Shown: one piece after another, positions 1 to 64,000 of the stretch
Numbering within the stretch: the first letter of the stretch is position 1
How the letters are laid out: the number at the start of each line of letters is the position of its first letter
Source of the DNA: Candidatus Kuenenia stuttgartensis
GTDB lineage: Bacteria > Pseudomonadota > Alphaproteobacteria > SMXS01
Reading direction: 5' to 3'
Length of the DNA: 64,000 nt
Assembly (NCBI GenBank): GCA_943329845.2
Contig: CALQFM020000014.1
Span: 1,509-65,508, forward strand
Position numbers and translations under genes: made by a program
The notes under the pieces: model-generated
What the model was told of the DNA's origin: nothing
The model's input: only the letters and a program-made list of their open reading frames with translations
Database searches by the model: none

Positions 1-489
1 CTGCTGCGCAGCATTTTCCATCCCGGCTCGCAGCACCGGCACGGCTTCATCGGCCCGTCGTCCGATCCCGGCCGGCCGTCGAAGCCGGGCGAGCTTGGCG
101 ACTTCGTCGCCTATGCGCTAGGCGTGCTGGCGACGCACACGCGCACCCACCACCAGCTCGGCAACATCTTCATCGAGGTCGATGTGGGCGCGACGGTCGC
201 CTATACGGAAGCCTACTTCACCGCATACCACCGTATGCGGCCCAAGGGCGACCCGCTGGCGTCGGCGACGGCCTACGACACCGAAATGGATTACTGGGTC
301 GGTGGCCGCTACATGGACCGCATGGAAAAGCGCGACAATGTATGGAAGATCACCAACCGCACCGGCGTGACCGATTGGCAGCGTATCGAATCGCCTTCGT
401 CTCGGGGGTATAGTTCCGTTCCGCAGGAAATTCGCATGCAGCAGAACCGCGACGACTTCCTGTACCACCGCCGCGCGTTCTACGGCTGA
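1..489 (+). CDS. SnoaL-like / NTF2-family protein (5' truncated by window edge)
   Basis: Frame is open from base 1 (LLRSIFHPGSQHRHG...) into ORF 124..489. The HHQLGNI...GGRYMDRMEKRDNVWKI pattern is typical of SnoaL_4/NTF2-like proteins. Confidence 0.75.
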   Translation: MLRSIFHPGSQHRHGFIGPSSDPGRPSKPGELGDFVAYALGVLATHTRTHHQLGNIFIEVDVGATVAYTEAYFTAYHRMRPKGDPLASATAYDTEMDYWVGGRYMDRMEKRDNVWKITNRTGVTDWQRIESPSSRGYSSVPQEIRMQQNRDDFLYHRRAFYG

Positions 490-595
490 ACTACTTTCCG
501 AGTATAATTGGAAAACTTATAGTAAACTCAATGAGCTAGATGAAATCCGTCACGTTGTTATAGTGCCTGTCGAAGACGACAGGGGAGACACTATC

Positions 596-1954
596 GTGAC
601 GGAAATGCAGCCTGCGCCGGTCAAGGCCGCATACCCGAGCCCCGTCTATGCGTGGGCGGTGATGGCCATCCTCGTCGTCGGCTGCATCATCTCGTACCTG
701 AACCGGCAGGTGGTCGCCATCGTGCTGGGGCCGATGAAGGCCGATCTGGCGCTCAGCGACAGCGAGATCAGCCTGCTTTACGGCACCTTCGCCGTGTCCT
801 ATGCACTCGCCGCGGTGCCGCTGGGACGTATTGCCGACAGCTACAACCGCAAATGGCTGATCACCATCGGGATGGTGGTGTGGAGCATCATGAGCGTGAT
901 TTCGGGCGTCACCCGCCAGTTCACCCTGGTGTTCCTGGCACGCGTCGGCCTGGGCATGGGCGAAGCGGTACTGCCGCCCGCCACCAACTCCATCGCCGGC
1001 GACCTGTTTCCGCGCGAGAAGATTCCGCTGGCGCTCAGCGTGTTCCAGACCGGCGCGATCATGGGCACGGCAATCGCCTTCGTCCTTGGCGGCGCCGCGC
1101 TCGGCATCATGGAGCGGCTCTCCCATCATGACCTGCCGCTCGTCGGATCGTCGCTGAAACCATGGCAACTCACCTTCATCGTCGTCAGCCTGCCTGGCTT
1201 CGTGCTGGCGCTGATCATGGTGTTCGTGCGTGAACCGATCCGCCGCAATCTTGCGAGCGTCGGCACGCCGGAGAAGAAGGGCGTTCCCCTGCGGGAGATC
1301 TGGGCATTCTACAAGCGCAACCGGCAAACCCTGATCTTCCATCACATCGGGTTTCTCGCATTCTCGCTCGCCGGCTTCGCCTATGTGTTCTGGAGCATTC
1401 CATTCTTCACCCGCGTCCATCATATGGACGCGGCCACCGCCTCGCAGATCTATGGCTGGATCTTCGTGTTCTTCGGTCCGGCAGGCGTCGTCGGCGCGGG
1501 CGTCCTTGCCGGTCGCTTTGCCAGACGTGGCCGGCGCGACGCCAACATTCTTGCCGGCCTGATCGGCGGCGCGCTCACCATTCCGGCGGTGATCGTGATC
1601 CAGCTTGTGCCCGTCACCTGGGCCTTCGCGCTGAGCGCGCCGGCGCTGTTCTTCGTCAACTCGCCGTTCGGCCTTGCTTATGGTGCGCTGCCGGTGATCA
1701 CGCCGCCGGCGATGCGCGCACAGGTCGCAGCGGTCTATATGCTCGTTCTCTCGGGCGGCATGGCCTTCGGCCCGGTGATCGCCGGCCTGTTCAACGACCA
1801 TCTCTTCCCGGGCGACCAGGGTGTGCGCTATTCCATGATGACGCTCACCGCCATCTGCGGCGTCATCGGCATTACGTGCCTGATGCTGTGCCGCAAGCAC
1901 TACGCCCGCAGCCTCGATGAGGCCGACGCGCTGGAAGCGTCCGCCATCCCGTGA
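596..1954 (+). CDS. MFS transporter (paralog 1)
   Basis: About 12 hydrophobic segments and MFS motif A GRIADSYNRK. GTG at 596 follows the RBS GACAGGGGAG. Confidence 0.9.
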   Translation: MTEMQPAPVKAAYPSPVYAWAVMAILVVGCIISYLNRQVVAIVLGPMKADLALSDSEISLLYGTFAVSYALAAVPLGRIADSYNRKWLITIGMVVWSIMSVISGVTRQFTLVFLARVGLGMGEAVLPPATNSIAGDLFPREKIPLALSVFQTGAIMGTAIAFVLGGAALGIMERLSHHDLPLVGSSLKPWQLTFIVVSLPGFVLALIMVFVREPIRRNLASVGTPEKKGVPLREIWAFYKRNRQTLIFHHIGFLAFSLAGFAYVFWSIPFFTRVHHMDAATASQIYGWIFVFFGPAGVVGAGVLAGRFARRGRRDANILAGLIGGALTIPAVIVIQLVPVTWAFALSAPALFFVNSPFGLAYGALPVITPPAMRAQVAAVYMLVLSGGMAFGPVIAGLFNDHLFPGDQGVRYSMMTLTAICGVIGITCLMLCRKHYARSLDEADALEASAIP

Positions 1955-2079
1955 TTTCCCGGATGGCGATCCGCCAACGCTTGTTAATGAAGAAGAAAAC
2001 TTTCAGAGATATTTCGTCCTCGCCCCGTTGATACAAATTGATATAGTCCCTGCCGGAATTGACAGGGGAGTGGAACGCC

Positions 2080-3438
<1,359 letters not shown>

Positions 3439-3499
3439 TGCCGGTTTGCCCGCCCGGGCCGCCCATGCATAATGGGCGGACGGAATGGGGAGACCGATC

Positions 3500-4729
3500 A
3501 TGTCCACGGCGAAGCGCGACAAGCCGCTCGACGACTACAGCCTGCTCGACCCGAAGGTGCATGCGTGCCCCTACGAGTTCTTCCAGCGGCTGCGCAGCGA
3601 ATGCCCGGTCTACCGCATGCCGGAGACCGGCACCTACCTGGTTACGCGCTACGACGACATCCGCGCCATCAAGCGGAACTACCAGGACTTCACCTCCAAC
3701 ATCACCTTGCAGGAGCGCGGCCGGCGCGAGGTCCACAAGGAGCACGACCGCATCCTGCAGACCTATGGCTGGGACAACGTCCAGACCCTGCAGCGCACCG
3801 ATCCGCCGGCCCATGCCCGCTGGCGCACCCTGATCGACCGCACCTTCACCGCCAGCCGGGTGCGCGAGATGACGCCGTACATCGACGCCATGGTGGCCGA
3901 GCTGATCGATTCATGGATCGACGACGGCGAATGCGAGTTCGTCACCCAGTTCGCCATCCCGCTGCCGTGCAAGGTGATCGCCGACCAGCTGGGTGTCGAC
4001 CGCGACAATTTCTGGAAGCTCAAGGCCTGGTCCGACGCCATGCTGGAGCCGGGAAGCCCCACCTGCCCGGACGAGCGCGTGATCGAGTGCGCCCACCTGG
4101 TGGTCGAATCCCAGCACTATTTCTACAAGGTGTTCGAGGATCGCCGCCGCGAGCCCAAGGGCGACATCATGTCGGCGCTGGTGCACACCGACATGGGCGG
4201 CGAGGCGCCGCTCACCATGCACGAGCTGCAGAACCTGATGAACCAGCTGCTGACCGGCGGCAACGAGACCACGACCAGCGCCATCTCGCACGCGCTGTGG
4301 AACCTGCTGAAGTTCCCGGAGCAGATGCAGCGGCTGCGCGCCGACCGGTCGCTGCTGAAGAACTTCGTCGAGGAGACGCTGCGCTTCGAGACGCCGGTGC
4401 TGGGCCTCGCTCGCAAGACCACGCGCGACGTCGAAGTGTCTGGAACGACCATCCCGAAGGATGCGCTGGTGGTGCTGACCTATGCCGCCGCCAACCGGGA
4501 CGAAGACAAGTTCGACGACGGCGAGACCTTCGACGTGAGCCGCAAGAATGCCGGCGCCCAGATCGCCTTCGGCATGGGCGCCCATTTCTGCCCGGGCGCC
4601 ATGCTGGCGCGGCAGGAGATCCTCAGCACCTTCGAGGCGCTGCTCGACCGGCTGGACGACATCAGCTTCGCCCGTCCGCTGCCCGAGGAAACCCACCAGC
4701 GGAGCGTCTTCCTGCACCAGATGAAGTAA
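3500..4729 (+). CDS. Cytochrome P450 (1); ends at TAA 4727-4729, apparently 8 codons short of the ancestral stop at 4754-4756
   Basis: I-helix GGNETT, ExxR EETLR, heme motif FGMGAHFCPG. After the TAA the frame continues LPIRFRKR*, matching the end of P450 (2). Confidence 0.92.
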   Translation: MSTAKRDKPLDDYSLLDPKVHACPYEFFQRLRSECPVYRMPETGTYLVTRYDDIRAIKRNYQDFTSNITLQERGRREVHKEHDRILQTYGWDNVQTLQRTDPPAHARWRTLIDRTFTASRVREMTPYIDAMVAELIDSWIDDGECEFVTQFAIPLPCKVIADQLGVDRDNFWKLKAWSDAMLEPGSPTCPDERVIECAHLVVESQHYFYKVFEDRRREPKGDIMSALVHTDMGGEAPLTMHELQNLMNQLLTGGNETTTSAISHALWNLLKFPEQMQRLRADRSLLKNFVEETLRFETPVLGLARKTTRDVEVSGTTIPKDALVVLTYAAANRDEDKFDDGETFDVSRKNAGAQIAFGMGAHFCPGAMLARQEILSTFEALLDRLDDISFARPLPEETHQRSVFLHQMK

Positions 4730-4825
4730 CTGCCGATCCGCTTCAGGAAACGCTGAGGCTTGCGGCACCTGCTGCCGGGTGTAAATATCAGCCCGGAGAA
4801 TTCAGCGCATGAACGGGGACAGACC

Positions 4826-6100
4826 ATGAGCACGCTTGCCGAAAAGCCGACTGGAACGGCGCTGCCGATCGAGGGCTTCAACCCGCTCGACCGCAAGGTG
4901 CAGGGTTGCCCCTATCCCTATTACCAGACCATGCGCGCCCAGTGTCCGGTCTATCCCAGCCCGCAGACCGGCATGTACTACGTCACCAAATACGACGACA
5001 TCCGCTTCATCAAGAAGCGGCCCGACCTGTTCACGTCGGACATGACGCACAGTTCGCGCTCAGGCCGCCGCGACGTGTTCGAGCGTCACGAGAACGTTCT
5101 CAGCACTTATGGCTGGGCTCATGTCCAGGTGCTGCAGCGGACCGATCCGCCCGCCCACAACCGCTGGCGGCAATATATCGACCGCACCTTCACGGCCAGC
5201 CGCGTCAACGAGATGAAGCCCTATGTGGACCAGATGGTGCACGAGCTGGTCGACGCCTTCATCGGCCAGGGCGAATGCGAGTTCGTCGCCGACTTCTGCG
5301 TGCCGCTTCCCTGCAAGGTGATCGCCGACCAGCTCGGCCTGCCGAATGACCAGTACCTGCGGCTGAAATCCTGGTCCGACGCCATGCTGATGCCCGGCGG
5401 CCTGATGGCCACCGACGAAGAGATCGACCGCTGCGCCTGGATCGAGCTCGATGCCCAGCATTTCTTCTACAAGGTGTTCGAGGACAGGCGGAAAAATCCC
5501 CAGAACGACATCATGTCGGTGCTGGTCAACACCCGCTTCGAGGGCGAGGAGCCCATGTCCATGCACGAGCTGCAGAACATGATGCACCAGCTCATCACCG
5601 GTGGGAACGAGACCACCACCAGCGCGCTGGCCCATGGCCTGTGGAACCTGCTGAAGAACCCTTCCGAGATGGCCAAGCTGCGCGCCGACCGGTCGCTGAT
5701 CAGGAATTTCGTCGAGGAGACGCTGCGCTACGAAACGCCGGTGCTCGGCCTGTTCCGCCAGGCGACGCAGGACGTCGAGCTGAGCGGCACCACGATCCCC
5801 GCCGGCACCATCGTCTTCATGGCCTATGGCTCGGCCAACCGGGACGAGGAAAAATTCGACGACGGCGAGACCTTCGACGTCAGCCGCAAGAATGCCGGCG
5901 CCCAGATCGCCTTCGGCATGGGCACCCATTTCTGCCCCGGCGCCATGCTGGCGCGGCGCGAGATGCAGTCGGCGTTCGAGATCCTGCTCGACCGGGTCGA
6001 TGACATTCAGCTGGCCTGCCCGCTCGACGAGTTCACCCACGAGCCGAGCATCTTCCTGCATCAGCTCAAGGAACTGCCGATCCGGTTCAAGGCGCGGTAG
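4826..6100 (+). CDS. Cytochrome P450 (2)
   Basis: GGNETT, EETLR and FGMGTHFCPG motifs. ATG 4826 follows an ACGGGGAC RBS-like tract. Confidence 0.95.
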   Translation: MSTLAEKPTGTALPIEGFNPLDRKVQGCPYPYYQTMRAQCPVYPSPQTGMYYVTKYDDIRFIKKRPDLFTSDMTHSSRSGRRDVFERHENVLSTYGWAHVQVLQRTDPPAHNRWRQYIDRTFTASRVNEMKPYVDQMVHELVDAFIGQGECEFVADFCVPLPCKVIADQLGLPNDQYLRLKSWSDAMLMPGGLMATDEEIDRCAWIELDAQHFFYKVFEDRRKNPQNDIMSVLVNTRFEGEEPMSMHELQNMMHQLITGGNETTTSALAHGLWNLLKNPSEMAKLRADRSLIRNFVEETLRYETPVLGLFRQATQDVELSGTTIPAGTIVFMAYGSANRDEEKFDDGETFDVSRKNAGAQIAFGMGTHFCPGAMLARREMQSAFEILLDRVDDIQLACPLDEFTHEPSIFLHQLKELPIRFKAR

Positions 6101-6838
6101 TCAGCCCTTCGCCGCCCGTTTCGCCTTCTTGCGCTCTAGCAGCTGTTCGCGCGTCTGGCCGTAGAGCAGGTTCTTGGCTTCCTCGGAAATCTTGCCCGGC
6201 GTGGCGGCGATCTCGCGACCCAGCGCATAGGCGCGCTTGACCGCCGGGCGCTCGCCCATGGCCTCGAACCAGCGCTTCAGGTGCGGCGTGTCGTTCAGGT
6301 CCTGGCCCTGCAACTCATGCAGCGTGATCCAGCCCCAGCACGCCATGTCGGCGATGGAGTATTCGTCGTTGGCGATCCACTCGCGGTCCTCGAGCTGGTC
6401 GTCGAGCAGCCCCCACAGCCGCGCCACCTCGTTGGTGTAGCGGTTGATGGCGTATGGCAGCTTTTCCGGCGCGTAGGCGCGGAAATGGTTGGCCTGCCCG
6501 CCCATGGGGCCCAGGCCGCCCATCTGCCACATCACCCATTCCAGCACCTTGGCCCGCCTGAACGGATCCCTCGGCAGGTACTGGCCGGTCTTCTCGGCCA
6601 GGTGGATCAGGATGGCCCCGGATTCGAAGATCGACAGTGGCGTGCCGTCCGGTGCCTTCACCTCATGGTCGACGATGGCCGGCACCCGGTTGTTGGGGCT
6701 GACCCTCAGGAAGTCCGGCTCGAACTGCTGGCCGACCATGATGTTGACCGGGATGATGTTGTACGGAAGCCCGGTCTCTTCCAGGAAGATGCTGACCTTC
6801 CAGGTATTCGGCGTCGGGAAGTAATAGAGATCGATCAT
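6101..6838 (-). CDS. Glutathione S-transferase, YfcG/YghU (Nu-class)-like
   Basis: MIDLYYFPTPN N-terminus (TPN motif), SPNNRVPAIVD and IFESGAIL. The longer ORF to 7039 is read-through into the next gene. Confidence 0.9.
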   Translation of the reverse strand: MIDLYYFPTPNTWKVSIFLEETGLPYNIIPVNIMVGQQFEPDFLRVSPNNRVPAIVDHEVKAPDGTPLSIFESGAILIHLAEKTGQYLPRDPFRRAKVLEWVMWQMGGLGPMGGQANHFRAYAPEKLPYAINRYTNEVARLWGLLDDQLEDREWIANDEYSIADMACWGWITLHELQGQDLNDTPHLKRWFEAMGERPAVKRAYALGREIAATPGKISEEAKNLLYGQTREQLLERKKAKRAAKG

Positions 6839-6849
6839 TGGTCCGGTCC

Positions 6850-7503
6850 TCAGGAGATCAGGATGTAGTAGGCGGATGCCACCACCATGTAGCACAGCGC
6901 CAGCAGGGTCGCCTGGATGCCGGCGATGCGGCCGAAGCTTGCCATGGCGTGCCTCGTGTAGCCCCACGCGTGCAGGTAGCGGGCGACGGTGAACACGGCG
7001 CCGCCGAAATGCACCATCAGTGCCGGCGCGCCCGACCATTCCAGCGCGATCAGCAGCGCCAGGCCCGTCGGCACATATTCGGTGTAATTGGCGTGGACCC
7101 GGGCGATGCGGTCGGCGGTCGGGTCCTCGTTGCCGAAGTTCTCCACCGTCGAGCGCACCCGGTGATAGAGCACGTTGTAGGTCAGGATCACCAGCAGCAG
7201 GCCCAGCGCCGCCGTGTAGTACAGCGTCACCGGCACCTGCGCGAGGCCGCGGCCTACGGGGATGCCCGGACCAAGGCCGATGGCAATGATCACCAGGCTG
7301 ATGCCCACGGCGAAGCAGGCCCAGGCGCCCTTCATGAAGCCGCCGAAGATCGGGATCAGCGCCGGCGGCGGCTTGTGGGCCTGCGCCTCGGGATCCTTCA
7401 CATAGGGCAGGATACGGCGATAGGCATAGGTGAGGCCGACTCCCACCATGATGAAGGCGAGCCCGACGGCAGTGCCGAACACGCTCAGATTGACGCCATG
7501 CAT
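6850..7503 (-). CDS. MAPEG-family membrane protein with N-terminal two-TM extension
   Basis: RIARVHANYTEYVP...ARYLHAWG MAPEG signature in the C-terminal half, preceded by about 87 extra residues with two hydrophobic segments. Confidence 0.8.
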   Translation of the reverse strand: MHGVNLSVFGTAVGLAFIMVGVGLTYAYRRILPYVKDPEAQAHKPPPALIPIFGGFMKGAWACFAVGISLVIIAIGLGPGIPVGRGLAQVPVTLYYTAALGLLLVILTYNVLYHRVRSTVENFGNEDPTADRIARVHANYTEYVPTGLALLIALEWSGAPALMVHFGGAVFTVARYLHAWGYTRHAMASFGRIAGIQATLLALCYMVVASAYYILIS

Positions 7504-7719
7504 CTGCTTCCCCTGTGCCGTTTCCCCGGCACTATAATGCATGGCGGCGCCGGGCCTGCAATCGGCATCGCCCGCCGGGCCGCGCCGCGATTTAGGGCGC
7601 GGGCAGGGTTGAGCAGCCTTGCAGGCGAGGCGCCAACGGCACTAAGTTGCACGCCACAAATCCGGCGGCGGACTCAGCGCGTACAGCGCCTGTCCGTTCC
7701 GAACCTCCAGGGGAGAGCC

Positions 7720-8871
7720 ATGACCACAGCCCTCACATATCCACCCCGCACGCTCGGGCCGGAGCAGGAAGCCATGCGCGCCGAAGTGCGCGCGTTCCTG
7801 CAGAAGGATTATGCCGCCGGCGGCTTCGGTCGCGGCCAGGAGGCCATGGCCCGCTACGACGTGGACTTCTCGCGCCGCTGGGGACAGGCCGGCTTCATCG
7901 GCATCACCTGGCCGAAGCAGTATGGCGGCCGCGGCTTGACGTTCCTCGACCGCTACGTGGTCACCGAGGAGGCGCTGGCCGCCGGCGCGCCCGTCGGCGC
8001 CCATTGGGTCGCCGACCGCCAGAGCGGCCCGCTGCTGCTGAAATACGGCACCGAGGAGCAGCGCCAGCGCTTCCTGCCCAAGATCATCGCCGGTGAGGCG
8101 TTCTTCTGCATCGGCATGTCGGAGCCGGACAGCGGCTCGGACCTGGCCTCGGTGCGGATGAGCGCCACCCGGGTCGACGGCGGCTGGAAGCTCAACGGCA
8201 CCAAGCTGTGGACCTCGCTGGCCCATATCTGCCACTACATGATCGCCCTGGTGCGCACTTCGCCGGTCAACCCGGAGAACCGCCACGAGGGCATGAGCCA
8301 GATGATCGTCGACTTGAAGGCCCCCGGCGTCGAGGTCCGCCCGGTCTACAACCTGGCCGGCGAGCATCACTTCAACCAGGAAGTCTTCACCGACTATTTC
8401 GTCCCGGACGAGAACGTGGTGGGCGAGATCGGCGCCGGCTGGGAACAGGTGATGAGCGAGTTGGCCTATGAGCGCAGCGGTCCCGAGCGCATCCTGTCGA
8501 CCTTCCAGACGCTGGTCGAGCTGGTCCGCCAGGTCGGCGACGATCCGTCCGAAGTCGAGGCCCGCGCCATCGGCCGCCTGACCGCGCACCTGATGACCCT
8601 GCGCGGCATGTCGGTGTCGGTCGCCGGCATGCTGGCCGACGGCAAGATGCCGGTCACCGAAGCGGCGCTGGTCAAGGACGTCGGCACCAATTACTGCAAG
8701 GAAGTGCCCGAGGTGGCGCGCCTGATCTGCCCGCCCGAGGACGGCGCCGGCAATTCCAAATATGAGAAGATGCTGAAGACGGCGACCCTGATCGCGCCGT
8801 CGCTCACCATCCAGGGCGGCACGCGCGAGATATTGCGCGGCATGATCGCAAGGGGGCTCGGTCTACGATGA
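7720..8871 (+). CDS. Acyl-CoA dehydrogenase, alpha-type subunit
   Basis: FCIGMSEPDSGSDLAS, LNGTKLWTS and LAYERSG motifs. ATG 7720 follows GGGAGAG. Confidence 0.92.
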   Translation: MTTALTYPPRTLGPEQEAMRAEVRAFLQKDYAAGGFGRGQEAMARYDVDFSRRWGQAGFIGITWPKQYGGRGLTFLDRYVVTEEALAAGAPVGAHWVADRQSGPLLLKYGTEEQRQRFLPKIIAGEAFFCIGMSEPDSGSDLASVRMSATRVDGGWKLNGTKLWTSLAHICHYMIALVRTSPVNPENRHEGMSQMIVDLKAPGVEVRPVYNLAGEHHFNQEVFTDYFVPDENVVGEIGAGWEQVMSELAYERSGPERILSTFQTLVELVRQVGDDPSEVEARAIGRLTAHLMTLRGMSVSVAGMLADGKMPVTEAALVKDVGTNYCKEVPEVARLICPPEDGAGNSKYEKMLKTATLIAPSLTIQGGTREILRGMIARGLGLR

Positions 8872-9890
8872 ACGAAATGCGCACGCTTATCCTCGACACC
8901 GCGGAACGCATCTTCCGCGACATCTGCGACCAGGCCCTGGTCGACAAGGCAGAGAAGGGCGAATGGCCCGCCGGCCTGTGGCAGACGCTGGAGGAGTCGG
9001 GCCTGACCCAGGCGTCCGTTCCCGAGGAACGCGGCGGTGCCGGCGGCACCATCGGCGACGGCCTGTATTTCCTGAAGACGTCAAGCCGCTACGTGGCGCC
9101 GCTGCCGCTGGCCGAGACGCTCATCGCGGGCGTGCTGCTGGCCGAGGCCGGCGCCGACGTGCCGGCCGGCCCGCTCACCATCGCGCCGGTCCGCAAGGGC
9201 GAGGTCATCGAGTTCAGCGACGGCAAGCTGTCGGGCACCGCCTCGCGGGTGCCGTTCGCGCACGGCGCCTCGGCCATCATCGTGGCGACGTCCGCCGGGC
9301 TGGCGATCGTCGATCCGGAGAGCGTGAAGATCGACCGGGACAAGAGCATGGCCGGCGAGCCGCGCGACACCGTCATCTTCGACGGGGCCTCCGCGACCAT
9401 CGTCGGCAGTGTCTCGCCCGATCGGATATGGGAGCTCGGCGCCCTGGTCCGCTCGGTGCAGATGGCGGGCGCGCTCGAGGGCATTCTCGCCATGTCGGTA
9501 CAGTATGTGCAGGACCGCAAGCAGTTCGGCCGCACCCTGTCCAAGTTCCAGGCCGTGCAGCAGTCGCTCGCCGCCATGGCCGGGCAGGTGGCGGCGGCCT
9601 CGTCGGCGGCGGACACCGCGATCGAGGCGACCGAAGCAGGCGACACTGGCGTGGCCATCGCGGTCGCCAAGGCTCGTGTCGGCGAGGCGGCGGGCATCGC
9701 CGCGGAACTGGCCCACCAGGCCCACGGCGCCATCGGCTTCACCCACGAATACGCCCTGCACCAGTTCACCCGGCGGCTGTGGGCGTGGCGCGACGAGTTC
9801 GGCGGCGAGCCCTACTGGCAGGCCGAGATCGGCCGCCAGGTCGCCAGGGCCGGCGCCGACAATCTGTGGAAGTTCGCCTCGCGGACGTGA
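8868..9890 (+). CDS. Acyl-CoA dehydrogenase, short beta-type partner subunit
   Basis: ATGA overlap with the previous gene. DRKQFGRTLSKFQAVQ and HQAHGAIGFTHEY are present, but the SEP..GSD motif is missing. Confidence 0.88.
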   Translation: MNEMRTLILDTAERIFRDICDQALVDKAEKGEWPAGLWQTLEESGLTQASVPEERGGAGGTIGDGLYFLKTSSRYVAPLPLAETLIAGVLLAEAGADVPAGPLTIAPVRKGEVIEFSDGKLSGTASRVPFAHGASAIIVATSAGLAIVDPESVKIDRDKSMAGEPRDTVIFDGASATIVGSVSPDRIWELGALVRSVQMAGALEGILAMSVQYVQDRKQFGRTLSKFQAVQQSLAAMAGQVAAASSAADTAIEATEAGDTGVAIAVAKARVGEAAGIAAELAHQAHGAIGFTHEYALHQFTRRLWAWRDEFGGEPYWQAEIGRQVARAGADNLWKFASRT

Positions 9891-9912
9891 GGGCCCCTTA
9901 GGCTCCGCCTTT

Positions 9913-10048
9913 ATTGTCACCCCGGACTTGTTCCGGGGTCTGTCGGCCCGCTTGAAGATTGCTTCGCGCTCTGTCCGAACACCTGTGCGCGTCCCGCATG
10001 GCGCTCCTCGCCTCGACACAGACCCCGGAACAAGTCCGGGGTGACAAT
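9913..10048. repeat. REPIN-like element: perfect 31-bp inverted repeats, each arm itself a hairpin
   Basis: ATTGTCACCCCGGACTTGTTCCGGGGTCTGT (9913-9943) and its exact reverse complement (10018-10048). Each arm has an internal CCCCGGA/TCCGGGG palindrome next to GTCA. Confidence 0.9.
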
Positions 10049-10069
10049 CAGGGTGAGGCGGGGGTCGGG

Positions 10070-10837
10070 CTAAAAAATCGGCCCGATGATGCCCAGCTGC
10101 GCGGCCTTCGCCACCGCCTGCGTGCGCGTCACGGCGTTCAGCTTCTGGGCGGCGTTTTCGATGTGGAAGCGCGCGGTGGACGGCGAGAACGCCAGGATGA
10201 CCGCGATCTCCTGATCGGTCTTGCCGCGCGCGGCCCAGGTCAGGCATTCGATCTCGCGGCTGGTCAGGTAGATGAAGCCGGTCTCGGGAGCCTCGATGCC
10301 GCGCGCGGTGTCGGCGATCTGCATGAACTGAAGGGCAGCGAGCAGCAGCGCGCGACGGTGCTCGCGCCAGATCGGCTCGATGTCCAGCGCCGGATCCCGG
10401 CTCAGCCACGAGACAGACCCGACCCTTCCGCGCGAGAGATGCGTCGGCACGATGATGGCGCCGTGGATGCCCTGGCTGACCTGCCACTCGAGCACCTTGC
10501 GCTGGATCGGCTCCAGCGCCTGCTCCTGCGGAAACGGATGGTTGGCCTGCCAGAAGAACGGCAGGTGCTGGAAGCGGCAGGCATGCGTCGTCGGGCTGAT
10601 CAGGGTGTAGTTCTGGTCGACCCATTCGTCGATCGCCGCCTTGCTCCAGCCGAACAGTTCGGCCAGCCGGTTGCCGTCCTCGTCGGTCAGCGGCACCGTG
10701 GTCGAGATGTCGTCGAGCGCGGCGACCAGCGGAATGCCGATCAGCTCGCCGATCCGCCGCAAAAAGCCGACGCCGTCGGCAAGCCGGGTCGCGCGCTCCA
10801 GCGCGTCGAGACATGCATTGACGTCGTTCGAGCCCAC
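10070..10837 (-). CDS. LuxR-family regulator (autoinducer-binding-type domain + HTH), LuxR solo
   Basis: C-terminal [22 protein letters not shown]...[17 protein letters not shown]. The N-domain aligns to the LasR pocket region. Start GTG 10837 is inferred. No luxI in the window. Confidence 0.88.
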
Positions 10838-10855
10838 CCTCGCTGCGCTCCCACA

Positions 10856-10903
10856 CCCTGTCGATTCCGAGAGGTAGACGTTACAGGGCCGTGCGCCCAA
10901 ACT
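10856..10903 (+). promoter_or_regulatory. Putative lux-box-like site abutting a sigma70-type promoter for P450 (3)
   Basis: CCCTGTCGATTCCGAGAGGT fits NNCT-N12-AGNN. It is followed by TAGACG (10875-10880), 17 bp, then CAAACT (10898-10903). Confidence 0.45.
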
Positions 10904-10935
10904 CCATGTCATCGGGAACACGGGGAAGTGTCTCA

Positions 10936-12180
10936 ATGAACAAGCCAGAGCAGTTCAGCCTGCTGGACCCTGCCGTGCAGCAGTGTCCTTTCGACTATTA
11001 CAGGGTGCTCCGCGAGGAAGCGCCGGTCTACCTGATGCCGGAAACCGGCATGTATATCGTCACGTCCTATGACCTGCTCATGGAGGTAATGAAGAACAAC
11101 AAGGTGTATTCCAATCTCGCCCCCGCCGGCCGCCGCGCCGGCCTGTACTGCGAGGAAGCCGAGCGGATCATCGACGAGAAGGGCTATGGCCGGTTCATGC
11201 CGACCATCGTCAACAACGACCAGCCCGGCCATACGGTCTATCGCGGTCTGGTCAACGACGCCTTCCGCGCTGGCCGGATTCGCCAGATGGAAGCCTACAT
11301 CACCGAGGTGGTGGCCGGCCTGGTCGAGAAGTTCGCCGGCCAGGGGGAATGCGACGCCGTCGCCGACCTGGCCGTACCGGTGCCGATGTATGTGATCGCC
11401 GACCAGCTCGGCGTCCCGCGCGAGGACTTCCAGAAGTTCAAGGAATGGTCCGACGCCTGGGTCATCGGCCTCGGTATGAAGGTGCCGGACGCGGTGCTGA
11501 TCGACGCCGCCGAAAAGGTGGTCGAGATGCAGCACTACATGATCGCCCGCATGGCCGAGCGCCGGATCGAGCCGCGCGACGACATCATGAGCGACCTCGT
11601 CCAGGCCACCTACAATGGCGAGCGGCCGCTTCAGGACAAGGAAGTGTTGTCCATCGTCGAACAGATCCTCGTGGCCGGCAACGAGACCACCACCAACGGC
11701 ATCGCCAACGGCCTGCAGCAGCTTGCCGAGGACCAGGAACTGCAGGCGCGGCTGCGCGCCAACCCGGACCTGCTGCCCAAATTCGTCGAGGAAATCCTGC
11801 GGGTCGAGTCGCCGGTGCAGGGCCTGTTCCGCTATGTGCTGGAGGATACCGAGCTGGGCGGCGTGCGCATCCCGAAGGGCGCGACGGTGATGATCCGCTA
11901 CGCCGCCGGCAACCGGGACGAGGCCAAGTTCGACCACCCCGAGGAGTTCGACCTGGACCGCAAGAACAACGGTGCGCACATCGCGTTCGGCTCGGGCATC
12001 CATCATTGCGTCGGCTCGCAGCTTGCCCGCGCGGAGATGCTGGTCAGCTTTCGCGCTTTCCTGGACCGGTTCAGCCGCTTCGAACTGGCGGTGGCTGCCG
12101 GCGAAATCCACTACCACCCCAGCTTCGCGCTGCGGGGGCCCACCAAACTGCCGCTTCGGCTGATGCCGAAGGCTGGCTGA
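10936..12180 (+). CDS. Cytochrome P450 (3)
   Basis: AGNETT, EEILR and [10 protein letters not shown] motifs. Confidence 0.95.
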
Positions 12181-12240
12181 AACTGACGAATCCGTGTAAA
12201 AGATGCACCAGCGCATAAAACGCCCAGCGAGGAGACCAGT

Positions 12241-13518
12241 ATGCTGACGGAACAGCAGATCCACGAGATCCGCCAACAGATCGACTTCGAGTTCAAACGA
12301 AAGGGCGCTCCGGCGGGCTTCCCGAAGTTCCCCGACCTGCCGGCGGGGCGCTACAACGATCCGGAGTTCTTCGAACTGGAGAACACGCATTACTGGAGCA
12401 AGGTGTGGATGCTGGCCGGCCACCTGGACGAAATCCCCAATGCCGGCGACTACAAGCTTTGGGACATGGCGCGCCAGCCTGTCGTGATCGTGCACGGCAA
12501 GGATGGCGAGGTCCGCGCCTTCTACAACACCTGCCGTCACCGCGGTGCGCCGGTGGTGACCGAGCAATTCGGCAACGCACCGCATGGCCTGGTCTGCGGC
12601 TATCACGGCTGGGTGTACGACCATGACGGATCGCTCATGAGCATCCGTGACAAGCGCGACTTCGTCGATTTCGACTTCGAATGCCGCAGCTTGTATCCGA
12701 TCCGCACCGAGCGTTACGGCAAGCTGATCTTCGTCAATTTCGATCAGGAAGCCGTGTCGCTGAAGGAATATCTGGGGCCCATCGCCGACGAGTGGAAGGA
12801 ATTCCAGTTCGACAAGCTGCGCCTGGTCGACCGCTATGTGTGGGACCTCAACTGCAACTGGAAGATCGCCATGGAAGCCAACATGGAGGTCTATCACGTC
12901 AAGTCGATCCACCCGCAGACGGTGGATCCCAGCCTGGATTATCGCGGCAACGTCAACACGCTGTATGACGGCGGCCACTCCCGCATGGTGGCGCCGGGCC
13001 GGGAGGGCCGCAACCGCGCGGCCTATGTGAAGGCCAATGAGCACCTGCCGCAGATCGACACCGTGGGCGAGATCGGCCGGACCTGCACCCAGTCCTATCA
13101 TGTCGAGCCCAACTGGGTGTCGCCGCTGGGGCCCATGCTGTTCCCGGTTTTGAACTTCTGGCCGGTCAACATGCGCGAGACCAAGTACGAGATCTGGTGG
13201 TTCGGCGCCGATTGGGGCGATGGCCCGGTCCCGGCCGAGTGGCGCCAGCAGATCGAGGGGTTCAACGTCGTGATCACCGAGGACACCCAGTTCGGCGACT
13301 GGATCCAGAAGTCGGTGGACAGCTACGCGTTCAAGGGCGTGCCCCTGTGCTATCAGGAAGCGCGCATCTACCACGCGCACCAGAACATGGACCATGTGAT
13401 CGGCGTGAACAAGATTCCCGCCCATCTGCGCGCCGAGCCGGTGATCGGCGATGAATGGATCCACCCCAACGACACAAACGAGCGCCTTCGCCAGCATCAG
13501 GCGATGGCGGCCGAGTAA
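12241..13518 (+). CDS. Rieske non-heme iron oxygenase alpha subunit
   Basis: Rieske CRHRG...CGYHGW; NWK...EVYHVKSIH mononuclear iron histidines; C-terminal ED. Confidence 0.93.
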   Translation: MLTEQQIHEIRQQIDFEFKRKGAPAGFPKFPDLPAGRYNDPEFFELENTHYWSKVWMLAGHLDEIPNAGDYKLWDMARQPVVIVHGKDGEVRAFYNTCRHRGAPVVTEQFGNAPHGLVCGYHGWVYDHDGSLMSIRDKRDFVDFDFECRSLYPIRTERYGKLIFVNFDQEAVSLKEYLGPIADEWKEFQFDKLRLVDRYVWDLNCNWKIAMEANMEVYHVKSIHPQTVDPSLDYRGNVNTLYDGGHSRMVAPGREGRNRAAYVKANEHLPQIDTVGEIGRTCTQSYHVEPNWVSPLGPMLFPVLNFWPVNMRETKYEIWWFGADWGDGPVPAEWRQQIEGFNVVITEDTQFGDWIQKSVDSYAFKGVPLCYQEARIYHAHQNMDHVIGVNKIPAHLRAEPVIGDEWIHPNDTNERLRQHQAMAAE

Positions 13519-13538
13519 GTCGCCGGGTTAAGCTTCGG

Positions 13539-13566
13539 ACGGGCGGCGGAGCGATCCGCCGCCCGT
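13539..13566 (+). other. 12-bp GC-rich hairpin with GCGA tetraloop and no U-tract (possible mRNA stabiliser/attenuator)
   Basis: ACGGGCGGCGGA-GCGA-TCCGCCGCCCGT between the Rieske and VOC genes. Confidence 0.45.
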
Positions 13567-13594
13567 ACTCATGTCTGAACGGGGAGAAAAAACC

Positions 13595-14134
13595 ATGAGC
13601 CTGATCCGCTATCCGATCCAGCAATATGCCTATGTGGTCGACGACATCGAAGCGGCGTGCATGCGCTGGGTCGATCTGGTCGGTGCCGGGCCGTTCTTCC
13701 TGATGCCGCACCACAAGTCGCGCGACACCGTCTATCGCGGCAAGCCTTGCGACGTGGACGTGTCCTACGCCTTCGGCCAGGCGGGGCCGGCGCACATCCA
13801 ACTGATCCAGGTCCATAACGACGAGCCGTCCTGCTACGGCGACATGTACAAGAAGGGCGAGCAGGGCTTCCACCACTTCGCCATCCTCGTTCCCGATATC
13901 GACGAGGAGAAGCGGCGCTTCGAGAAGGCCGGTTGCGAAACGGTGACCGAGCTGTTCTCGTCGGCGCGCGTCGCCTACATGGATGCCCGGCACCTGTTCG
14001 GCTGCTTCGTCGAGCTCTACCAGGACAACCCGCAGGTCCGCGGTTCATTCCAGGAATGGAAAGACCTGCACGATGCCTGGGACGGCAAGACCGACCCGAT
14101 CCGCGTCCGCCACTGGACCCCGCCAACGGAGTAG
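13595..14134 (+). CDS. VOC/glyoxalase-family protein
   Basis: QQYAYVVDDIE...HIQLIQ...GFHHFAIL...FVELYQ metal-site pattern. Confidence 0.8.
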   Translation: MSLIRYPIQQYAYVVDDIEAACMRWVDLVGAGPFFLMPHHKSRDTVYRGKPCDVDVSYAFGQAGPAHIQLIQVHNDEPSCYGDMYKKGEQGFHHFAILVPDIDEEKRRFEKAGCETVTELFSSARVAYMDARHLFGCFVELYQDNPQVRGSFQEWKDLHDAWDGKTDPIRVRHWTPPTE

Positions 14135-14244
14135 CAGCCGCTACACCACCGGCGCGATCAGGCCGGCGGCAAGGTTAAGGCTTTTTTCCGTCGCCGCATC
14201 CCGGCACTATCTCGACCACGTAGCAAACTCGAGACGGGGGATCG

Positions 14245-15468
14245 ATGACTGAAGCCAGGCGCGGGCCGCTCGACGGCATCCGGGTTATCGACATGTCGAC
14301 CGTGCTGCTCGGTCCCTATGCGGGACAGATCATGGGCGATCTGGGCGCCGACGTGATCCGGGTCGAATCGCCGAAGGCCGACATGACACGCTGGGCGGGA
14401 CCATCGGCTCATCCCGGCTTCTCGCCCATCTTCATGAACTGCAACCGCAACAAGCGGTCGCTGTGCCTCGACCTGAAGAAGGACGGGGCAAAGGAGGCGC
14501 TGGTCGAACTGGTCAGGACCGCAGACGTGTTCCTTCACAACGTCCGGCTGGAGGCCATCGAGCGCCTCGGCCTGGGCTATGAGGCGGTCCGTGCCATCCG
14601 GCCTGACATCGTCTATGTCCACTGCGTCGGCTATGGCAGCGAGGGCGCCTATGCGGGGCGTCCGGCCTATGACGACCTGGTTCAGGCGGCGTCCAGCGCG
14701 GTCAGCCTCAACCGCCTGATCGATCCGGACGAGGAGCCGCGCTACATCGCCACGCTCGCCGCCGACAAGACCACCGGACTGCATGCCGCCTACGCGACGT
14801 TTGCCGCCCTGTTCCACCGGGAACGGACGGGCGAGGGCCAGTTCGTCGAGGTGCCCATGCTGGAAAGCTTCGCATCGTTCCTGATGATCGAGCACATGAG
14901 CGGCCACACCTGGGAGCCGCCGCAGGGCGACTACGGCTACCACCGCATCATCAACATCAACCGCAAGCCGTACCGGACGAAGGACGGCTATATCTGTATC
15001 ATGCCCTATTCGACCGACCAGTGGCGCCAGGCGCTGCGCATGGGCGGCATCCCGATCACCGATGACGACCCGCGGCTGCAGACCATGGGCGGCCTCGCCC
15101 GGCATTTCCGCGAGCTCTACGGCCTGCTGTGCGAGGTCACGGTGACCCGGACCAGCGACGAGTGGATGACCCTGCTGACCGATCATGACATCCCGGTGAT
15201 GCGGGTGAACCGGGTCGAGGATCTGAAGACCGAGGAGCACCTGTCGAGCGTCGACTTCTTCGAGCAGCGCACGCATCCCACCGAAGGCGTGTACCGCTCC
15301 ATGCGCCAGCCGGTCAAGTTCGCGCAAACGCCCGCGTCGGTCCGCCGCGACCCGCCGGGTCTGGGCGAGCATAACCGGGAGGTACTGCTGGAGGCGGGGC
15401 TGAGCGCCGAGACCGTCAGCGCGCTGGAAGCATCAGGCGCGCTGCACAGCCGGTTGCCGAAGGATTAG
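14245..15468 (+). CDS. Family III CoA-transferase (CaiB/BaiF)
   Basis: GPLDGIRVIDMS, LGDLGADVIRVE, NRNKRSLCLDLK and PAYDDLVQA motifs. Confidence 0.93.
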   Translation: MTEARRGPLDGIRVIDMSTVLLGPYAGQIMGDLGADVIRVESPKADMTRWAGPSAHPGFSPIFMNCNRNKRSLCLDLKKDGAKEALVELVRTADVFLHNVRLEAIERLGLGYEAVRAIRPDIVYVHCVGYGSEGAYAGRPAYDDLVQAASSAVSLNRLIDPDEEPRYIATLAADKTTGLHAAYATFAALFHRERTGEGQFVEVPMLESFASFLMIEHMSGHTWEPPQGDYGYHRIININRKPYRTKDGYICIMPYSTDQWRQALRMGGIPITDDDPRLQTMGGLARHFRELYGLLCEVTVTRTSDEWMTLLTDHDIPVMRVNRVEDLKTEEHLSSVDFFEQRTHPTEGVYRSMRQPVKFAQTPASVRRDPPGLGEHNREVLLEAGLSAETVSALEASGALHSRLPKD

Positions 15469-16139
15469 GAGTCCCAGACCACCCGGTTCTCGTCGACGAA
15501 CATGGCGCGAGTCGCGGTGCGGTCGATGAAGTTCTCGACGGTGCGGTCGGCGGCCGCGGCGGCATCCTGCTCCTGGGCGGCGTTGTCGGCCCACCACAGC
15601 TCCTCGACGCCGTCGAAGAGCGGCTCGGTGCCCGCATAGGCCTCGCCGACGACCGGCGACTTCACCCAGCGCTGCAGCTTGTCGCCGCCGCTGAACACGG
15701 GCTTGTCGCGCGCCAGCCAGAATTCGAGGAACGCGATGTGGCTTACCTTGGGGTTCCGCTTCAGGAAGAACAGCACCTTCACCGGCCGGGCGTCCCTGGC
15801 CAGCGCGGGCCCCTCGATCATCACCTTCTCGTGGACCAGCACGCCTTCCGAGCGCACCCGCATGAAGGCCGGCTCGTCGATGAAGGCGCCGGTCATGTAT
15901 TCGGGCATGGTGGTCAGGCGGCGCGCCGACTCCAGCGAGTCGAGCCATACTTCAGGGCAGCCGTCCGACGGCGGCTGGAAGCCTGGAAACGGTTTGGGCG
16001 CCCGGTGATTCTGCACGTAGCGCCGCATCACCGGCACCAGCTTCACCGCGTGGTCGGCATGCGGGCCGCGCCAGTGGGCGTGGAACTGCTCCTGGGTGAT
16101 GTCGCCGCGCTTGTGCAGCATGCCGAAGCTCTTGATCAT
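15465..16139 (-). CDS. Tandem EthD-domain protein
   Basis: Two repeats of the pattern K-R---F-x-x-W...DG-x-x-E-(V/L)-W (FHAHWRGPHA...DGCPEVW; FLEFW...DGVEELW). Confidence 0.8.
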   Translation of the reverse strand: MIKSFGMLHKRGDITQEQFHAHWRGPHADHAVKLVPVMRRYVQNHRAPKPFPGFQPPSDGCPEVWLDSLESARRLTTMPEYMTGAFIDEPAFMRVRSEGVLVHEKVMIEGPALARDARPVKVLFFLKRNPKVSHIAFLEFWLARDKPVFSGGDKLQRWVKSPVVGEAYAGTEPLFDGVEELWWADNAAQEQDAAAAADRTVENFIDRTATRAMFVDENRVVWDS

Positions 16140-16278
16140 CGTCGTCGTTCCCTGTTTCCCGCGTCCTTTCGGACGCATTTCGCCGAACTGTAACAGGCAC
16201 CTTCCCGCACGCAACGCGCTTTCGGCTTGGCAATCCGGAAACCTCCCGTCAATCTTGTTACCGGGGAGAAATATCGGC

Positions 16279-17655
16279 ATGACCAAGACAGCGGACGGCG
16301 CACCCTCGACGCGGGTGCTGAGCAGGCGAAGCATCTTCTTTTATGGTCTGACCGACCTGCCGATGATGATGGCGCTCATACCGATGAGCGTCTTCCTGCC
16401 GCCCTACTACACGGGTATCGCCGGTCTTGACTTGGCGATGGTGGCGAATGTGCTGCTGATTACCAGGCTGATCGATCTGTTCATCGATCCGGTTATCGGT
16501 CGTCTCAGCGACATGAGCCGCTCGCGTTGGGGCCGCCGACGGCCATGGATGCTCGCTTCAGCGCCGGTCATGACCTTGTCGTTCTACATGCTGTTCTTGC
16601 CGCCGCCCGGTGCCACCATTTGGTATCTGGCCTTCTGGATCCAGATGATGTGGATTGGCTGGTCCATGCTCAAGATTCCTTACTACGCCTGGGCCGCTGA
16701 ACTCACGCCCGACTTCCACGAACGATCAACCGTGACGGGCTGGCGCTCCATGGCCGGCGTCATCGGCCAGTTGATGGCGCAGGTGATTCCGGTGGTCGCA
16801 CTATTCTTTTTCGCTTACGGCGGGACCAAGGAGGTGCTGAACATGGTGGGCATTGTGGTGGTCGTCCTTTTGCCCCTTTGTGTCCTGCTGACGGTGACCC
16901 AGGTCGACGAGCGCCGAAACTATGTGCAGTCGGTGGTGCCCTTTGTCGCGGGGCTCAAGCTGATGTGGGCCAACCAGCCGTTCCGCCAACTCGTAGCGGC
17001 GTTCCTGCTCAGCTTCATCGCCCTCGGCCTCGTGACCACACTGTTTCTCTACTACGTCGTGCATGTCACCGGCGAGCCGAAGCGCGGCGTCTACCTGTTG
17101 ATGCTGTTCTATGTCTTCAACCTGATTGCCGTGCCGTTCTGGGTTGCCCTATCCCGGCGGATCGGCAAGCACAAGGCGTGGATCGGCAGCTTCGTTCTCA
17201 TCGCCGTTGTCGAGCCGCTATACATGTTGCACGGGCAGGGCGATTTCTGGTGGATGGCGCCGGTCATGTCGATCACCGGCTTTGCAGCTGGCGGCTTCGC
17301 TGCCCTGCCCAACTCCATGAAGGCCGATGTGATCGATCTCGATGCCGTCAACAGCGGCGAGGACCGGGCGGCGCTATTCGTCTCGGTCTGGTCGGTAATG
17401 GAGAAGGGCGCTTCGTCGCTGGCCGGTTATATTGCCCTGATGGGCCTTTACTTCGTTGGATTTGATCCAAAGATCACCACCAACGGCCCTCACGAGATCG
17501 AGGGGCTGAAGATGCTGTTCGCGCTGGCGCCGCCGCTGTTTTTTCTCGCCGCAGGGGCGGTCGTGTGGCGCTATCCGCTCGACGAGCGCAATCACGCCAA
17601 GGTTAGGGCCGAGCTGGCCGAGCGGCGTGCCGCGACGCCCGCCCTGGCCGAATAG
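16279..17655 (+). CDS. GPH (MelB-like) MFS transporter
   Basis: DPVIGRLSDMSRSRWGRRRPW, PYYAWAAELT...ERS and ADVID motifs. Confidence 0.88.
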   Translation: MTKTADGAPSTRVLSRRSIFFYGLTDLPMMMALIPMSVFLPPYYTGIAGLDLAMVANVLLITRLIDLFIDPVIGRLSDMSRSRWGRRRPWMLASAPVMTLSFYMLFLPPPGATIWYLAFWIQMMWIGWSMLKIPYYAWAAELTPDFHERSTVTGWRSMAGVIGQLMAQVIPVVALFFFAYGGTKEVLNMVGIVVVVLLPLCVLLTVTQVDERRNYVQSVVPFVAGLKLMWANQPFRQLVAAFLLSFIALGLVTTLFLYYVVHVTGEPKRGVYLLMLFYVFNLIAVPFWVALSRRIGKHKAWIGSFVLIAVVEPLYMLHGQGDFWWMAPVMSITGFAAGGFAALPNSMKADVIDLDAVNSGEDRAALFVSVWSVMEKGASSLAGYIALMGLYFVGFDPKITTNGPHEIEGLKMLFALAPPLFFLAAGAVVWRYPLDERNHAKVRAELAERRAATPALAE

Positions 17656-17656
17656 C

Positions 17657-18433
17657 TCAGGGCACGATGCCTTCCATCGAGGTGACCGTGTTGTCGACGA
17701 TCATCTCGGCGCCGTTGGTGTATTTGCTTTCGTCGGACGCCAGGTAGAGCACCATGTAGCCGATGTCGTCGGGCTGGCCCGGCGTGGTGCCGCGCACCGA
17801 CGGCTTGTTGCGCGGGTCCCTGGCGATGGCTTCGGCGACCTGCTTGCCGACGGCCTGGGTCATCGGCGTGACGATGCCGCCCGGATGCACCGAGTTGACC
17901 CGGATCTTGTCGCCGTTCTGGGCGCAGTGGACGGCGGCCGCCTTGCTCATCAGCCGGATTGCGCCCTTGGCCGCGGCGTAGGCGAATACATAGGGCACGC
18001 CGACGATGCCGGCGATCGAGGACATGTTGATGATCGAGCACGGCTCGCCGCTCTCGCGCATCAGCGGGATGGCGTGCTTCATGCCGTAGAACGTCGCGTC
18101 GGTGCTGACCGCGTTGACCGCGCGCCACTGTTCCTCGGTGCAGGTCTCCACGGTCCCCGGGATGACGATGCCGGCGTTGTTCACCAGCACGTTCAGCTTG
18201 CCGTATTTGTCCTTCACATGGGCCAGGAAGGTGAGCCAGTTGGCCTCCTTCGTGACGTCCAGGTGGTAATATTCGGCGCCGATCTCGGCGGCCAGCGCCT
18301 GGCCCCTCTCATCGGCGATATCGGCGATGATCACCTTGCCGCCCTCGCGCGCCAGCAGCCGGCTGTCCGACTCGCCCAGCCCCATCGCGCCGCCGGTAAC
18401 GACGCAGACCTTGCCCTCGACCCGTCCTGCCAT
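17657..18433 (-). CDS. Short-chain dehydrogenase/reductase
   Basis: TGGAMGLG, NNAG, SS and YAAAK motifs. Confidence 0.93.
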   Translation of the reverse strand: MAGRVEGKVCVVTGGAMGLGESDSRLLAREGGKVIIADIADERGQALAAEIGAEYYHLDVTKEANWLTFLAHVKDKYGKLNVLVNNAGIVIPGTVETCTEEQWRAVNAVSTDATFYGMKHAIPLMRESGEPCSIINMSSIAGIVGVPYVFAYAAAKGAIRLMSKAAAVHCAQNGDKIRVNSVHPGGIVTPMTQAVGKQVAEAIARDPRNKPSVRGTTPGQPDDIGYMVLYLASDESKYTNGAEMIVDNTVTSMEGIVP

Positions 18434-18441
18434 GTGTTCTC

Positions 18442-18990
18442 CTATGCTCCCGGATTCCGCGGATCCCAGAGCCGCGTTTCATAGTCACTTTCGTATGCCT
18501 TGCCGCGCGGATAGCTGATCAACTCCATCTGGAAATCCCAGGGCGTCAGGAAATAGCACGACCGCGCGCCCGCCTCGGGGCCGCTGGCGATCTCTGGACC
18601 CGGATCGCCGCCCTTCATCACCCGCACGCCATGGGCCTTCAGGTGCTCGACGGCGGCGTCGATGTCGTCCACATAGATGGCGATGTGGTGCCCGCCCCAG
18701 TCGGTGTTCCTGGGCATCTGCCGCTTCTGGTCGGGCGAGGCGTACTCGAACAGCTCGATGTTCAGGCCGGCGCCGCCGCACAGCTGCTGCACCCGCCGGA
18801 TCTCGGCGTCCGGGTGCACGTTCAGCGTGCTCTCCATCCAGTCGCCCTTGTAGGGACCGTGCCGGTAGAACGGCTCGAAGCCCATCACGTTGACGAAGAA
18901 ATCGTAGGCCTGGTCGAAGTCCGGCACGGTCAGGCCGATATGCTCGACGCCGCGCAGTCCTGGCATGCCTTTGCGTTCGCTCATGGTCAT
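18442..18990 (-). CDS. VOC/glyoxalase-family protein
   Basis: EHIGLTVPD, NIELFEY, HHIAIYVDD and QMELISY motifs. Confidence 0.85.
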   Translation of the reverse strand: MTMSERKGMPGLRGVEHIGLTVPDFDQAYDFFVNVMGFEPFYRHGPYKGDWMESTLNVHPDAEIRRVQQLCGGAGLNIELFEYASPDQKRQMPRNTDWGGHHIAIYVDDIDAAVEHLKAHGVRVMKGGDPGPEIASGPEAGARSCYFLTPWDFQMELISYPRGKAYESDYETRLWDPRNPGA

Positions 18991-19187
18991 CTCCCCGATG
19001 AGCCGCCATTCAAGCCCGGACGGGCGGTGTTTGGCAATGCGGAAGATGTCCGGCGGTGATCCTTGCCGCGCTCATTTATCCTTCGGAGCATTCGCGAGCA
19101 ACGCGAAGCGACCCAGCCGAGCCGTTGACGGCTATGCGGCGGCTTGAAGAACACAATGGGTCATCTCGGCTGCTTCCTTGTGCTCTC

Positions 19188-19595
19188 CTATGTGTGGTCC
19201 CAATTCTCGGTACGCAGTGGATCGGGGACCCGCGAGAACGCCTTGTCGTTCGTGACCAATATGGCATCAGCGGCGATCGCCTGGGCGGCGATCATCATGT
19301 CGAGCGGTGCAAGCGGGACGCCCTTGGCCTCGCATGCTGCGCGGAGGTCGGCGTAGGTCTGCGTGACCTCATGATCCCAAGGCAGGATGTCGACCCGAAG
19401 CAGGAATTGGCGGACGCGCTCGGTCAGCAGGGCCGGATAGTTTCGTCGGGCGAGGCCATAGAGCAGTTCGCCTTCTGTCACCGCCGAGATAGCGATCTCC
19501 TCGACAGGAATCGACGCCAGCCGCTGGCTGATCTGTGGCCTGTCTCCGCGAATGACGTGACTAGCGATATTGGTATCGAGCAGATAGCCGTTCAT
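19188..19595 (-). CDS. vapC: VapC PIN-domain toxin
   Basis: [19 protein letters not shown] and LVTND acidic PIN residues. Confidence 0.92.
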
Positions 19596-19855
19596 TCCTT
19601 CCAGCCCTCGAACGGATCGCGGTCCTGGGCCGTCTGATCGCGATCGGCTGGTCCCATGTAGTCGTCAGGCACGCCAGCCTTGTCGTAGAGCGCGAACAGG
19701 CCGTCCCATGAATCGGGCTTGCTGGAGAGGATCACGTCGCCTGTCTTGGGATCGCGGCGTACGAAAACCTCATCTCCCTCGAAGCGGAATTCCATGGGGA
19801 GCCTCACAGCTTGGCTACGGCCGGTCATGAAGAGCTTGGCGGTTCGATGTCTCAT
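19592..19855 (-). CDS. vapB: VapB/VagC antitoxin (AbrB/SpoVT-like)
   Basis: [15 protein letters not shown]; 4-bp overlap with vapC. Confidence 0.92.
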
Positions 19856-19866
19856 GATAGCCTCCT

Positions 19867-19910
19867 GGTAACTATCACGATATATATCATGCATTCGCGA
19901 TAGCTATCAA
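19867..19910 (-). promoter_or_regulatory. vapBC promoter with GATA-N2-TATC operator palindromes
   Basis: GATATATATC (19879-19888), GATAGCTATC (19899-19908) and degenerate GGTAACTATC (19867-19876). They overlap the minus-strand TTGATA and TA-rich -10. Confidence 0.6.
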
Positions 19911-19933
19911 GATCAGTATCGGCGGCGCACTGG

Positions 19934-20509
19934 CTACCGGACCTCGGTCACCGCCTCATGGCCCAGCTCGACCAGCCGCAACGTACCGCCGTCGTTCTCC
20001 ACGATGGTGATCGAGCAATTGTCCGGCCGGAACGCCACGATCCGGTCGTCGCCCAGCAGATGGCCGGCGACGACGTTGATGGCGATGAAGTGCGATGTGA
20101 ACACCGTGTCCTCGCGTGCCTCCCTGACCGCGTCGATCACACCCTGGCGCCAGGCCTGCAGGTCATGCCCCCCGGCGCTCTGGGCGACCGGATCGCTCCA
20201 CGTGCCCGCCATCACGCCCGACAGCCATTCCCTGCGCGCCTCCAGATCCTCGCTCGGCGAGGGGATTTCGGAAATCCGCGGCTCGATGCGCGCGGCGCCC
20301 TTCCACTGGGCGGCGAAGGGCTTCGCGGTCTCCTGCGTCCGCCGCATGGGACTGGAGACGATGGGTAGCGGCCCCAGCTGCTCCAGCTTGTCGGCGGCCT
20401 CGCTGGCCTGCTCCCAGCCGAGCTCGCTCAGGCCCGGGTCCATGTCCTGGTCCCAGCCGCCGGTGGCCTGTCCGTGACGGATCAGATAGAGGCGGATCGG
20501 CTTGCTCAT
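19934..20509 (-). CDS. Histidine phosphatase (phosphoglycerate mutase) family protein
   Basis: LYLIRHGQA, SSPMRRTQET, EI and SH motifs. Confidence 0.9.
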   Translation of the reverse strand: MSKPIRLYLIRHGQATGGWDQDMDPGLSELGWEQASEAADKLEQLGPLPIVSSPMRRTQETAKPFAAQWKGAARIEPRISEIPSPSEDLEARREWLSGVMAGTWSDPVAQSAGGHDLQAWRQGVIDAVREAREDTVFTSHFIAINVVAGHLLGDDRIVAFRPDNCSITIVENDGGTLRLVELGHEAVTEVR

Positions 20510-20513
20510 GGAG

Positions 20514-21350
20514 TTATCCCTGGAAGAAGGCGGCGTCCGCGAAGGCGAACAACTCGCTGTTGAAACGCTCCGCCGCCTCGAGGAACGGCGCGTGGCCGAT
20601 GCCTTCATAGACCGAAAGCCGGGCCTGCGGGAAGGTATCGGCGATGTGCCGGCCGGCGGCCAGCGGCATCAGCAGGTCCGCGTCGCCGTGGGGCACCAGC
20701 ACGGGAATGTGCGCCTCGCGGGCCAACGGCGTATTGTCGGCGGCCCGGTGCAGGATGTTGAATCGTGCGGCCGGCGGCACGACCGCCGCATAGCCCAGGC
20801 ACTCGTAGTACAGCGAATCCGGCAACGGCTCGTGGCTCAGGTTGCGGGCGAAGGCTTCCAGCGCCGGGATGTTCTTCTCCGGCTTGCTCGACACCAGCTT
20901 CGGGAAGATCGCGGCCACCTCGGGCGCCAGGATGCGCAGCGACTCCTCGCCGCCCAGCCACAGGCTGGTGCCGATCATGACCAGGCCGAACAGCCGGTCG
21001 GTCCCGTACTTGCGCAGATAGTCCGAGATCACGTAGCCGCCATAGGACCAGCCGGCGAGTACGGCCTTCTCGATGCCGAGTTCGTCGAGGACGACGGCGA
21101 CATCGTCGGCCCAGCGCTGCGACTCCAAATAGGCTTCCGGCGCCTCGGGCTTGTCCGAGCGGCCGTGGCCGCGCAGGTCGACGGCGATCAGCCGGAACGC
21201 CGCGCAGAGGTCCGCGTCGGCGAACTGGCGCTGCCAGGACAGGCTGTTCTGCAGGAAGCCGTGGATCAGCACGATGACGGGCAGGTGGCCGCCTGAATCC
21301 CGGTAGAACAGGCGGGTGCCGTCCTCGCTGGTGACCGTTCCCGTTTTCAT
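20514..21350 (-). CDS. Alpha/beta hydrolase (non-heme haloperoxidase-like)
   Basis: LIHGF, DLRGHGRS, GWSYG, HGDAD and GHAPF motifs. Confidence 0.9.
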   Translation of the reverse strand: MKTGTVTSEDGTRLFYRDSGGHLPVIVLIHGFLQNSLSWQRQFADADLCAAFRLIAVDLRGHGRSDKPEAPEAYLESQRWADDVAVVLDELGIEKAVLAGWSYGGYVISDYLRKYGTDRLFGLVMIGTSLWLGGEESLRILAPEVAAIFPKLVSSKPEKNIPALEAFARNLSHEPLPDSLYYECLGYAAVVPPAARFNILHRAADNTPLAREAHIPVLVPHGDADLLMPLAAGRHIADTFPQARLSVYEGIGHAPFLEAAERFNSELFAFADAAFFQG

Positions 21351-21465
21351 CTGCTGGCATCTCCCCTCAGGCCATTTGTATGGCGCGGCGGCGGACCCGT
21401 CCACCATGTTGCGTCCGATACCCTGCCACCCCATAATCCCTCTCCGCGGGTGGGAGGAGAAGTTC

Positions 21466-22329
21466 ATGGCAAAGCTTGTGGCGACAGGGCCCAACGCCGA
21501 CCAGATCGAATTCTGGAACGGCGAGGGCGGCGAGAAATTCGTCCGCTACCAGAATGCGCTCGACCTCATGCTGAAGCCGTTCGGGGACGAGGCCATGCGC
21601 CGCGCGGACGTCAAGGCCGGCGAGGCGGTGCTCGACATTGGCTGCGGCTGCGGCGATACGTCCATCGACCTGGCCATGGCGGTCGGTGTCACCGGCGAGG
21701 TCGTCGGCGTCGACATTTCCGAGCCCATGCTGGCGCGCGCCGAATATATGGCCGGCCAGACCGAGTTGACCAACGTGTTCTTCGAGCTGGCCGACGTGGA
21801 AGCCGGCCCCCTGCACCGCGACAGCTTCGACCTGGCGTTCTCGCGGTTCGGCGTGATGTTCTTCCGCAATCCGGTGACCGCGTTCAGCAACGTCCACGCG
21901 GCGCTGCGCAAGGGCGGCAGGCTGTCCTTCGCCTGCTGGCAGGCTCTGCCGCGCAACCAGTGGGTCTCGATCCAGCTGCAAGCCGTGTTGCCACTGGTGC
22001 CGCCGCCGCCCATGGGCCCGGAGGATCCCGGTCCGTTCTCGTTCGCCGACCGGGAGCGGCTGCGCGGCATCCTGTCGCAGGCGGGCTTCACCGACATCGC
22101 CATCGAGCCCTTCGATACCGAGGTGGCGCTGGGCGGCATGCTGGTGCTCGACGACGCCGTCGACTTCAGCCTGGAGATCGGCCCGGCGACGGCCTTGCTC
22201 AAGGGTGCTTCGGACGATGTTCGCGCCCAGGCGCGCGACGCGGTGCGCGCGGCGCTCCAGACCCATCAGACCAAGCGCGGCGTGATGCTGGCGGCCGGCG
22301 CCTGGATCGTCACCGCGACGAAGGGCTGA
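21466..22329 (+). CDS. Class I SAM-dependent methyltransferase
   Basis: VLDIGCGCG, GVDIS and SRFGVMFF motifs. Confidence 0.9.
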   Translation: MAKLVATGPNADQIEFWNGEGGEKFVRYQNALDLMLKPFGDEAMRRADVKAGEAVLDIGCGCGDTSIDLAMAVGVTGEVVGVDISEPMLARAEYMAGQTELTNVFFELADVEAGPLHRDSFDLAFSRFGVMFFRNPVTAFSNVHAALRKGGRLSFACWQALPRNQWVSIQLQAVLPLVPPPPMGPEDPGPFSFADRERLRGILSQAGFTDIAIEPFDTEVALGGMLVLDDAVDFSLEIGPATALLKGASDDVRAQARDAVRAALQTHQTKRGVMLAAGAWIVTATKG

Positions 22330-22346
22330 TCCCGGGAAAGTTGCGG

Positions 22347-23330
22347 TTACTGGGGCGCTGCCGGTGGCTTGGCTGTAGCCGTGGTACCCGGCGCAGGCGT
22401 CTGCTTCGCGGTTGTTCCCGGCGCCGCGGATGGGCCCGGCGCCGCGTCGGCCGCGGGGGCGGGCGGTTCGATCACCGGCGGCGGATTCTCCGGCACGTCG
22501 AAGCCGGGCACCAGTTCGTGCAGTGTCGTTGGCGGCGTGTCGCGCTGGCCGGAGAATCGCGTGGTGGTGTGCGGCGCCAGGGCTCGTACCGGCGCGGCGA
22601 ACGTCCAGCGATCAATGGGCTTGCCGTCCTTGTCCAGCATGTTGAAGGCCAGCGGCGGCACCGCCTGCTCGTGGTCGGCGGGATTGACGATCAGGCCCTT
22701 GACCAGCAGCCGCCGGATGCTGTCGATCTCCTCGATGGAGGATTCCACCTCCTCGAAGGTCAGGGTCAGCGGCTGCGGCGCCACCACGGCGGGCGCGGGC
22801 GCGGCGGCACCGGGCGCCACAGCCGGCGGCTTCGGCGCTGGCGTCGAGACGAGCTGGATGCCGGTCAGCTCCTGCACTTCCTGCTTGAAGACGACCAGCG
22901 CACCGATCGCCAGGATCACCAGCACGATAAGGGCGATGGCCCATTTGCGGCCCGAGCCCGACGGCTCCTCATCGGCAGACGACTGGCGGTGGAACTGGGC
23001 GAAGTTGTCGGGCGGCAGGGTGCTGGCCACCGCGGCGGCCTCCGCAGGCGCGACCGTGCCGGCGGCCTCGATCGGCGCCTGGATGGCGTCCTCGACCGGA
23101 TCGGCGGGTGTGATCGGCGGCACCGGCTCGGCAGGCGCCGCGGGCGACCACGCGGGTGCGGGCGGCACCGGCATCTGTTCCTCGGTGGTCAGCACAAGCG
23201 GTTCCGGTTCCTCGGGAGCCTGGTGCCAGACGGTGCCGCATTTCGCGCATCGGACCTTCTGGCCGCCCGGCTTGATCTTGTCCTGAGGCAGCGAATAGCG
23301 CGTCGAACAGTTGGGGCACGTGATGATCAT
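22347..23330 (-). CDS. MJ0042-type zinc-ribbon / DUF3426-like membrane protein
   Basis: MIITCPNC...VRCAKC, Pro/Ala-rich linker and a single TM helix. Confidence 0.85.
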   Translation of the reverse strand: MIITCPNCSTRYSLPQDKIKPGGQKVRCAKCGTVWHQAPEEPEPLVLTTEEQMPVPPAPAWSPAAPAEPVPPITPADPVEDAIQAPIEAAGTVAPAEAAAVASTLPPDNFAQFHRQSSADEEPSGSGRKWAIALIVLVILAIGALVVFKQEVQELTGIQLVSTPAPKPPAVAPGAAAPAPAVVAPQPLTLTFEEVESSIEEIDSIRRLLVKGLIVNPADHEQAVPPLAFNMLDKDGKPIDRWTFAAPVRALAPHTTTRFSGQRDTPPTTLHELVPGFDVPENPPPVIEPPAPAADAAPGPSAAPGTTAKQTPAPGTTATAKPPAAPQ

Positions 23331-23482
23331 GGGAGGCGTTGCGACCTGACGAACGGTTGTATAGTGAGAGACAGGTAAGGCTCGCCGGCGTCCCGAATAG
23401 CGCTGGGTGTTTCGGCGTAAGCTGTTCCACCCCCGTCTACTTTGCTGAGACAGTCCAAAGCCGATACGTTAGGGTGTCATGC

Positions 23483-24226
23483 ATGATCCGCTTTGACAAC
23501 GTTGGAATGCGCTATGGTTCGGGCGACGAGGTTCTGCGCGACGTCAGCTTCGAACTCCTGCGCGGCTCGTTCCACTTCCTGACCGGCCGCAGCGGCGCCG
23601 GCAAATCGTCGCTGCTCAAGCTGATGTACCTGTCGGAGCGGCCGTCGCGCGGGCTGATCTCCATGATGGGCGTCGATATCGTCACCGCCAAGCGCAAGGC
23701 GCTGCCGCGCCTGCGCCGCAACATCGGCGTGGTGTTCCAGGATTACCGGCTGCTCGACCACCTGTCGGCCTACGACAACGTGGCGCTGCCGCTGCGCATC
23801 GGCGGCGCGACGAGGGCCGAGGTGCGCGACTATGTCGAGGAGTTGCTGGTCTGGGTCGGTCTCAAGGACCGCATGAAGTCGCTGCCGTCGACCCTGTCGG
23901 GCGGCGAGAAGCAGCGCGTCGCCATCGCCCGTGCCGTGATCAACCGGCCCACCGTGCTGCTCGCCGACGAGCCCACCGGCAACGTGGACGACGAGATGGC
24001 CGCGCGCCTGCTGCGGCTGTTCATCGAACTGAACCGGCTGGGCACCACCACGGTGATCGCCACCCACGATATGGGGTTGGTCGACAGCATCGAGGTGCCG
24101 AGACTTCATCTGGAGGCCGGAAAGCTGGTACAACTGCCGCCGGGCATCGACCCGCCGAACGATCTGCCGAATGCGCTGCGACTGCCCGAGGCGTTCCCTC
24201 AGGCGGTCGGCCTCGCCCGCGACTGA
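23483..24226 (+). CDS. ftsE: Cell division ATP-binding protein FtsE
   Basis: GRSGAGKS, GVVFQDYRLL, LSGGEKQRVAIARA and DEPTGN; directly upstream of ftsX. Confidence 0.93.
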   Translation: MIRFDNVGMRYGSGDEVLRDVSFELLRGSFHFLTGRSGAGKSSLLKLMYLSERPSRGLISMMGVDIVTAKRKALPRLRRNIGVVFQDYRLLDHLSAYDNVALPLRIGGATRAEVRDYVEELLVWVGLKDRMKSLPSTLSGGEKQRVAIARAVINRPTVLLADEPTGNVDDEMAARLLRLFIELNRLGTTTVIATHDMGLVDSIEVPRLHLEAGKLVQLPPGIDPPNDLPNALRLPEAFPQAVGLARD

Positions 24227-24247
24227 ACCGCCGACACGACCGACACA

Positions 24248-25123
24248 ATGCTGCGACAGATACGCTTCCTGCCATCAGAGAACATCCACGGGCGTCTGCT
24301 GCCGTGGGTGATCGCCGTCATGGTGTTCCTCGCCGGGCTCGCCATGCTCATTGCGCTCGGCCTGCAGATGACCGCGCGTACCTGGCATCAGGGACTGGCG
24401 CAGAGCCTGACCGTGCAGGTGATCAACGCCGACAAGGCGGCGCGCGACCGGGAAGTGGCCGCGGCGCTGGCCGAGCTGCACAAAACCCCGGGTATCGCCG
24501 CGGCGGCCGAGGAGACCAGCGATCAGGTCGTCGCCCTGCTGGAGCCTTGGCTGGGCAAGGGGAATGTGGGACCCGACCTGCCGATCCCGGCGCTGATCGA
24601 CGTGAAGCTGGCCGATGGCCCGCCGGTCGACGTGACCGCACTGGGCGCGGCGCTTGCCAAGGTCGCGCCCAGCGCCCGGGTCGACGCGCATGAACGCTGG
24701 CTCGCCGACCTGCTGGTGCTGATGCGCATTGTGCAATGGATCGGCGGCGTGATCGTCGGCCTCGTCGGGCTGGCCACGGTTGCCATCATCATCTTTGCCA
24801 CCCGAGCCGGGCTGGCGACGCACCGCGAGACGGTCGAGATCGTCCACATGATGGGCGCGAAGGACAGTACCATCGCCGGCGCGTTCCAGTGGCGTTTCCT
24901 TTGGGTGGGCGTCAAGGGCGCCATCATCGGCCTGGCTGCGCTCGCCGCCGGCATAGGGGTCGTGCACGTCATCAACCAGCGGCTGGAGGGCGCATTGCTG
25001 CCCCAGCTCCTGCCGCCGCCCGAGGTGCTGGCCAGCCTGCTCGTCCTGCCCGTGGTCGCCGGCCTCCTCACCATGTTGACAGCCCGGTTCGCGGTGATGC
25101 GCGCGCTGGCCGACATGAACTGA
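24248..25123 (+). CDS. ftsX: Cell division permease FtsX
   Basis: TM1, periplasmic loop and three C-terminal TMs; MGAKDSTIA motif; follows ftsE. Confidence 0.88.
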   Translation: MLRQIRFLPSENIHGRLLPWVIAVMVFLAGLAMLIALGLQMTARTWHQGLAQSLTVQVINADKAARDREVAAALAELHKTPGIAAAAEETSDQVVALLEPWLGKGNVGPDLPIPALIDVKLADGPPVDVTALGAALAKVAPSARVDAHERWLADLLVLMRIVQWIGGVIVGLVGLATVAIIIFATRAGLATHRETVEIVHMMGAKDSTIAGAFQWRFLWVGVKGAIIGLAALAAGIGVVHVINQRLEGALLPQLLPPPEVLASLLVLPVVAGLLTMLTARFAVMRALADMN

Positions 25124-25125
25124 GC

Positions 25126-25734
25126 ATGCGCAGATTCGTCATTTTCGTCCTGTTGGTCGCCGCGGTCTGGCTGATCGGCTTCGTCGGCTTCGTCGCCAGC
25201 ATCCCGGACAAGCCCCCGGTGAACCTGCGCGCGACCGACGGCATCGTCGTGCTCACCGGCAGCAGGTCGCGGCTCGACGAGGCCTTCGCGCTGCTTGCTG
25301 CCGGTCACAGCGGCCGGCTGCTGATCTCGGGCGTCAACGCCCGGACCAACGATCCTGACCTCAAGGAAGTCCTGGACCTGAGGGGCCAGACCGACGCCGA
25401 GCTGTTCGACTGTTGCATCGACGTGGGACGCCAGGCGCTGGACACGGTCGGCAACGCCCAGGAGATCGCCGCCTGGGCACGCCAGCACCGCTACCATTCG
25501 CTCCGGGTGGTGACGTCGGACTTCCACATCAGGCGGAGCCTGCTGGAGATCAGGCGCTACGCGCCCGGTCTGGTGCTGGTGCCGCACCCGGTGTTCAGCG
25601 AGCGAATCCGGCCGGGGCTGTGGTGGCGCGACGTCCGGTCGGCCCGCACCCTGTCCTACGAGTTCAACAAGCTGCTGGTCGTGTGGTTCAAGGTCAACGT
25701 CTACGACCGGTTCGCCGGGGAGCCTGCGTCATGA
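25126..25734 (+). CDS. YdcF/DUF218 family protein
   Basis: IVVLTG, DTVGNA and VVTSDFHIRRS motifs. Confidence 0.85.
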   Translation: MRRFVIFVLLVAAVWLIGFVGFVASIPDKPPVNLRATDGIVVLTGSRSRLDEAFALLAAGHSGRLLISGVNARTNDPDLKEVLDLRGQTDAELFDCCIDVGRQALDTVGNAQEIAAWARQHRYHSLRVVTSDFHIRRSLLEIRRYAPGLVLVPHPVFSERIRPGLWWRDVRSARTLSYEFNKLLVVWFKVNVYDRFAGEPAS

Positions 25735-26453
25735 GCCTGCTGCGCTCGCTGGCATTCAACCTGCTGTTCTGGCTCTGGACGACGGTCGCGGTGCTGGGCA
25801 TGTCGCCGATGTTGCTGGGGCCGCCGAGCTGGTCGTCGAGGGCGCAATTCATCTGGGCGGCCGGCACGGAGCTTCTGGCCCGCTACATTCTCGGCATTCG
25901 CTTCCGGGTGCGCGGGCGCGAGAACATCCCTGACGGTGCGGTCATCGTCGCCTGCAAGCACCATTCGGCCTATGAGACCATCGTCATGAGCCTGATGCTG
26001 CGCAACCCGGCGGTGGTGATGAAGCGCGAGTTGCTCTCCATCCCGATCTACGGCTGGTACAGCCTGCGCATGGGCATGATCCCCGTCGACCGGTCGGCTT
26101 CGTCCCTGGCCATGCGCCAGATGCTGCGCGCCGCCGAGCGGGCGGCCGCGGAGAACCGGGCGATCGTGATCTTTCCCGAGGGCACGCGCACCGCGCCGGG
26201 CGCCGCGCCCCATTACCTGCCGGGCGTGGCCGGCCTGTATCGCCACCTGAACCTGCCGGTGGTGCCCGTGGCGCTCGATTCCGGCCTGCTGTGGGGCCGG
26301 AACGCCTTCACCAAGCGTCCGGGCACGGTGACGTTTCAGTACCTGCCGCCGATCATGCCCGGCCTCGACCGCCGCACCTTCATCGCCGAACTGGAGGAAC
26401 GCATCGAATCCGCGACGGCGGCGCTGCTGGCCGAATCCGGTTTCGGTGGATAA
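25731..26453 (+). CDS. plsC: 1-acyl-sn-glycerol-3-phosphate acyltransferase
   Basis: KHHSAYET (HX4E variant) and IFPEGTR motifs. Confidence 0.85.
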   Translation: MSLLRSLAFNLLFWLWTTVAVLGMSPMLLGPPSWSSRAQFIWAAGTELLARYILGIRFRVRGRENIPDGAVIVACKHHSAYETIVMSLMLRNPAVVMKRELLSIPIYGWYSLRMGMIPVDRSASSLAMRQMLRAAERAAAENRAIVIFPEGTRTAPGAAPHYLPGVAGLYRHLNLPVVPVALDSGLLWGRNAFTKRPGTVTFQYLPPIMPGLDRRTFIAELEERIESATAALLAESGFGG

Positions 26454-26605
26454 GTGGATGAACGATCCCGTGAATCACGGGGATAAGTCCGCAGGCCGTT
26501 GACCGCGCGAGGCTTTCGGCGGTGGCCCCGAAACATAACAGGAACGAAGGTTGCCGCGCCGGGGATTCCGGCCTATCATCCCCGGCCCAACCGATGGACC
26601 TGCAG

Positions 26606-28918
26606 ATGAGCGCGACGGCACCGATCTCGACCCAGATCTGGGACATGAAGTACCGGCTGAAGGCCGCGGACGGCACGCCCGTCGACAAATCCGTCGACGA
26701 CACCTGGCGACGCATCGCCCGCGCGCTGGCCGAGCCGGAGCCATCGGAACAGCGCGACCACTGGGAAGCCCGCTTTCACGAGGCGCTCGACGGCTTCAAA
26801 TTCCTGCCCGCCGGCCGCATCGTCGCCGGCGCCGGCAGCGCGCGCGACGTCACCCTGTTCAACTGCTTCGTCATGGGTACCATCCCCGACGACATGAGCG
26901 GCATCTTCGACAATCTGCGCGAAGCCGCGCTGACCATGCAGAAGGGCGGCGGCATCGGCTACGACTTCTCCACGCTGCGGCCCAAGGGCGCGCGGGTGAA
27001 GGGCGTCGGCGCCGACGCGTCGGGCCCGCTGCCGTTCATGGATGTGTGGGACGCCATGTGCCGCACGATCATGAGCGCGGGCCACCGGCGCGGCGCCATG
27101 ATGGCCACCATGCGCTGCGATCACCCGGACATCGAGGCGTTCATCGCCGCCAAGCAGGATCCCGGCCGCCTGCGGATGTTCAACATGTCGGTGCTGGTGA
27201 CCGACGCATTCATCGAGGCGGTGAAGAGCGACGGCACCTGGGACCTGGTGTTCGACGGCGCCGTCCACAAGACCATGGCCGCGCGCGAGCTGTGGGACTC
27301 GATCATGCGGGCGACCTTCGCCTATGCCGAGCCTGGCGTGATCTTCATCGACCGTATTAACGCATTGAATAACCTATATTATTGCGAAACCATTTCCTCG
27401 ACCAACCCCTGTGGAGAGCAGCCCCTCCCCCCCTACGGCGCGTGCCTGCTCGGGTCCATCAACCTGGCGATGCTGGTGAAGGAGCCGTTCACGGCGGATG
27501 CGACCGTGGACCTGGACGCGCTCGACGACCTGGTCACCACCGCCGTGCGGATGATGGACAACGTGGTCGACACCTCCCGCTTCCCGCTGGAGCAGCAGGC
27601 GCATGAGGCGCTGGCCAAGCGGCGTATCGGGCTTGGCGTCACCGGCCTGGCCGACGCGCTGATCATGTGCCGCACGCGCTACGGCTCGGCGGCGGCCGTC
27701 GAACTGACCGAAGTCTGGATGCGCCGTATCCAGCGGGCCGCCTATCTGGCGTCGGCGGCGCTGGCTGCCGAGAAGGGCGCGTTCCCGCTGTTCGACGCCG
27801 ACAAATACCTGGCCGGCGCCACCATTTCCGCGCTCGACGAGGACGTGAAGGCGGCGATCCGCGAGCACGGCATCCGCAACGCGCTGCTCACCTCGGTCGC
27901 GCCCACGGGCACCATCTCGCTGTTCGCCGACAACGTCTCGTCGGGGCTGGAACCGGTGTTCAGCTTCACCTACACCCGCAAGGTGCTGATGCCGGACGGC
28001 TCGCGCAAGGAGGAGACGGTCTCCGACTACGCCTACCGGCAGTACATCCGCCAGTTCGGCGACAAGGCGGCGCTGCCCGACTATTTCGTCACCGCCCAGA
28101 CCCTGACGCCGGACGACCATGTCCGCATGCAGGCGGCGGTGCAGAAATATGTCGACAGCTCGATCTCGAAAACCATCAACGTCCCCGAGGACATCTCGTT
28201 CGACGACTTCAAGGGCGTCTACATGCAGGCCTGGGAGCTGGGCTGCAAGGGCTGCACCACCTACCGGCCCAACGACGTCACCGGCTCGGTGCTGGAGACC
28301 ACCAAGGCCGACGCCGACGAGCCGCAGCTGCCACTCGATGCGCCCAAGCCGCGCCACGCCGACGAGTACGAGGCGGGCGGCGTGGTCTACATGACGCGGC
28401 CGCTCGACCGGCCCGAGGCGCTGCCCGGCAAGACCTACAAGATCAAGTGGCCCGACAGCGACCACGCCATGTACATCACCCTCAACGATGTGATCCAGGA
28501 TGGAAGGCGCCGGCCCTTCGAGATATTCATCAATTCGAAGAACATGGAGCACTACGCCTGGACCCTGGGCCTCACCCGGATGATCAGCGCCGTATTCCGG
28601 CGCGGCGGCGACGTGTCGTTCGTGGTCGAGGAGCTGAAGGCCGTGTTCGACCCGCGCGGCGGCCACTGGGTGAAGGGCCACTATGTGCCCTCGCTGCTCG
28701 CCGCCATCGGCGAGGTCATCGAGCAGCACCTGATCGATATCGGCTTCATCAAGAAGGAACAGGACTTCAGCACCAAGGCCGAGCGCATGAAGCTCGCCGT
28801 GGGTGACAATGGCGACCTGCCCAACATGCGCTCATGCCCCAAATGCGGCGCGCCCACCCTGATCCGCCAGGAAGGCTGCGACACCTGCATATCCTGCGGC
28901 CACTCGAAGTGCGGCTAG
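26606..28918 (+). CDS. nrdJ: Class II (adenosylcobalamin-dependent) ribonucleotide reductase
   Basis: FLPAGR, LFNCFV, GGGIG, TNPCGEQ, APTGT, KGCTTYR and C-terminal CPKC...CxxC. Single uninterrupted ORF. Confidence 0.96.
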   Translation: MSATAPISTQIWDMKYRLKAADGTPVDKSVDDTWRRIARALAEPEPSEQRDHWEARFHEALDGFKFLPAGRIVAGAGSARDVTLFNCFVMGTIPDDMSGIFDNLREAALTMQKGGGIGYDFSTLRPKGARVKGVGADASGPLPFMDVWDAMCRTIMSAGHRRGAMMATMRCDHPDIEAFIAAKQDPGRLRMFNMSVLVTDAFIEAVKSDGTWDLVFDGAVHKTMAARELWDSIMRATFAYAEPGVIFIDRINALNNLYYCETISSTNPCGEQPLPPYGACLLGSINLAMLVKEPFTADATVDLDALDDLVTTAVRMMDNVVDTSRFPLEQQAHEALAKRRIGLGVTGLADALIMCRTRYGSAAAVELTEVWMRRIQRAAYLASAALAAEKGAFPLFDADKYLAGATISALDEDVKAAIREHGIRNALLTSVAPTGTISLFADNVSSGLEPVFSFTYTRKVLMPDGSRKEETVSDYAYRQYIRQFGDKAALPDYFVTAQTLTPDDHVRMQAAVQKYVDSSISKTINVPEDISFDDFKGVYMQAWELGCKGCTTYRPNDVTGSVLETTKADADEPQLPLDAPKPRHADEYEAGGVVYMTRPLDRPEALPGKTYKIKWPDSDHAMYITLNDVIQDGRRRPFEIFINSKNMEHYAWTLGLTRMISAVFRRGGDVSFVVEELKAVFDPRGGHWVKGHYVPSLLAAIGEVIEQHLIDIGFIKKEQDFSTKAERMKLAVGDNGDLPNMRSCPKCGAPTLIRQEGCDTCISCGHSKCG

Positions 28919-29448
28919 GCTGAGGGCTCACCCAGCAGCCGCCAAACCTCATGCAGCGGGCCGTCCTTGATGCCCATTTCGTCCAGGTGGGCGACGGTGC
29001 TCGCCAGGTAGTCGATGTTTATGCCGGATTCGCCGCGGGCGCCGTCGATCTGGCGGGCCTGCTCCTCCACCGACAGCTTGCCGGCATATTGCGGATGGCC
29101 GCGGTCGACCACATAGGCGCGCGCCGTCACCATGCGGCCGGGCAGGCGCACCAGATGCCGGATCGGCCGGTAGACGGCGGTCACCATCTCGCGCTCATCC
29201 AGATACGCGATGACCGCTTCGGCGTTCTCCGGCGCGACACGGTAGGCACGCCCGAGGCACGAGCCGCCCAGGTCGAGCCCCAGCACCAGGCCCGGCCGCT
29301 GCCGGGTGCCACGGTGGTGCCAGGAATAGACGCAGAACGACCGATGGAAACCGTACAGCCTGGCCGGCTCGGCCTCGAGATAGTCGAATCCGGGCCGCCA
29401 CATCAGCGAGCCGTAGCCGAATACCCACAGATCGTCCTGTTCCGTCAT
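28915..29448 (-). CDS. chaC: ChaC-family gamma-glutamylcyclotransferase
   Basis: WVFGYGSLMW, HRGT...PGLVLGL and YLDEREM motifs. Confidence 0.9.
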   Translation of the reverse strand: MTEQDDLWVFGYGSLMWRPGFDYLEAEPARLYGFHRSFCVYSWHHRGTRQRPGLVLGLDLGGSCLGRAYRVAPENAEAVIAYLDEREMVTAVYRPIRHLVRLPGRMVTARAYVVDRGHPQYAGKLSVEEQARQIDGARGESGINIDYLASTVAHLDEMGIKDGPLHEVWRLLGEPSA

Positions 29449-29515
29449 GGTCTTCTGTTGCTCTTGCCGGGCCGCCATCCTACGTAGACGCAGAGGCAAA
29501 GGGAAAGCGCTGTCC

Positions 29516-30223
29516 ATGATCAACCGGTATCTGGCCCTATTCGGCGGTCTGGGCATCCTGTTCGGCGTCTACACCATCTGGTGGCAGAACGAAGCCGACC
29601 GTCTGGAGACCGCGTTTCCGCAGGCGCTCGCCCGGTCGCTCCCGCCTGGAACGGCACTGCGCCAGAGGGTAGCCGCCGTCGACGGCTTCCTGTTCCGGCT
29701 CAACGTCCAGATCGTCGACGTAAAGGTCAGCTGGGGCGGCGACTGGGTATCGACACCGTCGCTGACCGGCATCTTCCAGCCGTTCACCGGCGACCACCTG
29801 ATGCTCCACGGGGACGCACCGTTCGCCTTCAGTATCGAGGGCGCCACCGGCACCCTGAGCGCCGAGCGCGCACTGGGCAGCCTCGTCGGCTACGAGGGCG
29901 GCCAGTACCAGCTCGACGTCGATATGATGAACGTTGCGCTGGAGCAGCCGGCGGTCGCCCGGCTGAGGGCGTCGCGGCTCGGGCTTCACATCCGCCGCGA
30001 GGAAGTCGGGCCACCGGCCAAATACGCCTTCGCGGTCTCGGCCAAGGGCATCACGCCCAAGGAAGCAGCCACCGGGCGTCTCGCCGCCTATCTGACCCAG
30101 TTCGGCCAGGTGCAGAAGGACGGCACGGTCAACCTGGACGTGGACGAGAAGGACAACGTCGCCCATGCCGCGGGCCGGACCCTCACGCCTGACGCCACGG
30201 AAGCGCTGAAGCGGGAATTCTAG
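29516..30223 (+). CDS. DUF2125-like protein
   Basis: N-terminal TM then GFLFRL (GFPFR-like); divergent from chaC as usual in alphaproteobacteria. Confidence 0.65.
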   Translation: MINRYLALFGGLGILFGVYTIWWQNEADRLETAFPQALARSLPPGTALRQRVAAVDGFLFRLNVQIVDVKVSWGGDWVSTPSLTGIFQPFTGDHLMLHGDAPFAFSIEGATGTLSAERALGSLVGYEGGQYQLDVDMMNVALEQPAVARLRASRLGLHIRREEVGPPAKYAFAVSAKGITPKEAATGRLAAYLTQFGQVQKDGTVNLDVDEKDNVAHAAGRTLTPDATEALKREF

Positions 30224-30245
30224 GGTCACCGGGCACAGTCGCCGG

Positions 30246-30842
30246 CTAAAGACCGCCGCGCGCACGGTTGAGCTGGGCGGCGATCTCCTCGCCCGACTCC
30301 TCGTCTTCGTCCTCGTCCGGATAGGTGGCGAGCGGCTCGTAGATGGCGCCCGAATGGGCCAGGTGGCTGCGGAACAGGGTGAAGCGCTCCACCGTCCAGG
30401 GCGCCGACCAGAGCTGGTCGTGGGCGGCGAGGAAGCGGTCGACCCGGCCGCCCGGACCCTTGAAACGGGCCAGCGTCACATGCGGCGTGAACTTGCGCTG
30501 CTCGGCCGGCAGGCCGATGCGCACCATGGCGGTCTCGATCTTCTGGGCCAGGTGCGCGAGCGGCGCTTCCGGGCCGACGCCGGCCCACAGCATGCGCGGC
30601 TTGCGGATGTCGCCGAACAGGCCCGCGCCTTGCAGCGACACCTGGAACGGCGTGAACGTCACCGCGCGCAGGGCGCTGTCGATATCCTCGGCCCGGGCCT
30701 CGTCGACCTCGCCGATGAACCGCAACGTCATGTGGAGCTGTTGGTCCGTCTGCCAGCGCGCGCCGTTGACGCCGCCCATCAGGCCGGTCAGGCGTGCCCG
30801 GATTTCCGGTGGCAGTTGCAGGGCGACGAACAAGCGCAGCAT
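30246..30842 (-). CDS. thpR: RNA 2',3'-cyclic phosphodiesterase (2H family)
   Basis: MLRLFVAL plus two H-x-T motifs (HMTL, HVTL). Confidence 0.92.
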   Translation of the reverse strand: MLRLFVALQLPPEIRARLTGLMGGVNGARWQTDQQLHMTLRFIGEVDEARAEDIDSALRAVTFTPFQVSLQGAGLFGDIRKPRMLWAGVGPEAPLAHLAQKIETAMVRIGLPAEQRKFTPHVTLARFKGPGGRVDRFLAAHDQLWSAPWTVERFTLFRSHLAHSGAIYEPLATYPDEDEDEESGEEIAAQLNRARGGL

Positions 30843-30923
30843 GGCATCTACCGTAAAGGATCGGCATGCCGGCCCGGCATGCGATTAGCGAATCTCTTCG
30901 ATGCCGCCATTACTCGGCGCTGG

Positions 30924-31610
30924 TCACTTCCCGCCGGGCCGCTTCTCCAGCAGACTATGAACCATCGGCACGATCCCTGTCACGATCACATCGATGCCTT
31001 TGGCGGTCGGGTGAAGACCGTCCGGAAGGCTCAACTCCTTCCTGCCGGCCACGCCTTCGAGAAAGAACGGGTAGAGCGGCGCGCCGTATTTTTTCGACAG
31101 TGCCGGATAGATGGCGTCGAACTGCCTGACATAGGCCGCGCCCATGTTGGGCGCCGCCCTCATGCCGGCGATCAGCACCTTCACCCCGCCCTTTCTGAAG
31201 CGGTCCATGATCGCGGTCAGCGCCCTGGTGGTCACCGCCGGATCGATCCCCCGCAGCATGTCGTTGGCGCCCAGCTCGACGATCACCAGGTCGGGCTTTC
31301 CTGGCACGGCGGCCAGCGCCCAGTCCAGCCGGCTCATTCCCGCGCTCGCCGTGTCGCCGGAGACGCCGGCGTTGTGCACCTTCACCTTCAGGCCCTTCGC
31401 CTTCAGCGCCGTCTCCAGCTTCGCCGCGAACGACTGGCCCGGTTCGAGGCCGTAGCCGGCCGTCAGGCTGTCGCCCAGCGCCACGACCTGCAGCGTGCCG
31501 TCCGGCGTGGCCGCGCGGGCGGCGAGGGGAACGCCCAGCACCAGCAATACCGCGCAAAGTTTGACAACATGCCCCAGCAGCCCATATCGGTGACTCGTGT
31601 CCGGCTGCAT
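30924..31610 (-). CDS. tesA: Arylesterase / acyl-CoA thioesterase I (SGNH)
   Basis: GDSL, NAGVSGDT, GAND and DGLHP motifs. Confidence 0.9.
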   Translation of the reverse strand: MQPDTSHRYGLLGHVVKLCAVLLVLGVPLAARAATPDGTLQVVALGDSLTAGYGLEPGQSFAAKLETALKAKGLKVKVHNAGVSGDTASAGMSRLDWALAAVPGKPDLVIVELGANDMLRGIDPAVTTRALTAIMDRFRKGGVKVLIAGMRAAPNMGAAYVRQFDAIYPALSKKYGAPLYPFFLEGVAGRKELSLPDGLHPTAKGIDVIVTGIVPMVHSLLEKRPGGK

Positions 31611-31620
31611 GCGTGCCCCT

Positions 31621-32313
31621 ATGATCCGTCTCGACGACATTCACCTAACACTTAATAGCCGCGCCGGACCCGTCAACATCCTGCGTGGAATCGACCTGGG
31701 CATCGCCCGCGGCGAGGCGGCCGGCATGGTTGGTCCGTCGGGATCGGGCAAGTCGACGCTGATGAGCGTGATGGCCGGTCTGGAAAAGCCCAGCAGCGGC
31801 CGCGTCGCCATCGACGGCCAGGACATCACCGGCATGGACGAGGACGCGCTGGCGCGCTTCCGCCGCGGCCGCATCGGCATCGTCTTCCAGTCGTTCCACC
31901 TGATCCCGACCATGACGGCGCTGGAGAACGTGGCGGTGCCGCTCGAGCTGATGGGCGACAGGCACGCCTTCGACCGCGCCGCCGAGGAGCTGAAGGTCGT
32001 CGGCCTGGGCGCGCGCACCGAGCACTATCCCGGCCAGCTGTCCGGCGGCGAGCAGCAGCGGGTGGCGCTGGCACGGGCGCTCGCGCCCCAGCCGGGCCTG
32101 CTGCTGGCGGACGAGCCGACCGGCAATCTGGACGCCGGCACCGGCGCCGCGATCATCGAGCTGATGTTCGCGCTGCAGGCCGAGCGCGGCACCACCCTGG
32201 TGCTGATCACCCACGACGCGGGGCTGGCCGCACGCTGCGACCGGCAGATCAGGCTGCGCGATGGCCGTATCGACGCGGAGCCGCATATCGTGCGCGCCGG
32301 AGCCGCGTCCTGA
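31621..32313 (+). CDS. ABC transporter ATP-binding protein (YbbA-like)
   Basis: GPSGSGKS, LSGGEQQR and DEPTGN; divergent from tesA. Confidence 0.92.
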   Translation: MIRLDDIHLTLNSRAGPVNILRGIDLGIARGEAAGMVGPSGSGKSTLMSVMAGLEKPSSGRVAIDGQDITGMDEDALARFRRGRIGIVFQSFHLIPTMTALENVAVPLELMGDRHAFDRAAEELKVVGLGARTEHYPGQLSGGEQQRVALARALAPQPGLLLADEPTGNLDAGTGAAIIELMFALQAERGTTLVLITHDAGLAARCDRQIRLRDGRIDAEPHIVRAGAAS

Positions 32314-34823
32314 TGCCGCTCGCCCTGCGCCTCGCGCTGCGCGAATTGCGGGGCGGCCTGCGGGGCTTCGGCATCTTCCTGCTGTGCATCGTGCTGGGCG
32401 TGGCGGCCATCGCCGCGGTCGGCGGCGTGCGCGGCGCGGTGCTCGAAGGCATCGGCGAACATGGCCGTCCGCTGCTCGGCGGCGACATCGAGCTGCGCAT
32501 GACCAGCGAGCCGATGCCGAAGGACGCGCTCGATTACATTTCCGGACGCTATCCGGTCAGCCGTACGGCGACGCTGCGCTCCATGGCCGCCGCCGATCTG
32601 GACCGGCGCTCGACCATCGAGCTCAAGGCGGTCGACGGCGCCTATCCGCTCTATGGCGCGGCCGTGCTGTCGCCGGCCATGGCGCTGGCCGACGCGCTCG
32701 CGTTCCGCGACGGGCATTGGGGCGTCACCGTCGAGCAGGCGGTGCTCGACAAGACCCAGACGAAGATCGGGGATCTGCTGCGGATCGGCGCGATCGACTA
32801 CCGCATCCGCGCCGTCACCGTCACCGAGCCCGACAAGGCGGGCGACGGATTCACCCTGGGCGCCCGCGCCCTTGTCGCGGACGCCAGCCTGAAGGACTCG
32901 GGGCTGATCCAGCAGGGCAGCATCGTCCGCTACCAGTACCGCCTGAGACTCCCGCCGGGCGCCGACCTGGAAGCGGCCAAGCAGGACCTGAACGACCGCT
33001 TCCCCGACGCCGGCTGGCGCATGCGCGACCGGTCGAACGGCGCCGACAGCATCAAGCGGTTCCTCGAGCGTCTGGGCGTGTTCCTGTCGCTGTCCGGCCT
33101 GACCGCGCTGCTGGTCGGCGGTGTCGGCGTCGCCAACGCCACCGCCGGCTACCTCGCCACCAAGCGCGAGGCGGTGGCCACGCTCAAGAGCCTGGGCGCT
33201 GGCGGCGGCCTGGTGTTCCGGATCTATCTCTGGCAGGTGATGCTGCTGGCACTGGTCGGCGTCGCCGTCGGCCTGGTTCTCGGCGCGGCGATCCCGTTCG
33301 TGGCCATCGCCTACCTGCAGGACATGCTGCCCGTACCCGCGCGGCCCGGCATCTACCCGCAGCCGCTGCTGCTGGCCGCCGCGTACGGCCTGCTGACCGT
33401 GCTGGCGTTCGCTTCCTGGCCGCTCGGCAAGGCGCGCGACGTGCCCGCCGCCGGCCTGTTCCGGCAGATCGTCGCGCCGGTGTCGGGCCGGCCGCGCTGG
33501 CGCTATGTCGCGCTGACCGGCGGCGCGCTCGCGGCGCTGGCCGCGCTGGCGGTGCTGTTCTCCGACGAACGGCGGTTCACCGGCTGGTTCCTGCTGGGCT
33601 CGGCGGTCGCCTTCCTGGTGCTGTGGCTCGCGGGGCTGGGCCTGATGCGGGTCGCCGCGCACCTGCCGCGTCCGTCCAGCACCGCCTGGCGCATGGCGCT
33701 GGCCAATCTGCACCGGCCGGGCGCCGCGACGCCCAACGTGGTGCTGTCGCTGGGGCTGGGCCTGACCCTGCTGGTCACCGTTGCCCAGATCACCGCCAAC
33801 CTGTCGGCGCAGATCAAGGACGGCGTTCCCGCCGACGCGCCGTCCTACTATTTCATCGACATCCAGCCGGACCAGATCGACGGCTTCGAGACCCTGGTGC
33901 GCGGCCTTCCCGGCGTAGCGGCGGTCGACCGGGCGCCCATGCTGCGCGCCTCGATCACCGAGGTGAACGGCGTCCGCGCCGAGGACGTCAAGGTCGCGGA
34001 CGACGCCAAGTGGGCGCTGCAGGGCGACAGGGGTCTGACCTATGCCGCCGAACTGCCGGAGAACAACACCATCGTTGCCGGCAAATGGTGGCCGGCAGGC
34101 TATGCCGGTCCACCCCTGATCTCGTTCGACGCCAAATTGGCCCAGGGCATGAACCTGACCGTGGGCGACACCCTCGGCTTCAACATCATGGGCCGGCCGA
34201 TCACCGCCACCATCGCCAATCTGCGCGAGATCGACTGGTCGGGCATGGGCATGAATTTCTCGGTGATCTTCGCGCCGGGCACGCTCGAGCATGCGCCGCA
34301 CGCCCACCTCGCCACCGTCCGGGTCGACCAGGCCCACGAGTCGGGTGTCGACAGGGCCGTCGCGCGCGACTATCCCAACGTCACCTCGGTGCGGGTCCGC
34401 GACATCCTCGCGACCGTCAACGTGCTGCTGAAGCAGATCAACCAGGCGGTCTCGGCCGCCGCGTCGGCGGCGCTGATCGCCGGTGTCGTCGTGCTGGCGG
34501 GCGCCATGGCCGCCGGCTACAGCGAACGGGTGCGCGACGCGGTCATCCTCAAGGTGCTGGGCGCGCGCCGCGCCGACATCGCCCGCGTCTACCTGATCGA
34601 ATACGCGCTGATGGGCCTGATCACCGCGCTGATAGCCATGGCGCTCGGCACCCTGGCCGCATGGCTGGTGATCACCCGAATCATGGAGGCCCAGTGGAGC
34701 CTGCACCCCGAAATCCTCGTGGCGACGGCCGCCGCGGGGCTGGTGGTGACGGTGGCGTTCGGCTTCCTGGGCACCTGGCGCGCCCTCGGAGAGCGGCCGG
34801 CGCCGCACCTGCGCGTAGATTAA
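32313..34823 (+). CDS. ABC transporter permease (YbbP-like, double FtsX domain)
   Basis: RLALRELRGG, LLGGD and two permease halves; coupled to the ATPase gene. Confidence 0.9.
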   Translation: MPLALRLALRELRGGLRGFGIFLLCIVLGVAAIAAVGGVRGAVLEGIGEHGRPLLGGDIELRMTSEPMPKDALDYISGRYPVSRTATLRSMAAADLDRRSTIELKAVDGAYPLYGAAVLSPAMALADALAFRDGHWGVTVEQAVLDKTQTKIGDLLRIGAIDYRIRAVTVTEPDKAGDGFTLGARALVADASLKDSGLIQQGSIVRYQYRLRLPPGADLEAAKQDLNDRFPDAGWRMRDRSNGADSIKRFLERLGVFLSLSGLTALLVGGVGVANATAGYLATKREAVATLKSLGAGGGLVFRIYLWQVMLLALVGVAVGLVLGAAIPFVAIAYLQDMLPVPARPGIYPQPLLLAAAYGLLTVLAFASWPLGKARDVPAAGLFRQIVAPVSGRPRWRYVALTGGALAALAALAVLFSDERRFTGWFLLGSAVAFLVLWLAGLGLMRVAAHLPRPSSTAWRMALANLHRPGAATPNVVLSLGLGLTLLVTVAQITANLSAQIKDGVPADAPSYYFIDIQPDQIDGFETLVRGLPGVAAVDRAPMLRASITEVNGVRAEDVKVADDAKWALQGDRGLTYAAELPENNTIVAGKWWPAGYAGPPLISFDAKLAQGMNLTVGDTLGFNIMGRPITATIANLREIDWSGMGMNFSVIFAPGTLEHAPHAHLATVRVDQAHESGVDRAVARDYPNVTSVRVRDILATVNVLLKQINQAVSAAASAALIAGVVVLAGAMAAGYSERVRDAVILKVLGARRADIARVYLIEYALMGLITALIAMALGTLAAWLVITRIMEAQWSLHPEILVATAAAGLVVTVAFGFLGTWRALGERPAPHLRVD

Positions 34824-34937
34824 CAGAAGTTTTCCATATGCTTTCTCTTGAAACCTGAGGCCGGCCCCTCGATATTAGGGGCGATTGGTTAGAGCCTTTG
34901 TGCGTGTGGCTCGTTTTCAGCAAGGAGTCTGTCAGCA

Positions 34938-35678
34938 ATGGCACAAGACTACAGAGCGCCTTACAGCGTGGGCACGGGGACTGCCGCGGAGATTGATCGC
35001 GGCCTCCGCGCACACATGCTGCATGTCTACAACTACATGGCATCGGGCGTGCTGCTTACCGGCATCGTCGCCCTGCTGGTATCCAACATGGCCGTCACCG
35101 ACGCCGGCCAGCTCACCAGTTTCGGCCAGGCGATCTACCTGTCGCCGCTGAAGTGGGCGGTGATCCTCTCGCCGCTCGCGCTGGTGATGGTGATGAGCTT
35201 CGGCCTGAACAAGCTCAGCCTCTTCGCCCTCCAGGCGACGTTCTGGGTCTATGCCGGCCTGATGGGTCTCTCGCTCAGCAGCATCTTCCTGATGTACACG
35301 GGTGAGAGCATCGCCAAGGTGTTCTTCATCTCGGCGGGCATGTTCGGCGGCCTCAGCCTGTTCGGCTACACGACCAAGAAGGATCTGGGTCCGGTCGGCA
35401 AGTTCATGTTCATGGGCCTGATCGGCATCCTGATCGCCAGCGTCGTGAACATCTTCATGGCCTCGTCCATGATGTCGTTCGTGATCTCGGTGATCGGCGT
35501 CGTCGTGTTCGCCGGCCTGACCGCCTATGACACCCAGAAGATCAAGGAACTCTACTACGCGGGCTATGGCGAGGAGCAGACCGCCAAGCTCTCGCTGATG
35601 GGCGCCTTGAGCCTGTACCTGGACTTCATCAACCTGTTCATGATGCTGCTGCGCCTGTTCGGCAACTCGCGCAACTAG
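34938..35678 (+). CDS. Bax inhibitor-1 / YccA family protein
   Basis: GYTTKKDL, TAYDTQKIK and ALSLYLDFINLF motifs. Confidence 0.93.
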   Translation: MAQDYRAPYSVGTGTAAEIDRGLRAHMLHVYNYMASGVLLTGIVALLVSNMAVTDAGQLTSFGQAIYLSPLKWAVILSPLALVMVMSFGLNKLSLFALQATFWVYAGLMGLSLSSIFLMYTGESIAKVFFISAGMFGGLSLFGYTTKKDLGPVGKFMFMGLIGILIASVVNIFMASSMMSFVISVIGVVVFAGLTAYDTQKIKELYYAGYGEEQTAKLSLMGALSLYLDFINLFMMLLRLFGNSRN

Positions 35679-35701
35679 GACGCAGGTCCATCGATACACG
35701 G

Positions 35702-35733
35702 AACGCCCGGCCCAGCGCCGGGCGTTTTCGTTT
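35702..35733 (+). terminator. Rho-independent terminator
   Basis: AACGCCCGGC-CCAGC-GCCGGGCGTT followed by TTCGTTT, between convergent genes. Confidence 0.75.
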
Positions 35734-35753
35734 GATCGGAACGAGGAGCCGCG

Positions 35754-36095
35754 TCAGTCGACGACGTTGAGCCGCTTGCGCTCGAAGAAGCGCAGCACCG
35801 TTTCCAGGTCCTGGCCGCGCTTCAGGATCTGGTTGCCTGGCGCTAGGATAGCGAAGGCGCCCTGGCGCTTGGCCCATTTGGGGCATTTGACGATGCGGTA
35901 GAGCGGCATCTCGCTGGCCCGGCGGAACACCGAGAACACGGCGCGCTCGGCGCCGTCGGCCATGGCGTAATCCCGCCATTCGCCATCGGCGACCATTTGC
36001 CCGTAAACCCGCAGGATCTGATCGAGCTCGCGCCGGTTGAAGAAGATGCTAGGCGGTGTCGCGCGGTATTCCGCGAGGCTGGTCACGTTTTGCAT
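35754..36095 (-). CDS. DUF2794 family protein
   Basis: FNRRELDQILRVYGQMVADGEWRDYA motif. Confidence 0.85.
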   Translation of the reverse strand: MQNVTSLAEYRATPPSIFFNRRELDQILRVYGQMVADGEWRDYAMADGAERAVFSVFRRASEMPLYRIVKCPKWAKRQGAFAILAPGNQILKRGQDLETVLRFFERKRLNVVD

Positions 36096-36207
36096 AGTCC
36101 AATTAAACCGTCACGTTCACAGGAATGTAAACATCAAATCTGCCGTCCGGCCGCCTCTGAAAAGCGACCAAATGACCTCGCGTTCGCCGGAACCGGAACC
36201 CAATCGC

Positions 36208-36309
36208 GCCACAATCCGCGGCGACTATCCGATTGTTGGCCTCGTCGCCCGGTCGTGTTAGTCGGATCTGTAGCCCCCAAGCCCATTCCGACTGAGACGG
36301 CCGGGCATT
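36208..36309 (+). repeat. Double-hairpin structured element, copy 1 (possible ncRNA or recombination site)
   Basis: Hairpin 36208-36240 with a bulged T, then a 20-bp stem (36247-36266/36287-36306) with loop TCTGTAGCCCCCAAGCCCAT. Shares two identical 26-bp blocks with copy 2. Confidence 0.85.
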
Positions 36310-36412
36310 CTTATGCCCGCGGCAGCCATCAACCCCAGAGTTCCACGGATCGTCCTGATCGCCGGAAGGCAGTTCCCTGTATGAAGCTGCGCCTGAATCG
36401 CGCACAGATTAA

Positions 36413-36447
36413 TAATAATTATTAGTATTTATGAGAGTAATTATTAC
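36413..36447. promoter_or_regulatory. AT-rich operator region with two TAATTATTA cores (Fur-family-box-like)
   Basis: Palindromes TAATAATTATTA (36413-36424) and GTAATTATTAC (36437-36447), cores 22 bp apart, in a very AT-rich leader. Confidence 0.45.
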
Positions 36448-36602
36448 AACAATAATCGATAGAGTATTGTGAGAAATATTTCGGTAACCTTCCAATAAAT
36501 ACTGGCGATCATGCATTTTTATTCGTTGAATCAGCCAATCAACCTCACTAATTTCTGACAGGCCAAAAATTGTTCCTACGGTCAATAAGAGGGCGGAGAA
36601 CC

Positions 36603-37961
36603 ATGGGTGTCAGGCGGGGTATTTGCTACGCGGCAGCGGTGCTGCCTGTAGCGGCAGTGGTCTACATTATCGCTGCCGGCGGTCCGGTACGGGCATTGCC
36701 AAGTTTTTCGCGGCAGACCGGCGAAGATTGCGCCGCCTGCCATGTGGGTAGTTTCGGCCCGCAGCTGACGCCGCATGGTCGGCGATTCAAGCTGGGCGGG
36801 TATACGGATGGCGACGGCAAGTTTCACGTGCCGCTCAGCGCCATGGCGGTCGGATCCTGGACCCATACGGCCGAAGACCAGGCCGGCGGGGCCGGACCGC
36901 ATGCCGGTCCCAACAACAATGCGGCGGTGGACGAGGTATCGGCTTTCCTCGCCGGCAAGATCGCCGGTCCCGTCGGTGCCTTCGTCCAGGTGACCTATGA
37001 CGGCAACGAGCACCATGTCGCCCTCGACAACGCGGATATCCGTGCGGCCTTCACCACGGAATGGGCCGGCAAGGATCTGATCCTGGGCCTGGATTTCAAC
37101 AACAATCCCACCGTGCAGGATGTGTTCAACACGACCCCGAGCTGGGGCTTTCCGTACACCTCTTCGGCGCTGGCACCCAGCGGCATGGCAGGCACCCTCA
37201 TCAATGGCGGCGCCGAGATGCAGGTGGGCGGCGCATCGGTGTATGGCTACTGGGATAACCTGATCTACGCCGAGGCGGGCGTTTACAGCAGGCTGTCGTC
37301 GGGCTTCCTGCACGATGTGGGTATCGGCCGTGAGACCGTGGTCAAGGGAACCGCGCCATACTGGCGGCTGGCGCTGACCCACGAATGGAACCGGCAGGCC
37401 GCGTCGATCGGCACGTTCGGCATGATCGCCAACGTCTATCCCGACGATCTGCATCTGTCCGGATCGGACAAATATACCGACATGGGCTTTGACGCGACCT
37501 ACCAGTGGCTGGGCACGCGCAAGGACATCATCTCGGCCAACGTCAGCTACGTGCACGAGAAGCAGAACCGGACAGGGTCCTTCGCGCTGGGCCTGGCATC
37601 CAACCCGAAGGACAGCCTGAACGAGTTCAAGGCGAACGTGTCGTGGTACCACGACAAGACCTATGGTCTGACCGCGGGCGTATTCGGCACCACGGGTTCG
37701 GCTGATCCCCTGCTCTATCCGGTCGAGGACATCGGCGGCAGTCGTCTCGGCGTGCCCGACACGCGCGGATACGTGCTCCAGGCTGACTGGACGCCGTTCG
37801 GCAAGGAAGATTCATTCCTCTCGCCCTGGGCCAACCTGCGCCTTGGCATCCAATACACCGGCTACACCAAGTTCAACGGTGCCAGCCAGAACTATGACGG
37901 TGCCGGCCGGAAGGCCTCGGACAACAACTCCGTGTTCCTGTTCAGCTGGATCGCATTCTAA
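36603..37961 (+). CDS. cyc2: Cyc2-like outer-membrane porin-cytochrome c fusion
   Basis: Signal peptide ending VRA, then LPSFSRQTGEDCAACH...PQLTPHGRRFKLGGY, which matches the Cyc2 heme-domain signature. Amphipathic beta-strand-like C-terminus ending in F. Confidence 0.8.
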   Translation: MGVRRGICYAAAVLPVAAVVYIIAAGGPVRALPSFSRQTGEDCAACHVGSFGPQLTPHGRRFKLGGYTDGDGKFHVPLSAMAVGSWTHTAEDQAGGAGPHAGPNNNAAVDEVSAFLAGKIAGPVGAFVQVTYDGNEHHVALDNADIRAAFTTEWAGKDLILGLDFNNNPTVQDVFNTTPSWGFPYTSSALAPSGMAGTLINGGAEMQVGGASVYGYWDNLIYAEAGVYSRLSSGFLHDVGIGRETVVKGTAPYWRLALTHEWNRQAASIGTFGMIANVYPDDLHLSGSDKYTDMGFDATYQWLGTRKDIISANVSYVHEKQNRTGSFALGLASNPKDSLNEFKANVSWYHDKTYGLTAGVFGTTGSADPLLYPVEDIGGSRLGVPDTRGYVLQADWTPFGKEDSFLSPWANLRLGIQYTGYTKFNGASQNYDGAGRKASDNNSVFLFSWIAF

Positions 37962-37974
37962 CTCTGGAGGTTCC

Positions 37975-38352
37975 ATGCCTGTTTCCCGCCTTGCCGCCGC
38001 CGCCATTGCCATCCTGCTTCTCGGCCCGGTGGCCGCGCGCGCCCAGAACGTGGACGATGGCGCGGATTCCTTCGACGCGAACTGTGCCGACTGCCACTCG
38101 GTCAGCAAGCAGTTGAAGAACAAGAAGGGGCCCTCGCTGTTCGGTATCGTCGGCAGGCACGCGGGAACCGTGGCCGGCCAGGAATACTCGCCCGCCAACA
38201 AGGGCTCCAATCTGGTGTGGACGCCCGACGTCCTGACCCGCTATCTCGCCAGTCCGCAGGCCCTTGTTCCCGGAACGACGATGAAGTTCAAGGGGTTGAA
38301 GGATCCGAAGGAGATCGCGGACCTGGTGGCGTTTCTGGAGCAGCAGAAGTGA
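37975..38352 (+). CDS. Periplasmic monoheme cytochrome c (c2-like)
   Basis: Signal peptide, CADCH, GPSLFGIVGR and axial Met in PGTTM. Confidence 0.92.
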   Translation: MPVSRLAAAAIAILLLGPVAARAQNVDDGADSFDANCADCHSVSKQLKNKKGPSLFGIVGRHAGTVAGQEYSPANKGSNLVWTPDVLTRYLASPQALVPGTTMKFKGLKDPKEIADLVAFLEQQK

Positions 38353-38957
38353 ACATCGATCGTCATCATCGGCTGGTGCGAAGCCTGCACTGGGTTACCT
38401 TCCTGGCGCTGATATTCGGCTATTCGCTGATCTGGTGGCGCGACGGCCTGGACGATACGGGCGATCGGAGCCGGGTGCTGGCATGGCACGCGACCGTCGG
38501 CCTTACAGTGCTGGCGTTGGCGATCGCCCGGCTGCTGAGCCGCGCCTTCGGCGACCGGCTGGTGGTGCCACACCCTCTGTCGCGCATGGAGCGTCTCGGC
38601 TCGACGGCGTCGCATGTGCTTCTCTACGTGGCGATGATCGGGATTCCCCTGCTCGGCTGGCTGACCGTCAGCGCGCGTGGCCGCCTGCCGGACCTGTTCG
38701 GGCTGGTGGCATTGCCAGGTCTGATCGCAAAGGATCGTGACCTGGCCGATTCACTTCAGCAATGGCACTATCTCGCGGCCATGGCGATGCTTGCCGTCGT
38801 CGGCGTGCATGTCTGCGGCGCGCTGTATCATCACTTCATCAAGCGCGACAATGTGCTGCGGGCCATGCTGCCGTCCTCGGTCGACCGGATGCTGGGCAAA
38901 TTGCCGCGTGGTCGCCCAGAGCACGTCCAAATCCGGCCACAATTGCCGGTAGAATAA
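38349..38957 (+). CDS. Cytochrome b561 family diheme membrane protein
   Basis: GTGA overlap with the cyt c gene; four TMs with LHW, WHATVG, QWHY and VHV...HHFIKRD histidines. Confidence 0.88.
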   Translation: MNIDRHHRLVRSLHWVTFLALIFGYSLIWWRDGLDDTGDRSRVLAWHATVGLTVLALAIARLLSRAFGDRLVVPHPLSRMERLGSTASHVLLYVAMIGIPLLGWLTVSARGRLPDLFGLVALPGLIAKDRDLADSLQQWHYLAAMAMLAVVGVHVCGALYHHFIKRDNVLRAMLPSSVDRMLGKLPRGRPEHVQIRPQLPVE

Positions 38958-39038
38958 CGATTGTTGGCCTCGTCGCCCGGTCGCGCTGAGATGGATCTGT
39001 AGCCCCCAAGCCCATTCCATCTCATGCGACCGGGCATT
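38935..39038 (+). repeat. Double-hairpin structured element, copy 2
   Basis: Same architecture as copy 1, 2728 bp downstream. 20-bp stem (38975-38995/39016-39035) with an identical 20-nt loop and compensatory stem changes. Confidence 0.85.
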
Positions 39039-39099
39039 TCATTTCCGGGCCGCGCCATTCCCCTGACAGCATCGCCCTGACACCATCGACAGATCGCGT

Positions 39100-39128
39100 C
39101 TTGATGTGGCGCAGGCAGTTTCCTATGT
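39100..39128 (+). promoter_or_regulatory. RpoH (sigma32)-type promoter of htpG
   Basis: CTTGAT-N16-CCTATGT fits the alphaproteobacterial heat-shock consensus CTTGAA-N15/16-CCTATAT. Confidence 0.65.
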
Positions 39129-39156
39129 AGCCGTTCGCCAGAACGAGGAGACGCCG

Positions 39157-41027
<1,871 letters not shown>

Positions 41028-41031
<4 letters not shown>

Positions 41032-42179
41032 CCTGCCGTCTTGCGTGCCGCTGCCGCCAGCACTACGTATCCCACCACCGCCGACGCCAGCGACCCGATG
41101 ATGATGCCCAGCCGGGCCAGCTCCAGGTGCTCGGGCGCGGTGAAGGCCAGGCCGCCGATGAACAGGCTCATGGTGAAGCCGATGCCGCACAGCACGCTGG
41201 CGCCGTAGAGCACGGCCGGGGTGCCGCCGGTGGGCATGGCGGCCCAGCCCAGCCGGATCGCCAGCAGGCTGGCCGCGAAGATGCCGAGCTGCTTGCCGAC
41301 GAACAGGCCGAGCGCGATGCCCAGCGGCACCGGCAGCAGCAGGTCGGCGGGCGGCAGGTCGAGGATGTAGACCCCCGCGTTGGCGAAGGCGAACACCGGC
41401 AGGATCAGATAGGTCACCCAGGGATGCAGCGCATGCTCCAGCCGGCGCAGCGGACTGGTGCCGTCGCGGTCCCGGACCGGGATGGCGAAGGCCAGCGCCA
41501 CGCCGGCCAGTGTCGCGTGCACGCCGGACTTCAGCACCAGCAGCCATAGCACCACGCCGAGCACCAGGTAGGGGAGCAGGTTCGTCACCTTCAGCCGGTT
41601 GAGCAGGAACAGCACGGCAAGTACACCGAGCGCGCCCAGCAGTATCAGCGGCGCCAGATCGTCGGTATAGAACACGGCGATGATGACGATGGCGCCCAGG
41701 TCGTCGACGATGGCGAGCGTGGTGACGAACATTTTAACGGCGAGCGGGATGCGGCTGCCCAGCAGTGCCATGACGCCCAGCGTGAACGCGATGTCGGTGG
41801 CGGTCGGGATCGCCCAGCCGCGCAGCGCCGCCGCGTCGCCCCAGTTCACGGCGGCGTAGATCAGGCCGGGCACCGCCATGCCGCCGATGGCGGCGATGCC
41901 GGGCAGCATCACCTGACGCATGTCGGCCAGCGCGCCCTCGGCCCGCTCGCGCTTCAGCTCCAGCCCGATCAGCAGGAAGAACACCGCCATCAGCCCGTCA
42001 TTGATCCAGTGGATCACCGACTCGTCGAGCCATGGCCCGATGCCGACATGGCTTTCCAGCACAGCATTGTAGCCGCCCGCCAGCGGCGAGTTGGCGACCA
42101 CCATGGCCAGCACGGCCGCCGCCACCAGCAGCATGCCGGCGGTGGCCTCTAGGCGGAAAAATTTGAGCAGGAAGTCCAG
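41028..42179 (-). CDS. nhaA: Na+/H+ antiporter NhaA (start uncertain; CTG at 42179 or upstream TTG)
   Basis: WINDGLMAVFF, PTATDIAF, AIVDD and LCGIGFTMSLFI motifs. Confidence 0.94.
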
Positions 42180-42204
42180 TTGGGTCTCTCCGTCGCGGGC
42201 AATT

Positions 42205-42235
42205 CCTAACCCTCTCCCAGAGGGAAAGGGAGGGG
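42205..42235. repeat. Degenerate CCCTCTCCC...GGGAGAGGG-type intergenic palindrome
   Basis: CCTAACCCTCTCCCAGAGGGAAAGGGAGGGG resembles a common alphaproteobacterial REP-like family (from recall). Confidence 0.4.
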
Positions 42236-42246
42236 AAGCCAAAACG

Positions 42247-42271
42247 AAAACGGGAGGCCGAAGCCTCCCGT
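42247..42271 (-). terminator. acnA terminator
   Basis: Minus strand ACGGGAGGC-TTCG-GCCTCCCG-TTTT. Confidence 0.8.
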
Positions 42272-42296
42272 CGCGGCGTGGTCTGCCGGGAAAGGC

Positions 42297-44987
<2,691 letters not shown>

Positions 44988-45131
44988 GTCACGATGCTCC
45001 TGATTGAGTTGTTTCCGGCTGATCCTGCCGGTTTTGCCCCAATTACCCCCGGTTGCCAACCGCAAAGTTGGACGGGCGGCGGCCAACGGCGCTAAGGTCC
45101 TGCGCGAGATCAGCGGAGCCACGACCCACGC

Positions 45132-45776
45132 ATGCCAAATGCCGGTATCATCGGCCTCACCGTCGACAACCTCACCTGCCGGCGCGGCGAACATGAGGTT
45201 TTCGCAGGGCTGTCGTGCAGCGTTCATCCCGGCGACGTGCTGTATCTGCGCGGACCGAACGGCGCGGGGAAGTCGAGTCTGCTGCGAATCCTCGCCGGCT
45301 TCATCGCGCCGGCGGCCGGCGCCGTAGGCTGGGATGGCGAGGACGTCGCCGTCGATCCGCTCGCCCATCGCTCGCGGCTGCACTATGTGGGCCACCTGGA
45401 CACGCTGAAGCCGGTGCTGACTGCCGCCGAGAACCTGTCGACCCAGGCCGCCATGCTGGAAGAGCAGGCAGACGTGGATACCGCGCTCCGGCGGTTCGGC
45501 CTCGGCAATCTGCGCGACCTGCCGGCGCGGTTCCTGTCGGCGGGCCAGCGGCGCCGGCTCGCGCTCGCCCGGCTGGCGGCGGTGCCGCGTCCGCTCTGGC
45601 TGCTCGACGAGCCCACGGTGGCACTCGACGCGGGGTCGGTGGAACGGCTCGAAACCCTGATCGCCGAACACCGCGCCACCGGCGGCATGGCGGTGATCGC
45701 CACCCACACGGACATGAACCTTCCCGGCGCCTACACGCTCGAGCTGGAAGGCCGGCAGCGGGTGGCGGCGCCATGA
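45132..45776 (+). CDS. ccmA: Heme ABC exporter ATP-binding protein CcmA
   Basis: [21 protein letters not shown] and WLLDEP motifs. Confidence 0.93.
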
Positions 45777-46429
45777 GCCCGTTCCTCGCCGTCGTCCGCC
45801 GTGACCTGCTGATCGCCCGCCGCCAGGGTGGCGGCTCGCTGCTCGCCGTGGCGTTCTTCGTGGTCGTGGCCGCGCTGTTCCCGTTCGCCGTCGGCGCCGA
45901 TCCGATCTCGCTGCGCCAGGTGGCGCCGGGCGTGATCTGGGTGTCGGCGCTGCTCGCCACGCTGCTGTCGCTCGACCGGCTGTTCCAGGCGGATTTCGAG
46001 GACGGCAGCCTCGATGTCCTCGCCCTCTCGCCGCAGCCGCTGTTCTTCACCGTGCTGGCCAAGGTGCTGGCCCACTGGCTGGTGGTCGGCCTGCCGCTGG
46101 TGATCGCGTCGCCGCTGGTCGGCGTGCTGCTCAACCTGCCGGTCGAGGCGTTCCCGGTGCTGGTCGCCGCGACCCTGATCGGCACACCGGCGCTCAGCCT
46201 CGTCGGCGCCATCGGCGCGGCGCTGACCGCGGGCATCAGGCGCGGCGGCGTGCTGGTGCCGCTGCTGGTGCTGCCGCTCTACATCCCGACCCTGATCTTC
46301 GGCGTGGCGGCAACCGCCGACCCGGCCCACGCCGCCGAGCCGCTGATGCTCCTGGGCGCGGTCAGCCTGGTTTCACTGGTGCTGGCACCTCTTGCCTCGG
46401 CGGCTGCGCTGCGGTTGGCGTTGGAATAA
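45773..46429 (+). CDS. ccmB: Heme exporter permease CcmB
   Basis: [19 protein letters not shown] and [10 protein letters not shown] motifs. Confidence 0.94.
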
Positions 46430-46674
46430 CCACCAACATCTTCATCTCCGCATACAGGGACACTGCAGGAACTGAGGCGGAAATGTCTGTTCCCCGCCCT
46501 CAGGTAACTATCCGGAGGGGATTAATTTGAAGCCGGTCGAAGACGTCTGTTTTCAACACAATCGCCCCTCGTCGGCCATGGTGCATCCGACCAATCTCGG
46601 ACATTCACCCAGTGGTAGTCTGCGGGCCGGGTGACCTGATGTTCGCTGCCCAAGCGACTGTGCGGGGTCCAACG

Positions 46675-46700
46675 AAAAGGCCCCGGCTTAGCCGGGGCCT
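46675..46700 (-). terminator. Terminator of SH3-domain gene
   Basis: Minus strand AGGCCCCGGC-TAA-GCCGGGGCC-TTTT. Confidence 0.75.
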
Positions 46701-46721
46701 CACGCTGTCACTCAATGCTGA

Positions 46722-47267
46722 TTATCGGTCTGAATTATCCCAATCACGCTGTCCGCCGTTCCGCGGATCCCCACTGCGAGGGTCGCCGCTGCGAGGATCA
46801 CCGCCACCGGGTTGTCCGCCACGGGGGTCTACACTGCGCCGGTCGTTATCATCGCTACCAGAACCGTCCTGGTCATGCTGCTCCCAGCGGTCGCGCTGGC
46901 GATAGAACTGCTGGCCACGGTAGTTCTTGTCCCAATACGTATCAAAGTTGAACTGAAACTGCGGAACACCCCAAGGTGCTCCGTACTCGACCCGCCGGCC
47001 ATCTCTCTGGGCCTGGATGTCCCGGCCTTGAACCCAGCCCCTGCCGCGCCGGGTGGTGACATCACACCAGGACCAGTTGCGCAGGCAGCCATTGATTTCG
47101 AGCGGCGAGTCATACCGGACGGTGGCGACGGTCGGATAGTCCTCGTCAGGGCCGGCCTTTATTTCCAACCGTGGCGTAGCATATCCCGGCATTGCGCTGG
47201 CCGGGGCGGCTACCATGACGGAAGCGCCAAGAACGACGGCAGCGGCAGCAAGTGTCTTCTTCAGCAT
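46722..47267 (-). CDS. Secreted SH3-domain (YraI-like) protein with low-complexity GDPRS tail
   Basis: Signal peptide, AGPDEDYP and GCLRNWSWCDV...GWV motifs. Confidence 0.8.
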   Translation of the reverse strand: MLKKTLAAAAVVLGASVMVAAPASAMPGYATPRLEIKAGPDEDYPTVATVRYDSPLEINGCLRNWSWCDVTTRRGRGWVQGRDIQAQRDGRRVEYGAPWGVPQFQFNFDTYWDKNYRGQQFYRQRDRWEQHDQDGSGSDDNDRRSVDPRGGQPGGGDPRSGDPRSGDPRNGGQRDWDNSDR

Positions 47268-47775
47268 CTTAGGCTCCAGTACTTGATTGACTCTGAACTC
47301 AAAGAATTTGTTCCGCCTCAGTCCAGGTTAGAGATAGGAACGACTTGCTTGGGCGCATGTTGCGCGCCACCATAAAAATTACTAAAGGATTGTATTTTAT
47401 CATGCTTGTCTGGGATCTCGGATCAGACAAACCCTGCAAGAAGACGACCTAGTCGTCGTCGCCGTCACATCCACTGCCTTCATATTGCGTGCCCAACGCC
47501 AACAGAGCAGGCCCGCGCAGCCGTCTCGGGATCGCAAACATGCTTGTCTCCTTCGTGGCGGGATCATCCCAGTCAACTCGGACTATCTGCCTGCCGTCGT
47601 GAACCGCCGGTTAACGGGTCCGCGTCTCTGCAAACGAGCCTGTCGAATTGTGCCTGCCGCAAAACTCAAGCGGGAAAGACGGAAGCAGGATGCGGCAGCG
47701 CCCTCGTTCCACTCGTAGCCAACATTCCGCGACCGCCGCTTGCGCCGGATACACGGGACCGCTACATCACTGCGC

Positions 47776-48507
47776 ATGTCCGGCTGGCATCGCTTCGCGA
47801 ACCCCACGCGCTTCTCCCGCCTCAGCGCCAGGATCCTTCCCTGGGCGCTGGCGCTGACTATCGTGCTGTTCGCGGCGGGACTCTACCTGGCGCTGGTCGG
47901 CTCGCCGCCCGACGCGCGGCAGAAGGATACCGTCCGCATCATGTACATCCATGTGCCCGCCGCCTGGATGGCGCTCAGCACCTATGTGCTGATGGCGATC
48001 TTCAGCGGCATGGGGTTCATCTGGAAGCACCCGCTGGCCGACATCGCGGCGAAGAACTGCGCGCCCGTCGGCGCCGGCTTCACCCTGCTGGCGCTGATCA
48101 CCGGCGCGCTGTGGGGCGCACCCATGTGGGGCACCTGGTGGGAATGGGGCGACGCGCGGCTGACCTCGTTCCTGATCCTGTTCTTCCTCTATCTGGGCTA
48201 CATCGCGCTGTGGCAGGTGTTCGAGGACCCGGAAAAGGCGGCGCGGGCGGCGGCGATCCTGGCGCTGGTGGGCCTGATCAACATCCCGGTCATCCATTTC
48301 TCGGTGCAGTGGTGGAACACCCTGCACCAGCCGGCCAGCGTGTTCCGGCGCGGCGGCCCGACCATCGATCCGGCCATGCTGTGGCCGCTGTTCATCATGC
48401 TGGCCGCCTTCGAGGCCTATTTCGTCTCGGTGCTGCTGCTGCGCATCCGCGCCGAGGTGGCCGAGTGGCGGGTGCGGGCGCTGCAGATGATGCAGGCCGA
48501 GGCTTGA
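47776..48507 (+). CDS. ccmC: Heme exporter CcmC
   Basis: YIHVP, WGAPMWGTWW-W and SVQWWNTLHQ motifs. Confidence 0.95.
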   Translation: MSGWHRFANPTRFSRLSARILPWALALTIVLFAAGLYLALVGSPPDARQKDTVRIMYIHVPAAWMALSTYVLMAIFSGMGFIWKHPLADIAAKNCAPVGAGFTLLALITGALWGAPMWGTWWEWGDARLTSFLILFFLYLGYIALWQVFEDPEKAARAAAILALVGLINIPVIHFSVQWWNTLHQPASVFRRGGPTIDPAMLWPLFIMLAAFEAYFVSVLLLRIRAEVAEWRVRALQMMQAEA

Positions 48508-48509
48508 GC

Positions 48510-48677
48510 ATGCACTGGGAATACGCCTCCTATATCTGGTCGGCCTACGCGGCGGCGGCGGTAATCCTGCCGGCGGTGGCGGTCGTCAGCATCGTGCGGC
48601 TGCGCCGGGCGCTGCGCTTGCAGGCGGCGCTGGAGGCGCAGGTCGACAACCTGCGCGGCGGTGCCGATGAAGCGTAA
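48510..48677 (+). CDS. ccmD: Heme exporter protein CcmD
   Basis: Short single-TM ORF YIWSAY between ccmC and ccmE. Confidence 0.85.
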   Translation: MHWEYASYIWSAYAAAAVILPAVAVVSIVRLRRALRLQAALEAQVDNLRGGADEA

Positions 48678-49122
48678 GACCCAGCGCATGATCTTCGTCG
48701 GCGCCGGCCTCGCCATCCTGGCGATCGCGGGCGCGCTGGCGTTCTTCGCCATGGGCGACAATGTGCGGTTCTTCTACAGCCCGGGAGACCTGCGCAAGAT
48801 GACCTCGCCGCCTGACGTATCGTTCCATCTCGGCGGTCTGGTGAAGCCCGGCAGCGTCCACAAGGACAACGAGATGGTGATGCGCTTCGTCCTCACCGAC
48901 GGGGCGTCCGATGTGCCGGTGGTCTTCGACCAGACCGCGCACGGCCTGGTGCCCGACCTGTTCGCCGAAGGGCAGGGCGCGGTGGCCGAGGGCAGGATGG
49001 GCGCCGACGGCACCTTCGTCGCCACGCGGGTGCTCGCCAAGCACGACGAGAAATACATGCCGCCCGAGGTGGCCGATGCGCTCAAGCGCTCGGGCGAATG
49101 GCAGCGGGGCGCGCCCCAATGA
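48667..49122 (+). CDS. ccmE: Heme chaperone CcmE
   Basis: FFYSP, PDLFAEGQG and VLAKHDEKYMP motifs. Confidence 0.95.
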   Translation: MKRKTQRMIFVGAGLAILAIAGALAFFAMGDNVRFFYSPGDLRKMTSPPDVSFHLGGLVKPGSVHKDNEMVMRFVLTDGASDVPVVFDQTAHGLVPDLFAEGQGAVAEGRMGADGTFVATRVLAKHDEKYMPPEVADALKRSGEWQRGAPQ

Positions 49123-51089
49123 TCGTCGAGCTTGGTCATTTCGCGCTGATCCTGGCGCTGGTGGCCGCGCTGGTGCAGGGCACGGTGCCGCTGATCGGCG
49201 CGCAGCGGGGCTACGCGGCCCTGATCGCCGTCGCGCGGCCCGCCGCATTCCTGCAACTCGCACTGGTGGCGCTGTCGTTCGCGGCGCTGACCTGGGCCTA
49301 TGTGGTGTCCGACTTCTCGGTGGCGAACGTGGCGCTCAATTCCCACACCGACAAGCCGATGCTCTACAAGATCAGCGGCGTGTGGGGAAACCACGAGGGA
49401 TCGATCCTGCTGTGGATCCTGATCCTGGCGCTGTTCGGCGCCGGTGTCGCGGCCTTCGGGCGCAACCTGCCCGCGGCGTTCCGCGCCCGCGTGCTCGCCA
49501 TCCAGGCGCTGATCGCTGTCGGTTTCCTCGCGTTTTCGCTGTTCACCTCGAACCCGTTCGCGCGGCTCGATCCGGCGCCGCTGAACGGCAACGGCCTCAA
49601 CCCGCTGCTGCAGGATCCGGGCCTGGCGTTCCATCCGCCCATGCTCTACCTGGGCTATGTGGGCTTCTCGATCGCCTTCTCCTTCGCCATCGCCGCGCTG
49701 ATCGAAGGCAGGGTCGATCCGGCCTGGGCGCGCTGGGTGCGGCCGTGGACGCTGGCGGCGTGGTCGTTCCTGACGGCAGGCATCGCGCTCGGCTCGTGGT
49801 GGGCCTATTACGAACTGGGCTGGGGCGGCTGGTGGTTCTGGGACCCGGTGGAGAACGCCTCGTTCATGCCGTGGCTCGCCGGCACCGCGCTGCTGCACAG
49901 CGCCATCGTCGTCGAGAAGCGCGACACGCTGAAAAGCTGGACCATCCTGCTCGCCATCCTGACCTTCTCGCTGAGCCTGTTGGGCACCTTCCTGGTGCGC
50001 TCGGGCGTGCTGACCTCGGTGCATTCCTTCGCCAGCGACCCGGCGCGCGGCGTGTTCATCCTGGGCTTCCTGATCCTGGTGGTCGGCGGCTCGCTGGCGC
50101 TTTACGCGGTGCGGGCGCCGTCCATGAAGCCGACCGGCATGTTCTCGCCGGTGTCGCGCGAGACCAGCCTGATCCTGAACAACCTGGTGCTGGCGGTTGC
50201 CGCCTTCGTGATCCTGTTCGGCACGCTCTATCCGCTGCTCGCCAAGGAAGCGGGCTACCAGGTGTCGGTGGCCGCGCCGTTCTTCAACATCGTGTTCCCG
50301 GCGCTGATGGCGCTGCTGATCCCGTTCATGGGCCTTGGCCCGCTGCTCGCCTGGAAGCGCGGCAATCTGCGCGAGTCGCTGAGGCGCCTGCGTCCGGCCC
50401 TGGTCCTGGCGGTAATCGCCGGTCTGGCGGTGGCGTTCGCCACGAAGGGGCCGTTCTGGGCCAGCATCGGCGTCGCCTACGGCGTCTGGATAACCATGTC
50501 GGTGCTGACCGAGCTGGCGGGCCGCATCGGTTTGTTCCGTTCGCCCGGCCAGGCGCTACGGCGTGCCGCCGGGCTGCCGCGCGGCGCCTGGGGCATGACC
50601 ATCGCCCATCTGGGCATCGCGGTGATGATCTTTGGCATCGCCGTCTCCAGCGCATGGCAGCGCGAGGAGATTACCGTCATCGAACCGGGCGACAGCGTGC
50701 GGGTGGGCGGCTACCGCTTCGTGCTCGACGCGGTCGGACCGGTGCGCGGGCCCAACTACGCGGCGATCCGGGGCACGTTCTCGGTGTACAAGGACGACAG
50801 GTTCGTCGTGCGGCTCTATCCGGAAACCCGCCGCTTCGCCGACCCGCCGCAGGAAACCACCGAGGCGGCGATCGATCCGCTGTTCACCGGCGACCTCTAT
50901 GCCGTCATCGGCCACGCCCAGAGCGACGGGCGCTGGGGCGTGCGGCTCTATCACAAGCCGCTGGTGTCGTGGATCTGGGCGGGCGCGTTGATCATGGTGC
51001 TGGGCGGCCTGGTGTCGCTGTCCGACAGACGCCTGAGGGTCGGCGCGCCGCGCGCGGCGAAGGTGCCTGCTGGAGTTCCCGCGGAATGA
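49119..51089 (+). CDS. ccmF: Heme lyase CcmF
   Basis: WGNHEGS, HPPMLY, WGGWWFWDPVENAS and SVHSFA motifs. Confidence 0.96.
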   Translation: MIVELGHFALILALVAALVQGTVPLIGAQRGYAALIAVARPAAFLQLALVALSFAALTWAYVVSDFSVANVALNSHTDKPMLYKISGVWGNHEGSILLWILILALFGAGVAAFGRNLPAAFRARVLAIQALIAVGFLAFSLFTSNPFARLDPAPLNGNGLNPLLQDPGLAFHPPMLYLGYVGFSIAFSFAIAALIEGRVDPAWARWVRPWTLAAWSFLTAGIALGSWWAYYELGWGGWWFWDPVENASFMPWLAGTALLHSAIVVEKRDTLKSWTILLAILTFSLSLLGTFLVRSGVLTSVHSFASDPARGVFILGFLILVVGGSLALYAVRAPSMKPTGMFSPVSRETSLILNNLVLAVAAFVILFGTLYPLLAKEAGYQVSVAAPFFNIVFPALMALLIPFMGLGPLLAWKRGNLRESLRRLRPALVLAVIAGLAVAFATKGPFWASIGVAYGVWITMSVLTELAGRIGLFRSPGQALRRAAGLPRGAWGMTIAHLGIAVMIFGIAVSSAWQREEITVIEPGDSVRVGGYRFVLDAVGPVRGPNYAAIRGTFSVYKDDRFVVRLYPETRRFADPPQETTEAAIDPLFTGDLYAVIGHAQSDGRWGVRLYHKPLVSWIWAGALIMVLGGLVSLSDRRLRVGAPRAAKVPAGVPAE

Positions 51090-51616
51090 AGCCGCAGCAC
51101 GTCCTGCCGCTGGCCATCTTCCTCACCATCGCGGTGGCGTTCGGCGTCGCCTTCTATCTGAACCTGGATCCCAAGGCGACGCCCTTCGCCATCGAGGGCA
51201 AGCCGGTGCCGGTGTTCGCCCTGCCGCCGGCTGTCGAGGGCGGCGAGGGGCTGTCGACGGCCGATCTGCAGGGCAAGGTCGCCATCGTCAACTTCCACGC
51301 CAGCTGGTGTGCGCCGTGCCGCGCCGAGCACCCCATCCTGATGCAGCTCGAAAAGCGCACCGGCGTGCCGGTCTACGGCATCGCCTGGAAGGACAAGCCG
51401 GCCGATCTGCGCGCCTGGCTGGCGGCGGACGGAAACCCGTTTTCCCGCGCCGGCTTCGACGGCAATGGCCGGGTCGGCATCGACTGGGGCATCTCCGGCG
51501 TCCCGGAGACGTTCATCGTCGACCGGTCGGGCAAGGTGGTCTGGCGTTTCCAGGGTGCGCTCAACGAGCCGATCGTCGCCAAATCGCTGATCCCGGTCCT
51601 GCAGGGGCTGAAATGA
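51086..51616 (+). CDS. ccmG: Thiol:disulfide interchange protein CcmG/DsbE
   Basis: WCAPC and GVPETF motifs. Confidence 0.92.
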   Translation: MKPQHVLPLAIFLTIAVAFGVAFYLNLDPKATPFAIEGKPVPVFALPPAVEGGEGLSTADLQGKVAIVNFHASWCAPCRAEHPILMQLEKRTGVPVYGIAWKDKPADLRAWLAADGNPFSRAGFDGNGRVGIDWGISGVPETFIVDRSGKVVWRFQGALNEPIVAKSLIPVLQGLK

Positions 51617-52071
51617 AGGCGCTCGCCGTCATCGCGCTGCTGCTGTGGGCCGGCCCGGCGCTGGCGGTGGGCGCCGACGAGACCATGCTGCCCGATCCGG
51701 CGCAGGAGGCGCGCGCCCGGGACATCATGGAGGACCTGCGCTGCCTGGTGTGCCAGAACCAGTCGATCACCGATTCCAACGCCGATCTGGCCCGCGACCT
51801 GCGCGAGATCGTCCGCGAACGGGTCGCGGCGGGCGAGACCGACGCGCAGGTGCACCAGTACATGGTTGACCGCTACGGCGACTGGATCCTGATGAAGCCG
51901 CCGTTCAACATCCGCACCGCGCTGTTGTGGCTGGCGCCCGCGCTCATGCTGGTGTTCGGTGGTTTCGGCGCCTGGGCGTTCATCCGCCGCCAGCGCCCGC
52001 CGGCGCAGCCAGAGGCGCTGGATGAAGGCGAGCAGGCCCGGCTGCGGGCGCTGCTCGACGAGGCGCCCTGA
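51613..52071 (+). CDS. ccmH: CcmH (CycL)
   Basis: LRCLVCQNQSI and RYGDWIL motifs. Confidence 0.93.
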   Translation: MKALAVIALLLWAGPALAVGADETMLPDPAQEARARDIMEDLRCLVCQNQSITDSNADLARDLREIVRERVAAGETDAQVHQYMVDRYGDWILMKPPFNIRTALLWLAPALMLVFGGFGAWAFIRRQRPPAQPEALDEGEQARLRALLDEAP

Positions 52072-53201
52072 TGATCTATGCCCTGTTCGCGCTGCTGGTG
52101 GTGGTGGCCGCTCTGATCCTCGCCGTACCCATGCTGCGCCGGCGCGTTCCGTCCGAGGACCGTTCCGCCCATGACGTGTCGATATACCGGGCACAGCTTG
52201 CCGAACTCGCCGCCGAGCGTGACGCCGGCGCCATCGGCATGGCCGAGGCCGAGGCGGCGCGGATCGAGGTGGAACGGCGCCTGCTGCGCGCCGCCGACCG
52301 TGCCGTGCCGGCGCCGCGTGCCCAACTCTCGTCGGCGGGCAGCATGGGCGCCGCGATCGCCGTCGCCGGTTTCGTCGCCGTGGCGGCGGCGCTGATCTAT
52401 CAGGCGCAGGGCAATCCCGGGCTGCCCGACAGGCCGGCCGTGCGCGAGGCCGACGTTCCCGCCGAGGAAGCGACTCCCGACGAGCTGGCGGTGCGCATGG
52501 CCGCCGCCATGCGCGCGCGCCCCAACGAGCTGCGTGGCTGGATCATGCAGGGGCAGCTCGCGACCTCGGTCGGCCGCTACGACCTGGCCGTCGAAGCCTA
52601 TGAGGGCGCCGCGCGGCTCGAGCCCGGCAAGGTCGAGCACTGGCTGTCGCTGGGCCTGGCGCGCGTCGCCCGCGACGCCGGCATGGTGAACCCCGACGCA
52701 AGGGACGCCTTCGGCAAGGCGCTGGTGCTCGACCCGAAGAACCCCATGGCGGGCTACTATCTGGGCCTCGCGGCCTTTCAGGACCACGACGATCGGGCGG
52801 CGTTCGACCGCTGGACTGCTCTCGCCGCCGAGATGCCGCCGGATGCGGAATATGCCGGACTGCTGGAGCGCGGGCTAAGGCGCGCCGCACACCGCATGGG
52901 TCTGCCCTCGCCCGAGTTCGCCGCCAGCCCGTCCACGCCCGGCCCGGACGCGGCGCAGGTCGAGGCCGCCCAGGACATGTCCGAGGGCGACCGCGGGGCC
53001 ATGATCGAGGGCATGGTCCAGCGCCTCGCCCACCGCTTGAAGCAGAATCCCGACGACCTCGACGGCTGGCTGCGTCTCGGCAAGGCTTATGCGGTGCTGG
53101 GCCGCAAGGGCGACGCCATCGGCGCGTACGAGCAGGCGCAGCGGATCGATCCGGCGAATGCGGCGGCGAAGGAGGCTCTGGCGGCGTTGAAGGGCGGCTG
53201 A
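52071..53201 (+). CDS. ccmI: CcmI (CycH) TPR protein
   Basis: N-terminal TM, YRAQLAEL, EVERRLL, TPR-like repeats and MIEGMVQRLA. Confidence 0.88.
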   Translation: MIYALFALLVVVAALILAVPMLRRRVPSEDRSAHDVSIYRAQLAELAAERDAGAIGMAEAEAARIEVERRLLRAADRAVPAPRAQLSSAGSMGAAIAVAGFVAVAAALIYQAQGNPGLPDRPAVREADVPAEEATPDELAVRMAAAMRARPNELRGWIMQGQLATSVGRYDLAVEAYEGAARLEPGKVEHWLSLGLARVARDAGMVNPDARDAFGKALVLDPKNPMAGYYLGLAAFQDHDDRAAFDRWTALAAEMPPDAEYAGLLERGLRRAAHRMGLPSPEFAASPSTPGPDAAQVEAAQDMSEGDRGAMIEGMVQRLAHRLKQNPDDLDGWLRLGKAYAVLGRKGDAIGAYEQAQRIDPANAAAKEALAALKGG

Positions 53202-53222
53202 GGCCGTGCCAGACTGCCAGCC

Positions 53223-53765
53223 ATGGCACATCATCCCGCACAACACGACAATTTCACCCGCCGCGTTCCCGATGGCGACAACCGGGAACGGTTCGTCTGC
53301 GACGACTGCGGCCTGATCCACTACGACAACCCCAAGATCGTCGTCGGCGCCGTGGTCACCTATGGCGACAAATTCCTGCTCTGCCGCCGCGCGATCCATC
53401 CGAGGAAAGGCTTCTGGACGCTGCCCGCCGGTTTCCTCGAGGAGCACGAATCCACCGAGGATGGGGCGCGGCGCGAGGCATACGAGGAAGCCAACGCCGA
53501 CATCGTCATCGAGCAGTTGCTGGCGGTCTACAATGTGCCGCGCATCAGCCAGGTTCAGCTGATCTACAAGGCGCACCTGACCGAACCGGTGTTCTCGCCC
53601 GGCACCGAGAGCCTCGACGTGGCGCTGTTCTCCTGGGACGAGATTCCGTGGGACGAGCTGGCGTTCCCCAGCGTGGTCTGGGGCCTCAACCAGTTCCGCG
53701 AGATCGACGGCAAGGGCGCGTTCAGCCCGTTCACCAACCCGGCGGGCGAGACGGTCAGCAGGTAG
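53223..53765 (+). CDS. NUDIX hydrolase with N-terminal zinc ribbon
   Basis: CDDC...YDNPK and PAGFLEEHESTEDGARREAYEEA Nudix box. Confidence 0.92.
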   Translation: MAHHPAQHDNFTRRVPDGDNRERFVCDDCGLIHYDNPKIVVGAVVTYGDKFLLCRRAIHPRKGFWTLPAGFLEEHESTEDGARREAYEEANADIVIEQLLAVYNVPRISQVQLIYKAHLTEPVFSPGTESLDVALFSWDEIPWDELAFPSVVWGLNQFREIDGKGAFSPFTNPAGETVSR

Positions 53766-53813
53766 TTGTATCCTGGTGGAAATTCTCCTATATTATGACC
53801 GTTAAATCGGTCA
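53766..53813 (+). promoter_or_regulatory. TA promoter and operator
   Basis: TTGTAT-N17-TATATT followed by the palindrome TGACCG-N6-CGGTCA (53796-53813). Confidence 0.6.
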
Positions 53814-53825
53814 AGGAATAGGACA

Positions 53826-54215
53826 ATGGTTCGCAAGGCACAGGCGCCTAAGGGCATGGCCGACGGCAATCAGGCATTCTATGATTCTGGCTTGGAAGTG
53901 CCGATCGATGCGGTGGCCGACATGTTCGCCATGTCCCGCGCTCAGCTGGCGCAAACCGTGGGCTTAAGCCCGGAAGTGCTGCAGAAGGCGCGGCTGCGCA
54001 CGGCGCGCAAGACCCAGGCGCGGCTGCGCGAAATGCTGGAGATCATCACCCGCGTCAGCGACTGGGCAGGCGGCCGGATGCAGGCCATGGCCTGGTACCG
54101 CGCCCAGCCGATCCCGGCGTTCGGCGGGCGCACTGCCGAATCACTGGTGAAAACCGGCAACGCCGCGGCGGTCCGCGACTATCTCGATCACCTGGCGCTC
54201 GGCGGATACGCGTGA
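53826..54215 (+). CDS. Xre/MbcA/ParS-type antitoxin
   Basis: HTH-like N-half; C-terminal AWYRAQPIPAFGGRTAESLV motif; upstream of the RES gene. Confidence 0.85.
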   Translation: MVRKAQAPKGMADGNQAFYDSGLEVPIDAVADMFAMSRAQLAQTVGLSPEVLQKARLRTARKTQARLREMLEIITRVSDWAGGRMQAMAWYRAQPIPAFGGRTAESLVKTGNAAAVRDYLDHLALGGYA

Positions 54216-54225
54216 GGTTTCAGGC

Positions 54226-54744
54226 GTGAGGTTTGTGGGGACCGGCTACCGGGTCCACGATCCGCGCTGGTCCTTCAGGCCGCTTTCAGGGGATGGCGCT
54301 GCCATCCACGGCGGACGGTTCAATCCGAAAAGCGTGCCGGCGATCAATCTCAGCCTCGATCTGGTCACCGCCGTGCGCGAGGGCAATCAGGGCTTCGCTG
54401 GCAAGATCGAGCCCTGCGTGCTGTGCAGCTATGAGGTGGATTGCGCCGACATAACCGATCTGCGGACCGATGCCGCGTGCGTGGCCCTCGGTGTGGTGTT
54501 CGAGGATCTGGCCTGCCCGTGGGCGATGCTGGCCCTGGAGCGCAAGCCGGTGTCCTCGCAGCAACTGGCCGCCCGGCTGATCGCCGAGGGGCAGGCCGGC
54601 GTGCTCGTCCCCAGCTTCGCGGTCGGATCGGGGCCGGACAGCCATAATCTGGTGCTGTGGAGATGGGGACCGAAGCTGCCGCACCGGGTGAGGGTGCATG
54701 ATCCGTCGGGCCGGCTGCCGAAGTCTCAGCTTTCCTGGGACTGA
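54226..54744 (+). CDS. RES-domain toxin
   Basis: GDGAAIHGGRFN, E in AVREG and VLVPSF; NLVLW. Confidence 0.88.
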   Translation: MRFVGTGYRVHDPRWSFRPLSGDGAAIHGGRFNPKSVPAINLSLDLVTAVREGNQGFAGKIEPCVLCSYEVDCADITDLRTDAACVALGVVFEDLACPWAMLALERKPVSSQQLAARLIAEGQAGVLVPSFAVGSGPDSHNLVLWRWGPKLPHRVRVHDPSGRLPKSQLSWD

Positions 54745-55364
54745 TTGTCGGCCGGCTTCGGGAGCGCGTGGCGGTTCATCACGCCCATCTGCAGCATGGC
54801 GAATACCATGGTCAGCGGCAGGAAGCCGAACAGCTTGAAGCTGACCCAGAACTCTTCCGAGAAATTGCGCCAGATGGCTTCGTTCAGGACCGCGAGGACG
54901 GCGAAGAACATGGCCCAGCGCATCGTGAGAATGCGCCAGCCGGCTTCGTCCAGGGGCGGGAAGGCGGATTCGAACACGACCCTCAGCAGCGATCGGCCGG
55001 TGGCCAGCCCGCCGAACAGGATCGCCGAGAACAGCACATAGATCATGGTCGGCTTCATCTTGATGAAGCGCGGATCGTCGAGCGCCAGCGTCAGCCCGCC
55101 GAACACCAGCACGATCACCAGCGTGATGACCTGGCTGAGCGGAATGTGCCGCGTCCGGAACCAGTAGACGCCGATGGCGGCGACCGTCGCAGCCATGAAG
55201 GTGCCGGTGGCGATGAAGATGCCTTCATGCTTGCCATCGGTGCCGACCAGCTTGTTGCCCAGATAGTAGGAGGCGAAGAACACCACCAGCGGGCCGACAT
55301 CCAGCATGAGCTTCAGCCCGGCGCTCATGCGGCCGTTGTCGTTGGCGGAAGGCGTCTCGCTCAT
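54726..55364 (-). CDS. yciB: Inner membrane protein YciB/IspZ (septation protein A)
   Basis: FIKMKPT, NEAIWRN and WVSFKLFG motifs. Confidence 0.92.
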   Translation of the reverse strand: MSETPSANDNGRMSAGLKLMLDVGPLVVFFASYYLGNKLVGTDGKHEGIFIATGTFMAATVAAIGVYWFRTRHIPLSQVITLVIVLVFGGLTLALDDPRFIKMKPTMIYVLFSAILFGGLATGRSLLRVVFESAFPPLDEAGWRILTMRWAMFFAVLAVLNEAIWRNFSEEFWVSFKLFGFLPLTMVFAMLQMGVMNRHALPKPADNQSQES

Positions 55365-56314
55365 GCGGCCACTCCGGCGATGGTGTCGGCGAATTCGCGG
55401 GCATCGAACGGCTGCAGGTCCTCGATGGATTCGCCGACGCCGATGGCATGGATCGGCAGCCCGAATTTCTCGGCGCAGGCGACGAGGACACCGCCGCGGG
55501 CGGTGCCGTCCAGCTTGGTCATGATCAGCCCGCTGATCTGCGCCACGCTGCGGAACACGTCGACCTGCTGCACGGCGTTCTGGCCGGTGGTGGCATCCAG
55601 CACCAGCAGCGTGTCGTGGGGCGCGGCGGGATCGGCCTTGCGGATGACCCGGACGATCTTCGCCAGCTCCTCCATCAGGCCCTGCTTGTTCTGCAGCCGC
55701 CCGGCCGTGTCGATCATCAGCACGTCGATATTCTGTTCGCGGGCCTTCTCCAGCGCCTCGAAGGCGACGGCGGCGGCGTCCGAGCCGACCGGCTTAGCGA
55801 TCACCGGCACGCCGTTGCGCTCGCCCCACACCGCGAGCTGCTCGATGGCAGCGGCGCGGAAGGTATCGCCCGCCGCCAGCATCACGCTCTTGCCCTGGTT
55901 GCGGAACTGTCGCGCCAGCTTGCCGATGGTGGTGGTCTTGCCGCTGCCGTTGACGCCGACGACCAGCAGCACATGCGGCCGGTTGGCCGGGTCGATCACC
56001 AGCGGCTTCGCGACCGGGATCAGGGTCTGCGCCACTACGCCGGCCAGCGTGCGGCGGATTTCCTCGTCGGACACTTCCTTGTCCAGGCGGGTCCGGCTCA
56101 ACTCCTGGGTCACCCGCGCGGCGGTCACCACGCCAAAGTCCGCCATGATCAGCACGTCCTCGAGTTCGTCGAGGGTCGCGGCGTCCAGCTTGCGCTTGCC
56201 GCTGAGCACGCCGGTGGTGAACAGGCCGGTGATGCCGTCGGAGACCGAGCTGGTGCTTTTCTTCAGGCCGTCCTTGAGACGGCTGAACCAGCCCTTCTTC
56301 TCCGGTTCGCTCAC
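55361..56314 (-). CDS. ftsY: Signal recognition particle receptor FtsY
   Basis: GVNGSGKTTT, DTFRAAA, DTAGR and TKLDGTARGG motifs; GTG start. Confidence 0.96.
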   Translation of the reverse strand: MSEPEKKGWFSRLKDGLKKSTSSVSDGITGLFTTGVLSGKRKLDAATLDELEDVLIMADFGVVTAARVTQELSRTRLDKEVSDEEIRRTLAGVVAQTLIPVAKPLVIDPANRPHVLLVVGVNGSGKTTTIGKLARQFRNQGKSVMLAAGDTFRAAAIEQLAVWGERNGVPVIAKPVGSDAAAVAFEALEKAREQNIDVLMIDTAGRLQNKQGLMEELAKIVRVIRKADPAAPHDTLLVLDATTGQNAVQQVDVFRSVAQISGLIMTKLDGTARGGVLVACAEKFGLPIHAIGVGESIEDLQPFDAREFADTIAGVAA

Positions 56315-57570
56315 GCCGCCAGCCGTCCGGTCAGGGTGTTGCCGTCGCGGCCGGTGACGCGGGCGCGCACGATGCCGTCGGCGGCGCCCGCGATGACGAT
56401 GGGCGCGAAATGCTGGGTGTGGCCGACGCTGTCGCCGCGCTCGACCTTCTCCACCAGCACATCGGCCTCGCGGCCCTGCTGGCGGGCGAAGAAGGCGTCG
56501 CGCCGCTGCTCGCCGCGCAGCCGCAGGATGCCCGCGCGCTCGCGGATCACGTCGCCGCGCAGCTGCGGCATGCGCGCCGCCGGCGTGCCCGGACGCGACG
56601 AATAGGGGAAGACGTGCAGGAAGGTAATGTCCGCTGCGTCGATGCAAGCGAGAGTGTTGGCGAACATCGACTCGGTCTCGGTCGGGAAACCGGCGATGAT
56701 GTCGGCGCCGAACACCACGTCCGGCCGCTGCGCGCGCACCGCATCGCAGAAGTCGATGGATTGCTGCCGGGAGTGACGGCGCTTCATGCGCTTCAGGATG
56801 ATGTCGTCGCCCGCCTGCAGGCTCAAGTGCAGGTGCGGCATCAGCCGCGGCTCGCCGGCGATCAGCTCCATCAGCACCGGGTCGACCTCGACTGAGTCGA
56901 TGGACGACAGCCGCAGGCGCGGCAACTCGGGCACCGCCTTCAGGATCTTGGCGCACAGCGTGCCCAGGCCGGGCGCGCCCGGCAGGTCGCCGCCATAGGA
57001 GGTGATGTCGACGCCGGTCACCACGACTTCCTGGTAGCCGCTGTCGACCAGCAGCTTCACCTGCTCGACCACGGCGCCCATCGGCACGCTGCGCGAATTG
57101 CCGCGGCCATAGGGGATGATGCAGAAGGTGCAGCGGTGGTCGCAGCCATTCTGCACCTGAACGAAGGCGCGGGTCCGGCCGTCGATGCCGTTGACCAGAT
57201 GGCCGGCGGTCTCGCGCACCGACATGATGTCGTTGACCTGCACCCGCTCGGTGAGGCCGATGCCGAAGTCGAAGCCCTGCGGCTGCAGCTTTTCCTCGTT
57301 GCCCAGCACCCGGTCCACCTCCGGCATGAGGGCGAAGGCGGCGGGGTCGGTCTGGGCGGCGCAGCCGGTGACGATGATGCGCGCCTCCGGCCTGTCGCGG
57401 CGGGCGCGGCGGATCGCCTGGCGGGCCTGGCGCACGGCCTCGTTGGTGACGGCGCAGGTGTTGACGATCACCGCGTCGTCCAGGCCCGCGGCCACGGCGT
57501 TGCGGCGGATGACTTCCGATTCCAGCGTGTTCAGCCGGCAGCCGAAGGTGATGATCTCGGGCGCGCTCAC
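56311..57570 (-). CDS. mtaB: tRNA threonylcarbamoyladenosine methylthiotransferase MtaB
   Basis: TFGCRLN, NTCAVT, TGC and radical-SAM CDHRCTFC. Confidence 0.93.
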   Translation of the reverse strand: MSAPEIITFGCRLNTLESEVIRRNAVAAGLDDAVIVNTCAVTNEAVRQARQAIRRARRDRPEARIIVTGCAAQTDPAAFALMPEVDRVLGNEEKLQPQGFDFGIGLTERVQVNDIMSVRETAGHLVNGIDGRTRAFVQVQNGCDHRCTFCIIPYGRGNSRSVPMGAVVEQVKLLVDSGYQEVVVTGVDITSYGGDLPGAPGLGTLCAKILKAVPELPRLRLSSIDSVEVDPVLMELIAGEPRLMPHLHLSLQAGDDIILKRMKRRHSRQQSIDFCDAVRAQRPDVVFGADIIAGFPTETESMFANTLACIDAADITFLHVFPYSSRPGTPAARMPQLRGDVIRERAGILRLRGEQRRDAFFARQQGREADVLVEKVERGDSVGHTQHFAPIVIAGAADGIVRARVTGRDGNTLTGRLAA

Positions 57571-58400
57571 AGCATCACCTGCCCGCTGAAGCTGGTGGCG
57601 ACCGGCCCGCGCATCATGATGCGGTTGTCGTCGCCCCATGAGATCTCCAGCGGCCCGCCGTCGAGCCGCACCATGATCTCCCGGTCGGTCAGGCCGCGCC
57701 GCATGGCGGCGACGGCGGCGGCGCAGGCGGCGGTGCCGCAGGCCTGGGTGATGCCCACGCCGCGCTCCCACACCCGCAGCCGGATCTCGTCGGTGGAGAT
57801 CACCTGGGCGATGCTGACGTTCACCCGCTCGGGGAACATGGGGTCGGTCTCGATCCGCGGCCCCCAGGTTTCCAGGGCGATCTTGCGGACGTCGTCGACG
57901 AAGAACACCACATGCGGATTGCCAACATTGACGCAGACCGGGTCTTCCAGCGGACCCTTGGCGAATACGACCGACAGGGTGTCGGCCTCGCGCGCCAGCG
58001 GGATTTCCCGCCAGCCCAGGCGCGGCTCGCCCATGTCGACGGTCACCAGCTCTTCCTGCACGGCCTCCAGTTCGCAGCGCAGCAGGTCGGCCCGGGTCTC
58101 GATGGTCGCCCGGTCGCTGCCGCTCTCGCCCATCAGCAGGCTGGCGACGCAGCGGGTGGCGTTGCCGCAGGCCGATACTTCCGAGCCGTCGGCGTTCTGG
58201 ATGCGCATGAAGGCGTCGGCCTTGTCGGACGGCAGGATGGTGATGATCTGGTCGCAGCCGATGCCCACATGCCGGTCGGCGACGAAGCGCGCCTGCGCCG
58301 GTGTCAGGGCAAGCGGCTCCGTGCGGGCGTCGAAGACAACGAAATCGTTGCCCAGCCCGTGCATCTTCACGAAGTTGCGTACCGTGCCCTGTGCGTTCAT
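57567..58400 (-). CDS. dapF: Diaminopimelate epimerase
   Basis: KMHGLGND, CGNATRC, VGNPH, ERG and ACGT motifs. Confidence 0.96.
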   Translation of the reverse strand: MNAQGTVRNFVKMHGLGNDFVVFDARTEPLALTPAQARFVADRHVGIGCDQIITILPSDKADAFMRIQNADGSEVSACGNATRCVASLLMGESGSDRATIETRADLLRCELEAVQEELVTVDMGEPRLGWREIPLAREADTLSVVFAKGPLEDPVCVNVGNPHVVFFVDDVRKIALETWGPRIETDPMFPERVNVSIAQVISTDEIRLRVWERGVGITQACGTAACAAAVAAMRRGLTDREIMVRLDGGPLEISWGDDNRIMMRGPVATSFSGQVML

Positions 58401-58448
58401 GGCGCGGTTATATGGGCCGCGCCCTTTTCGACTCAAGCGAAATGCGGG

Positions 58449-59219
58449 TTACAGCCGTCTCAGCACCATGGCGTCGACCAGCAGCAGCGTCGCGTTCCAC
58501 CCCGAATGTAGCGCGATGGACGCGGTTACAGAGCCGGTGCGGACGCGGGCCAGCGCGAAGATGAGCCCGGCGCCGAACAGCACGGCGAGGCCGTAGATCT
58601 CGTTGAACCATTCCAACGTGAAATGCTGGTGGACGGCGGTCCACATGGCGGTGGTCAGCAGGATCGCGCCCGCTACGCCGAGCCTTGAACGGGCCAGCCC
58701 GGCGAAGATGAAGCCGCGGAACAGCATCTCCTCGAACACTGGGGCGATGGTCACGGCGGTGACGAAGAACAGGAAGGTGCCGCCCGCGTACAGTCCCGCG
58801 CCGGCGCCGTCATGGGCCATCGCCCTCTCCGGCAGCACCACGAACAGCACGAAATAGGCGGCCAGCGCGACGAGCCAGGGCAGCAGCGCCAGGTGCCGTA
58901 ACGGCCGCAGGTCCACATAGTCGGCGAGGCTCGCGCCGCGGCGGCGGGCCATGCGGGCCATGAAGAGGATGCCTGTGGCGGCGCCAAGCCAGTAGAGCGC
59001 CATCAGGACGTCGGTCGCGTTCGCGCTGCCCTGCCCGCCCTCGGCGCGGAACAGGTCGATCACCCGGAAACCGGTGAACAGGCTGAACAGCGCCGCGCCC
59101 GCCAGCTGGGCCGCGGCCACCCCGAACAGGATCAGCGCCGAAAGCCCTATGGTCGGCCATCCGCCCCAACAGGCGGAGCCGGCGGGGACCGCTGGCGGCT
59201 CGGGCGGATGCGCGGACAT
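58449..59219 (-). CDS. CPBP (CAAX/Abi) intramembrane metalloprotease
   Basis: APVFEEMLFRG, AVH and ALHSGWN motifs. Confidence 0.9.
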   Translation of the reverse strand: MSAHPPEPPAVPAGSACWGGWPTIGLSALILFGVAAAQLAGAALFSLFTGFRVIDLFRAEGGQGSANATDVLMALYWLGAATGILFMARMARRRGASLADYVDLRPLRHLALLPWLVALAAYFVLFVVLPERAMAHDGAGAGLYAGGTFLFFVTAVTIAPVFEEMLFRGFIFAGLARSRLGVAGAILLTTAMWTAVHQHFTLEWFNEIYGLAVLFGAGLIFALARVRTGSVTASIALHSGWNATLLLVDAMVLRRL

Positions 59220-59323
59220 GCGAAGAAAGCGTACCGGCGCCGCAGGGGCGTGGCAAGGAACGGGCGTTCCGCTGTATGTCGGCAGCACCAGCCCCATGCC
59301 GCAATGGCATACCAAGGCGCGGG

Positions 59324-59342
59324 TTTTATGCGGATTTTATGC
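59324..59342 (+). promoter_or_regulatory. KdpE-type direct repeat upstream of kup
   Basis: TTTTATGC-GGA-TTTTATGC with an 11-bp period. Confidence 0.55.
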
Positions 59343-59417
59343 CGGCCATGGCAATCCCGCATGGCGGCTTAACGCGGCTCCGGGGCACAGATTGACGACA
59401 CTTTCGGAGGACCATCC

Positions 59418-61322
59418 ATGTCAGCCCGCGTCCTGGAAAAGCGTTCCAGCCTTTTCCTGCTCACCCTCGGTGCCATCGGCGTCGTCTACGGCGATATCGG
59501 CACCAGCCCGCTCTATGCGTTCCGCGAGGCGTTGGCTCAGGCCGCCCCAGGCGGCATCCTGCGCGAGGAGATCCTGGGCGTGTTATCCCTGGCGCTCTGG
59601 GCGCTGATCATTGTCGTCACGGTCAAGTACGTGCTGTTCCTGACACGGGCAGACAACCACGGCGAGGGCGGCGTGCTGTCGCTGATGGCGCTGGCAAACC
59701 ACGCGACCGCCGGGAAGTGGCGGATTGTGCTGCTGCTGGGCAGCATCGGCGCGGCCATGTTCTTCGGCGACGCGATCATCACCCCGGCGCTTTCGGTACT
59801 GTCGGCGGTCGAGGGCCTGGGCACGGTGCGCGGTCTGCAGGGCGTCATGTCCGAGCCGCTGATCCTGGGCCTCACAGCCGGTATCCTGCTCGGCTTGTTC
59901 ACCATCCAGTTCCGCGGCACGGCCAAGGTCGCCCGGCTGTTCGGGCCGGTCTGCGTCATCTGGTTCGTCGCCATCGGCGGTCTCGGTCTGTGGCACATCA
60001 TCGAGTCGCCCGGGGTGCTGCTGGCGATCAATCCCTGGTACGGCGTGCGCTTCCTCTCAGAGCACGGCGGCACCGGCCTGTTCGTGCTGGGTGCGGTGTT
60101 CCTGACGGTGACCGGCGCCGAGGCGCTGATCGCCGACATGGGGCATTTCGGCCGCCGGCCGATCCAGCTCGGCTGGCTCGGCTTCGTCTGGCCGGCGCTG
60201 ACCCTGAATTATTTGGGACAGGGCGCGTTGGCGCTGTCGGCGCTGCATGCGGCGCAAGCAGCCGGGCGGCCACTCGCCAACGCCGACTGGTTCTTTCTGA
60301 TGGCGCCCGATGTGCTGCGCGCACCGCTGGTGATCCTGGCGACGCTCGCCACCATCATCGCCAGCCAGGCGGTGATCACCGGCGCCTACTCGCTGGCGCA
60401 GCAGGCCATCGCGCTGGGCCTCCTGCCGCGGCTCACCATATTGCGCACCTCCGAGGACCAGTTTGGCCAGATTTACGTGCCCGCGATCAACTGGATGCTG
60501 CTGGCCGGTGTCCTGGCGCTGGTGTTTTCGTTCAGGAGCAGTTCGGCCATGGCCGCCGCCTACGGCATCGCCGTTACCGGCACCATGGTGGTCACCACCT
60601 GCCTCGCCTTCATCATCGCCTGGCGCGCCTGGAAGTGGCGCCTTGTCTGGGCGGCGCTGTTCATCGCGCCGTTCCTGGCCATCGACCTGGTATTCTTCGG
60701 CGCCAACCTGCTGCGGGTGATCGAGGGCGGCTGGGTGCCCATGCTGGTGGCGGGCATGGTCGGCCTTGTCATCTATGCCTGGATGCGCGGCCGCCGCCTG
60801 GCGCTGCTCGGCGTCGGGCAGGGCGTATCCATGGCCGACCTCGCCCGCAACATCGAGCGCCGCCCGCCGACCGTCATCCCTGGTATCGCCGTCTTCCTCA
60901 CCCAGGATCAGGTGAACGTACCGTCGGCGCTGCTGCACAACCTCAAGCACAACAAGGTACTGCACGAGTCCAATGTACTGCTGTCGGTGGTGACCGAGGA
61001 AACGCCGCATGTGCCGGCGAAGGACCGCCTGAGGATGAGCGACGAGGGCCAGCGCTTCGTTCACGCGACCCTGCATTATGGCTACATGGACAAGGTTGAC
61101 GTGCCGACCGACCTGGCGCGCAATGAGATGTGGCTCGGCGCGCGGGGCGGCACCTCGTTCTTTGTCGGGCGGAACGCCATACGCAGGTCCGCCCGGCCGG
61201 GACTGGCGCGATGGATGACCATGCTCTACACCTTCCTGCACCGCAATGCCGCCGACCCCACCGAATTCTTTGGTATTCCTGCCAATCGGGTGGTCGAGCT
61301 CGGCTCCCAGGTGGAGATCTAG
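59418..61322 (+). CDS. kup: Potassium transporter Kup
   Basis: GVVYGDIGTSPLY, ADNHGEGG, GDAIITPA, GAEALIADMGHF and LLHNLKHN motifs. Confidence 0.96.
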   Translation: MSARVLEKRSSLFLLTLGAIGVVYGDIGTSPLYAFREALAQAAPGGILREEILGVLSLALWALIIVVTVKYVLFLTRADNHGEGGVLSLMALANHATAGKWRIVLLLGSIGAAMFFGDAIITPALSVLSAVEGLGTVRGLQGVMSEPLILGLTAGILLGLFTIQFRGTAKVARLFGPVCVIWFVAIGGLGLWHIIESPGVLLAINPWYGVRFLSEHGGTGLFVLGAVFLTVTGAEALIADMGHFGRRPIQLGWLGFVWPALTLNYLGQGALALSALHAAQAAGRPLANADWFFLMAPDVLRAPLVILATLATIIASQAVITGAYSLAQQAIALGLLPRLTILRTSEDQFGQIYVPAINWMLLAGVLALVFSFRSSSAMAAAYGIAVTGTMVVTTCLAFIIAWRAWKWRLVWAALFIAPFLAIDLVFFGANLLRVIEGGWVPMLVAGMVGLVIYAWMRGRRLALLGVGQGVSMADLARNIERRPPTVIPGIAVFLTQDQVNVPSALLHNLKHNKVLHESNVLLSVVTEETPHVPAKDRLRMSDEGQRFVHATLHYGYMDKVDVPTDLARNEMWLGARGGTSFFVGRNAIRRSARPGLARWMTMLYTFLHRNAADPTEFFGIPANRVVELGSQVEI

Positions 61323-61324
61323 CG

Positions 61325-62761
61325 ATGTTGCGCGCCGGTTTGCTCGGCGACTATCTCATCGGGGCGGTATGGGTCGCGGCGGTTACCGTTGCGGCCTATG
61401 CCTGGCCCGGCACACTGGGCCTGCATTCGGCCGCGCTTCTGTTCCTGCTGCCGGTGCTGCTGGTTTCGGCCCGACATGGCGCCGGGCCTGGCCTGTTCGC
61501 GGCGACCGCCGCGGCGCTCGCCTACAACTTCTTTCTGCTGCCGCCGCTGTTCACCTTCCGCGTCCACGGCCTCGATAACGTGGTGAGCTTCGTCGTGCTG
61601 TTCGCGGTCGCCGTGGTGACCAGCCGGCTGGCCACGGCGCTCAAGGCGCGCGAGCGGCAGGCCCAGCGGGAGGCCCAGGTCAGCGCCGAGGTCGCCGAAC
61701 TGGCCGCCCATCTGGCGGGGCAGGACGACCTTAGCGCCGCGCTGGCCAATGGCCTCGCCTTCATCGAGGCGCGGCACGGCTCCGCGCGCATCATCGGGCG
61801 GGATGCGCTGCCGCGCGACGATCCGGCATTCGGTCCACTGGACCTTTCCGCCGCGGCCTGGGCGATCCACAATGGTGATATGGCCGGTTGTGGTACCGAA
61901 ATCTTTCCGTCCGCCGACTGGGCCTTTCTGCCGCTCGGGCGGGCGGGCTCGGGTGACCTTGACGTCGTCGCCGTCGCGCGGCGGCCCGATGGAACGCGCC
62001 TGCCACTCGACTCGTTGCGGCCCCAGGTGTCGCTGCTCGCTCAGACGCGGGACCGGCTGATCCTGGGGCAGGAACGGCGCGAGCGGCAGATTCTGGAGGA
62101 GCGCGACGCGCTGCGACGGACACTGCTTGCCTCGCTCGCCCACGATTTCCGCTCGCCGCTCACGGTCCTGCAAGGTGAGTTGGAGGCGTTGGCCAGGGAA
62201 TCGCCGCAGGCCGAGCGTGCGCTTGCCCACGCCCAGCGCCTGTCGCGGATGATGGACGACCTTGTCGGCATTGCCCGCATCGAGGGTGGGGCGGTGAAGC
62301 CGGCGTTGGAGCCGGTCGACCTGGTCGACGTGGTGTCGGCTGCTCTGGAGGCCAGTGGCGCGGCCGCGACCGGCCTGCGGATCACACGCGCCGTCCCGGT
62401 CGATTTGCCGCTGGTCAGCGCCGATCCGGTCCTGCTGCGGCATGTGGTCGTCAACCTCATCGACAACGCCGCCCGGCACGCGATTTCCATGATTGCCATT
62501 TCGGCGTCATCCAGCGGTGGGCCGGTCACCCTGAGGGTGGATGATGACGGATCAGGCATTCCGGCGGGCGAGGAGGAGGCGGTCTTCGAGCGCTTCGTCA
62601 GGTTCGCGGGCAGCGACCGCAGCGGCGGCAGCGGCCTCGGCCTCGCCATCGTCAAGGGCTTCTGCGACGCCATGGGGATAGGGGTGCGCGCTGGCCGGCG
62701 CGACGGTGGCGGCGCCAGCTTCGCCCTGACCATCCCGGCGTTTGTGGCGCAGGCGCCATGA
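61325..62761 (+). CDS. KdpD-like sensor histidine kinase lacking the N-terminal KdpD and USP domains
   Basis: Starts directly with the 4-TM region (LAYNFFLLPP). H-box AHDFRSPL, N, G1 and G2 boxes are present. Confidence 0.88.
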   Translation: MLRAGLLGDYLIGAVWVAAVTVAAYAWPGTLGLHSAALLFLLPVLLVSARHGAGPGLFAATAAALAYNFFLLPPLFTFRVHGLDNVVSFVVLFAVAVVTSRLATALKARERQAQREAQVSAEVAELAAHLAGQDDLSAALANGLAFIEARHGSARIIGRDALPRDDPAFGPLDLSAAAWAIHNGDMAGCGTEIFPSADWAFLPLGRAGSGDLDVVAVARRPDGTRLPLDSLRPQVSLLAQTRDRLILGQERRERQILEERDALRRTLLASLAHDFRSPLTVLQGELEALARESPQAERALAHAQRLSRMMDDLVGIARIEGGAVKPALEPVDLVDVVSAALEASGAAATGLRITRAVPVDLPLVSADPVLLRHVVVNLIDNAARHAISMIAISASSSGGPVTLRVDDDGSGIPAGEEEAVFERFVRFAGSDRSGGSGLGLAIVKGFCDAMGIGVRAGRRDGGGASFALTIPAFVAQAP

Positions 62762-63435
62762 GCCGGGTGCTGGTGGTGGACGACGAGTTGGCGATCCGGC
62801 GCCTGGTGTCCGCGGTGCTGGAGCGCGACGGCCACGAGGCGGTCGTCGCCGGCAGTGTCCGCGAGGCGCTGGTGGAAATCGGCCGAGCCGCCGTGGACGC
62901 TGCGATCGTCGACCTGGGCCTGCCCGACAGGGACGGCCTGGAACTGATCCCGCTGATCCGGGCGGCGATGGCGATACCCATCCTCGTGCTGAGCGCCCGC
63001 GACGCCACCGCCGAGAAGATCGCGGCGCTCGATCTGGGCGCCGATGACTATGTCACCAAGCCTTTCGACGGCGATGAGCTGCTGGCGCGGTTGCGCTCGG
63101 CGTTACGGCGGACCGGGGCGCCGGCCGGCGGCGACACGGTCCTGCGCCACGGCGCCATCGCCATGGACCTGGGCCGGCATATGGTGCTGGTCGAGGACCG
63201 CGAGGTCACCCTGACGCCGCGCGAGTTCGCCGTGCTCGAGGCGCTGGTCCGCGCCGGCGGCCGGGTGCTGACCCATGTGGCCCTGCTGGAACAGGTGTGG
63301 GGCCGCGCTCATGTGGCGGACGTGGAGTATCTGCGGGTCGTGATCCGCGCCTTGCGGCTCAAGGTGGAGGCCGACCCGTCGCAGCCTGCGCTGATCCGCA
63401 ACGAACCCGGGATCGGCTACCGCCTGAACGGCTAG
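62758..63435 (+). CDS. kdpE: KdpE-like OmpR-family response regulator
   Basis: VVDD, DLGLPDRDG, GADDYVTKPF, YLRVVI and NEPGIGYR motifs. Confidence 0.88.
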   Translation: MSRVLVVDDELAIRRLVSAVLERDGHEAVVAGSVREALVEIGRAAVDAAIVDLGLPDRDGLELIPLIRAAMAIPILVLSARDATAEKIAALDLGADDYVTKPFDGDELLARLRSALRRTGAPAGGDTVLRHGAIAMDLGRHMVLVEDREVTLTPREFAVLEALVRAGGRVLTHVALLEQVWGRAHVADVEYLRVVIRALRLKVEADPSQPALIRNEPGIGYRLNG

Positions 63436-63992
63436 GCCGGTTGGCTTTCGGTGTCGAAGAGCGACGCAGCGAAGCGGTTGCCGGGCGCGCTGAGATAGGG
63501 CCGCATCCGGCTGAACAGGCTGGTGAACACGGCCCGGTGCTGCTCGCGGAAGCCGGGCTCGCCGGCGGCGATCTGCAGCTCGTTGGCGGTGGTCAGTTCG
63601 CAGAACTCCTTCAGCTCGTCCATCGGCATCAGGACGGTCTCGCCGGTGAAGCGGTCCTCGAACGGCAGCGGGACGGCCTGGCCGATGCGCGGCCACACCT
63701 TCGCCCGGTCGCACGAGCAGTAGCGGTAGACGATGGCCTCGGCCTCGGCGCCGATGATGCCGGCGACCAGCGCCCGCTTTTCCAGGGGCAGCATGGCGTC
63801 GGTGAAGTGGACGGTGCCGTAAGCCGCGTGGAACAGGCCGGCGTCGCACAGCACCGGACGCGCGCCCCAGTCCACCAGCATGTCGTGGACGCCCACGAAA
63901 TGCTCCTCCAGCGAACCGTTGATGTGGGCGAAGTCGCCGGCGCCCAGCGCGGCCAGGGCACGGAACTTCTCATCGCGGCGTGTGATGGTCAT
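63432..63992 (-). CDS. DUF6817-like uncharacterised protein
   Basis: HINGSLEEHF...AGLFHAAYGT...IGAEAEAIVYRYC pattern, recalled for this family. Confidence 0.6.
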   Translation of the reverse strand: MTITRRDEKFRALAALGAGDFAHINGSLEEHFVGVHDMLVDWGARPVLCDAGLFHAAYGTVHFTDAMLPLEKRALVAGIIGAEAEAIVYRYCSCDRAKVWPRIGQAVPLPFEDRFTGETVLMPMDELKEFCELTTANELQIAAGEPGFREQHRAVFTSLFSRMRPYLSAPGNRFAASLFDTESQPA

Positions 63993-64000
63993 GCCCGTCC

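Follow-up and report, generated by a model that had tools for sequence, protein, structure and literature searches.

A LuxR-type solo with a non-canonical ligand pocket beside a conserved lux-type box and an oxygenase gene row

LuxR solos are common, and most of them are without both a ligand and a target. The solo gene described here, which stands divergent from a row of oxygenase genes in the window (the whole stretch of DNA that was analyzed, 64,000 nucleotides long), raises both questions: what would its product sense, and which promoters would it govern? The initial annotation had read it as a LuxR with a rebuilt ligand pocket, repurposed as the substrate sensor of the adjacent operon and activating it from a lux-box-like site.

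The solo gene, its fold and its ligand pocket

The luxR-family solo was placed at 10070..10837 on the minus strand, where it encodes 255 aa from a GTG start. On the minus strand, a TTG opens a frame that covers 10070-10936, and the gene had been taken to extend over 10070-10935. However, homologues are 255 aa long, and the window GTG at 10835-10837 is aligned with an ATG in six orthologous loci, so that the start was corrected to 10837. The intergenic region therefore spans 10838-10935, 98 bp up to the P450 start codon (10936). Pfam detected Autoind_bind (PF03472; 51.5 bits against a cut-off of 23, profile positions 38-145 of 149) and, at the C-terminus, GerE (53 bits, cut-off 23.5). The GerE helix-turn-helix keeps E195, L199, and G205 with the same 4- and 6-residue spacing as E178, L182, and G188 (TraR numbering), and R194, E195, and G205 were invariant in the alignment of canonical and clade sequences. 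The solved structures closest in sequence are RhlR, LasR, QscR, SdiA, TraR, and CviR. An AlphaFold model (pLDDT 87.6) returned TraR, LasR, QscR, CviR, RhlR, and SdiA as top Foldseek matches over the full length, with a probability of 1.0. The product is a genuine LuxR-type two-domain regulator.

Five Autoind_bind genes were found in the genome (G000; 3.68 Mb, 107 contigs). Its single luxI (PF00765) lies on contig C50, beside a canonical luxR, and the earlier statement that no luxI is near the solo thus holds. The paralogue on contig C77 belongs to the same clade as the solo (37% identity, motif FGW...W...ISP). The recognition helices read TARFHIEN in the solo, TVRFHLEN in the C77 paralogue, and GVEFHVRN in the canonical C50 LuxR. 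It should be noted that an Autoind_bind match of 90 bits at G000:C7:45273-45680 lies within a 954-aa open frame, much beyond normal LuxR length; either a fusion or, in GC-rich DNA, an open frame that runs on too far could account for it.

In LasR numbering, the ligand pocket of the solo carries Y56>W, W60>A, Y64>W, and D73>S and keeps P74, W88, and S129. These assignments come from gap-free alignments with the canonical LuxR of the same genome (contig C50, motif NYSNDWLSQYAANRWDKFDP) and with LasR, the latter anchored at D73-P74, and they agree with the changes at W60, Y64, and D73 and the retention of P74 and W88 that had been noted in the initial annotation. The HMMER alignment places a one-residue gap that gives W60>I and Y64>V instead; the loss of W60 and D73 is common to both alignments. 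The canonical LuxR signature consists of W57, Y61, D70, P71, W85, and G113 in TraR numbering (PMC10134790). At these six ligand-domain residues, the solo reads A-W-S-P-W-A in place of W-Y-D-P-W-G, with P and W alone retained.

The residues that anchor acyl-homoserine lactones (AHLs) are thus replaced, as the term "rebuilt" implied, but the change is not local: it is an old signature found across a clade (125 full-length representatives). The clade, defined by E <= 1e-30 against a clade profile, comprises about 230 50%-identity clusters in metagenomes, at loci labeled mainly Alpha- and Gammaproteobacteria. Residues were counted in an alignment of the 125 full-length representatives of 50%-identity clusters (126 sequences), most of which show the signature GW-x3-(F/L/A)-x3-W-x8-(S/C/H/N/A)-P. 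The equivalents of Y56 and Y64 are W in 100/126 and 92/126 sequences, respectively, P74 is retained in 97/126, and the equivalent of D73 is S in 50/126 and D in just 13/126. The W60 equivalent is variable (F in 36 sequences, L in 15, W in 9, with V, I, A, and others in the rest), and T, R, F/Y, and H of the recognition helix are nearly invariant. Taken together, the luxR product most likely senses a non-AHL small molecule and thereby controls catabolism. The variability of the W60 position amid a fixed framework, and the pairing of paralogues with different oxygenase clusters, would fit the sensing of a substrate or intermediate.

How does this pocket compare with those of known solos? In plant-associated LuxR solos, linkage to a proline iminopeptidase (pip) gene is typical. 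The solo has no pip linkage; its neighbors are P450 and acyl-CoA dehydrogenase genes, and the organism comes from freshwater metagenomes, not plants. Among the plant-associated proteins, OryR, XccR, PsoR, PipR, and NesR are unpaired, as the solo is, and do not respond to AHLs; they share Y61W with it, in line with the earlier remark that Y>W also occurs in plant-signal-responsive solos, but they combine this change with W57M and keep D70 (PMC10134790), whereas the solo has W57>A and D70>S. The Photorhabdus receptors of pyrones and dialkylresorcinols, PluR and PauR, resemble the solo in having a remodeled six-residue signature (TYDQCS and TYDQYI, respectively, both keeping Y61 and D70) and bind non-AHL ligands (PMC10134790). 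However, their signals are self-made, their synthase genes are adjacent, and they lie outside catabolic clusters, whereas the AWSPWA signature of the solo is found amid catabolic genes, not ketosynthase or Dar genes. AvhR (W57F, D70S, W85R) has D70S in common with the solo, and the same change is recorded in some rhizobial solos, also unpaired LuxR homologues (PMC4338825); the A. vitis entries matched the solo weakly (E 3e-10 and 3e-4). Non-AHL LuxR solos are therefore already known, but an oxygenase-linked LuxR group receives no mention in two solo surveys, and the clade with this linkage is undescribed there (PMC10134790, PMC4338825).

The intergenic box and the divergent gene row

The conserved core of the intergenic alignment is a candidate lux-type box, CCCTGTCGATTCCGAGAGGT, at 10856..10875 on the plus strand. 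Its left edge lies 18 nt from the luxR start codon. The orthologue box reads ACCTGTCGATTCCGAGAGGT and matches at 7/10 dyad pairs (6-7/10 overall). A putative activator-dependent promoter of the P450 row was read from the sequence at 10875..10903 (plus strand), with TAGACG (10875-10880) as the -35 element, N17, and CAAACT (10898-10903) as the -10 element, so that box and -35 hexamer share one base, position 10875. Neither the intergenic region nor the operon gave a promoter in a strict sigma-70 scan, as expected of a weak, activator-dependent promoter; the box center, predicted from these hexamers that fall below the strict scan, would lie near -44. In class II geometry, which LuxR and TraR use, the box is centered near -42.5 and overlaps the -35 element.

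Conservation follows the same elements. In the intergenic alignment of seven loci, TAGACGTTACAGG and CAAACTCCA are invariant and ACCTGTCGATTCCGAGAGGTAGACGTTACAGG, CAAACTCCA, and the Shine-Dalgarno region essentially so, while the 20 bp adjoining the luxR start vary freely. The segment 10856-10875 is also the sole match in the 3.68-Mb genome at <=3 mismatches to the orthologue consensus. The pattern NNCT-N12-AGNN alone is at chance level; the box exceeds chance because it is conserved in the orthologous loci and because related boxes recur in promoter positions elsewhere. On these grounds, we take the 20-mer to be a real cis-element. The initial annotation had described it as a lux-box-like 20-mer abutting TAGACG-N17-CAAACT, and it emerges as a conserved element with a predicted class II geometry and a one-base overlap with the -35 hexamer.

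The arrangement resembles those of LuxR (V. fischeri) and TraR (A. tumefaciens) in its Autoind_bind and GerE domains, the 20-bp CT-N12-AG dyad, the predicted overlap with a weak -35 element, and the divergent gene pair. Against the V. fischeri lux box, ACCTGTAGGATCGTACAGGT, the window box is identical at 13/20 bases and the orthologue box at 14/20. The solo differs from both systems in that its AHL anchors are replaced, that it has no adjacent luxI, and that its candidate targets are dispersed oxygenase and uptake promoters, some of them with boxes in repressing positions.

Four plus-strand genes form the divergent row: a cytochrome P450 of 414 aa (10936..12180; Pfam p450, 129 bits), which is the first gene, a Rieske oxygenase alpha subunit of 425 aa (12241..13518; Pfam Rieske and Ring_hydroxyl_A), a VOC/glyoxalase-fold protein of 187 aa (13571..14134; Pfam Glyoxalase_4), and a family III CoA-transferase of 407 aa (14245..15468; Pfam CoA_transf_3, 351 bits). 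Among bacterial class I P450s, the nearest solved relatives of the P450 include the reconstructed sterol C26-monooxygenases CYP125 and CYP142. The N-terminal half of the Rieske protein is CntA/GbcA-like and the remainder resembles aromatic RHO alpha subunits, and the VOC protein matches methylmalonyl-CoA epimerase weakly. None of ten proteins tested, the Rieske protein included, matched an NCBIfam equivalog. With no equivalog and with mixed PDB neighbors (CYP125/CYP142, CntA/GbcA, aromatic RHO), naming the pathway was dropped.

The CoA-transferase gene is followed by an EthD gene, which is oriented oppositely, and by a gene for a GPH-type transporter. The other flank of luxR holds genes for two acyl-CoA dehydrogenase subunits and a GST, and beyond them two P450 genes (3485-4729 and 4760-6100), which follow an MFS gene, and two MFS genes. 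No second transcription factor was found among the ORFs scanned in this island. Between the 3' ends of an acyl-CoA dehydrogenase gene and luxR, there is a 146-bp element (9908-10053) with 36-nt terminal inverted repeats that are 94% complementary; since at least nine other contigs carry complete or partial copies, it looks like a MITE- or REP-like repeat.

The divergent P450-Rieske-VOC-CoA-transferase row is kept in all six loci whose LuxR is 82-96% identical to the solo, and the gene arrangement that had been proposed from the window is thus conserved in all close orthologous loci. Solo orthologues were present in 9/9 same-genus genomes and homologues at 45-58% identity in 3/3 same-family genomes, while eight genomes searched from other families of the class gave no homologue at E <= 1e-30. 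Clade members at 38-58% identity adjoin CoA-transferase, P450, or Rieske genes, and one from Bradyrhizobium adjoins a thiolase/ChsH2-DUF35/hydratase/CoA-transferase cluster. It is important to note that this genome has 47 P450 (PF00067) matches, or roughly 42 genes, and 58 matches to the Rieske ring-hydroxylating alpha subunit (PF00848), an unusually high oxygenase load for 3.68 Mb. With some 100 P450/Rieske matches, the adjacency of the solo to oxygenase genes is less surprising here than it would be elsewhere.

Two further features of the orthologous operons were observed. In L007-L009, the Rieske protein is just 79-80% identical to that of the window, compared with 90-96% for the flanking P450, VOC, and CoA-transferase proteins, which suggests allele replacement or recombination within the operon. 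L010 has an additional clade paralogue (2811-3518; 40% identity), which interrupts the operon between its VOC and CoA-transferase genes.

Similar boxes at other loci

The box had been described as driving the oxygenase operon. It is indeed conserved at the P450 promoter, but it is not private to it: related boxes were located at nine or more sites in the genome. A scan with the orthologue consensus, allowing <=5 mismatches, returned 17 matches against 31 expected under a first-order Markov model. The near-match count was accordingly rejected as evidence, the signal being in placement and conservation only. The scan placed boxes 57 and 64 nt before the start codons of two tandem Rieske genes on contig C58, 67 nt before that of a Rieske gene on C12, and 57 nt before that of a P450 gene on C82. 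In the window, it placed CCCTGCCGGAATTGACAGGG at 2048..2067 (plus strand), ahead of an MFS gene (2080-3438) whose GTG follows after 12 nt.

A PWM trained on six sites (the query, C58 twice, C12, C82, and the MFS site 2048-2067) added three more. One, GCCTGTCGAAGACGACAGGG at 565..584 on the plus strand, lies 11 nt before the GTG (596) of the paralogous MFS gene, which extends to 1954 and has a Pfam MFS_1 match. The others are located 61 nt before an ExbB-ExbD-TonB operon on C29 and beside a VOC gene at C58:7694. An extended -10-like element, TGATATAGT, directly precedes the box at 2048-2067, and TGTTATAGT directly precedes the one at 565-584. The tandem MFS genes (563-1954 and 2059-3438) encode proteins that are 70% identical, and each has a -10-like TGnTATAGT, a box, and a GGAG motif.

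By our estimate, about 0.05 chance matches would fall in the -40 to -100 zones of the roughly 100 P450/Rieske matches, whereas 4 were observed in addition to the query site. The one-base overlap recurs, by eye, at the C58 promoters and at C82: there, the box ends on the first base of a -35-like TGACAG or TGACGG, followed by N17 and then GATAAT, CACAGT, or TAGCCT. Comparison with same-genus genomes singled out the same segments. Across nine of them, the box marks the exact start of homology at the C58 promoter; it and TGACAG are invariant, the spacer is variable, and GATAAT and the Shine-Dalgarno sequence are conserved. At the C29 ExbB promoter, homology ends exactly at the box, the MFS arrangement TGATATAGT-box-GGAG (site 2048-2067) is conserved in eight genomes, and the right half of the C82 box is conserved. 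Judged by placement and conservation, the related boxes are functional cis-elements in the operator format of the LuxR family. They fall loosely into two subtypes, CCTGTCG...TTCCGA (island sites and C82) and CTATCAGA(G/A)TCGA (C58, C12, and C29).

Which protein would read these boxes? The promoter box of luxI, CCCTACGGAGTACCGTAGGT, has the same frame as the oxygenase boxes but different inner bases. The box of the canonical luxR-luxI pair is a perfect palindrome, CCTACGG AGTA CCGTAGG, in L002 (G000:C50) at ~2452-2471, roughly 70-80 nt upstream of luxI. Inner box bases and recognition helix both differ from those of the canonical pair, which speaks for attributing the CTGTC/CTATC boxes to the clade rather than to the quorum-sensing pair. 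Within the clade, the C77 paralogue has to be considered. Of the five Autoind_bind genes, the solo gene (contig C14) is the only one whose own promoter region contains the box, and a search of the C77 contig found none. In the near-complete relative G003, however, a C77-type paralogue is divergent from a Rieske gene, which is followed by the orthologues of the two boxed C58 Rieske genes, and the distance from paralogue to boxed genes is 1.7-3.3 kb in better-assembled relatives. C77 and C58 are thus probably adjacent in this genome as well, and with the paralogue beside a boxed Rieske cluster, the boxes are not assignable to one paralogue. The two may split or share the sites, and some or all of the remote boxes may belong to the C77 paralogue.

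Beside clade members at 38-58% identity, mostly no recognizable match to the same box was found, only weak or partial resemblances: 16/20 bases near a solo-type gene in L017 (by eye) and, in L027, a PWM match of 19.9 at a distance of some 6.4 kb from the LuxR gene. Conservation of the operator sequence therefore does not extend to the whole clade. A degenerate pattern, CCTRTCNNNNNNGAYAGG with 1 mismatch, was discarded for a presence/absence profile as too noisy, with just 9 plausible matches among 28 in the genome itself.

A proposed regulatory role and its alternatives

From the observed domain architecture and fold, residue changes, box conservation and placement, and synteny, we infer DNA binding by the solo, the sign of its regulation, and the nature of its ligand. 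On balance, we lean toward the reading that a non-AHL ligand-sensing LuxR-type factor, together with its C77 paralogue, governs dispersed oxygenase and uptake promoters through lux-type boxes. The ligand would be a small molecule other than an AHL, with a substrate or intermediate of the surrounding oxygenase/CoA-dependent pathway as the most plausible candidate, and the dimer of the solo would then bind 20-bp lux-type boxes with the half-site ACCTRTCRR. At the promoter of the P450-Rieske-VOC-CoA-transferase row, the class II position would allow it to recruit RNA polymerase and activate transcription. Binding 18 nt from the luxR start codon would probably repress its own gene (negative autoregulation). 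At the two MFS genes, where the box lies just after the -10 element and over the presumed transcription start, the effect would be repression or gating. The C77 paralogue, with its near-identical recognition helix, would share in the control of the dispersed oxygenase and uptake promoters.

In LuxR repressors of the EsaR/ExpR type, a box over the transcription start or 5' leader is the repressing geometry. The boxes at the MFS genes and at luxR are placed like such sites, although EsaR-type proteins are AHL-released repressors with canonical pockets, unlike that of the solo. With boxes in both activating and repressing positions, the sign of control is uncertain. The earlier proposal of a box that drives the operon as an activator agrees with the class II geometry at the P450 gene, but not with the MFS and luxR positions, which suggest repression.

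Three other readings were weighed. The solo could still be an AHL receptor, for the AHL of the C50 LuxI or for foreign AHLs, which would place the oxygenase genes under quorum-sensing control. The genome does have a functional-looking luxR-luxI pair with a perfect palindromic box, the luxI and solo boxes have the CT-N12-AG frame in common, and the solo retains the fold, S129, P74, and W88. In LasR and TraR, published structures show three residues hydrogen-bonding the lactone carbonyl, the amide NH, and the 1-oxo group; all three are replaced in the solo, and D is kept in about 10% of the clade. Residual AHL binding is conceivable, given that S129 and W88 are kept and that other LuxR solos without a known ligand have D70S as well (PMC4338825). 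Even the known non-AHL receptors PluR and PauR and the plant-associated solos keep this Asp (PMC10134790). Given also that inner box bases and recognition helix are unlike those of the canonical pair, we consider an AHL receptor quite unlikely. A regulator that needs no ligand, its N-terminal domain serving as a dimerization scaffold and its activity being set by expression level, proteolysis, or a partner protein, is unlikely too, even though several LuxR solos with degenerate signatures are without a known ligand (PMC4338825) and the negative-autoregulation geometry would permit control through protein abundance alone. Across the roughly 230 clusters, the two Trp, the Pro, and neighboring positions are strongly conserved and the W60 equivalent varies, which fits a maintained pocket with tuned specificity, and paralogues are repeatedly paired with different oxygenase clusters.

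Alternatively, the C77 paralogue or an unrelated regulator might be what binds the boxes, with luxR and the P450 gene adjacent but without direct control. The boxed C58 Rieske genes adjoin a C77-type paralogue in relatives, its helix TVRFHLEN is close to TARFHIEN, and the boxes show the two loose subtypes. Yet box and luxR neighbor are conserved as a unit in all close orthologous loci, C77 itself yielded no box, three boxes lie inside the island, where the ORFs scanned include this luxR but no further regulator, and the 20-bp CT-N12-AG dyad is the LuxR-family operator format. We hold this last reading to be decidedly improbable, and the non-AHL sensor acting with its C77 paralogue is the one that we retain.

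A broader proposal can be made only tentatively, and we doubt it more than we trust it. The clade of about 230 50%-identity clusters would consist of LuxR-fold effector sensors for the oxidative catabolism of complex organic matter that have left cell-cell signaling; paralogues would be tuned at the W60 position to different substrates, and a shared lux-type box code would link dispersed P450, Rieske, TonB, and MFS genes in a single regulon in which oxidation is activated and uptake gated. If the solo itself acts as proposed, catabolic effector sensing would be added to the roles of the quorum-sensing receptor fold, the coordination of some of the ~100 P450/Rieske matches in 3.7 Mb would be explained, and new pairs of ligand-responsive regulator and promoter would become available for biosensors. 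The solo described here provides a defined candidate operator, conserved target promoters, and a clade-wide pocket signature, and its genomic context narrows the ligand search to substrates and intermediates of P450/Rieske/CoA-dependent pathways.

With regard to possible precedents, the PheR paper (PMC13273656) proved irrelevant, PheR being an IclR repressor; it does cite a 2025 report in which a "LuxR solo" of Rhodococcus controls genes for dibenzofuran. Finally, P0092, P0093, P0095, P0098, and others in the representative library are 2,800-7,700 aa long with 9-24 separate GerE-part matches each, apparently giant proteins in which the LuxR-type helix-turn-helix is repeated many times in tandem.

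Follow-up and report, generated by a model that had tools for sequence, protein, structure and literature searches.

The window, that is, the whole 64-kb stretch of DNA analysed here, carries on its forward strand the gene nrdJ, in an allele that has no intein. Its 770-amino-acid product matches the Pfam families Ribonuc_red_lgC (PF02867, the ten-stranded barrel, 4.8e-127) and lgN (PF00317, the N-terminal all-alpha domain, 8.3e-11), together with a TSCPD domain. The open reading frame runs from 26522 to 28918 and the real start is the ATG at 26606, which gives the N terminus MSATAPIS, the same as in the proteins P0001–P0005. The gene order DUF218–acyltransferase–nrdJ–ChaC(−)–DUF2125 is common to the relatives, whose proteins are labelled adenosylcobalamin-dependent RNR by their sources, and by homology the nrdJ product is probably a B12-dependent enzyme. 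GC3 over the whole gene is 0.912. The radical cysteine and the finger-loop motif TNPCGEQ are intact in STNPCGEQPLPP, within the translation of 27353–27433. Hereafter, WIN denotes the nrdJ allele of the window itself, L-numbers denote ortholog DNA loci and P-numbers proteins. The features of the locus are the following:

26606–28918, forward strand: nrdJ, class II adenosylcobalamin-dependent ribonucleotide reductase (770 aa), intein-less allele, assigned by Pfam, start match and synteny.
27320–27354, forward strand: upstream block (gcc tat gcc gag ccN ggc gtg atc ttc atc gac cg), whose nucleotides hardly vary in alignments of the clade.
27355–27433, forward strand: recoded (mosaic) tract, with 23–27 differences from the three closest alleles over its 79 nt, versus 5–6% elsewhere.
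27409–27410, forward strand: vacant intein insertion point, between the CCC (Pro) and TGT (Cys) codons of NPCGE, where relatives have a 1125-nt LAGLIDADG intein.
27434–27453, forward strand: downstream block, nearly invariant in alignments (tac ggc gcg tgc ctg ctc gg).
27434–27530, forward strand: stretch of normal GC content into which the imported tract of WIN possibly continues, proposed from divergence and site sharing.

An earlier note on this DNA had described a low-GC3 patch placed exactly over the catalytic motif, and the description held in most respects. The segment 27353–27433 is in frame, encodes RINALNNLYYCETISSTNPCGEQPLPP and has exactly the codons quoted there. Of the 21 codons counted from 27353, 11 have A/T in third position, a count that no other 21-codon window in nrdJ exceeds; windows away from the patch have at most ∼6. 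The two codons singled out as unusual are indeed rare, CTA and GGA representing 1.1% and 6.9% of their synonymous codons in the window's genes, and the patch contains further rare codons by the same measure (GCA, 5.5%; CGT, 6.7%; ATT, 7.0%). With an amino-acid-aware Poisson-binomial test, 3.5 A/T-ending codons were expected (P(≥11) = 1e-4), and the patch is the top internal low-GC3 patch among the genuine genes of the 64-kb window. For a genome scan, this codon statistic is by itself only moderately strong, and it is the comparative evidence that is decisive. The description needs correcting for the 3′ third (ccc ctc ccc ccc), where the recoding is from G to C and not to A/T, and the tract is better called 'different' than simply 'AT-rich'. 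The catalytic motif is kept, as had been claimed, and the three amino-acid replacements of the patch (Q→A, R→L and A→S) fall at variable positions.

A local assembly artefact had been named as a possible source of the patch. The stretch 27100–27700 is matched with 0 mismatches by contigs from four runs of four studies, and these four metagenomes are independent and of freshwater origin; the stretch occurs in 20 runs and the protein was called on 13 contigs. Assembly error or chimera is ruled out by these independently assembled identical contigs. The lineage of the window is abundant in freshwater.

Ordinary constraint, expressed as the same dip in all relatives, was the other objection foreseen. 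The median GC3 dip over 168 orthologs is only −0.02, which rules out a family-wide codon constraint, and the close relatives L081, L087 and L088 have no dip. A mild family-wide AT3 excess does exist near the site (O/E ∼1.8), with AAT at −2 and CCW at −1 and +7, and it agrees with a local constraint on mRNA or DNA, namely an internal promoter or regulatory site, a translational pause at the active-site loop or avoidance of RNA structure. The near-zero median and the relatives without a dip nevertheless argue against any such constraint, the recoded sequences differ between lineages and their phylogenetic incongruence, described below, would be left unexplained. As to the internal AT-rich regulatory site offered earlier as an alternative, we found no promoter-like site on either strand of the patch, no terminator or RNA structure within it and no unusual folding (z-score +1.16), and Rfam gave no matches anywhere in the window. 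Local functional constraint is already largely refuted, and we regard it as extremely improbable.

The recoded segment stands out in every comparison with the closest alleles. WIN differs from L081, L082 and L083 by 0.29–0.34 in 27355–27433 versus 0.055–0.062 outside it, and synonymous sites are saturated in the patch (pS >0.75 versus dS 0.20–0.24 elsewhere, for the same three pairs). Third-position differences between WIN and each of these relatives peak at 17–18 of 27 codons in a cluster starting exactly at 27353, the next-best cluster elsewhere in nrdJ reaching 9–11 (permutation p<5e-5). The edges are sharp: WIN and L081 differ at 23 of 79 nt inside the tract, at 1 in the preceding 53 nt and at 2 in the following 59 nt. 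Some codons have been hit more than once (CAG→GCA and CGG→TTG), which implies long divergence, that is, import and not recent point mutation. Damage-induced C→T hypermutation near a break was also rejected since, by inspection, the tracts hold G→T and G→C changes as well as multi-hit codons.

Inside and outside the patch, the nearest alleles are not the same. Outside, they are L082, L081 and L083; inside, these clade-mates are replaced by L170 (14 of 79 nt different), followed by L169, both of them 11–12% diverged from WIN elsewhere. Because the patch is nearest to a more distant lineage, L170, it is a recombinant tract. It is, in sum, sharply bounded, synonymously saturated and phylogenetically incongruent with its flanks. 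The imported DNA may extend further downstream with normal GC content, as 27434–27530 is 13–16% diverged from the clade-mates (background 5%) and 8 of its 10 window-specific sites are common to L169. In a metagenome scan for closer relatives, the sole addition was L089, and its contig is that of L082.

The earlier note had described NPC(G/S)E as a recurrent intein and intron target and proposed to look for intein-bearing alleles in relatives. Such alleles exist: sister alleles ∼6% diverged carry a LAGLIDADG intein exactly at 27409/27410, and the junction TNP/C...HN/CGEQ was found in seven proteins (P0005, P0014, P0016, P0017, P0019, P0076 and P0083, with exteins 72–90% identical) and at five DNA loci (L081, L085, L086, L171 and L172). 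In the latter, the intein is 1125 nt (375 aa) long and free of stops, and all five keep Cys1, TxxH and the terminal HN with Cys+1. Inspection of the sequences shows both LAGLIDADG motifs (consensus -GDG and -ADG), the sister inteins match the Pfam families PF14890 and PF14528, and a dN/dS of ∼0.2 (0.20) in the endonuclease domain reveals purifying selection. On these sequence features, the sister intein is predicted to be splicing-competent and to have an intact homing endonuclease. Among intein homologs, 66 N-flanks and 61 C-flanks show the same junction, TNP/C...HN/CGE, and the intein family spans very different NrdJ subfamilies, always at TNP/CGE. These inteins are old (intein dS 0.93 versus extein dS 0.42); in each pair of sampled lineages the intein has diverged further than the extein, and recent horizontal transfer of the intein among them is not supported. 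The protein collection has no intein-bearing allele from the species of the window.

Tracts of this kind recur in other lineages. The intein-less sisters L082 and L083 have a different AT-rich tract (GC3 0.33 and 0.48, respectively) with boundaries as in WIN, and L081, the closest relative of L083, has ordinary flanks around its intein. In a set of 127 high-GC orthologs, the seven most significant low-GC3 windows are all centred on the insertion site. The tracts of 11 lineages all lie within codons −19 to +10 of the insertion point, which is inside every one of them, and AT3 tracts of independent lineages end at codon −19/−20. From these alignments, the left recombination junction would lie in the invariant block at 27320–27354 and the right junction of the L082 and L083 tracts probably in the block at 27434–27453. 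Within the clade, the N-extein flank is ordinary and GC-rich in five of five intein-bearing alleles. Three of the seven intein-less alleles are strongly recoded (WIN, L082 and L083), two have a variant patch of the AL/SL type with milder GC3 dips (L169 and L170) and two have an ordinary site (L087 and L088). The codon-atypical variants comprise the AL/SL type (WIN), the W type (L082 and L083) and others in Stellaceae, Rhodovibrionaceae and Skermanella. A mosaic tract that is incongruent with its surroundings coincides here with an intein site, and it has counterparts in other lineages.

Homologous recombination between related bacteria could in principle produce such mosaics with no role of the intein, the location on the motif being a matter of chance. 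Other recombination is indeed visible within nrdJ (for example at 26666–26790), and nearly invariant flanking blocks would favour exchange between diverged alleles. However, conserved blocks are many in nrdJ and yet the seven strongest anomalies of the 127 orthologs map to one site, every tract includes the insertion point and the tracts are strongly codon-atypical while the other mosaics are not. We therefore judge an ordinary exchange of this sort very unlikely.

The patch is imported DNA at the intein site of close relatives, and most likely a footprint of a cycle of intein invasion and loss. Specifically, we consider it probable that a short gene-conversion tract spans the vacant homing site in nrdJ and that the recombination was driven by the intein life cycle. 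A divergent nrdJ allele would have supplied at least 79 nt (27355–27433), and possibly ∼175 nt (to ∼27530). In one route, the endonuclease would cut the empty site and the break would be repaired from a divergent template; in a second one, a foreign intein-free segment would convert an intein-bearing allele back to the intein-free state. In both, crossovers could be resolved only in the invariant blocks 27320–27354 and 27434–27453, so that a short 'cassette' delimited each time at the same two places would be exchanged. Since the same catalytic loop is encoded by the donor, the protein motif would survive, with changes limited to codons and a small number of variable residues. Endonuclease cleavage or intein eviction may thus have caused the tract. 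Most of the recoding lies 15–57 nt upstream of the predicted cut site, beyond the usual contacts of LAGLIDADG enzymes, so that what ties the tract to cleavage is its position, not a mechanism.

The patch had previously been interpreted as a co-conversion scar from a lower-GC donor, a phage or an intein since lost. Its position on an intein homing site and its properties of a recombination or co-conversion tract bear out the core of this reading, which is supported in part; the donor and the phage source were not found. The best patch identity is the 83% of L170, with nothing closer among 172 orthologs, phages, plasmids and viral contigs, and no donor was found for any other AT-rich tract either. 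Searches of phages and plasmids with the patch plus its flanks (blastn) gave only generic matches of 74–82%. With the L082 tract, the best blastn match was 81%, in N4-like roseophages, where only the 24 nt of the C-extein are close (23/24). Exact-pattern scans of the viral contigs with the WIN and L082 cores gave 0 matches. When the sister intein was searched for in viral contigs, phages and plasmids, only distant relatives appeared, such as the bnrdE intein of the Bacillus phage SPbeta (24.5% identity, E 2e-22), no close relative being found in the phages or plasmids searched. For WIN, a lower-GC donor is doubtful because L170 and L169, its nearest relatives in the patch, belong to the same clade and are themselves high in GC, and the probable continuation at 27434–27530 is GC-normal.

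In a strict version of the scar, a foreign intein would have homed in together with flanking extein codons and later been lost precisely, leaving its flanks behind. The intein-bearing locus L085 has an AT3-recoded run of eight codons directly 3′ of the intein, a run that has the appearance of an in situ co-conversion tract; among the five DNA loci, this C-extein side is the only place where recoded codons adjoin a resident intein. Resemblances at the protein level point in the same direction. The flank of P0223 (intein-bearing, with an N-extein 67% identical overall) is RVNALNNLSYCETISSTNP immediately followed by the intein, and its AL...SSTNP has the unusual AL...SS signature of WIN, unique among the 66 intein-bearing flanks; P0223 and P0241 have the intein after a flank ending in NALNNLSYCETISSTNP. 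In P0124, where the intein follows a flank ending in NNLWYAETISATNP, the WYAETISATNP stretch resembles the flank of L082. In addition, TGCG is common to the start of the intein and the start of the C-extein, a 4-nt microhomology that could mediate precise deletion. The strict scar would nevertheless require two rare events per lineage in several lineages. Without a template, precise deletion of 1125 nt is a very rare event, and with one, the flanks would be overwritten. Of the five resident inteins, four (L081, L086, L171 and L172) lie between ordinary flanks. We consider this course of events unlikely.

A selective cause could be added to gene conversion at the vacant site: the recoded cassette would persist, or be selected, because the homing endonuclease no longer recognises or cuts it. 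Immunity of this kind fits the origin of the tract proposed above, with empty sites as survivors of attack. It seems to us possible but doubtful. The split within the clade between ordinary flanks in intein-bearing alleles and recoded or variant patches in intein-less ones speaks for it, as does the purifying selection on the endonuclease domain. Four of the 22 central positions (±11 nt) differ from the ordinary site, and all recoded alleles are altered at −1. Empty alleles that resist invasion have been documented for a haloarchaeal MCM intein, where the cause is splicing and not recognition (PMC10643990). By contrast, three of those four central substitutions (−4 C, −1 C and +3 T) each occur in the flank of some intein-bearing allele (L171, L172 and L086). 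Most of the recoding, at −57 to −15, falls where the NrdJ subfamilies hosting this intein family are non-homologous and is therefore unlikely to be part of the recognition sequence. Ordinary empty sites (L087 and L088) persist without intein, and an association of recoding with absence of the intein is equally expected if recoding is a by-product of intein eviction. Rather unlikely, in our view, is the broader proposal that the empty nrdJ site of Alphaproteobacteria is a polymorphic, horizontally exchanged cassette of ∼80 nt between the invariant blocks, the codon-atypical variants of which would be endonuclease-immune alleles maintained by conflict with a widespread LAGLIDADG intein. If true, this would be a natural instance of hosts resisting a selfish element through synonymous changes to the codons of a catalytic motif.

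The homing-cycle model of inteins, in which invasion, fixation and decay are followed by loss and re-invasion, predicts footprints at empty sites; to our knowledge, clean natural footprints of this type are scarce in bacteria. As in the homing cycle of LAGLIDADG inteins (PI-SceI/VMA1 of yeasts, polB and MCM of Haloferax), the endonuclease-bearing intein occupies the best-conserved motif of an essential gene, its presence is sporadic among close relatives and a short foreign tract spans the insertion point. Both co-conversion of flanks and invasion-resistant empty alleles have been described for MCM inteins (PMC10643990). Unlike in those systems, the nrdJ tract is found in an empty allele with no intein attached, the intein is known from sequence alone and several independent codon-atypical cassettes have the same boundaries. 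RIR1 inteins, present in class II NrdJ of bacteria and archaea and in SPbeta bnrdE, lie directly before the radical-bearing Cys, like the sister intein (interrupted RNR genes are reviewed in PMC3653736). In contrast to RIR1-intein alleles, the window itself is without intein.

Phage homing endonucleases (I-TevI/td, SegG and mobE of T-even phages) are known for co-conversion tracts and marker exclusion. The T-even tracts are, like that of nrdJ, short donor tracts centred on the cleavage site with an extent limited by homology, but they come from phage crosses with known donors, whereas the nrdJ tract is chromosomal and natural and its donor was not found. Homing endonucleases tolerate wobble changes in their targets, and hosts can escape by silent changes at the target site; as far as we know, a target that lies in a catalytic motif can be altered cheaply by the host only through synonymous changes. 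Unlike in such silent escape, the nrdJ recoding lies mostly outside the expected recognition span, and its multi-hit codons indicate import, not stepwise change.

The alleles described here are near-isogenic (4–6% diverged), one having an intein with an apparently intact endonuclease and three having different recoded empty sites. With this set, the route of intein loss and host escape via silent recoding of an active-site motif become testable. In high-GC genes, a codon-atypical patch of 60–100 nt within an ultra-conserved motif can serve as a marker of a homing site, present or past, in genomes from which the element has gone.

The recoded patch (27353-27433) lies in frame in nrdJ and is translated as RINALNNLYYCETISSTNPCGEQPLPP. 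It is placed within the gene as follows:

26606 (ATG) to 28918 (stop), + strand: nrdJ, class II adenosylcobalamin-dependent ribonucleotide reductase, 770 codons
27320-27354: upstream block of nucleotides almost invariant across the clade, bounding the recoded tracts
27409/27410: intein insertion point, between the Pro and Cys codons of NPCGE, inside the patch
27434-27453: downstream block of nucleotides almost invariant across the clade, bounding the recoded tracts

The mechanical ORF begins at 26522, ahead of the ATG, and the protein carries the N-terminal all-alpha, barrel (4.8e-127) and C-terminal TSCPD domains of NrdJ (Pfam). The gene order DUF218, acyltransferase, nrdJ, ChaC (opposite strand) and DUF2125 is common to relatives. 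In a protein search, the nearest relatives with a name were an Emcibacter sp. (92% identity) and an Iodidimonas sp. (84%). Identical DNA is present in freshwater and lake metagenomes. No Rfam family reached its gathering score in the whole 64 kb, and thus no cobalamin riboswitch was found upstream of this B12-dependent gene; no Rfam tRNA model matched in the window either.

The codons listed in the earlier note, which had described A/T-ending recoding over an intact motif, were exact. In a gene with a GC3 of 0.912, 11 of the first 21 patch codons end in A/T, the gene maximum (3.5 expected after adjustment for composition; P(>=11) = 1e-4), and CTA, GCA, CGT, GGA and ATT each account for 1-7% of synonymous codons in the window's genes. 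In the final third (ccc ctc ccc ccc), recoding runs from G to C; the tract is therefore codon-atypical generally, not merely AT-rich. An assembly artefact is excluded by independent contigs of four runs from four studies, which reproduce 27100-27700 with 0 mismatches; the stretch is present in 20 runs, and 13 contigs carry a call of the NrdJ protein.

Within the real genes of the window, no other internal low-GC3 patch is as strong; two nominally stronger ones are spurious antisense ORFs. The next-strongest stretch in a real gene (10 of 21 codons) is at 44907-44969 (- strand), in the 5' portion of the aconitase ORF (42300-45707). It probably lies upstream of the true start, since the Pfam aconitase domain is ~70 codons further downstream and the ORF exceeds typical aconitases by ~240 codons.

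Ordinary family-wide constraint, under which all relatives would share the low-GC3 dip, is ruled out. Among 168 orthologs with DNA, patch GC3 minus rest-of-gene GC3 has a median of -0.02, and a dip of >0.2 was found in only 14 sequences. Across the family, A/T third positions are mildly over-represented at codons -13 to +12 around the Cys codon (O/E ~1.8; AAT at -2, CCW at -1 and +7). In the 127 orthologs with GC3 >0.8, all seven of the most significant low-GC3 21-codon windows gene-wide (L082, L075, L083, L127, L085, the window's own allele and L040) centre on the NPCGE site, and the A/T runs of eleven lineages are all confined to codons -19 to +10 of the insertion point. Strong patches are sporadic and site-specific. 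Regulatory or structural explanations, including the internal AT-rich regulatory site once proposed, found no support. A second family-wide A/T third-position hotspot, equal in strength (O/E ~1.8 in high-GC orthologs), was observed at ~28799-28915, codons +463 to +490 from the Cys codon, in the Cys-rich C-terminal tail of NrdJ.

Several very close NrdJ relatives found by protein search are ~375 residues longer and contain Intein_splicing and LAGLIDADG domains. The junction in all seven intein-bearing proteins is TNP/CVTAD...LYVHN/CGEQPLPP (slashes marking the intein ends), and the site named in the earlier note, NPC(G/S)E, is thus occupied at 27409/27410 in these seven proteins and in five DNA alleles of the clade (L081, L085, L086, L171 and L172, compared with seven intein-less alleles). 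In all five loci the intein is 1125 nt long and free of stops, with Cys1, TxxH and, at its end, His-Asn before Cys; inspection of the protein sequences shows both LAGLIDADG motifs. The dN/dS of the endonuclease domain (~0.2) equals that of the splicing domains, so that the endonuclease probably still works, or did so over most of the history of the clade. The family occurs widely in NrdJ (Alpha-, Beta- and Gammaproteobacteria, Desulfobacteraceae, Nitrospiraceae, Firmicutes, Chloroflexi and archaea), inserting invariably at TNP/CGE even where the upstream extein is non-homologous. Inteins are more diverged than exteins in every sampled pair (4-fold sites, 0.43-0.54 versus 0.24-0.31), and hence there is no sign of recent intein transfer among the sampled lineages.

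The window's allele differs from intein-bearing L081 and from intein-less L082 and L083 at 29-34% of positions within 27355-27433 (23-27 of 79 nt) versus 5.5-6.2% outside, with one difference in the preceding 53 nt and two in the following 59. Third-position differences from each of these three alleles peak in a cluster that begins exactly at 27353 (17-18 of 27 codons; runner-up cluster 9-11; permutation p <5e-5). Synonymous divergence is past saturation in the patch (pS >0.75) versus a dS of 0.20-0.24 in the remaining gene, and codons altered at two or three positions (CAG to GCA, CGG to TTG) imply long divergence, that is, import and not recent point mutation. Within the patch the nearest alleles are L170 (14 of 79 differences) and then L169, from lineages 11-12% diverged elsewhere in the gene; both share with the window's allele the A/S-L residues and the codons ttg aat, cta tat tat, gaa and ccc ctc ccc ccc. 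Judged from these alignments, the patch is a recombinant tract, and the reading in the earlier note is upheld in part: there is strong support for its link to intein homing and recombination, the tract being saturated, incongruent and seated on the intein site.

In 27434-27530 the window's allele is 13-16% from its clade-mates, which are 3-6% from each other, and eight of its ten private sites are common to L169. The imported piece may therefore measure ~175 nt with a GC-normal 3' part, which argues for a high-GC relative with an already unusual site cassette as donor, and against the low-GC organism suggested before.

The intein-less L082 and L083 (proteins 96-97% identical) carry a different and even more AT-rich tract (GC3 0.33 and 0.48; AGA, ATA, CTA and TCA codons; residues KR/SR and WYA/WYT) within the same boundaries. 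The closest relative of L083 is L081 (3.9% diverged), whose intein has GC-rich flanks of the ordinary kind; what separates the two is essentially the intein plus ~80 nt. L087 and L088 have ordinary flanks and no intein. In intein-bearing L085 (P0014; L085:1805-2960, gene GC3 0.91), the eight codons right after the intein (gaa caa cca ctt cct cct tat ggt) are A/T-ending or otherwise recoded and seem to form a co-conversion tract that remains joined to its resident intein.

The best-supported reading is that the intein's life cycle gave rise to a short gene-conversion cassette at the vacant homing site. An endonuclease break at the site would be repaired from a divergent template, or the intein would be evicted by a foreign intein-free segment, with junctions within the invariant blocks 27320-27354 and 27434-27453; such blocks would confine crossovers between diverged alleles, hence the common boundaries. 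Strict gain and then loss of an intein, leaving its flanks, is less likely because it needs two rare events per lineage. Immunity of the recoded site to the endonuclease is weakened as an explanation, since three of four substitutions within +/-11 nt also occur individually in occupied-allele flanks, and most recoded positions are found 15-57 nt upstream, where the sequence is not conserved among the intein family's hosts.

Searches of phages, plasmids and viral contigs yielded no donor of the recoded tract. At the protein level, the 19 residues that precede the intein in P0223 (N-extein 67% identical to the window's overall), RVNALNNLSYCETISSTNP, show the window's unusual AL...SS, a combination seen in 0 of 65 other intein-bearing flanks; P0223 and P0241, proteins of ENA contigs of 83 kb and 8 kb, represent a candidate donor type on this resemblance. 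Intein-bearing P0124 has the flank WYAETISATNP, as in L082. On the C-extein side of the L082/L083 tract, 24 nt (L082:1801-1824, tgtggtgagcaacccttgccgcct) match the nrdJ gene of an N4-like roseophage (L173, Roseovarius sp. 217 phage 1, FR682616.1) at 23 of 24 positions, the N-extein side being dissimilar; similar haplotypes occur in mid-GC orthologs, one base off in L113 and two in L057.

Inteins at the catalytic Cys of ribonucleotide reductases, endonuclease-driven homing, flank co-conversion and invasion-resistant empty alleles are established (PMC10643990; PMC3653736), and the SPbeta bnrdE intein was matched as a distant relative. What is new is an unusually clean case, combining a footprint on an empty allele, near-isogenic relatives with and without the intein, and cassettes that recur, recoded in different ways, within common boundaries. 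Away from the intein site, at 26666-26790, the window agrees with L082, and L081 and L083 differ 2-3x above background, which points to ordinary recombination in nrdJ.

Follow-up and report, generated by a model that had tools for sequence, protein, structure and literature searches.

Candidate paralogous small-RNA genes 5' of htpG in uncultured freshwater Alphaproteobacteria

We conclude that the two direct copies of a hairpin-forming element that bracket a cytochrome gene cassette in the analysed stretch of DNA (64 kb, referred to here as the window) are not sites at which cytochrome genes were gained or lost, and that, from the comparison of related sequences, they are best read as paralogues of a small-RNA gene that has not been described before, is conserved in structure and lies 5' of htpG in uncultured freshwater alphaproteobacteria. 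The reading we favour, and hold to be reasonably probable, is that each copy is an undescribed structured small-RNA gene of ~85-90 nt, which would be transcribed on the plus strand towards htpG, act in trans and end in its own terminator hairpin. From here on, c1 and c2 denote the tandem copies by htpG, c3 denotes a paralogue at a second locus, and L-numbers are labels of the htpG-region loci compared, with L001 being the locus of the window. The copies would represent a well-supported new structured small-RNA family in a lineage known only from MAGs (freshwater, soil and estuary Alphaproteobacteria), and the clear anatomy, the three paralogues and the conserved link to htpG make this RNA family ready for Rfam and for target prediction.

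Anatomy and structural constraint of the element

The sequence-only reading had described two direct copies that share two identical 26-bp blocks, and this proved exact: block A (CGATTGTTGGCCTCGTCGCCCGGTCG) is found at 36230-36255 and 38958-38983, and block B (GGATCTGTAGCCCCCAAGCCCATTCC) at 36264-36289 and 38993-39018, with spacings of 2728 and 2729 nt, respectively, which differ because of a 1-nt indel. Neither block has another match in the 64-kb window when up to three mismatches are allowed (0 expected by chance). The parts of each copy are listed in Table 1. Hairpin 2, described earlier as a 20-bp stem in which four pairs differ on both sides in a compensatory way while the loop is constant, reads as claimed in both copies: it has 19 pairs and one G.G mismatch in c1, 20 pairs and one bulged C in c2, the same 20-nt loop (TCTGTAGCCCCCAAGCCCAT) in both, and the double changes C-G>T-A, T-A>A-T, T.G>G-C and T-A>C-G between c1 and c2. 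The three wobbles are indeed all G.U on the plus strand, and the fold z-scores of the two copies are -4.1 and -3.9. Hairpin 1, with its bulged T and diverged loop, is likewise present in both copies (arms GCCACAAT/ATTGTTGGC, 36208-36240 and 38936-38968). The 3' side of the element reads CCGGGCATTT.

Table 1. Features of the htpG locus in the window (positions are those of the window)
Feature	Position	Strand	Evidence or remark
DUF2794 gene	35754..36095	-	PF10984; divergent from c1
c1 conserved upstream region	36159..36234	+	alignment A2 of c1/c2/c3 paralogues and orthologues
c1 upstream box CCAATCGCGCCACAAT	36200-36215		
c1 -10-like GACTAT	36223-36228		6 nt before GTTGG
c1, candidate small RNA	36235..36322	+	model R1, full match, 100.4 bits, E 1e-21; covariation
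c1 5' tail GUUGGCCUCGUC	36235-36246		
c1 stem arms	36247-36266 and 36287-36306		
c1 loop	36267-36286		
c1 T-rich tail	from 36307		
AT-rich leader before cassette	36400..36580	+	32% GC in 66% GC window
Cassette gene 1, Cyc2-like fused monohaem cytochrome-porin, 452 aa	36603..37961	+	signature motif and AlphaFold model
Cassette gene 2, class I cytochrome c, 125 aa	37975..38352	+	PF00034
Cassette gene 3, cytochrome b561, 202 aa	38349..38957	+	PF01292
c2 conserved upstream region	38888..38962	+	alignment A2
c2 upstream box CAAATCCGGCCACAAT	38928-38943		
c2 -10-like TAGAAT	38950-38955		
c2, candidate small RNA, htpG-proximal	38963..39051	+	model R1, 102.1 bits
c2 5' tail	38963-38974		
c2 stem arms	38975-38995 and 39016-39035		
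c2 loop	38996-39015		
c2 tail CATTTCATTTCC			
htpG promoter, RpoH-type, CTTGAT-N16-CCTATGTAG	39100..39130	+	3' of c2 terminator
htpG	39157..41031	+	PF00183; RNA locus syntenic with htpG

Comparison with relatives separated the two hairpins. Across 33 distinct copies from relatives, 97.5% of the stem cells of hairpin 2 are paired (against at most 46% in slid controls), and both-sided changes are seen at 12 of the 21 pairs; these values were reached by none of 500 shuffles, and a 19-copy set gave the same outcome. The 10 outer pairs are 100% paired. Hairpin 1 was not distinguishable from shuffles, as 58 of 500 did as well as the 88.7% pairing seen in 21 family members; its inner pairs are invariant, each of its two outer pairs is broken in 9 of the 21 copies, and RNAalifold retained just 4 invariant pairs there. 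Structural selection is thus demonstrated, by covariation, for hairpin 2 only. We note that the 5' arm of hairpin 1 (36208-36215) falls within the conserved region upstream of c1 and that, were hairpin 1 real, the RNA would start ~30 nt earlier than proposed here.

The stem of hairpin 2 also carries information on strand, with 35 G.U cells on the plus strand compared with 6 A.C or C.A cells. The 10 nt after the stem contain a mean of 5.2 T (range 3-8; 32 copies; 66% GC genome), distant members have clean T tracts (e.g. GGGCAAUUUCUUUUU), and a T tract after the stem on the opposite strand was looked for and not found. The G.U asymmetry and the T tract together point to a structured RNA encoded on the plus strand. 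A G+C-rich stem with U-rich sequence right after it on the transcribed strand is the arrangement of an intrinsic terminator, which a simple terminator scanner misses here because the loop is longer than 8 nt. A 20-nt loop is unusual in intrinsic terminators, a point that counts against the small-RNA reading.

Two unpaired motifs, the 5' tail GUUGGCCUCGUC and the loop core UAGCCCCCAAGCCCAU, are unchanged in every clade copy at all three loci, and the loop reads UCUGUAGCCCCCAAGCCCAU in all copies across the clade. Both motifs are nearly intact in L030, whose HtpG is 69% identical to that of the window; the most distant copies (L032 and L028) both have loop substitutions, and L028 has tail substitutions as well. 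In L036, where an insertion sequence (IS) has cut a copy, the invariant motifs are mutating (GTTGG>GCAGG and GGATCTG>GAACCTG).

We propose that the RNA probably starts at or just before the single-stranded tail, which carries CCUC, an anti-Shine-Dalgarno-like core. The tail would be followed by one long G+C-rich hairpin, in which the sequence of the stem drifts yet stays paired and the ~20-nt loop is fixed. The 3' end would lie in the U-rich tract past the hairpin, so that the hairpin would also serve as the intrinsic terminator. The RNA may act as a trans-acting riboregulator through the invariant 5' tail, the C-rich loop or both; these parts would either base-pair with G-rich sequence, for instance in ribosome-binding regions, or serve to hold a protein.

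Distribution and history of the locus

Members of the clade have ~3 copies, with c1 and c2 in tandem and c3 flanked by a Rieske oxygenase gene and a DEAD-box helicase gene that is convergent with it. Exact-core copies number at most three per genome, at conserved positions, in 7 MAGs of the genome collection; only 8 metagenome stretches contain the element, and a search of ~280 kb of loci with model R1 gave no additional matches. The element occupies orthologous positions in carriers whose HtpG is 63-95% identical to the window protein, so the copies do not behave as the high-copy dispersed repeat that the sequence-only reading had named as grounds for its own refutation. Its suggestion of a new small or structured RNA, on the other hand, gained from the strong covariation, the G.U asymmetry, the T-rich tail, the two invariant motifs, the lack of an Rfam match, the low copy number and the synteny.

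Relatives with the order DUF2794, one copy, htpG and no cassette, which the earlier reading had proposed to look for, were found among the more distant relatives: these have a single copy 5' of the RpoH-type htpG promoter, and in L030, L032 and L028 it holds the same position relative to htpG as c2. The comparison of loci shows that, in the ancestral state, DUF2794 and the RpoH-type htpG promoter had one copy of the gene between them, that the clade duplicated this gene in tandem (c1 and c2) and to a second locus (c3), that the duplicated unit included ~100 nt of conserved upstream DNA, and that the Cyc2-like module arrived later in the ~70 nt that separate c1 from c2, to be remodelled or lost by lineage. 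The copies flank the cassette because it occupies the spacer between two older tandem paralogues. Five cassette-free loci of close relatives (L007, L008, L013, L015 and L024) bear on this point: both complete copies are present at a distance of 159-174 nt, and neither hairpin contains an indel boundary, the boundaries being ~25 nt past the c1 stem and ~85-90 nt before c2. The idea of an attC-like site that defines the cassette fails on these two observations. As a caution on method, finding a cassette between direct repeats with compensated stems does not by itself make those repeats recombination sites, and it is the comparison with empty loci that decides whether they are.

A possible remnant of the c2 upstream box left of the cassette (36314-36343, compared with L013) is marginal, as 3 of 300 shuffles reached its score. 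In Zavarzinia and Stappiaceae, the DUF2794 locus is no longer syntenic with htpG, and the model found no match there.

Upstream DNA, transcription and competing explanations

Since the genes on either side of the single copy and of c1 are transcribed divergently, these copies must have a promoter of their own. The ~100 nt of conserved upstream DNA is probably promoter or regulatory DNA. This DNA contains a conserved box (CCAATCCCGCCACAAT) that is absent from the rest of the 64-kb window, and a -10-like hexamer with A2/T6 lies 6-8 nt before GTTGG in the clade copies, L030 and L032, with a deviating spacing in L028. No sigma-70 consensus promoter was found upstream of the copies, no consistent RpoH, EcfG, sigma-54 or ECF41 pattern could be seen there by eye, and the ~100 nt hold no covariation-supported RNA structure. 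A small ORF over the 5' part of c1 (ATG at 36172) was considered and rejected, as the ATG is missing in L008, L005 and L015, copies of c2 and c3 are out of frame through a 1-nt indel (GTC-A-G), and the 12-nt motif lacks third-position variation.

Sequence of the c3 type is present in 14 runs from different studies that are labelled RNA or probably RNA, 9 of them plain metatranscriptomes; these data are unstranded assembled contigs at depth 2-11 in which some DNA carry-over is possible. In run X17, a contig extends from the end of the Rieske gene into c3, stops ~12 nt past the stem and has a depth of 11 over c3, compared with 3-5 for the neighbouring gene. Two contig ends fall within 2 nt of GTTGG and one ~12 nt past the stem, and several RNA contigs reach upstream of GTTGG or past the terminator. 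Since contig ends may mark the places where conserved sequence meets species-specific flanks, we did not count them as evidence for transcript ends. A duplex-energy scan of the 64-kb window for targets returned antisense self-hits and ordinary matches in G+C-rich coding sequence, and no start site stood out. An ACGAGG match at the htpG ribosome-binding site was discarded as a target because it is lost in relatives. With no convincing target in 64 kb, the trans-acting mechanism is something that we infer.

A cis-acting RNA (a leader, an attenuator or an insulating terminator) could control read-through into htpG (c2) or the cassette (c1), or could merely terminate transcription from upstream, i.e. 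that of the cytochrome b561 operon (c2) or the Rieske gene (c3). Such a role would suit the resemblance of hairpin 2 to a terminator, the fact that c2 immediately follows the cassette and c3 the Rieske gene, the course of the X17 contig and, in genomes with the cassette, the location of c1 5' of it. Rho-independent terminators and small RNAs from 3' ends share the G+C-rich stem, the U-rich tract and, for c2 and c3, a place at the end of an operon. We nevertheless consider a cis-acting role unlikely: a conserved RpoH-type promoter of htpG lies between c2 and the start codon, c3 has no same-strand gene downstream (the helicase gene being convergent), only c2 comes after c1 in cassette-free genomes, and the ancestral copy has no same-strand gene upstream and is not at the 3' end of any gene. 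Further, the invariance of a 12-nt tail and a 16-nt loop and the conservation of ~100 nt upstream would be superfluous in a plain terminator, and the stem of ~20 bp and the invariant 20-nt loop are much larger than those of an ordinary terminator. It also seems quite unlikely that the copies, although encoding a real RNA, bind or sequester a protein through the C-rich apical loop instead of pairing with mRNA. [quoted passage not shown]

A DNA element, either an attC-like folded single-strand recombination site or another site of cassette insertion and excision, appears very improbable to us. Like attC sites, the copies are imperfect hairpins with bulges or mismatches, arranged as direct repeats around a gene cassette, in which the fold is kept and the stem sequence is free; the cargo between them varies, carriers of the cassette are scattered over the HtpG tree, L010 has one hybrid copy joined within the invariant loop and L036 has an IS in the loop of c2. 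The hybrid, however, could also result from homologous recombination or assembly collapse between identical stretches of 23-26 nt. Empty loci keep two intact copies, not one, the recombination point lies outside the element, distant relatives without the cassette have a single copy at the equivalent place, and c3 has no cargo. There is no array and no RYYYAAC...GTTRRRY pair of core sites, only GTTGGCC (third R = C) at the 5' side without a RYYYAAC partner at the other end; the strand-asymmetric G.U pairs and the U tract indicate RNA; and no integrase (IntI-type) is among the called genes in ~12 kb around the window locus or, in relatives, in flanks of up to 10 kb to either side. The palindromic, intergenic nature of the copies and their number would also fit a selfish or neutral repeat of the REP, RIME or MITE kind with no function of its own, an explanation to which we give hardly any credence. 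Such repeats have many non-orthologous copies, whereas we found at most three exact-core copies per genome, at orthologous positions over HtpG identities of 63-95%; moreover, the unpaired motifs are invariant, terminal inverted repeats and target duplications are absent, and decay has begun only in the IS-truncated copy of L036.

For the favoured reading, i.e. a trans-acting small RNA, there are precedents in related bacteria, although no known family was recognised at either gathering or permissive thresholds, in keeping with what the sequence-only reading had stated. Rfam 15 gave 0 matches over the whole window at the gathering threshold; with permissive filters, the best matches over the copies in the region 35700-39400 were MIR1886 (20.8 bits against a cut-off of 62) and BjrC174 (17 against 45), and the best E-value was 1.2. 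AbcR1 and AbcR2 of Rhizobiales are tandem small-RNA paralogues in one intergenic region, with their own terminators and single-stranded C-rich seeds. The c1/c2 pair is similar in being tandem paralogues in one intergenic region, each with a terminator and single-stranded C-rich regions, but differs in structure, lacks sequence or model similarity and belongs to an uncultured lineage. The cuckoo/CcsR RNAs of Alphaproteobacteria (RSs0680, SmelC397 and alpha-r14) have a CCUCCUCCC motif in each hairpin loop (PMC4615179). They share with the copies the homologous hairpin units that are clustered and found at several loci, a C-rich loop motif as the sole conserved sequence on stems that vary with many compensatory changes, a partly anti-Shine-Dalgarno-like conserved sequence, a connection with the RpoH heat/stress regulon and a 3' hairpin that resembles a terminator (PMC4615179; PMC8034643). 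The clustered copies and compensated stems have their counterpart here in the c1 and c2 tandem, c3 elsewhere and the 12 double-change pairs. In contrast to these RNAs, the loop motif here is UAGCCCCCAAGCCCAU and not CCUCCUCCC, each unit has one supported hairpin instead of 2-4 adjacent ones, an invariant 5' tail is present, the copies match no Rfam family at all, an upstream DUF1127 gene is missing, and each unit seems to own a promoter region.

The cytochrome cargo between the copies

The cargo at the c1-c2 site differs between genomes: some have the three genes, some a decayed version or a variant with a cupredoxin, and some no cargo, so that, as an observation, the link of the copies to variable cargo is real. 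An IS-flanked copy of the Cyc2-like cytochrome-porin module is found at another locus, and AT-rich leaders also occur 5' of the cytochrome-porin gene in L003, L027, L005, L035 and L036. In this clade, the Cyc2-like module, which is used as a marker for iron oxidation, behaves as a variable islet whose place in the chromosome is fixed. We regard it as improbable that the RNA pair makes the DUF2794-htpG spacer a preferred site of landing or rearrangement, controls the Cyc2-type module post-transcriptionally, or does both; pointers to a rearrangement site are the hybrid loop in L010, the IS in the loop in L036 and the repeated gain, loss and swapping of the module. If true, RNA control of the module would couple extracellular electron uptake to the heat-shock regulon.

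The motif of the htpG promoter, which we take to be RpoH-type from general knowledge of the consensus, is also found in L007, L010, L026, L028, L030 and L032. The product of cassette gene 1 has no Pfam or NCBIfam match. Proteins with the Cyc2 signature have at least 365 aa, one CXXCH, AXPXFAR[Q/K][T/Y] upstream and PXL downstream of it, and a 16-strand porin (PMC8406198). Here the motif is ALPSFSRQT-GED-CAACH-VGSFG-PQL, with FSR where the family consensus has ALPSFARQT, and the AlphaFold model has 16 beta-strands (pTM 0.74). By motif and model, the predicted product conforms to a Cyc2 fused cytochrome-porin, for which iron oxidation is predicted at most. Cassette gene 2 has a weak CycA-like NCBIfam match below the cut-off. 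The cytochrome b561 orthologues have 174 aa in L003/L004, L036 and one further contig, and the C-terminal extension of the longer protein in the window genome (the last ~28 codons) overlaps the region upstream of c2.

A covarying hairpin in two direct copies

The element is present in two copies, c1 and c2 (table below), and the repeat noticed in the sequence-only reading is real: one 26-nt block is identical at 36230-36255 and 38958-38983, and a second at 36264-36289 and 38993-39018 (copy spacing, 2728 and 2729 nt, respectively). Neither block occurs again with up to three mismatches in the 64-kb window, where the chance expectation is also none. Direct reading bore out the four double substitutions and the three G.U wobbles on the + strand listed for hairpin 2, a long stem with the loop TCTGTAGCCCCCAAGCCCAT in both copies, and hairpin 1 with its bulged T was likewise seen in both. 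The two copies fold far better than shuffled sequences (z = -4.1 and -3.9).

Coordinates of features at the locus (window positions) and in relatives (positions within the named locus)
Feature	Position	Strand	Remark
FtsX-type ABC permease gene	32313-34823	+	
Bax1-I gene	34938-35678	+	
DUF2794 gene	35754-36095	-	
Hairpin 1, both copies	36208-36240 and 38936-38968	+	GCCACAAT/ATTGTTGGC with bulged T
Copy c1	36235-36322	+	
Hairpin 2, copy 1	arms 36247-36266 / 36287-36306	+	read from sequence; one G.G mismatch
AT-rich stretch	36400-36580	none	32% GC; leader ahead of cassette
452-aa CXXCH protein gene	36603-37961	+	no Pfam family
Cytochrome c gene	37975-38352	+	
Cytochrome b561 gene	38349-38957	+	
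Copy c2	38963-39051	+	
Hairpin 2, copy 2	arms 38975-38995 / 39016-39035	+	read from sequence; one bulged C
Promoter-like CTTGAT-N16-CCTATGTAG	39100-39130	+	upstream of htpG
htpG	39157-41031	+	
NhaA gene	41028-42242	-	
Aconitase gene	from 42297	-	
Example of c3, L019	2469-2557	-	
Cupredoxin version, L035	6639-9110		c1 and c2 around 452-aa Cyc2-like gene and cupredoxin (PF00127), then cytochrome b561 3'-end remnant
Relocated module, L036	5663-9700		three genes at unrelated locus, with an IS3-type transposase fragment on either side (upstream, rve; downstream, HTH_Tnp_1)

In alignments of 21 copies with flanks (A2) and of bodies alone (A3 and A4), an unpaired GUUGGCCUCGUC at the 5' side is invariant. 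The sequences of a 10-bp outer and a 7-bp inner helix differ among c1, c2, a third paralogue (c3), and distant single copies with pairing kept, the apical region GGAUCUGUAGCCCCCAAGCCCAUUCC is invariant, and a T-rich tract follows the stem. Among 33 distinct copies, pairing holds in 97.5% of cells and 12 of the 21 pairs have changed on both sides; none of 500 shuffles reached the observed pairing or covariation values, slid partners paired in only 29-46%, and a 19-copy set agreed with the covariation result. Wobbles are strand-biased (35 G.U on the + strand versus 6 A.C or C.A), and the 10 nt past the stem hold a mean of 5.2 T, with no such tract on the other strand; the T tracts of distant members are clean (e.g. 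GGGCAAUUUCUUUUU). Covariation, wobble bias, and T tract together indicate an RNA that is transcribed toward htpG and ends at its own terminator-like hairpin, which is under selection. The earlier claim of a selected structure thus stands for hairpin 2 only; the putative hairpin 1 draws on the conserved upstream box, with inner pairs that are the same in every copy and outer pairs that fail to form in 9 of 21.

Relatives, upstream region, and RNA samples

Relatives were gathered through DUF2794 homologues and their contigs, by an exact-pattern scan of a genome collection, and by a scan of a metagenome collection. The element is rare (11 true stretches in seven MAGs and 8 metagenome stretches, from one scan of each collection), and with at most three copies per genome, in conserved synteny, it is not a high-copy dispersed repeat, which the sequence-only reading had named as a refuting case. 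Copies c1 and c2 both lie between DUF2794 and htpG. Copy c3 sits between two converging genes, always ~95 nt beyond the stop codon of one for a Rieske ring-hydroxylating oxygenase and ~27 nt from that of the other, a DEAD-box/DbpA helicase gene, whose 3' end it faces (relatives' loci L009, L011, L012, L016, L017, and L019). In more distant relatives (HtpG 63-71% identical), there is one copy only, in the c2 position shortly before the htpG promoter; the model scores these copies at 80, 49, and 36 bits. A weak model match in the window at 24755-24803 on the + strand (...GTCGGCCTCGTCGGGCTGGCC...; 13.5 bits, E 0.86) resembles the 5' tail and stem start and is most likely due to chance. Further, we note that the labels of L010, L012, and L015 (Rhizobium sp. 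Q54) and of L016 (uncultured Bifidobacterium) look wrong for high-GC freshwater alphaproteobacterial contigs, and L016 is probably mis-binned; identical synteny and RNA also occur in MAGs labeled Sphingomonadales or Alphaproteobacteria.

Divergent genes flank both the ancestral copy and c1, and the RNA must therefore have a promoter of its own. Paralogues at different loci share ~100 nt of conserved upstream sequence (GAAAAGCGA..., common to c1 and c3, and CCAATCCCGCCACAAT), with a -10-like GACTAT/TATTAT/TAGAAT 6-8 nt ahead of GTTGG; we found neither covariation nor a sigma-70 consensus in this region, and its conserved box matched no known factor. In the window, the usual cytochrome b561 stop (ATGCTCTGA) is lost, so that the frame runs ~28 codons into the c2 upstream region (38874-38957) and ends 5 nt before GTTGG, giving 202 aa versus 174 aa in relatives.

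Sequence of the c3 type was present in 14 runs labeled RNA or probably RNA, nine of them plain metatranscriptomes (lakes, sludge, wetland, soil, estuary, biofilm, and a plant sample), and c1 or c2 in a small number of others, all as unstranded contigs at a depth of 2-11. In run X17, the c3 contig has a depth of 11, versus 3-5 for the neighboring gene and none for the helicase gene end; it starts where the Rieske gene ends and stops ~12 nt beyond the stem. In two further contigs, an end falls no more than 2 nt from GTTGG. Contig ends may also mark conserved sequence meeting variable flanks, and we therefore take the contigs to show that the sequence is present in RNA samples but not where transcripts begin or end.

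The cytochrome cassette and its history

The 452-aa protein carries ALPSFSRQT-GED-CAACH-VGSFG-PQL (family consensus, ALPSFARQT), a motif that fits the AXPXFAR[Q/K][T/Y]...CXXCH...PXL signature by which Cyc2 fused cytochrome-porins, here monohaem, are recognized (PMC8406198). Its 4710 homologues, usually named 'cytochrome C', occur in Novosphingobium, Nitrospirillum, Methylovorus, Azoarcus, and others, and its AlphaFold model has 16 beta-strands following the haem segment (pTM 0.74). With its partners, a soluble class I cytochrome c and cytochrome b561 (cupredoxin instead in L035), the cassette at 36603-38957 looks like a predicted Cyc2-type extracellular electron-uptake or iron-oxidation module. 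Its AT-rich leader contrasts with the 66% GC of the whole window, and the genes called over ~12 kb around the locus include neither an integrase nor a transposase.

At DUF2794-htpG, the three-gene cassette is present in the window, L003/L004, L026, and L027. L005 has the 452-aa gene alone, and a 474-nt gap ahead of htpG (L005 7690-8165) retains the last cytochrome b561 codons (...ALYHHFIKRDGVLRAML*), which marks this state as an internal deletion of the cassette. The cupredoxin and cytochrome b561 remnant at the same chromosomal site in L035 indicate that electron carriers were swapped in place. Five loci (L007, L008, L013, L015, and L024) have no cytochrome genes and keep both c1 and c2, 159-174 nt apart; these sites are clean, with 25-45 nt separating the c1 terminator from the c2 upstream region. 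The cargo between the copies is variable, but the element is not its insertion site: empty loci keep both copies, and the indel boundary (~25 nt past the c1 stem and ~85-90 nt ahead of the c2 GTTGG) lies outside both hairpins. On these two grounds we reject a folded DNA recombination site bounding the cassette; the features of integron attC, tested on the element, were not found. In L036, which has no c1, the right flank retains the upstream region of c2 together with the 5' half of that copy, which breaks off within the loop after GTAGCCC, and otherwise invariant motifs are starting to mutate (GTTGG>GCAGG).

Single distant copies and empty loci keeping both imply a single ancestral gene that underwent tandem and dispersed duplication before the cassette entered the c1-c2 spacer; judged from these loci, c1 and c2 are older than the cassette. 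The closest relatives by HtpG/DUF2794 identity have no cassette (L010, L015, and L013, with 95, 93, and 92% HtpG identity), and more distant ones do (L004, L027, and L005, with 89, 87, and 82%; neighbor-joining tree with weak support). In the latter, the 452-aa protein (86, 83, and 78%) diverges in step with HtpG, and the module is therefore old at the site. The patchiness reflects either several losses or exchange of filled and empty alleles by homologous recombination through conserved flanks. L010, the MAG nearest the window by HtpG identity, has one hybrid copy between DUF2794 and htpG (3693-3780, - strand), in which the c1 5' arm passes into the c2 3' arm within the invariant loop. It is either a genuine deletion by recombination, between the identical stretches of 23-26 nt or site-specific, or an assembly collapse. 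The segment after c1 at 36314-36343 (GCCCGCGGCAGCCATCAACCCCAGAGTTC) bears a weak likeness to the c2-upstream box of cassette-free L013 (3 of 300 shuffles reach the score) and may be a trace of the insertion event.

Nature of the RNA

No Rfam 15 family matched the copies, and this, with the covariation, + strand G.U bias, and T tract, favors the new structured RNA that had been offered as the other option; a new small-RNA family, duplicated around the htpG locus, is real and well-supported. We infer that the element is a trans-acting small RNA of ~85-90 nt, which would bind either a protein or G-rich sites in mRNAs through its C-rich loop, its 5' tail (with a CCUC core), or both; scanning the 64-kb window for duplexes gave no convincing target. 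A cis-acting attenuator or terminator, which would share the terminator-like anatomy, and protein sequestration by the RNA are rivals to the trans-acting reading, as is a selfish repeat, against which the few, syntenic copies speak. It seems to us quite improbable that the pair of RNA genes regulates the Cyc2 islet or serves as a hotspot for its rearrangement.

The closest family in behavior is cuckoo/CcsR (alpha-r14) of Alphaproteobacteria, in which homologous hairpins form clusters, the conserved loop is C-rich, the stems carry many compensatory changes, and expression depends on RpoH and is induced by heat; it also has an anti-SD flavor (PMC4615179; PMC8034643). The element shares the clustered hairpins, C-rich loop, and compensated stems, and its 5' tail is anti-SD-like as well. 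However, it has neither the defining CCUCCUCCC motif nor the 2-4-hairpin architecture and is therefore not a member. Directly after the c2 terminator, the promoter-like motif looks like an RpoH-type heat-shock promoter, and it is conserved upstream of htpG as CTTGAT-N16-CCTATNTAG in the distant relatives L007, L028, L030, and L032.

What the first reader, a model, noticed from the sequence alone, without database searches (positions are those of the whole stretch)
36603..38957. Compact three-gene envelope-spanning electron conduit: Cyc2-like porin-cytochrome, periplasmic cyt c, inner-membrane cyt b561
Seen: three tightly linked genes, one for each envelope compartment. Known: Cyc2 is the fused cytochrome-porin Fe(II) oxidase of Acidithiobacillus and neutrophilic iron oxidisers; E. 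coli CybB (b561) passes electrons from superoxide to quinone. Inference: a portable module linking extracellular metal or mineral redox to the quinone pool, or Fe(II)/ROS detoxification, in an apparently heterotrophic alphaproteobacterium. Many Cyc2 homologs have no demonstrated function.
Basis: partly seen in the sequence, partly recalled or inferred. Interest (0 to 1): 0.8.

Follow-up and report, generated by a model that had tools for sequence, protein, structure and literature searches.

The report
Mobile three-gene envelope redox module
A freshwater heterotroph carries a real, conserved and horizontally mobile operon with one haem protein per envelope layer (outer-membrane Cyc2-type porin-cytochrome, periplasmic cytochrome c2, inner-membrane cytochrome b561); it most likely links the quinone pool to iron chemistry at the cell surface, and I found no description of this gene combination in the searchable literature.

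Summary
Three co-oriented genes sit at 36603-38957: a 452-aa Cyc2-family cytochrome-porin, a 125-aa cytochrome c2 and a 202-aa CybB-like cytochrome b561. The gaps between them are 13 nt and a 4-nt overlap.

The first protein has one CXXCH, the Cyc2 signature (ALPSFSRQT...CAACH...PQL) and a predicted 16-strand barrel resembling OprO/OprP. A 51%-identical relative is published as a homologue of A. ferrooxidans Cyc2.

The trio recurs in 17 of 80 species loci, which form essentially one clade. Gene order is shuffled but adjacency is kept. Other clades pair the gene with c2, HiPIP, dihaem c4 or cupredoxin.

All three genes are under purifying selection. The 2.6-kb block has lower GC3 than its neighbours and an AT-rich leader. 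It is absent from the same intergenic site in two close relatives, and sits between transposase remnants in another.

CybB haems are -23/+48 mV, whereas c2-type cytochromes are (from my own knowledge) at least about +250 mV. I favour, weakly, an outward wire from quinol to the outer-membrane haem. Fe(II) oxidation is a close rival. No function has been tested.

The parts
36200..36312 (+). Hairpin element A. It belongs to the host intergenic region and marks the left border of the inserted block.
   Evidence: 113-nt element with a ~60-nt stem-loop (z -4.5). It is present next to element B in the empty sites of L084 and L085. Compensatory pair changes occur across 10 copies.
36313..38900 (+). 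Inserted accessory block of about 2.6 kb: AT-rich leader plus three genes. The right border lies somewhere between 38875 and 38925.
   Evidence: Absent from the same DUF2794|htpG intergenic site in L085 (HtpG 93% identical) and L084 (89%). Present in L081 and L086. GC 0.61 versus 0.67-0.68 in the flanks; GC3 0.77-0.84 versus 0.90-0.93.
36380..36600 (+). AT-rich upstream or leader region, presumed to hold promoter and operator.
   Evidence: GC 0.35 in a 0.66 window. The orthologous upstream regions are also AT-rich.
36410..36424 (.). Perfect 7-1-7 palindrome TAATAATAATTATTA: a candidate Fur-type operator, 193 nt upstream of the start codon.
   Evidence: 12 of 14 matches to TGATAATnATTATCA. P ~0.006 in composition-matched simulations, and the sites here are the only ones scoring >=11/14 in the 64-kb window. 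Same position in L081 (12/14) and L086 (10/14); position -181 in L083 (11/14).
36603..37961 (+). Cyc2-family fused monohaem cytochrome-porin (outer membrane), 452 aa.
   Evidence: Motif A31LPSFSRQT39, C43AACH47, P53QL55 and a single CXXCH. 16 predicted strands. OprP/OprO and general porins are the best folds. No Pfam or NCBIfam model matches. More than 4,700 homologues.
37975..38352 (+). Periplasmic monohaem class I cytochrome c (mitochondrial/c2 type), 125 aa with signal peptide.
   Evidence: PF00034. Best solved relatives are Crithidia cytochrome c, Rhodopila globiformis c2 and 1co6 cytochrome c2, at E 1e-25 to 1e-27. C37ADCH present, and ...PGTTMKF aligns with the PGTKM segment of the solved relatives, which I take to carry the Met haem ligand (my knowledge).
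38349..38957 (+). Inner-membrane dihaem cytochrome b561 of the CybB type, 202 aa. The GTG start overlaps the cytochrome c stop.
   Evidence: PF01292, E 1e-25. Matches 5OC0 at E 1e-21. H13, H87, H137, H151 and H158 equivalents are conserved. R30, R38 and R108 are kept, but R35 becomes T and K134 becomes Q.
38871..38957 (+). 28-codon C-terminal extension of b561, caused by loss of the ancestral stop. It reads into hairpin element B.
   Evidence: Relatives L081, L086 and L083 stop (TGA/TAA/TAG) directly after ...RAML. The window has CCG there.
38928..39042 (+). Hairpin element B. It belongs to the host intergenic region, lies at the right border and sits upstream of htpG.
   Evidence: 115-nt paralogue of element A. 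It lies directly next to A in the empty sites. A partial copy follows the module in L083.

Best explanation
The block is a self-contained, horizontally mobile electron-transfer operon with three parts:
- a Cyc2-family monohaem cytochrome fused to a 16-strand outer-membrane porin;
- its dedicated soluble cytochrome c2 in the periplasm;
- a CybB-type dihaem cytochrome b561 in the inner membrane, which has a quinone/quinol site.

Shown here: the three architectures; their conserved adjacency in one clade of the Cyc2 family; purifying selection; presence/absence polymorphism; an AT-rich leader of foreign-looking composition.

Inferred: the three proteins form one chain between the quinone pool and a small redox-active solute, most likely iron, that reaches the haem through the porin.

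Inferred from the potentials of characterised homologues: net flow through b561 runs from quinol to c2, not the reverse. I therefore favour an outward, reductive wire: quinol -> b561 -> c2 -> Cyc2 haem -> oxidant in or at the pore. The oxidant is most likely weakly complexed Fe(III), yielding Fe2+ that can enter through the same pore. A reactive oxygen or radical species is less likely.

In this alphaproteobacterial lineage a conserved Fur-like palindrome suggests control by iron status. In beta- and gammaproteobacteria a PmrA/QseC-like two-component system sits beside the same genes.

My probabilities: about 0.6 that the three proteins form one chain tied to the quinone pool, and about 0.4 that the physiological direction is outward.
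For: Architecture.

Cyc2 membership: (with 8 and 59).

Chain:
- b561 is adjacent in 17 of 80 species loci, and every one of these also has the c2 gene. Three arrangements occur: b561-cyc2-c2, divergent b561, and cyc2-c2-b561.
- These loci form essentially one clade.
- c2 and b561 share a GTGA overlap.
- One metagenomic ORF reads b561 straight into Cyc2.
- dN/dS is 0.08-0.22 for all three genes.

Direction:
- E. coli CybB haems are +48 and -23 mV, its quinone site is on the cytoplasmic side, and quinol-driven reduction of the haems (the reverse reaction) is readily observed.
- The Q-site histidines H87, H151 and H158 are conserved here.
- The cytochrome c is a mitochondrial/c2-type protein. This class has Em of about +250 mV or more (own knowledge).
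- Cyc2PV-1 is +208 mV.

Precedents:
- A b561 operonic with a periplasmic partner protects the outer membrane from lipid peroxidation (LcoA-BcnA).
- Cyc2/Cyc1 isoforms are implicated in Fe(III) reduction in acidithiobacilli. The Fe(III)-reducing Acidiphilium carries family members on plasmids.

Iron control: Fur-like palindrome conserved in position.

Hosts are aerobic heterotrophs or methylotrophs, and this one is found in lake and drinking water.
Against: - Every biochemical result for the Cyc2 family is Fe(II) oxidation. No Cyc2 has been shown to reduce anything physiologically.
- Haems at +200 to +300 mV cannot reduce ferrihydrite or ferric siderophores at pH 7. They could only reduce weak Fe(III) complexes or strong oxidants.
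- Keffer et al. infer a narrow pore of about 3.5 A, which suits Fe2+ better than chelated Fe(III).
- The host's bc1 complex could already reduce a c2, which would make b561 look redundant.
- No Fe2+ importer is consistently linked to the module.
- The periplasmic face of the b561 proteins keeps much of CybB's cationic cluster in many clade members. A superoxide-oxidase role is therefore not excluded.
- The Fur-like site is a consensus match only, and the transcription start is unknown.
- The potentials are borrowed from homologues about 30-50% identical.
Confidence: 0.4

Rival explanations
1. Inward Fe(II) oxidation for detoxification or supplementary energy. Dissolved Fe2+ enters the pore and reduces the Cyc2 haem. 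The c2 carries the electron to a host terminal oxidase. The b561 is not an acceptor of c2 electrons. It is a co-regulated accessory: a CybB-like superoxide:quinone oxidoreductase that mops up the superoxide made when Fe(II) meets O2 in the envelope. In this reading every protein does what its characterised homologue does.
For: - Characterised Cyc2 proteins oxidise Fe(II).
- Across the family the neighbouring genes are the carrier types used in known Fe(II) oxidation chains: class I c (40 of 80 loci), HiPIP (10), dihaem c4 (7), cupredoxin (6).
- A cytochrome b plus class I cytochrome c cluster (Slit_1321-1324) is induced by Fe(II) in Sideroxydans.
- Q-site histidines and R30, R38 and R108 of CybB are conserved.
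- A narrow pore fits Fe2+.
- A PmrA/PmrB-like regulator pair lies next to the triad in beta- and gammaproteobacteria.
Against: - It does not explain why b561 is tied so tightly to cyc2-c2 in only one clade, nor the translational coupling and the fused ORF.
- The superoxide antenna residues R35 and K134 are lost in this lineage, and K134 is lost in all 21 triad b561 proteins examined.
- The hosts are not known iron oxidisers, and oxic lake water holds little Fe(II).
- A Fur-type repressor site would be the wrong polarity for an Fe(II) defence.
Confidence: 0.3
2. One reading: extracellular Fe(II) or mineral -> Cyc2 -> cytochrome c -> b561 -> quinone, feeding metal-derived electrons into the quinone pool.
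For: - One protein per compartment and conserved synteny.
- Similar proposals exist for a b561-dihaem c fusion ('Cytbc') in a Gallionellaceae genome.
- The Q-site histidines are conserved.
Against: - The step is uphill. c2-type cytochromes are about +250 mV or higher (own knowledge) and Cyc2PV-1 is +208 mV. Keffer et al. place quinones at -110 to +110 mV, and CybB haems are -23/+48 mV.
- The quinone site is on the cytoplasmic side. The electron would also have to cross the membrane against the potential.
- A four-helix b561 has no known way to use proton-motive force for this.
- Heterotrophs do not need reverse electron flow.
Confidence: 0.08
3. The chain is real, but the substrate is not iron. 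Candidates are Cu(II)/Cu(I), Mn, superoxide or peroxide, or organic radicals at the outer membrane. That would make it a general envelope redox-defence or metal-handling device.
For: - Keffer et al. and He et al. explicitly leave other functions open for homologues in organisms that do not oxidise iron.
- The family is abundant in nitrifiers, methanotrophs, Burkholderia and Ralstonia.
- Cytochrome c is readily reduced by superoxide (own knowledge).
- LcoA-BcnA is a precedent for outer-membrane antioxidant supply by a b561.
Against: - No copper, manganese or ROS genes are consistently linked.
- The only tested substrate in the family is Fe(II).
- The Fur-like site points to iron.
Confidence: 0.17
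4. The genes are adjacent only by shared history or co-transfer and do not cooperate, or the copy in this window is decaying.
For: The b561 has lost its stop codon and gained 28 residues. The block is dispensable in close relatives.
Against: - Adjacency survives three different gene orders across three proteobacterial classes.
- dN/dS is 0.08-0.22.
- All reading frames are intact.
- Perfect-match metatranscriptome contigs cover the 5' part of the first gene in four runs.
Confidence: 0.05

Closest known systems
Acidithiobacillus ferrooxidans Cyc2 and the rus-operon chain (Cyc2 - Cyc1 c4 - rusticyanin - aa3)
   Same: - Outer-membrane monohaem cytochrome fused to a porin, with the same N-terminal signature.
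- Full-length homology by a transitive link: a 51%-identical relative is 30% identical to AfCyc2 at E 3.7e-38.
- The gene lies next to a soluble high-potential periplasmic carrier.
- The unit moves horizontally with IS elements.
   Different: - Here the carrier is a mitochondrial-type c2, not c4 or rusticyanin.
- No oxidase genes are linked.
- A CybB-type b561 is part of the unit.
- The host is a neutrophilic freshwater heterotroph.
- Activity is untested.
Cyc2PV-1 / Cluster 1 Cyc2 of neutrophilic iron oxidisers (Mariprofundus, Gallionellaceae)
   Same: Same architecture and defining motif. Keffer et al. predicted a 16-strand barrel resembling OprO/OprP, and that is what I obtain here.
   Different: - The published homology links for close relatives of this protein are to A. 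ferrooxidans Cyc2. Which Cyc2 cluster it belongs to was not determined.
- The proposed inner-membrane partners there are ACIII, bc1 and cbb3, not b561.
E. coli CybB (superoxide:ubiquinone oxidoreductase, PDB 5OC0)
   Same: PF01292 four-helix dihaem fold, aligned over 172 residues at E 1e-21. The haem and Q-site histidines are conserved, as are R30, R38 and R108.
   Different: - Scores below the NCBIfam equivalog cut-off (79 versus 170 bits).
- Antenna residues R35 and K134 are replaced.
- It is operonic with, and translationally coupled to, a cytochrome c and a Cyc2 gene. I recall E. coli cybB as standing alone (own knowledge, not checked here).
LcoA-BcnA (cytochrome b561 plus periplasmic lipocalin) of Burkholderia cenocepacia
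   Same: A b561 encoded with, and functionally tied to, a periplasmic partner that serves the outer membrane. This is the best precedent for b561 exporting reducing power.
   Different: There the partner is a quinone-binding lipocalin, not a cytochrome c, and no outer-membrane haem protein is involved.
Slit_1321-1324 cluster of Sideroxydans lithotrophicus ES-1 (cytochrome b, class I monohaem c, dihaem c)
   Same: A cytochrome b is encoded with a class I cytochrome c. The cluster is induced by Fe(II) and conserved in iron oxidisers.
   Different: No porin or Cyc2 lies in that cluster. I could not check whether Slit_1321 is a PF01292 protein, so homology to the genes here is untested.
Porin-cytochrome complexes (MtrAB/MtoAB/PioAB), and dihaem-b quinol dehydrogenases such as Geobacter CbcL or the 'Cytbc' of Gallionellaceae KS
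   Same: The concept is the same: a trans-envelope electron path with an inner-membrane b-type, quinone-reactive entry or exit point (CbcL from my own knowledge).
   Different: Those use decahaem cytochromes inside 26-strand porins, and b-c fusion proteins. Here there is one haem in a 16-strand fused barrel, a separate soluble c2 and a stand-alone b561.

Membership tests
Cyc2 fused cytochrome-porin (as defined by Keffer et al. 2021 / FeGenie) | N-terminal signal peptide | tested here: met
   MGVRRGICYAAAVLPVAAVVYIIAAGGPVRA|LPSF. There is a hydrophobic helix at residues 7-25 in the model. This rests on inspection only; no SignalP run was available.
Cyc2 fused cytochrome-porin (as defined by Keffer et al. 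2021 / FeGenie) | Exactly one CXXCH near the N-terminus | tested here: met
   C43AACH47 is the only CXXCH; the cysteines are at positions 8, 43 and 46.
Cyc2 fused cytochrome-porin (as defined by Keffer et al. 2021 / FeGenie) | AXPXFAR[Q/K][T/Y] motif upstream of CXXCH | tested here: met
   The window has A31-L-P-S-F-S-R-Q-T39, with one conservative deviation (A to S at the sixth position). Most aligned relatives read ALPSFARQT exactly. Three residues separate the motif from CXXCH, whereas the paper says 5. I could not see their logo to resolve how they count.
Cyc2 fused cytochrome-porin (as defined by Keffer et al. 2021 / FeGenie) | PXL motif just downstream of CXXCH | tested here: met
   P53-Q-L55 follows H47 after five residues. 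P53 and L55 are invariant in 26 sequences.
Cyc2 fused cytochrome-porin (as defined by Keffer et al. 2021 / FeGenie) | Length of at least 365 aa, with a 16-strand porin structurally like OprO/OprP | tested here: met
   452 aa. I count 16 strands in the AF2 secondary-structure listing, merging E246-248 with E250-262 (pLDDT 79.6). Foldseek: OprO 4rjw TMq 0.49, OprP 2o4v TMq 0.48, and 16-strand general porins at E ~1e-7.
Cyc2 fused cytochrome-porin (as defined by Keffer et al. 2021 / FeGenie) | Sequence homology to a biochemically characterised Cyc2 | tested here: met
   The link is transitive. P0066 (Methylovorus sp. MP688, 450 aa) is 51% identical to the window protein. A Methylovorus sp. MP688 protein of the same length is listed as 30.04% identical, E 3.7e-38, to A. 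ferrooxidans Cyc2 in He et al. 2017 Table S2. I could not align directly, because no AfCyc2 sequence was retrievable.
Cyc2 fused cytochrome-porin (as defined by Keffer et al. 2021 / FeGenie) | FeGenie Cyc2 HMM score and cluster (1/2/3) assignment | not testable with these tools
   The HMMs and reference tree are not available here. The taxa in my hit lists match the 'dense cluster' linked to AfCyc2 in a published similarity network.
Cyc2 fused cytochrome-porin (as defined by Keffer et al. 2021 / FeGenie) | Fe(II) oxidase activity | not testable with these tools
   This needs biochemistry. No member of this heterotroph clade has been assayed, as far as the searched literature shows.
CybB-type cytochrome b561 / superoxide oxidase (PF01292) | PF01292 four-helix domain with the bis-His haem ligands and Q-site histidines (H87, H151, H158) | tested here: met
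   PF01292, E 1e-25. Matches 5OC0 at E 1e-21. All of these histidines are conserved in the window. H13, H87, H137, H151 and H158 are also kept in nearly all of the 21 triad b561 proteins (one gap at 13, one Q at 87).
CybB-type cytochrome b561 / superoxide oxidase (PF01292) | Orthology to E. coli CybB (NCBIfam equivalog PRK11513 cut-off) | tested here: not met
   79.4 bits against a cut-off of 170. It is a family member but not an equivalog.
CybB-type cytochrome b561 / superoxide oxidase (PF01292) | Periplasmic cationic superoxide antenna (R30, R35, R38, R108, K134) | tested here: inconclusive
   In the window R30, R38 and R108 are kept, R35 becomes T and K134 becomes Q. K134 is never basic in the 21 triad b561 proteins, while position 35 is K or R in 11 of 21.
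Mitochondrial-type class I cytochrome c / c2 | PF00034 fold, CXXCH, and the PGTxM segment that carries the Met ligand in this class; close similarity to solved c2 structures | tested here: met
   PF00034, E 4e-10. C37ADCH is present, and PGTTMKF aligns with the PGTKM segment of 2yk3 and 1hro. E values are 1e-25 to 1e-27 to 2yk3, 1hro and 1co6. The CycA c550 equivalog cut-off is not reached (96 versus 240 bits).
Porin-multihaem cytochrome complexes (MtrAB/MtoAB/PioAB) | Separate decahaem cytochrome inserted in a ~26-strand porin | tested here: not met
   There is one haem motif, fused to a 16-strand barrel, and no multihaem gene in the block.
Self-mobile element (transposon, integron cassette, genomic island with integrase) | Own recombinase, plus terminal repeats or a target-site duplication | tested here: not met
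   No transposase or integrase ORF lies in 36313-38900. The flanking ~113-nt repeats pre-exist side by side in the empty sites, so they are not a duplication made by insertion. Mobility is inferred only from presence/absence and from IS remnants in L083 and L088.

The most novel reading that the evidence does not exclude
The b561-c2-Cyc2 triad is a portable, self-sufficient outward electron conduit used by aerobic heterotrophs for reductive iron acquisition. Quinol electrons are delivered to the haem inside an outer-membrane pore. There, weakly complexed Fe(III) is reduced, and the Fe2+ produced enters through the same pore. The system would be controlled by iron status: a Fur-like operator in this lineage and a PmrB/QseC-like metal-sensing kinase elsewhere. 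If so, thousands of 'Cyc2' hits in genomes of organisms that do not oxidise iron, now counted as iron-oxidation markers, would be mis-scored as to direction.
Probability: 0.2. Interest if true: 0.8.

Novelty: new variant of a known kind. Interest (0 to 1): 0.55.

Why it matters
Cyc2 is used as the marker gene for microbial iron oxidation, for example in FeGenie. Yet the authors who defined the family say that most homologues sit in organisms not known to oxidise iron and may have other functions.

This window belongs to a well-delimited clade of those orphan homologues that always travels with a dedicated c2 and a quinone-reactive b561. That makes the question directly testable. The module is only 2.6 kb. 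It occurs in culturable hosts such as Methylovorus sp. MP688, Azoarcus, Nitrospirillum, Altererythrobacter and Solimonas. Close relatives that naturally lack it provide controls.

The thermodynamic argument predicts the opposite electron direction from the one usually assumed. If that holds, metagenomic 'iron oxidation potential' based on these cyc2 hits would need re-reading. Bacteria would also gain a compact, transferable way of sending respiratory electrons to the cell surface. If Fe(II) oxidation is confirmed instead, iron oxidation would extend to common freshwater and soil heterotrophs.

Tried and rejected
- Pfam and NCBIfam have no model for the Cyc2-like protein. A profile search of PDB sequences found nothing, so no Cyc2 structure was available for comparison.
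- Rfam found no family in 35600-39300. The consensus promoter/terminator scan found nothing useful.
- I first suspected that the ~113-nt direct repeats flanking the block were a target-site duplication or an attC-like site. I rejected this because both copies lie side by side in the empty sites of close relatives, and no recombinase is present.
- The 19-bp E. coli Fur consensus gives no match at up to 3 mismatches. Only the 15-bp 7-1-7 form matches. No comparable site lies upstream of the beta- and gammaproteobacterial triads.
- I tried to decide between c2 docking and superoxide binding from the charge of the b561 periplasmic loops. The result is mixed: net charges run from -6 to +3, and position 35 is basic in about half of the sequences. 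I draw no conclusion from it.
- I could not retrieve a bona fide AfCyc2, Cyt572 or Cyc2PV-1 sequence for direct alignment.
- The periplasmic domain of the neighbouring sensor kinase has a conserved acidic run (RLERDDDD..E.D). All NCBIfam matches (QseC, PmrB, heavy-metal sensors) are below cut-off, so the signal is unknown.
- Literature searches for Cyc2 together with cytochrome b561, CybB or PF01292 returned nothing that describes this triad.
- The metatranscriptome contigs cover only the 5' third of the first gene at low depth. That is too thin to show co-transcription or regulation.

Full report
**1. What is in the sequence**

Three ORFs lie head to tail on the + strand.
- 36603-37961: 452 aa, ATG behind a GGAG.
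- 37975-38352: 125 aa, 13 nt after the first stop, behind GGAGG.
- 38349-38957: 202 aa. Its GTG start overlaps the preceding TGA as GTGA.

Pfam assigns the second to PF00034 (cytochrome c) and the third to PF01292 (prokaryotic cytochrome b561). It has no family for the first, and neither does NCBIfam.

Against solved structures, the small cytochrome is a mitochondrial/c2-type class I protein. It matches Crithidia cytochrome c, Rhodopila globiformis c2 and the 1co6 cytochrome c2 at E 1e-25 to 1e-27. The membrane protein aligns over 172 residues with E. coli CybB, 5OC0, at E 1e-21.

**2. The first protein is a Cyc2-family cytochrome-porin**

Keffer et al. 2021 define the family by five features:
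- a signal peptide;
- a single CXXCH;
- an AXPXFAR[Q/K][T/Y] motif just upstream of it;
- a PXL motif just downstream;
- a length of at least 365 aa and a 16-strand porin resembling OprO/OprP.

The window protein reads ...A31LPSFSRQT39-GED-C43AACH47-VGSFG-P53QL55... and has no other CXXCH. The one deviation, Ser for Ala, is not shared by most relatives, which read ALPSFARQT.

An AlphaFold2 model built on 26 homologues (pLDDT 79.6, pTM 0.80) has 16 strands by my count behind a poorly modelled haem segment. Foldseek returns 16-strand porins. The highest query-normalised TM-scores are for OprO (4rjw, 0.49) and OprP (2o4v, 0.48). These are the two structures named for Cyc2PV-1.

I could not fetch an A. 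ferrooxidans Cyc2 sequence, but a transitive link exists. P0066, from Methylovorus sp. MP688 (450 aa), is 51% identical to the window protein. A Methylovorus sp. MP688 protein of the same length is listed by He et al. 2017 as a homologue of A. ferrooxidans Cyc2, at 30% identity and E 3.7e-38. That table also lists proteins from Uliginosibacterium, a Paraburkholderia kururiensis strain, Ralstonia solanacearum CFBP2957 and Nitrosospira species, taxa that also appear among my hits.

A published similarity network ties AfCyc2 to a dense cluster from Rhodanobacteraceae, Hyphomicrobiales, Burkholderiales, Nitrosomonadales and Acidiphilium. These are the same taxa.

The family is large. More than 4,700 proteins scored in the word-indexed search. 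There are 3,960 clusters at 50% identity with E <= 0.001.

**3. Conservation of the triad**

In the 80 best species loci, a homologue of the c2 lies beside the Cyc2-like gene in 40. A homologue of the b561 does so in 17, and all 17 also have the c2.

A neighbour-joining tree puts the b561-linked genes in essentially one clade. This clade contains the window, and two Nitrospirillum sequences sit on a separate long branch.

Gene order varies:
- b561-cyc2-c2 in most, for example Methylovorus sp. MP688 and Azoarcus sp. L1K30;
- a divergent b561 in two alphaproteobacteria;
- cyc2-c2-b561 in the window and its closest relatives.

Adjacency that survives reshuffling across three proteobacterial classes is strong evidence of functional coupling. 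One metagenomic ORF even reads b561 straight into the Cyc2 signal peptide (P0246).

Other clades of the family pair the gene with HiPIP (10 loci), a dihaem c4 (7) or a cupredoxin (6). This fits earlier remarks on Bradyrhizobium and the Acetobacteraceae. The family-wide rule is therefore that the partner is a small, soluble, high-potential periplasmic carrier.

All three window genes are under purifying selection against three orthologues (dN/dS 0.08-0.22).

**4. Mobility**

The genes have GC3 of 0.77-0.84, against 0.90-0.93 for their neighbours. They are preceded by a 220-nt stretch of 35% GC.

HtpG places the host near 'Emcibacter sp. SYSU 3D8' (89%) and 'Iodidimonas sp. SYSU 1G8' (85%).

The block lies between a DUF2794 gene and htpG. 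The same site is:
- occupied in relatives whose HtpG is 88-89% identical (L081, L086);
- empty in a closer relative (L085, 93%) and in Emcibacter sp. SYSU 3D8 (L084, 89%).

The two ~113-nt repeats that flank the block lie side by side in the empty sites. They are resident structured elements, not a duplication made on insertion. The block sits in the ~50-nt spacer between them.

A further relative, 79% identical, carries the same three genes in the same order elsewhere. There the block lies between an rve-integrase fragment and an HTH_Tnp_1 fragment, with a partial copy of the right-hand repeat attached. In Azoarcus the unit abuts IS66. Family members occur on plasmids and megaplasmids of Ralstonia, Caballeronia, Polymorphobacter, Acidiphilium and Acidithiobacillus.

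'Portable module' is therefore supported, although the block has no recombinase of its own. Roughly equal divergence of Cyc2 (86%) and HtpG (88-89%) suggests an old acquisition followed by losses.

**5. Regulation and expression**

The AT-rich leader contains a perfect palindrome, TAATAATAATTATTA, at 36410-36424. It matches the 7-1-7 Fur consensus at 12 of 14 positions. P is about 0.006 in composition-matched simulations, and the sites here are the only ones scoring >=11/14 in the window.

A related sequence sits at the same distance (-193) in L081 (12/14) and L086 (10/14), and at -181 in L083 (11/14). The surrounding sequence is barely alignable. Only one other 12/14 site exists in 750 kb of fetched loci. 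This is a candidate operator and nothing more.

The beta- and gammaproteobacterial triads lack it. At least ten of them instead follow an OmpR-family regulator and a sensor kinase whose best matches, all below cut-off, are PmrA/TctD and QseC/PmrB.

The sequence is present in many lake, river and drinking-water metagenomes. Perfect-match metatranscriptome contigs cover 36593-37194 in four freshwater runs at low depth. This is weak evidence of transcription in situ.

**6. How it probably works**

For E. coli CybB:
- the haems titrate at +48 mV (cytoplasmic side) and -23 mV (periplasmic side);
- the quinone site is on the cytoplasmic side;
- quinol-driven reduction of the haems is readily observed.

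The Q-site histidines H87, H151 and H158 and the haem ligands are conserved here. Cyc2PV-1 is +208 mV, and Keffer et al. place quinones between -110 and +110 mV. Mitochondrial/c2-type cytochromes are about +250 mV or higher (my own knowledge).

Whatever the exact b-haem potentials, c2 to ubiquinone is uphill by 150 mV or more. It would also move an electron inward against the membrane potential. A four-helix b561 has no known energy-coupling device. If b561 and c2 interact, electrons run from quinol to c2.

The simplest scheme that uses all three proteins in one line is then outward: quinol -> b561 -> c2 -> Cyc2 haem -> an oxidant that reaches the haem through the pore. Several points support this reading:
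- LcoA-BcnA is a precedent for a b561 working with a periplasmic partner that serves the outer membrane.
- Cyc2/Cyc1 isoforms have been implicated in Fe(III) reduction, and the Fe(III)-reducing Acidiphilium carries family members.
- The Fur-like site points to control by iron status.
- The hosts are aerobic heterotrophs.

Several points count against it:
- All biochemistry on Cyc2 is Fe(II) oxidation.
- The pore is thought to be narrow.
- Haems at +200 to +300 mV can reduce only weak Fe(III) complexes or strong oxidants.
- The bc1 complex could feed c2 anyway.

The main rival keeps every protein at its homologue's known job. Cyc2 oxidises Fe2+, c2 passes the electron to a terminal oxidase, and b561 scavenges the superoxide that Fe(II) and O2 generate. 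The periplasmic cationic cluster of CybB is only partly kept: R35 and K134 are lost here, and K134 is lost in all triad b561 proteins. That neither settles nor excludes this rival.

**7. Comparison with what is known, and novelty**

The Cyc2 family, its spread among organisms that do not oxidise iron, and its frequent pairing with a c-type cytochrome are all published. The window protein is a new member of that known kind.

What I could not find described is the clade-specific three-gene unit with a CybB-type b561. Full-text searches for Cyc2 with cytochrome b561, CybB or PF01292 gave nothing relevant.

The nearest analogues are:
- a b561-dihaem c fusion proposed as a quinone-reactive partner of Mto in one Gallionellaceae genome;
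- the Fe(II)-induced cytochrome b plus class I c cluster Slit_1321-1324 in Sideroxydans.

Neither contains a Cyc2 gene. I therefore rate the finding a new variant of a known kind, of moderate interest. It does not overturn anything. It does give a compact, transferable and naturally polymorphic handle on an acknowledged open question, namely what Cyc2 homologues do outside iron oxidisers. It also comes with a thermodynamic reason to doubt the default assumption about direction.

**8. Limits**

- No activity, potential, localisation or co-transcription has been measured.
- The link to AfCyc2 is transitive, through a published table.
- The Cyc2 cluster assignment is unknown.
- The haem domain is poorly modelled.
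- The potentials are borrowed from homologues.
- The Fur-like site and the kinase's signal are conjectures.

Noticed in passing
window 36200-36312 and 38928-39042 (also L081, L084, L085, L086): There are two paralogous ~113-nt elements in the DUF2794-htpG intergenic region. Each has a strong ~60-nt hairpin (z -4.5 to -5.9), an invariant loop CUGUAGCCCCCAAGCCCAU and compensatory stem changes between the A and B types. They are adjacent in empty sites and split by the inserted block here. No Rfam family matches. They could be tandem small RNAs, terminator-like hairpins or protein-binding sites.
   Followed up: partly
window 36410-36424 (and 36413, 36432): A perfect palindrome, TAATAATAATTATTA, resembles a Fur box (12/14). 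It is conserved in position upstream of the orthologous operons. It and two overlapping sites are the only ones in the 64-kb window that reach 11/14.
   Followed up: partly
window 38871-38957: The b561 gene has CCG where three relatives have their stop codon. This adds 28 residues that are encoded partly by hairpin element B. The effect on the protein is unknown.
   Followed up: partly
protein P0246 (metagenomic, 641 aa): A single ORF joins a complete b561 to a complete Cyc2-like protein through the Cyc2 signal peptide. It could be a missed stop, or a real polyprotein that signal peptidase would split.
   Followed up: no
L088 2316-6273 (Azoarcus sp. L1K30); also L005, L008, L011, L014, L020, L045, L050, L060, L068: An OmpR-family regulator and a sensor kinase (best matches PmrA/TctD and QseC/PmrB, all below cut-off) sit beside the triad, directly upstream of b561 in L088. 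The kinase's periplasmic domain has a conserved acidic run (RLERDDDD..E.D). In Azoarcus, IS66 genes lie immediately upstream, and glycosyltransferase, GtrA and acyltransferase genes lie downstream.
   Followed up: partly
L083 4663-5361 and 8442-8660: In a relative whose Cyc2-like protein is 79% identical, the same cyc2-c2-b561 block lies in an unrelated genomic context. It sits between an rve-integrase fragment and an HTH_Tnp_1 fragment, and carries a partial copy of hairpin element B.
   Followed up: partly
L012 7243-8607 (Uliginosibacterium gangwonense): A second, divergent Cyc2-like paralogue (35% identical to the window protein) lies 2 kb downstream of the triad in the same locus.
   Followed up: no
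window 36593-36595: Perfect-match metatranscriptome contigs from two independent freshwater runs begin at 36593 and 36595, about 10 nt before the start codon. None extends into the AT-rich leader. This could be a 5' end or an assembly artefact at low depth.
   Followed up: no
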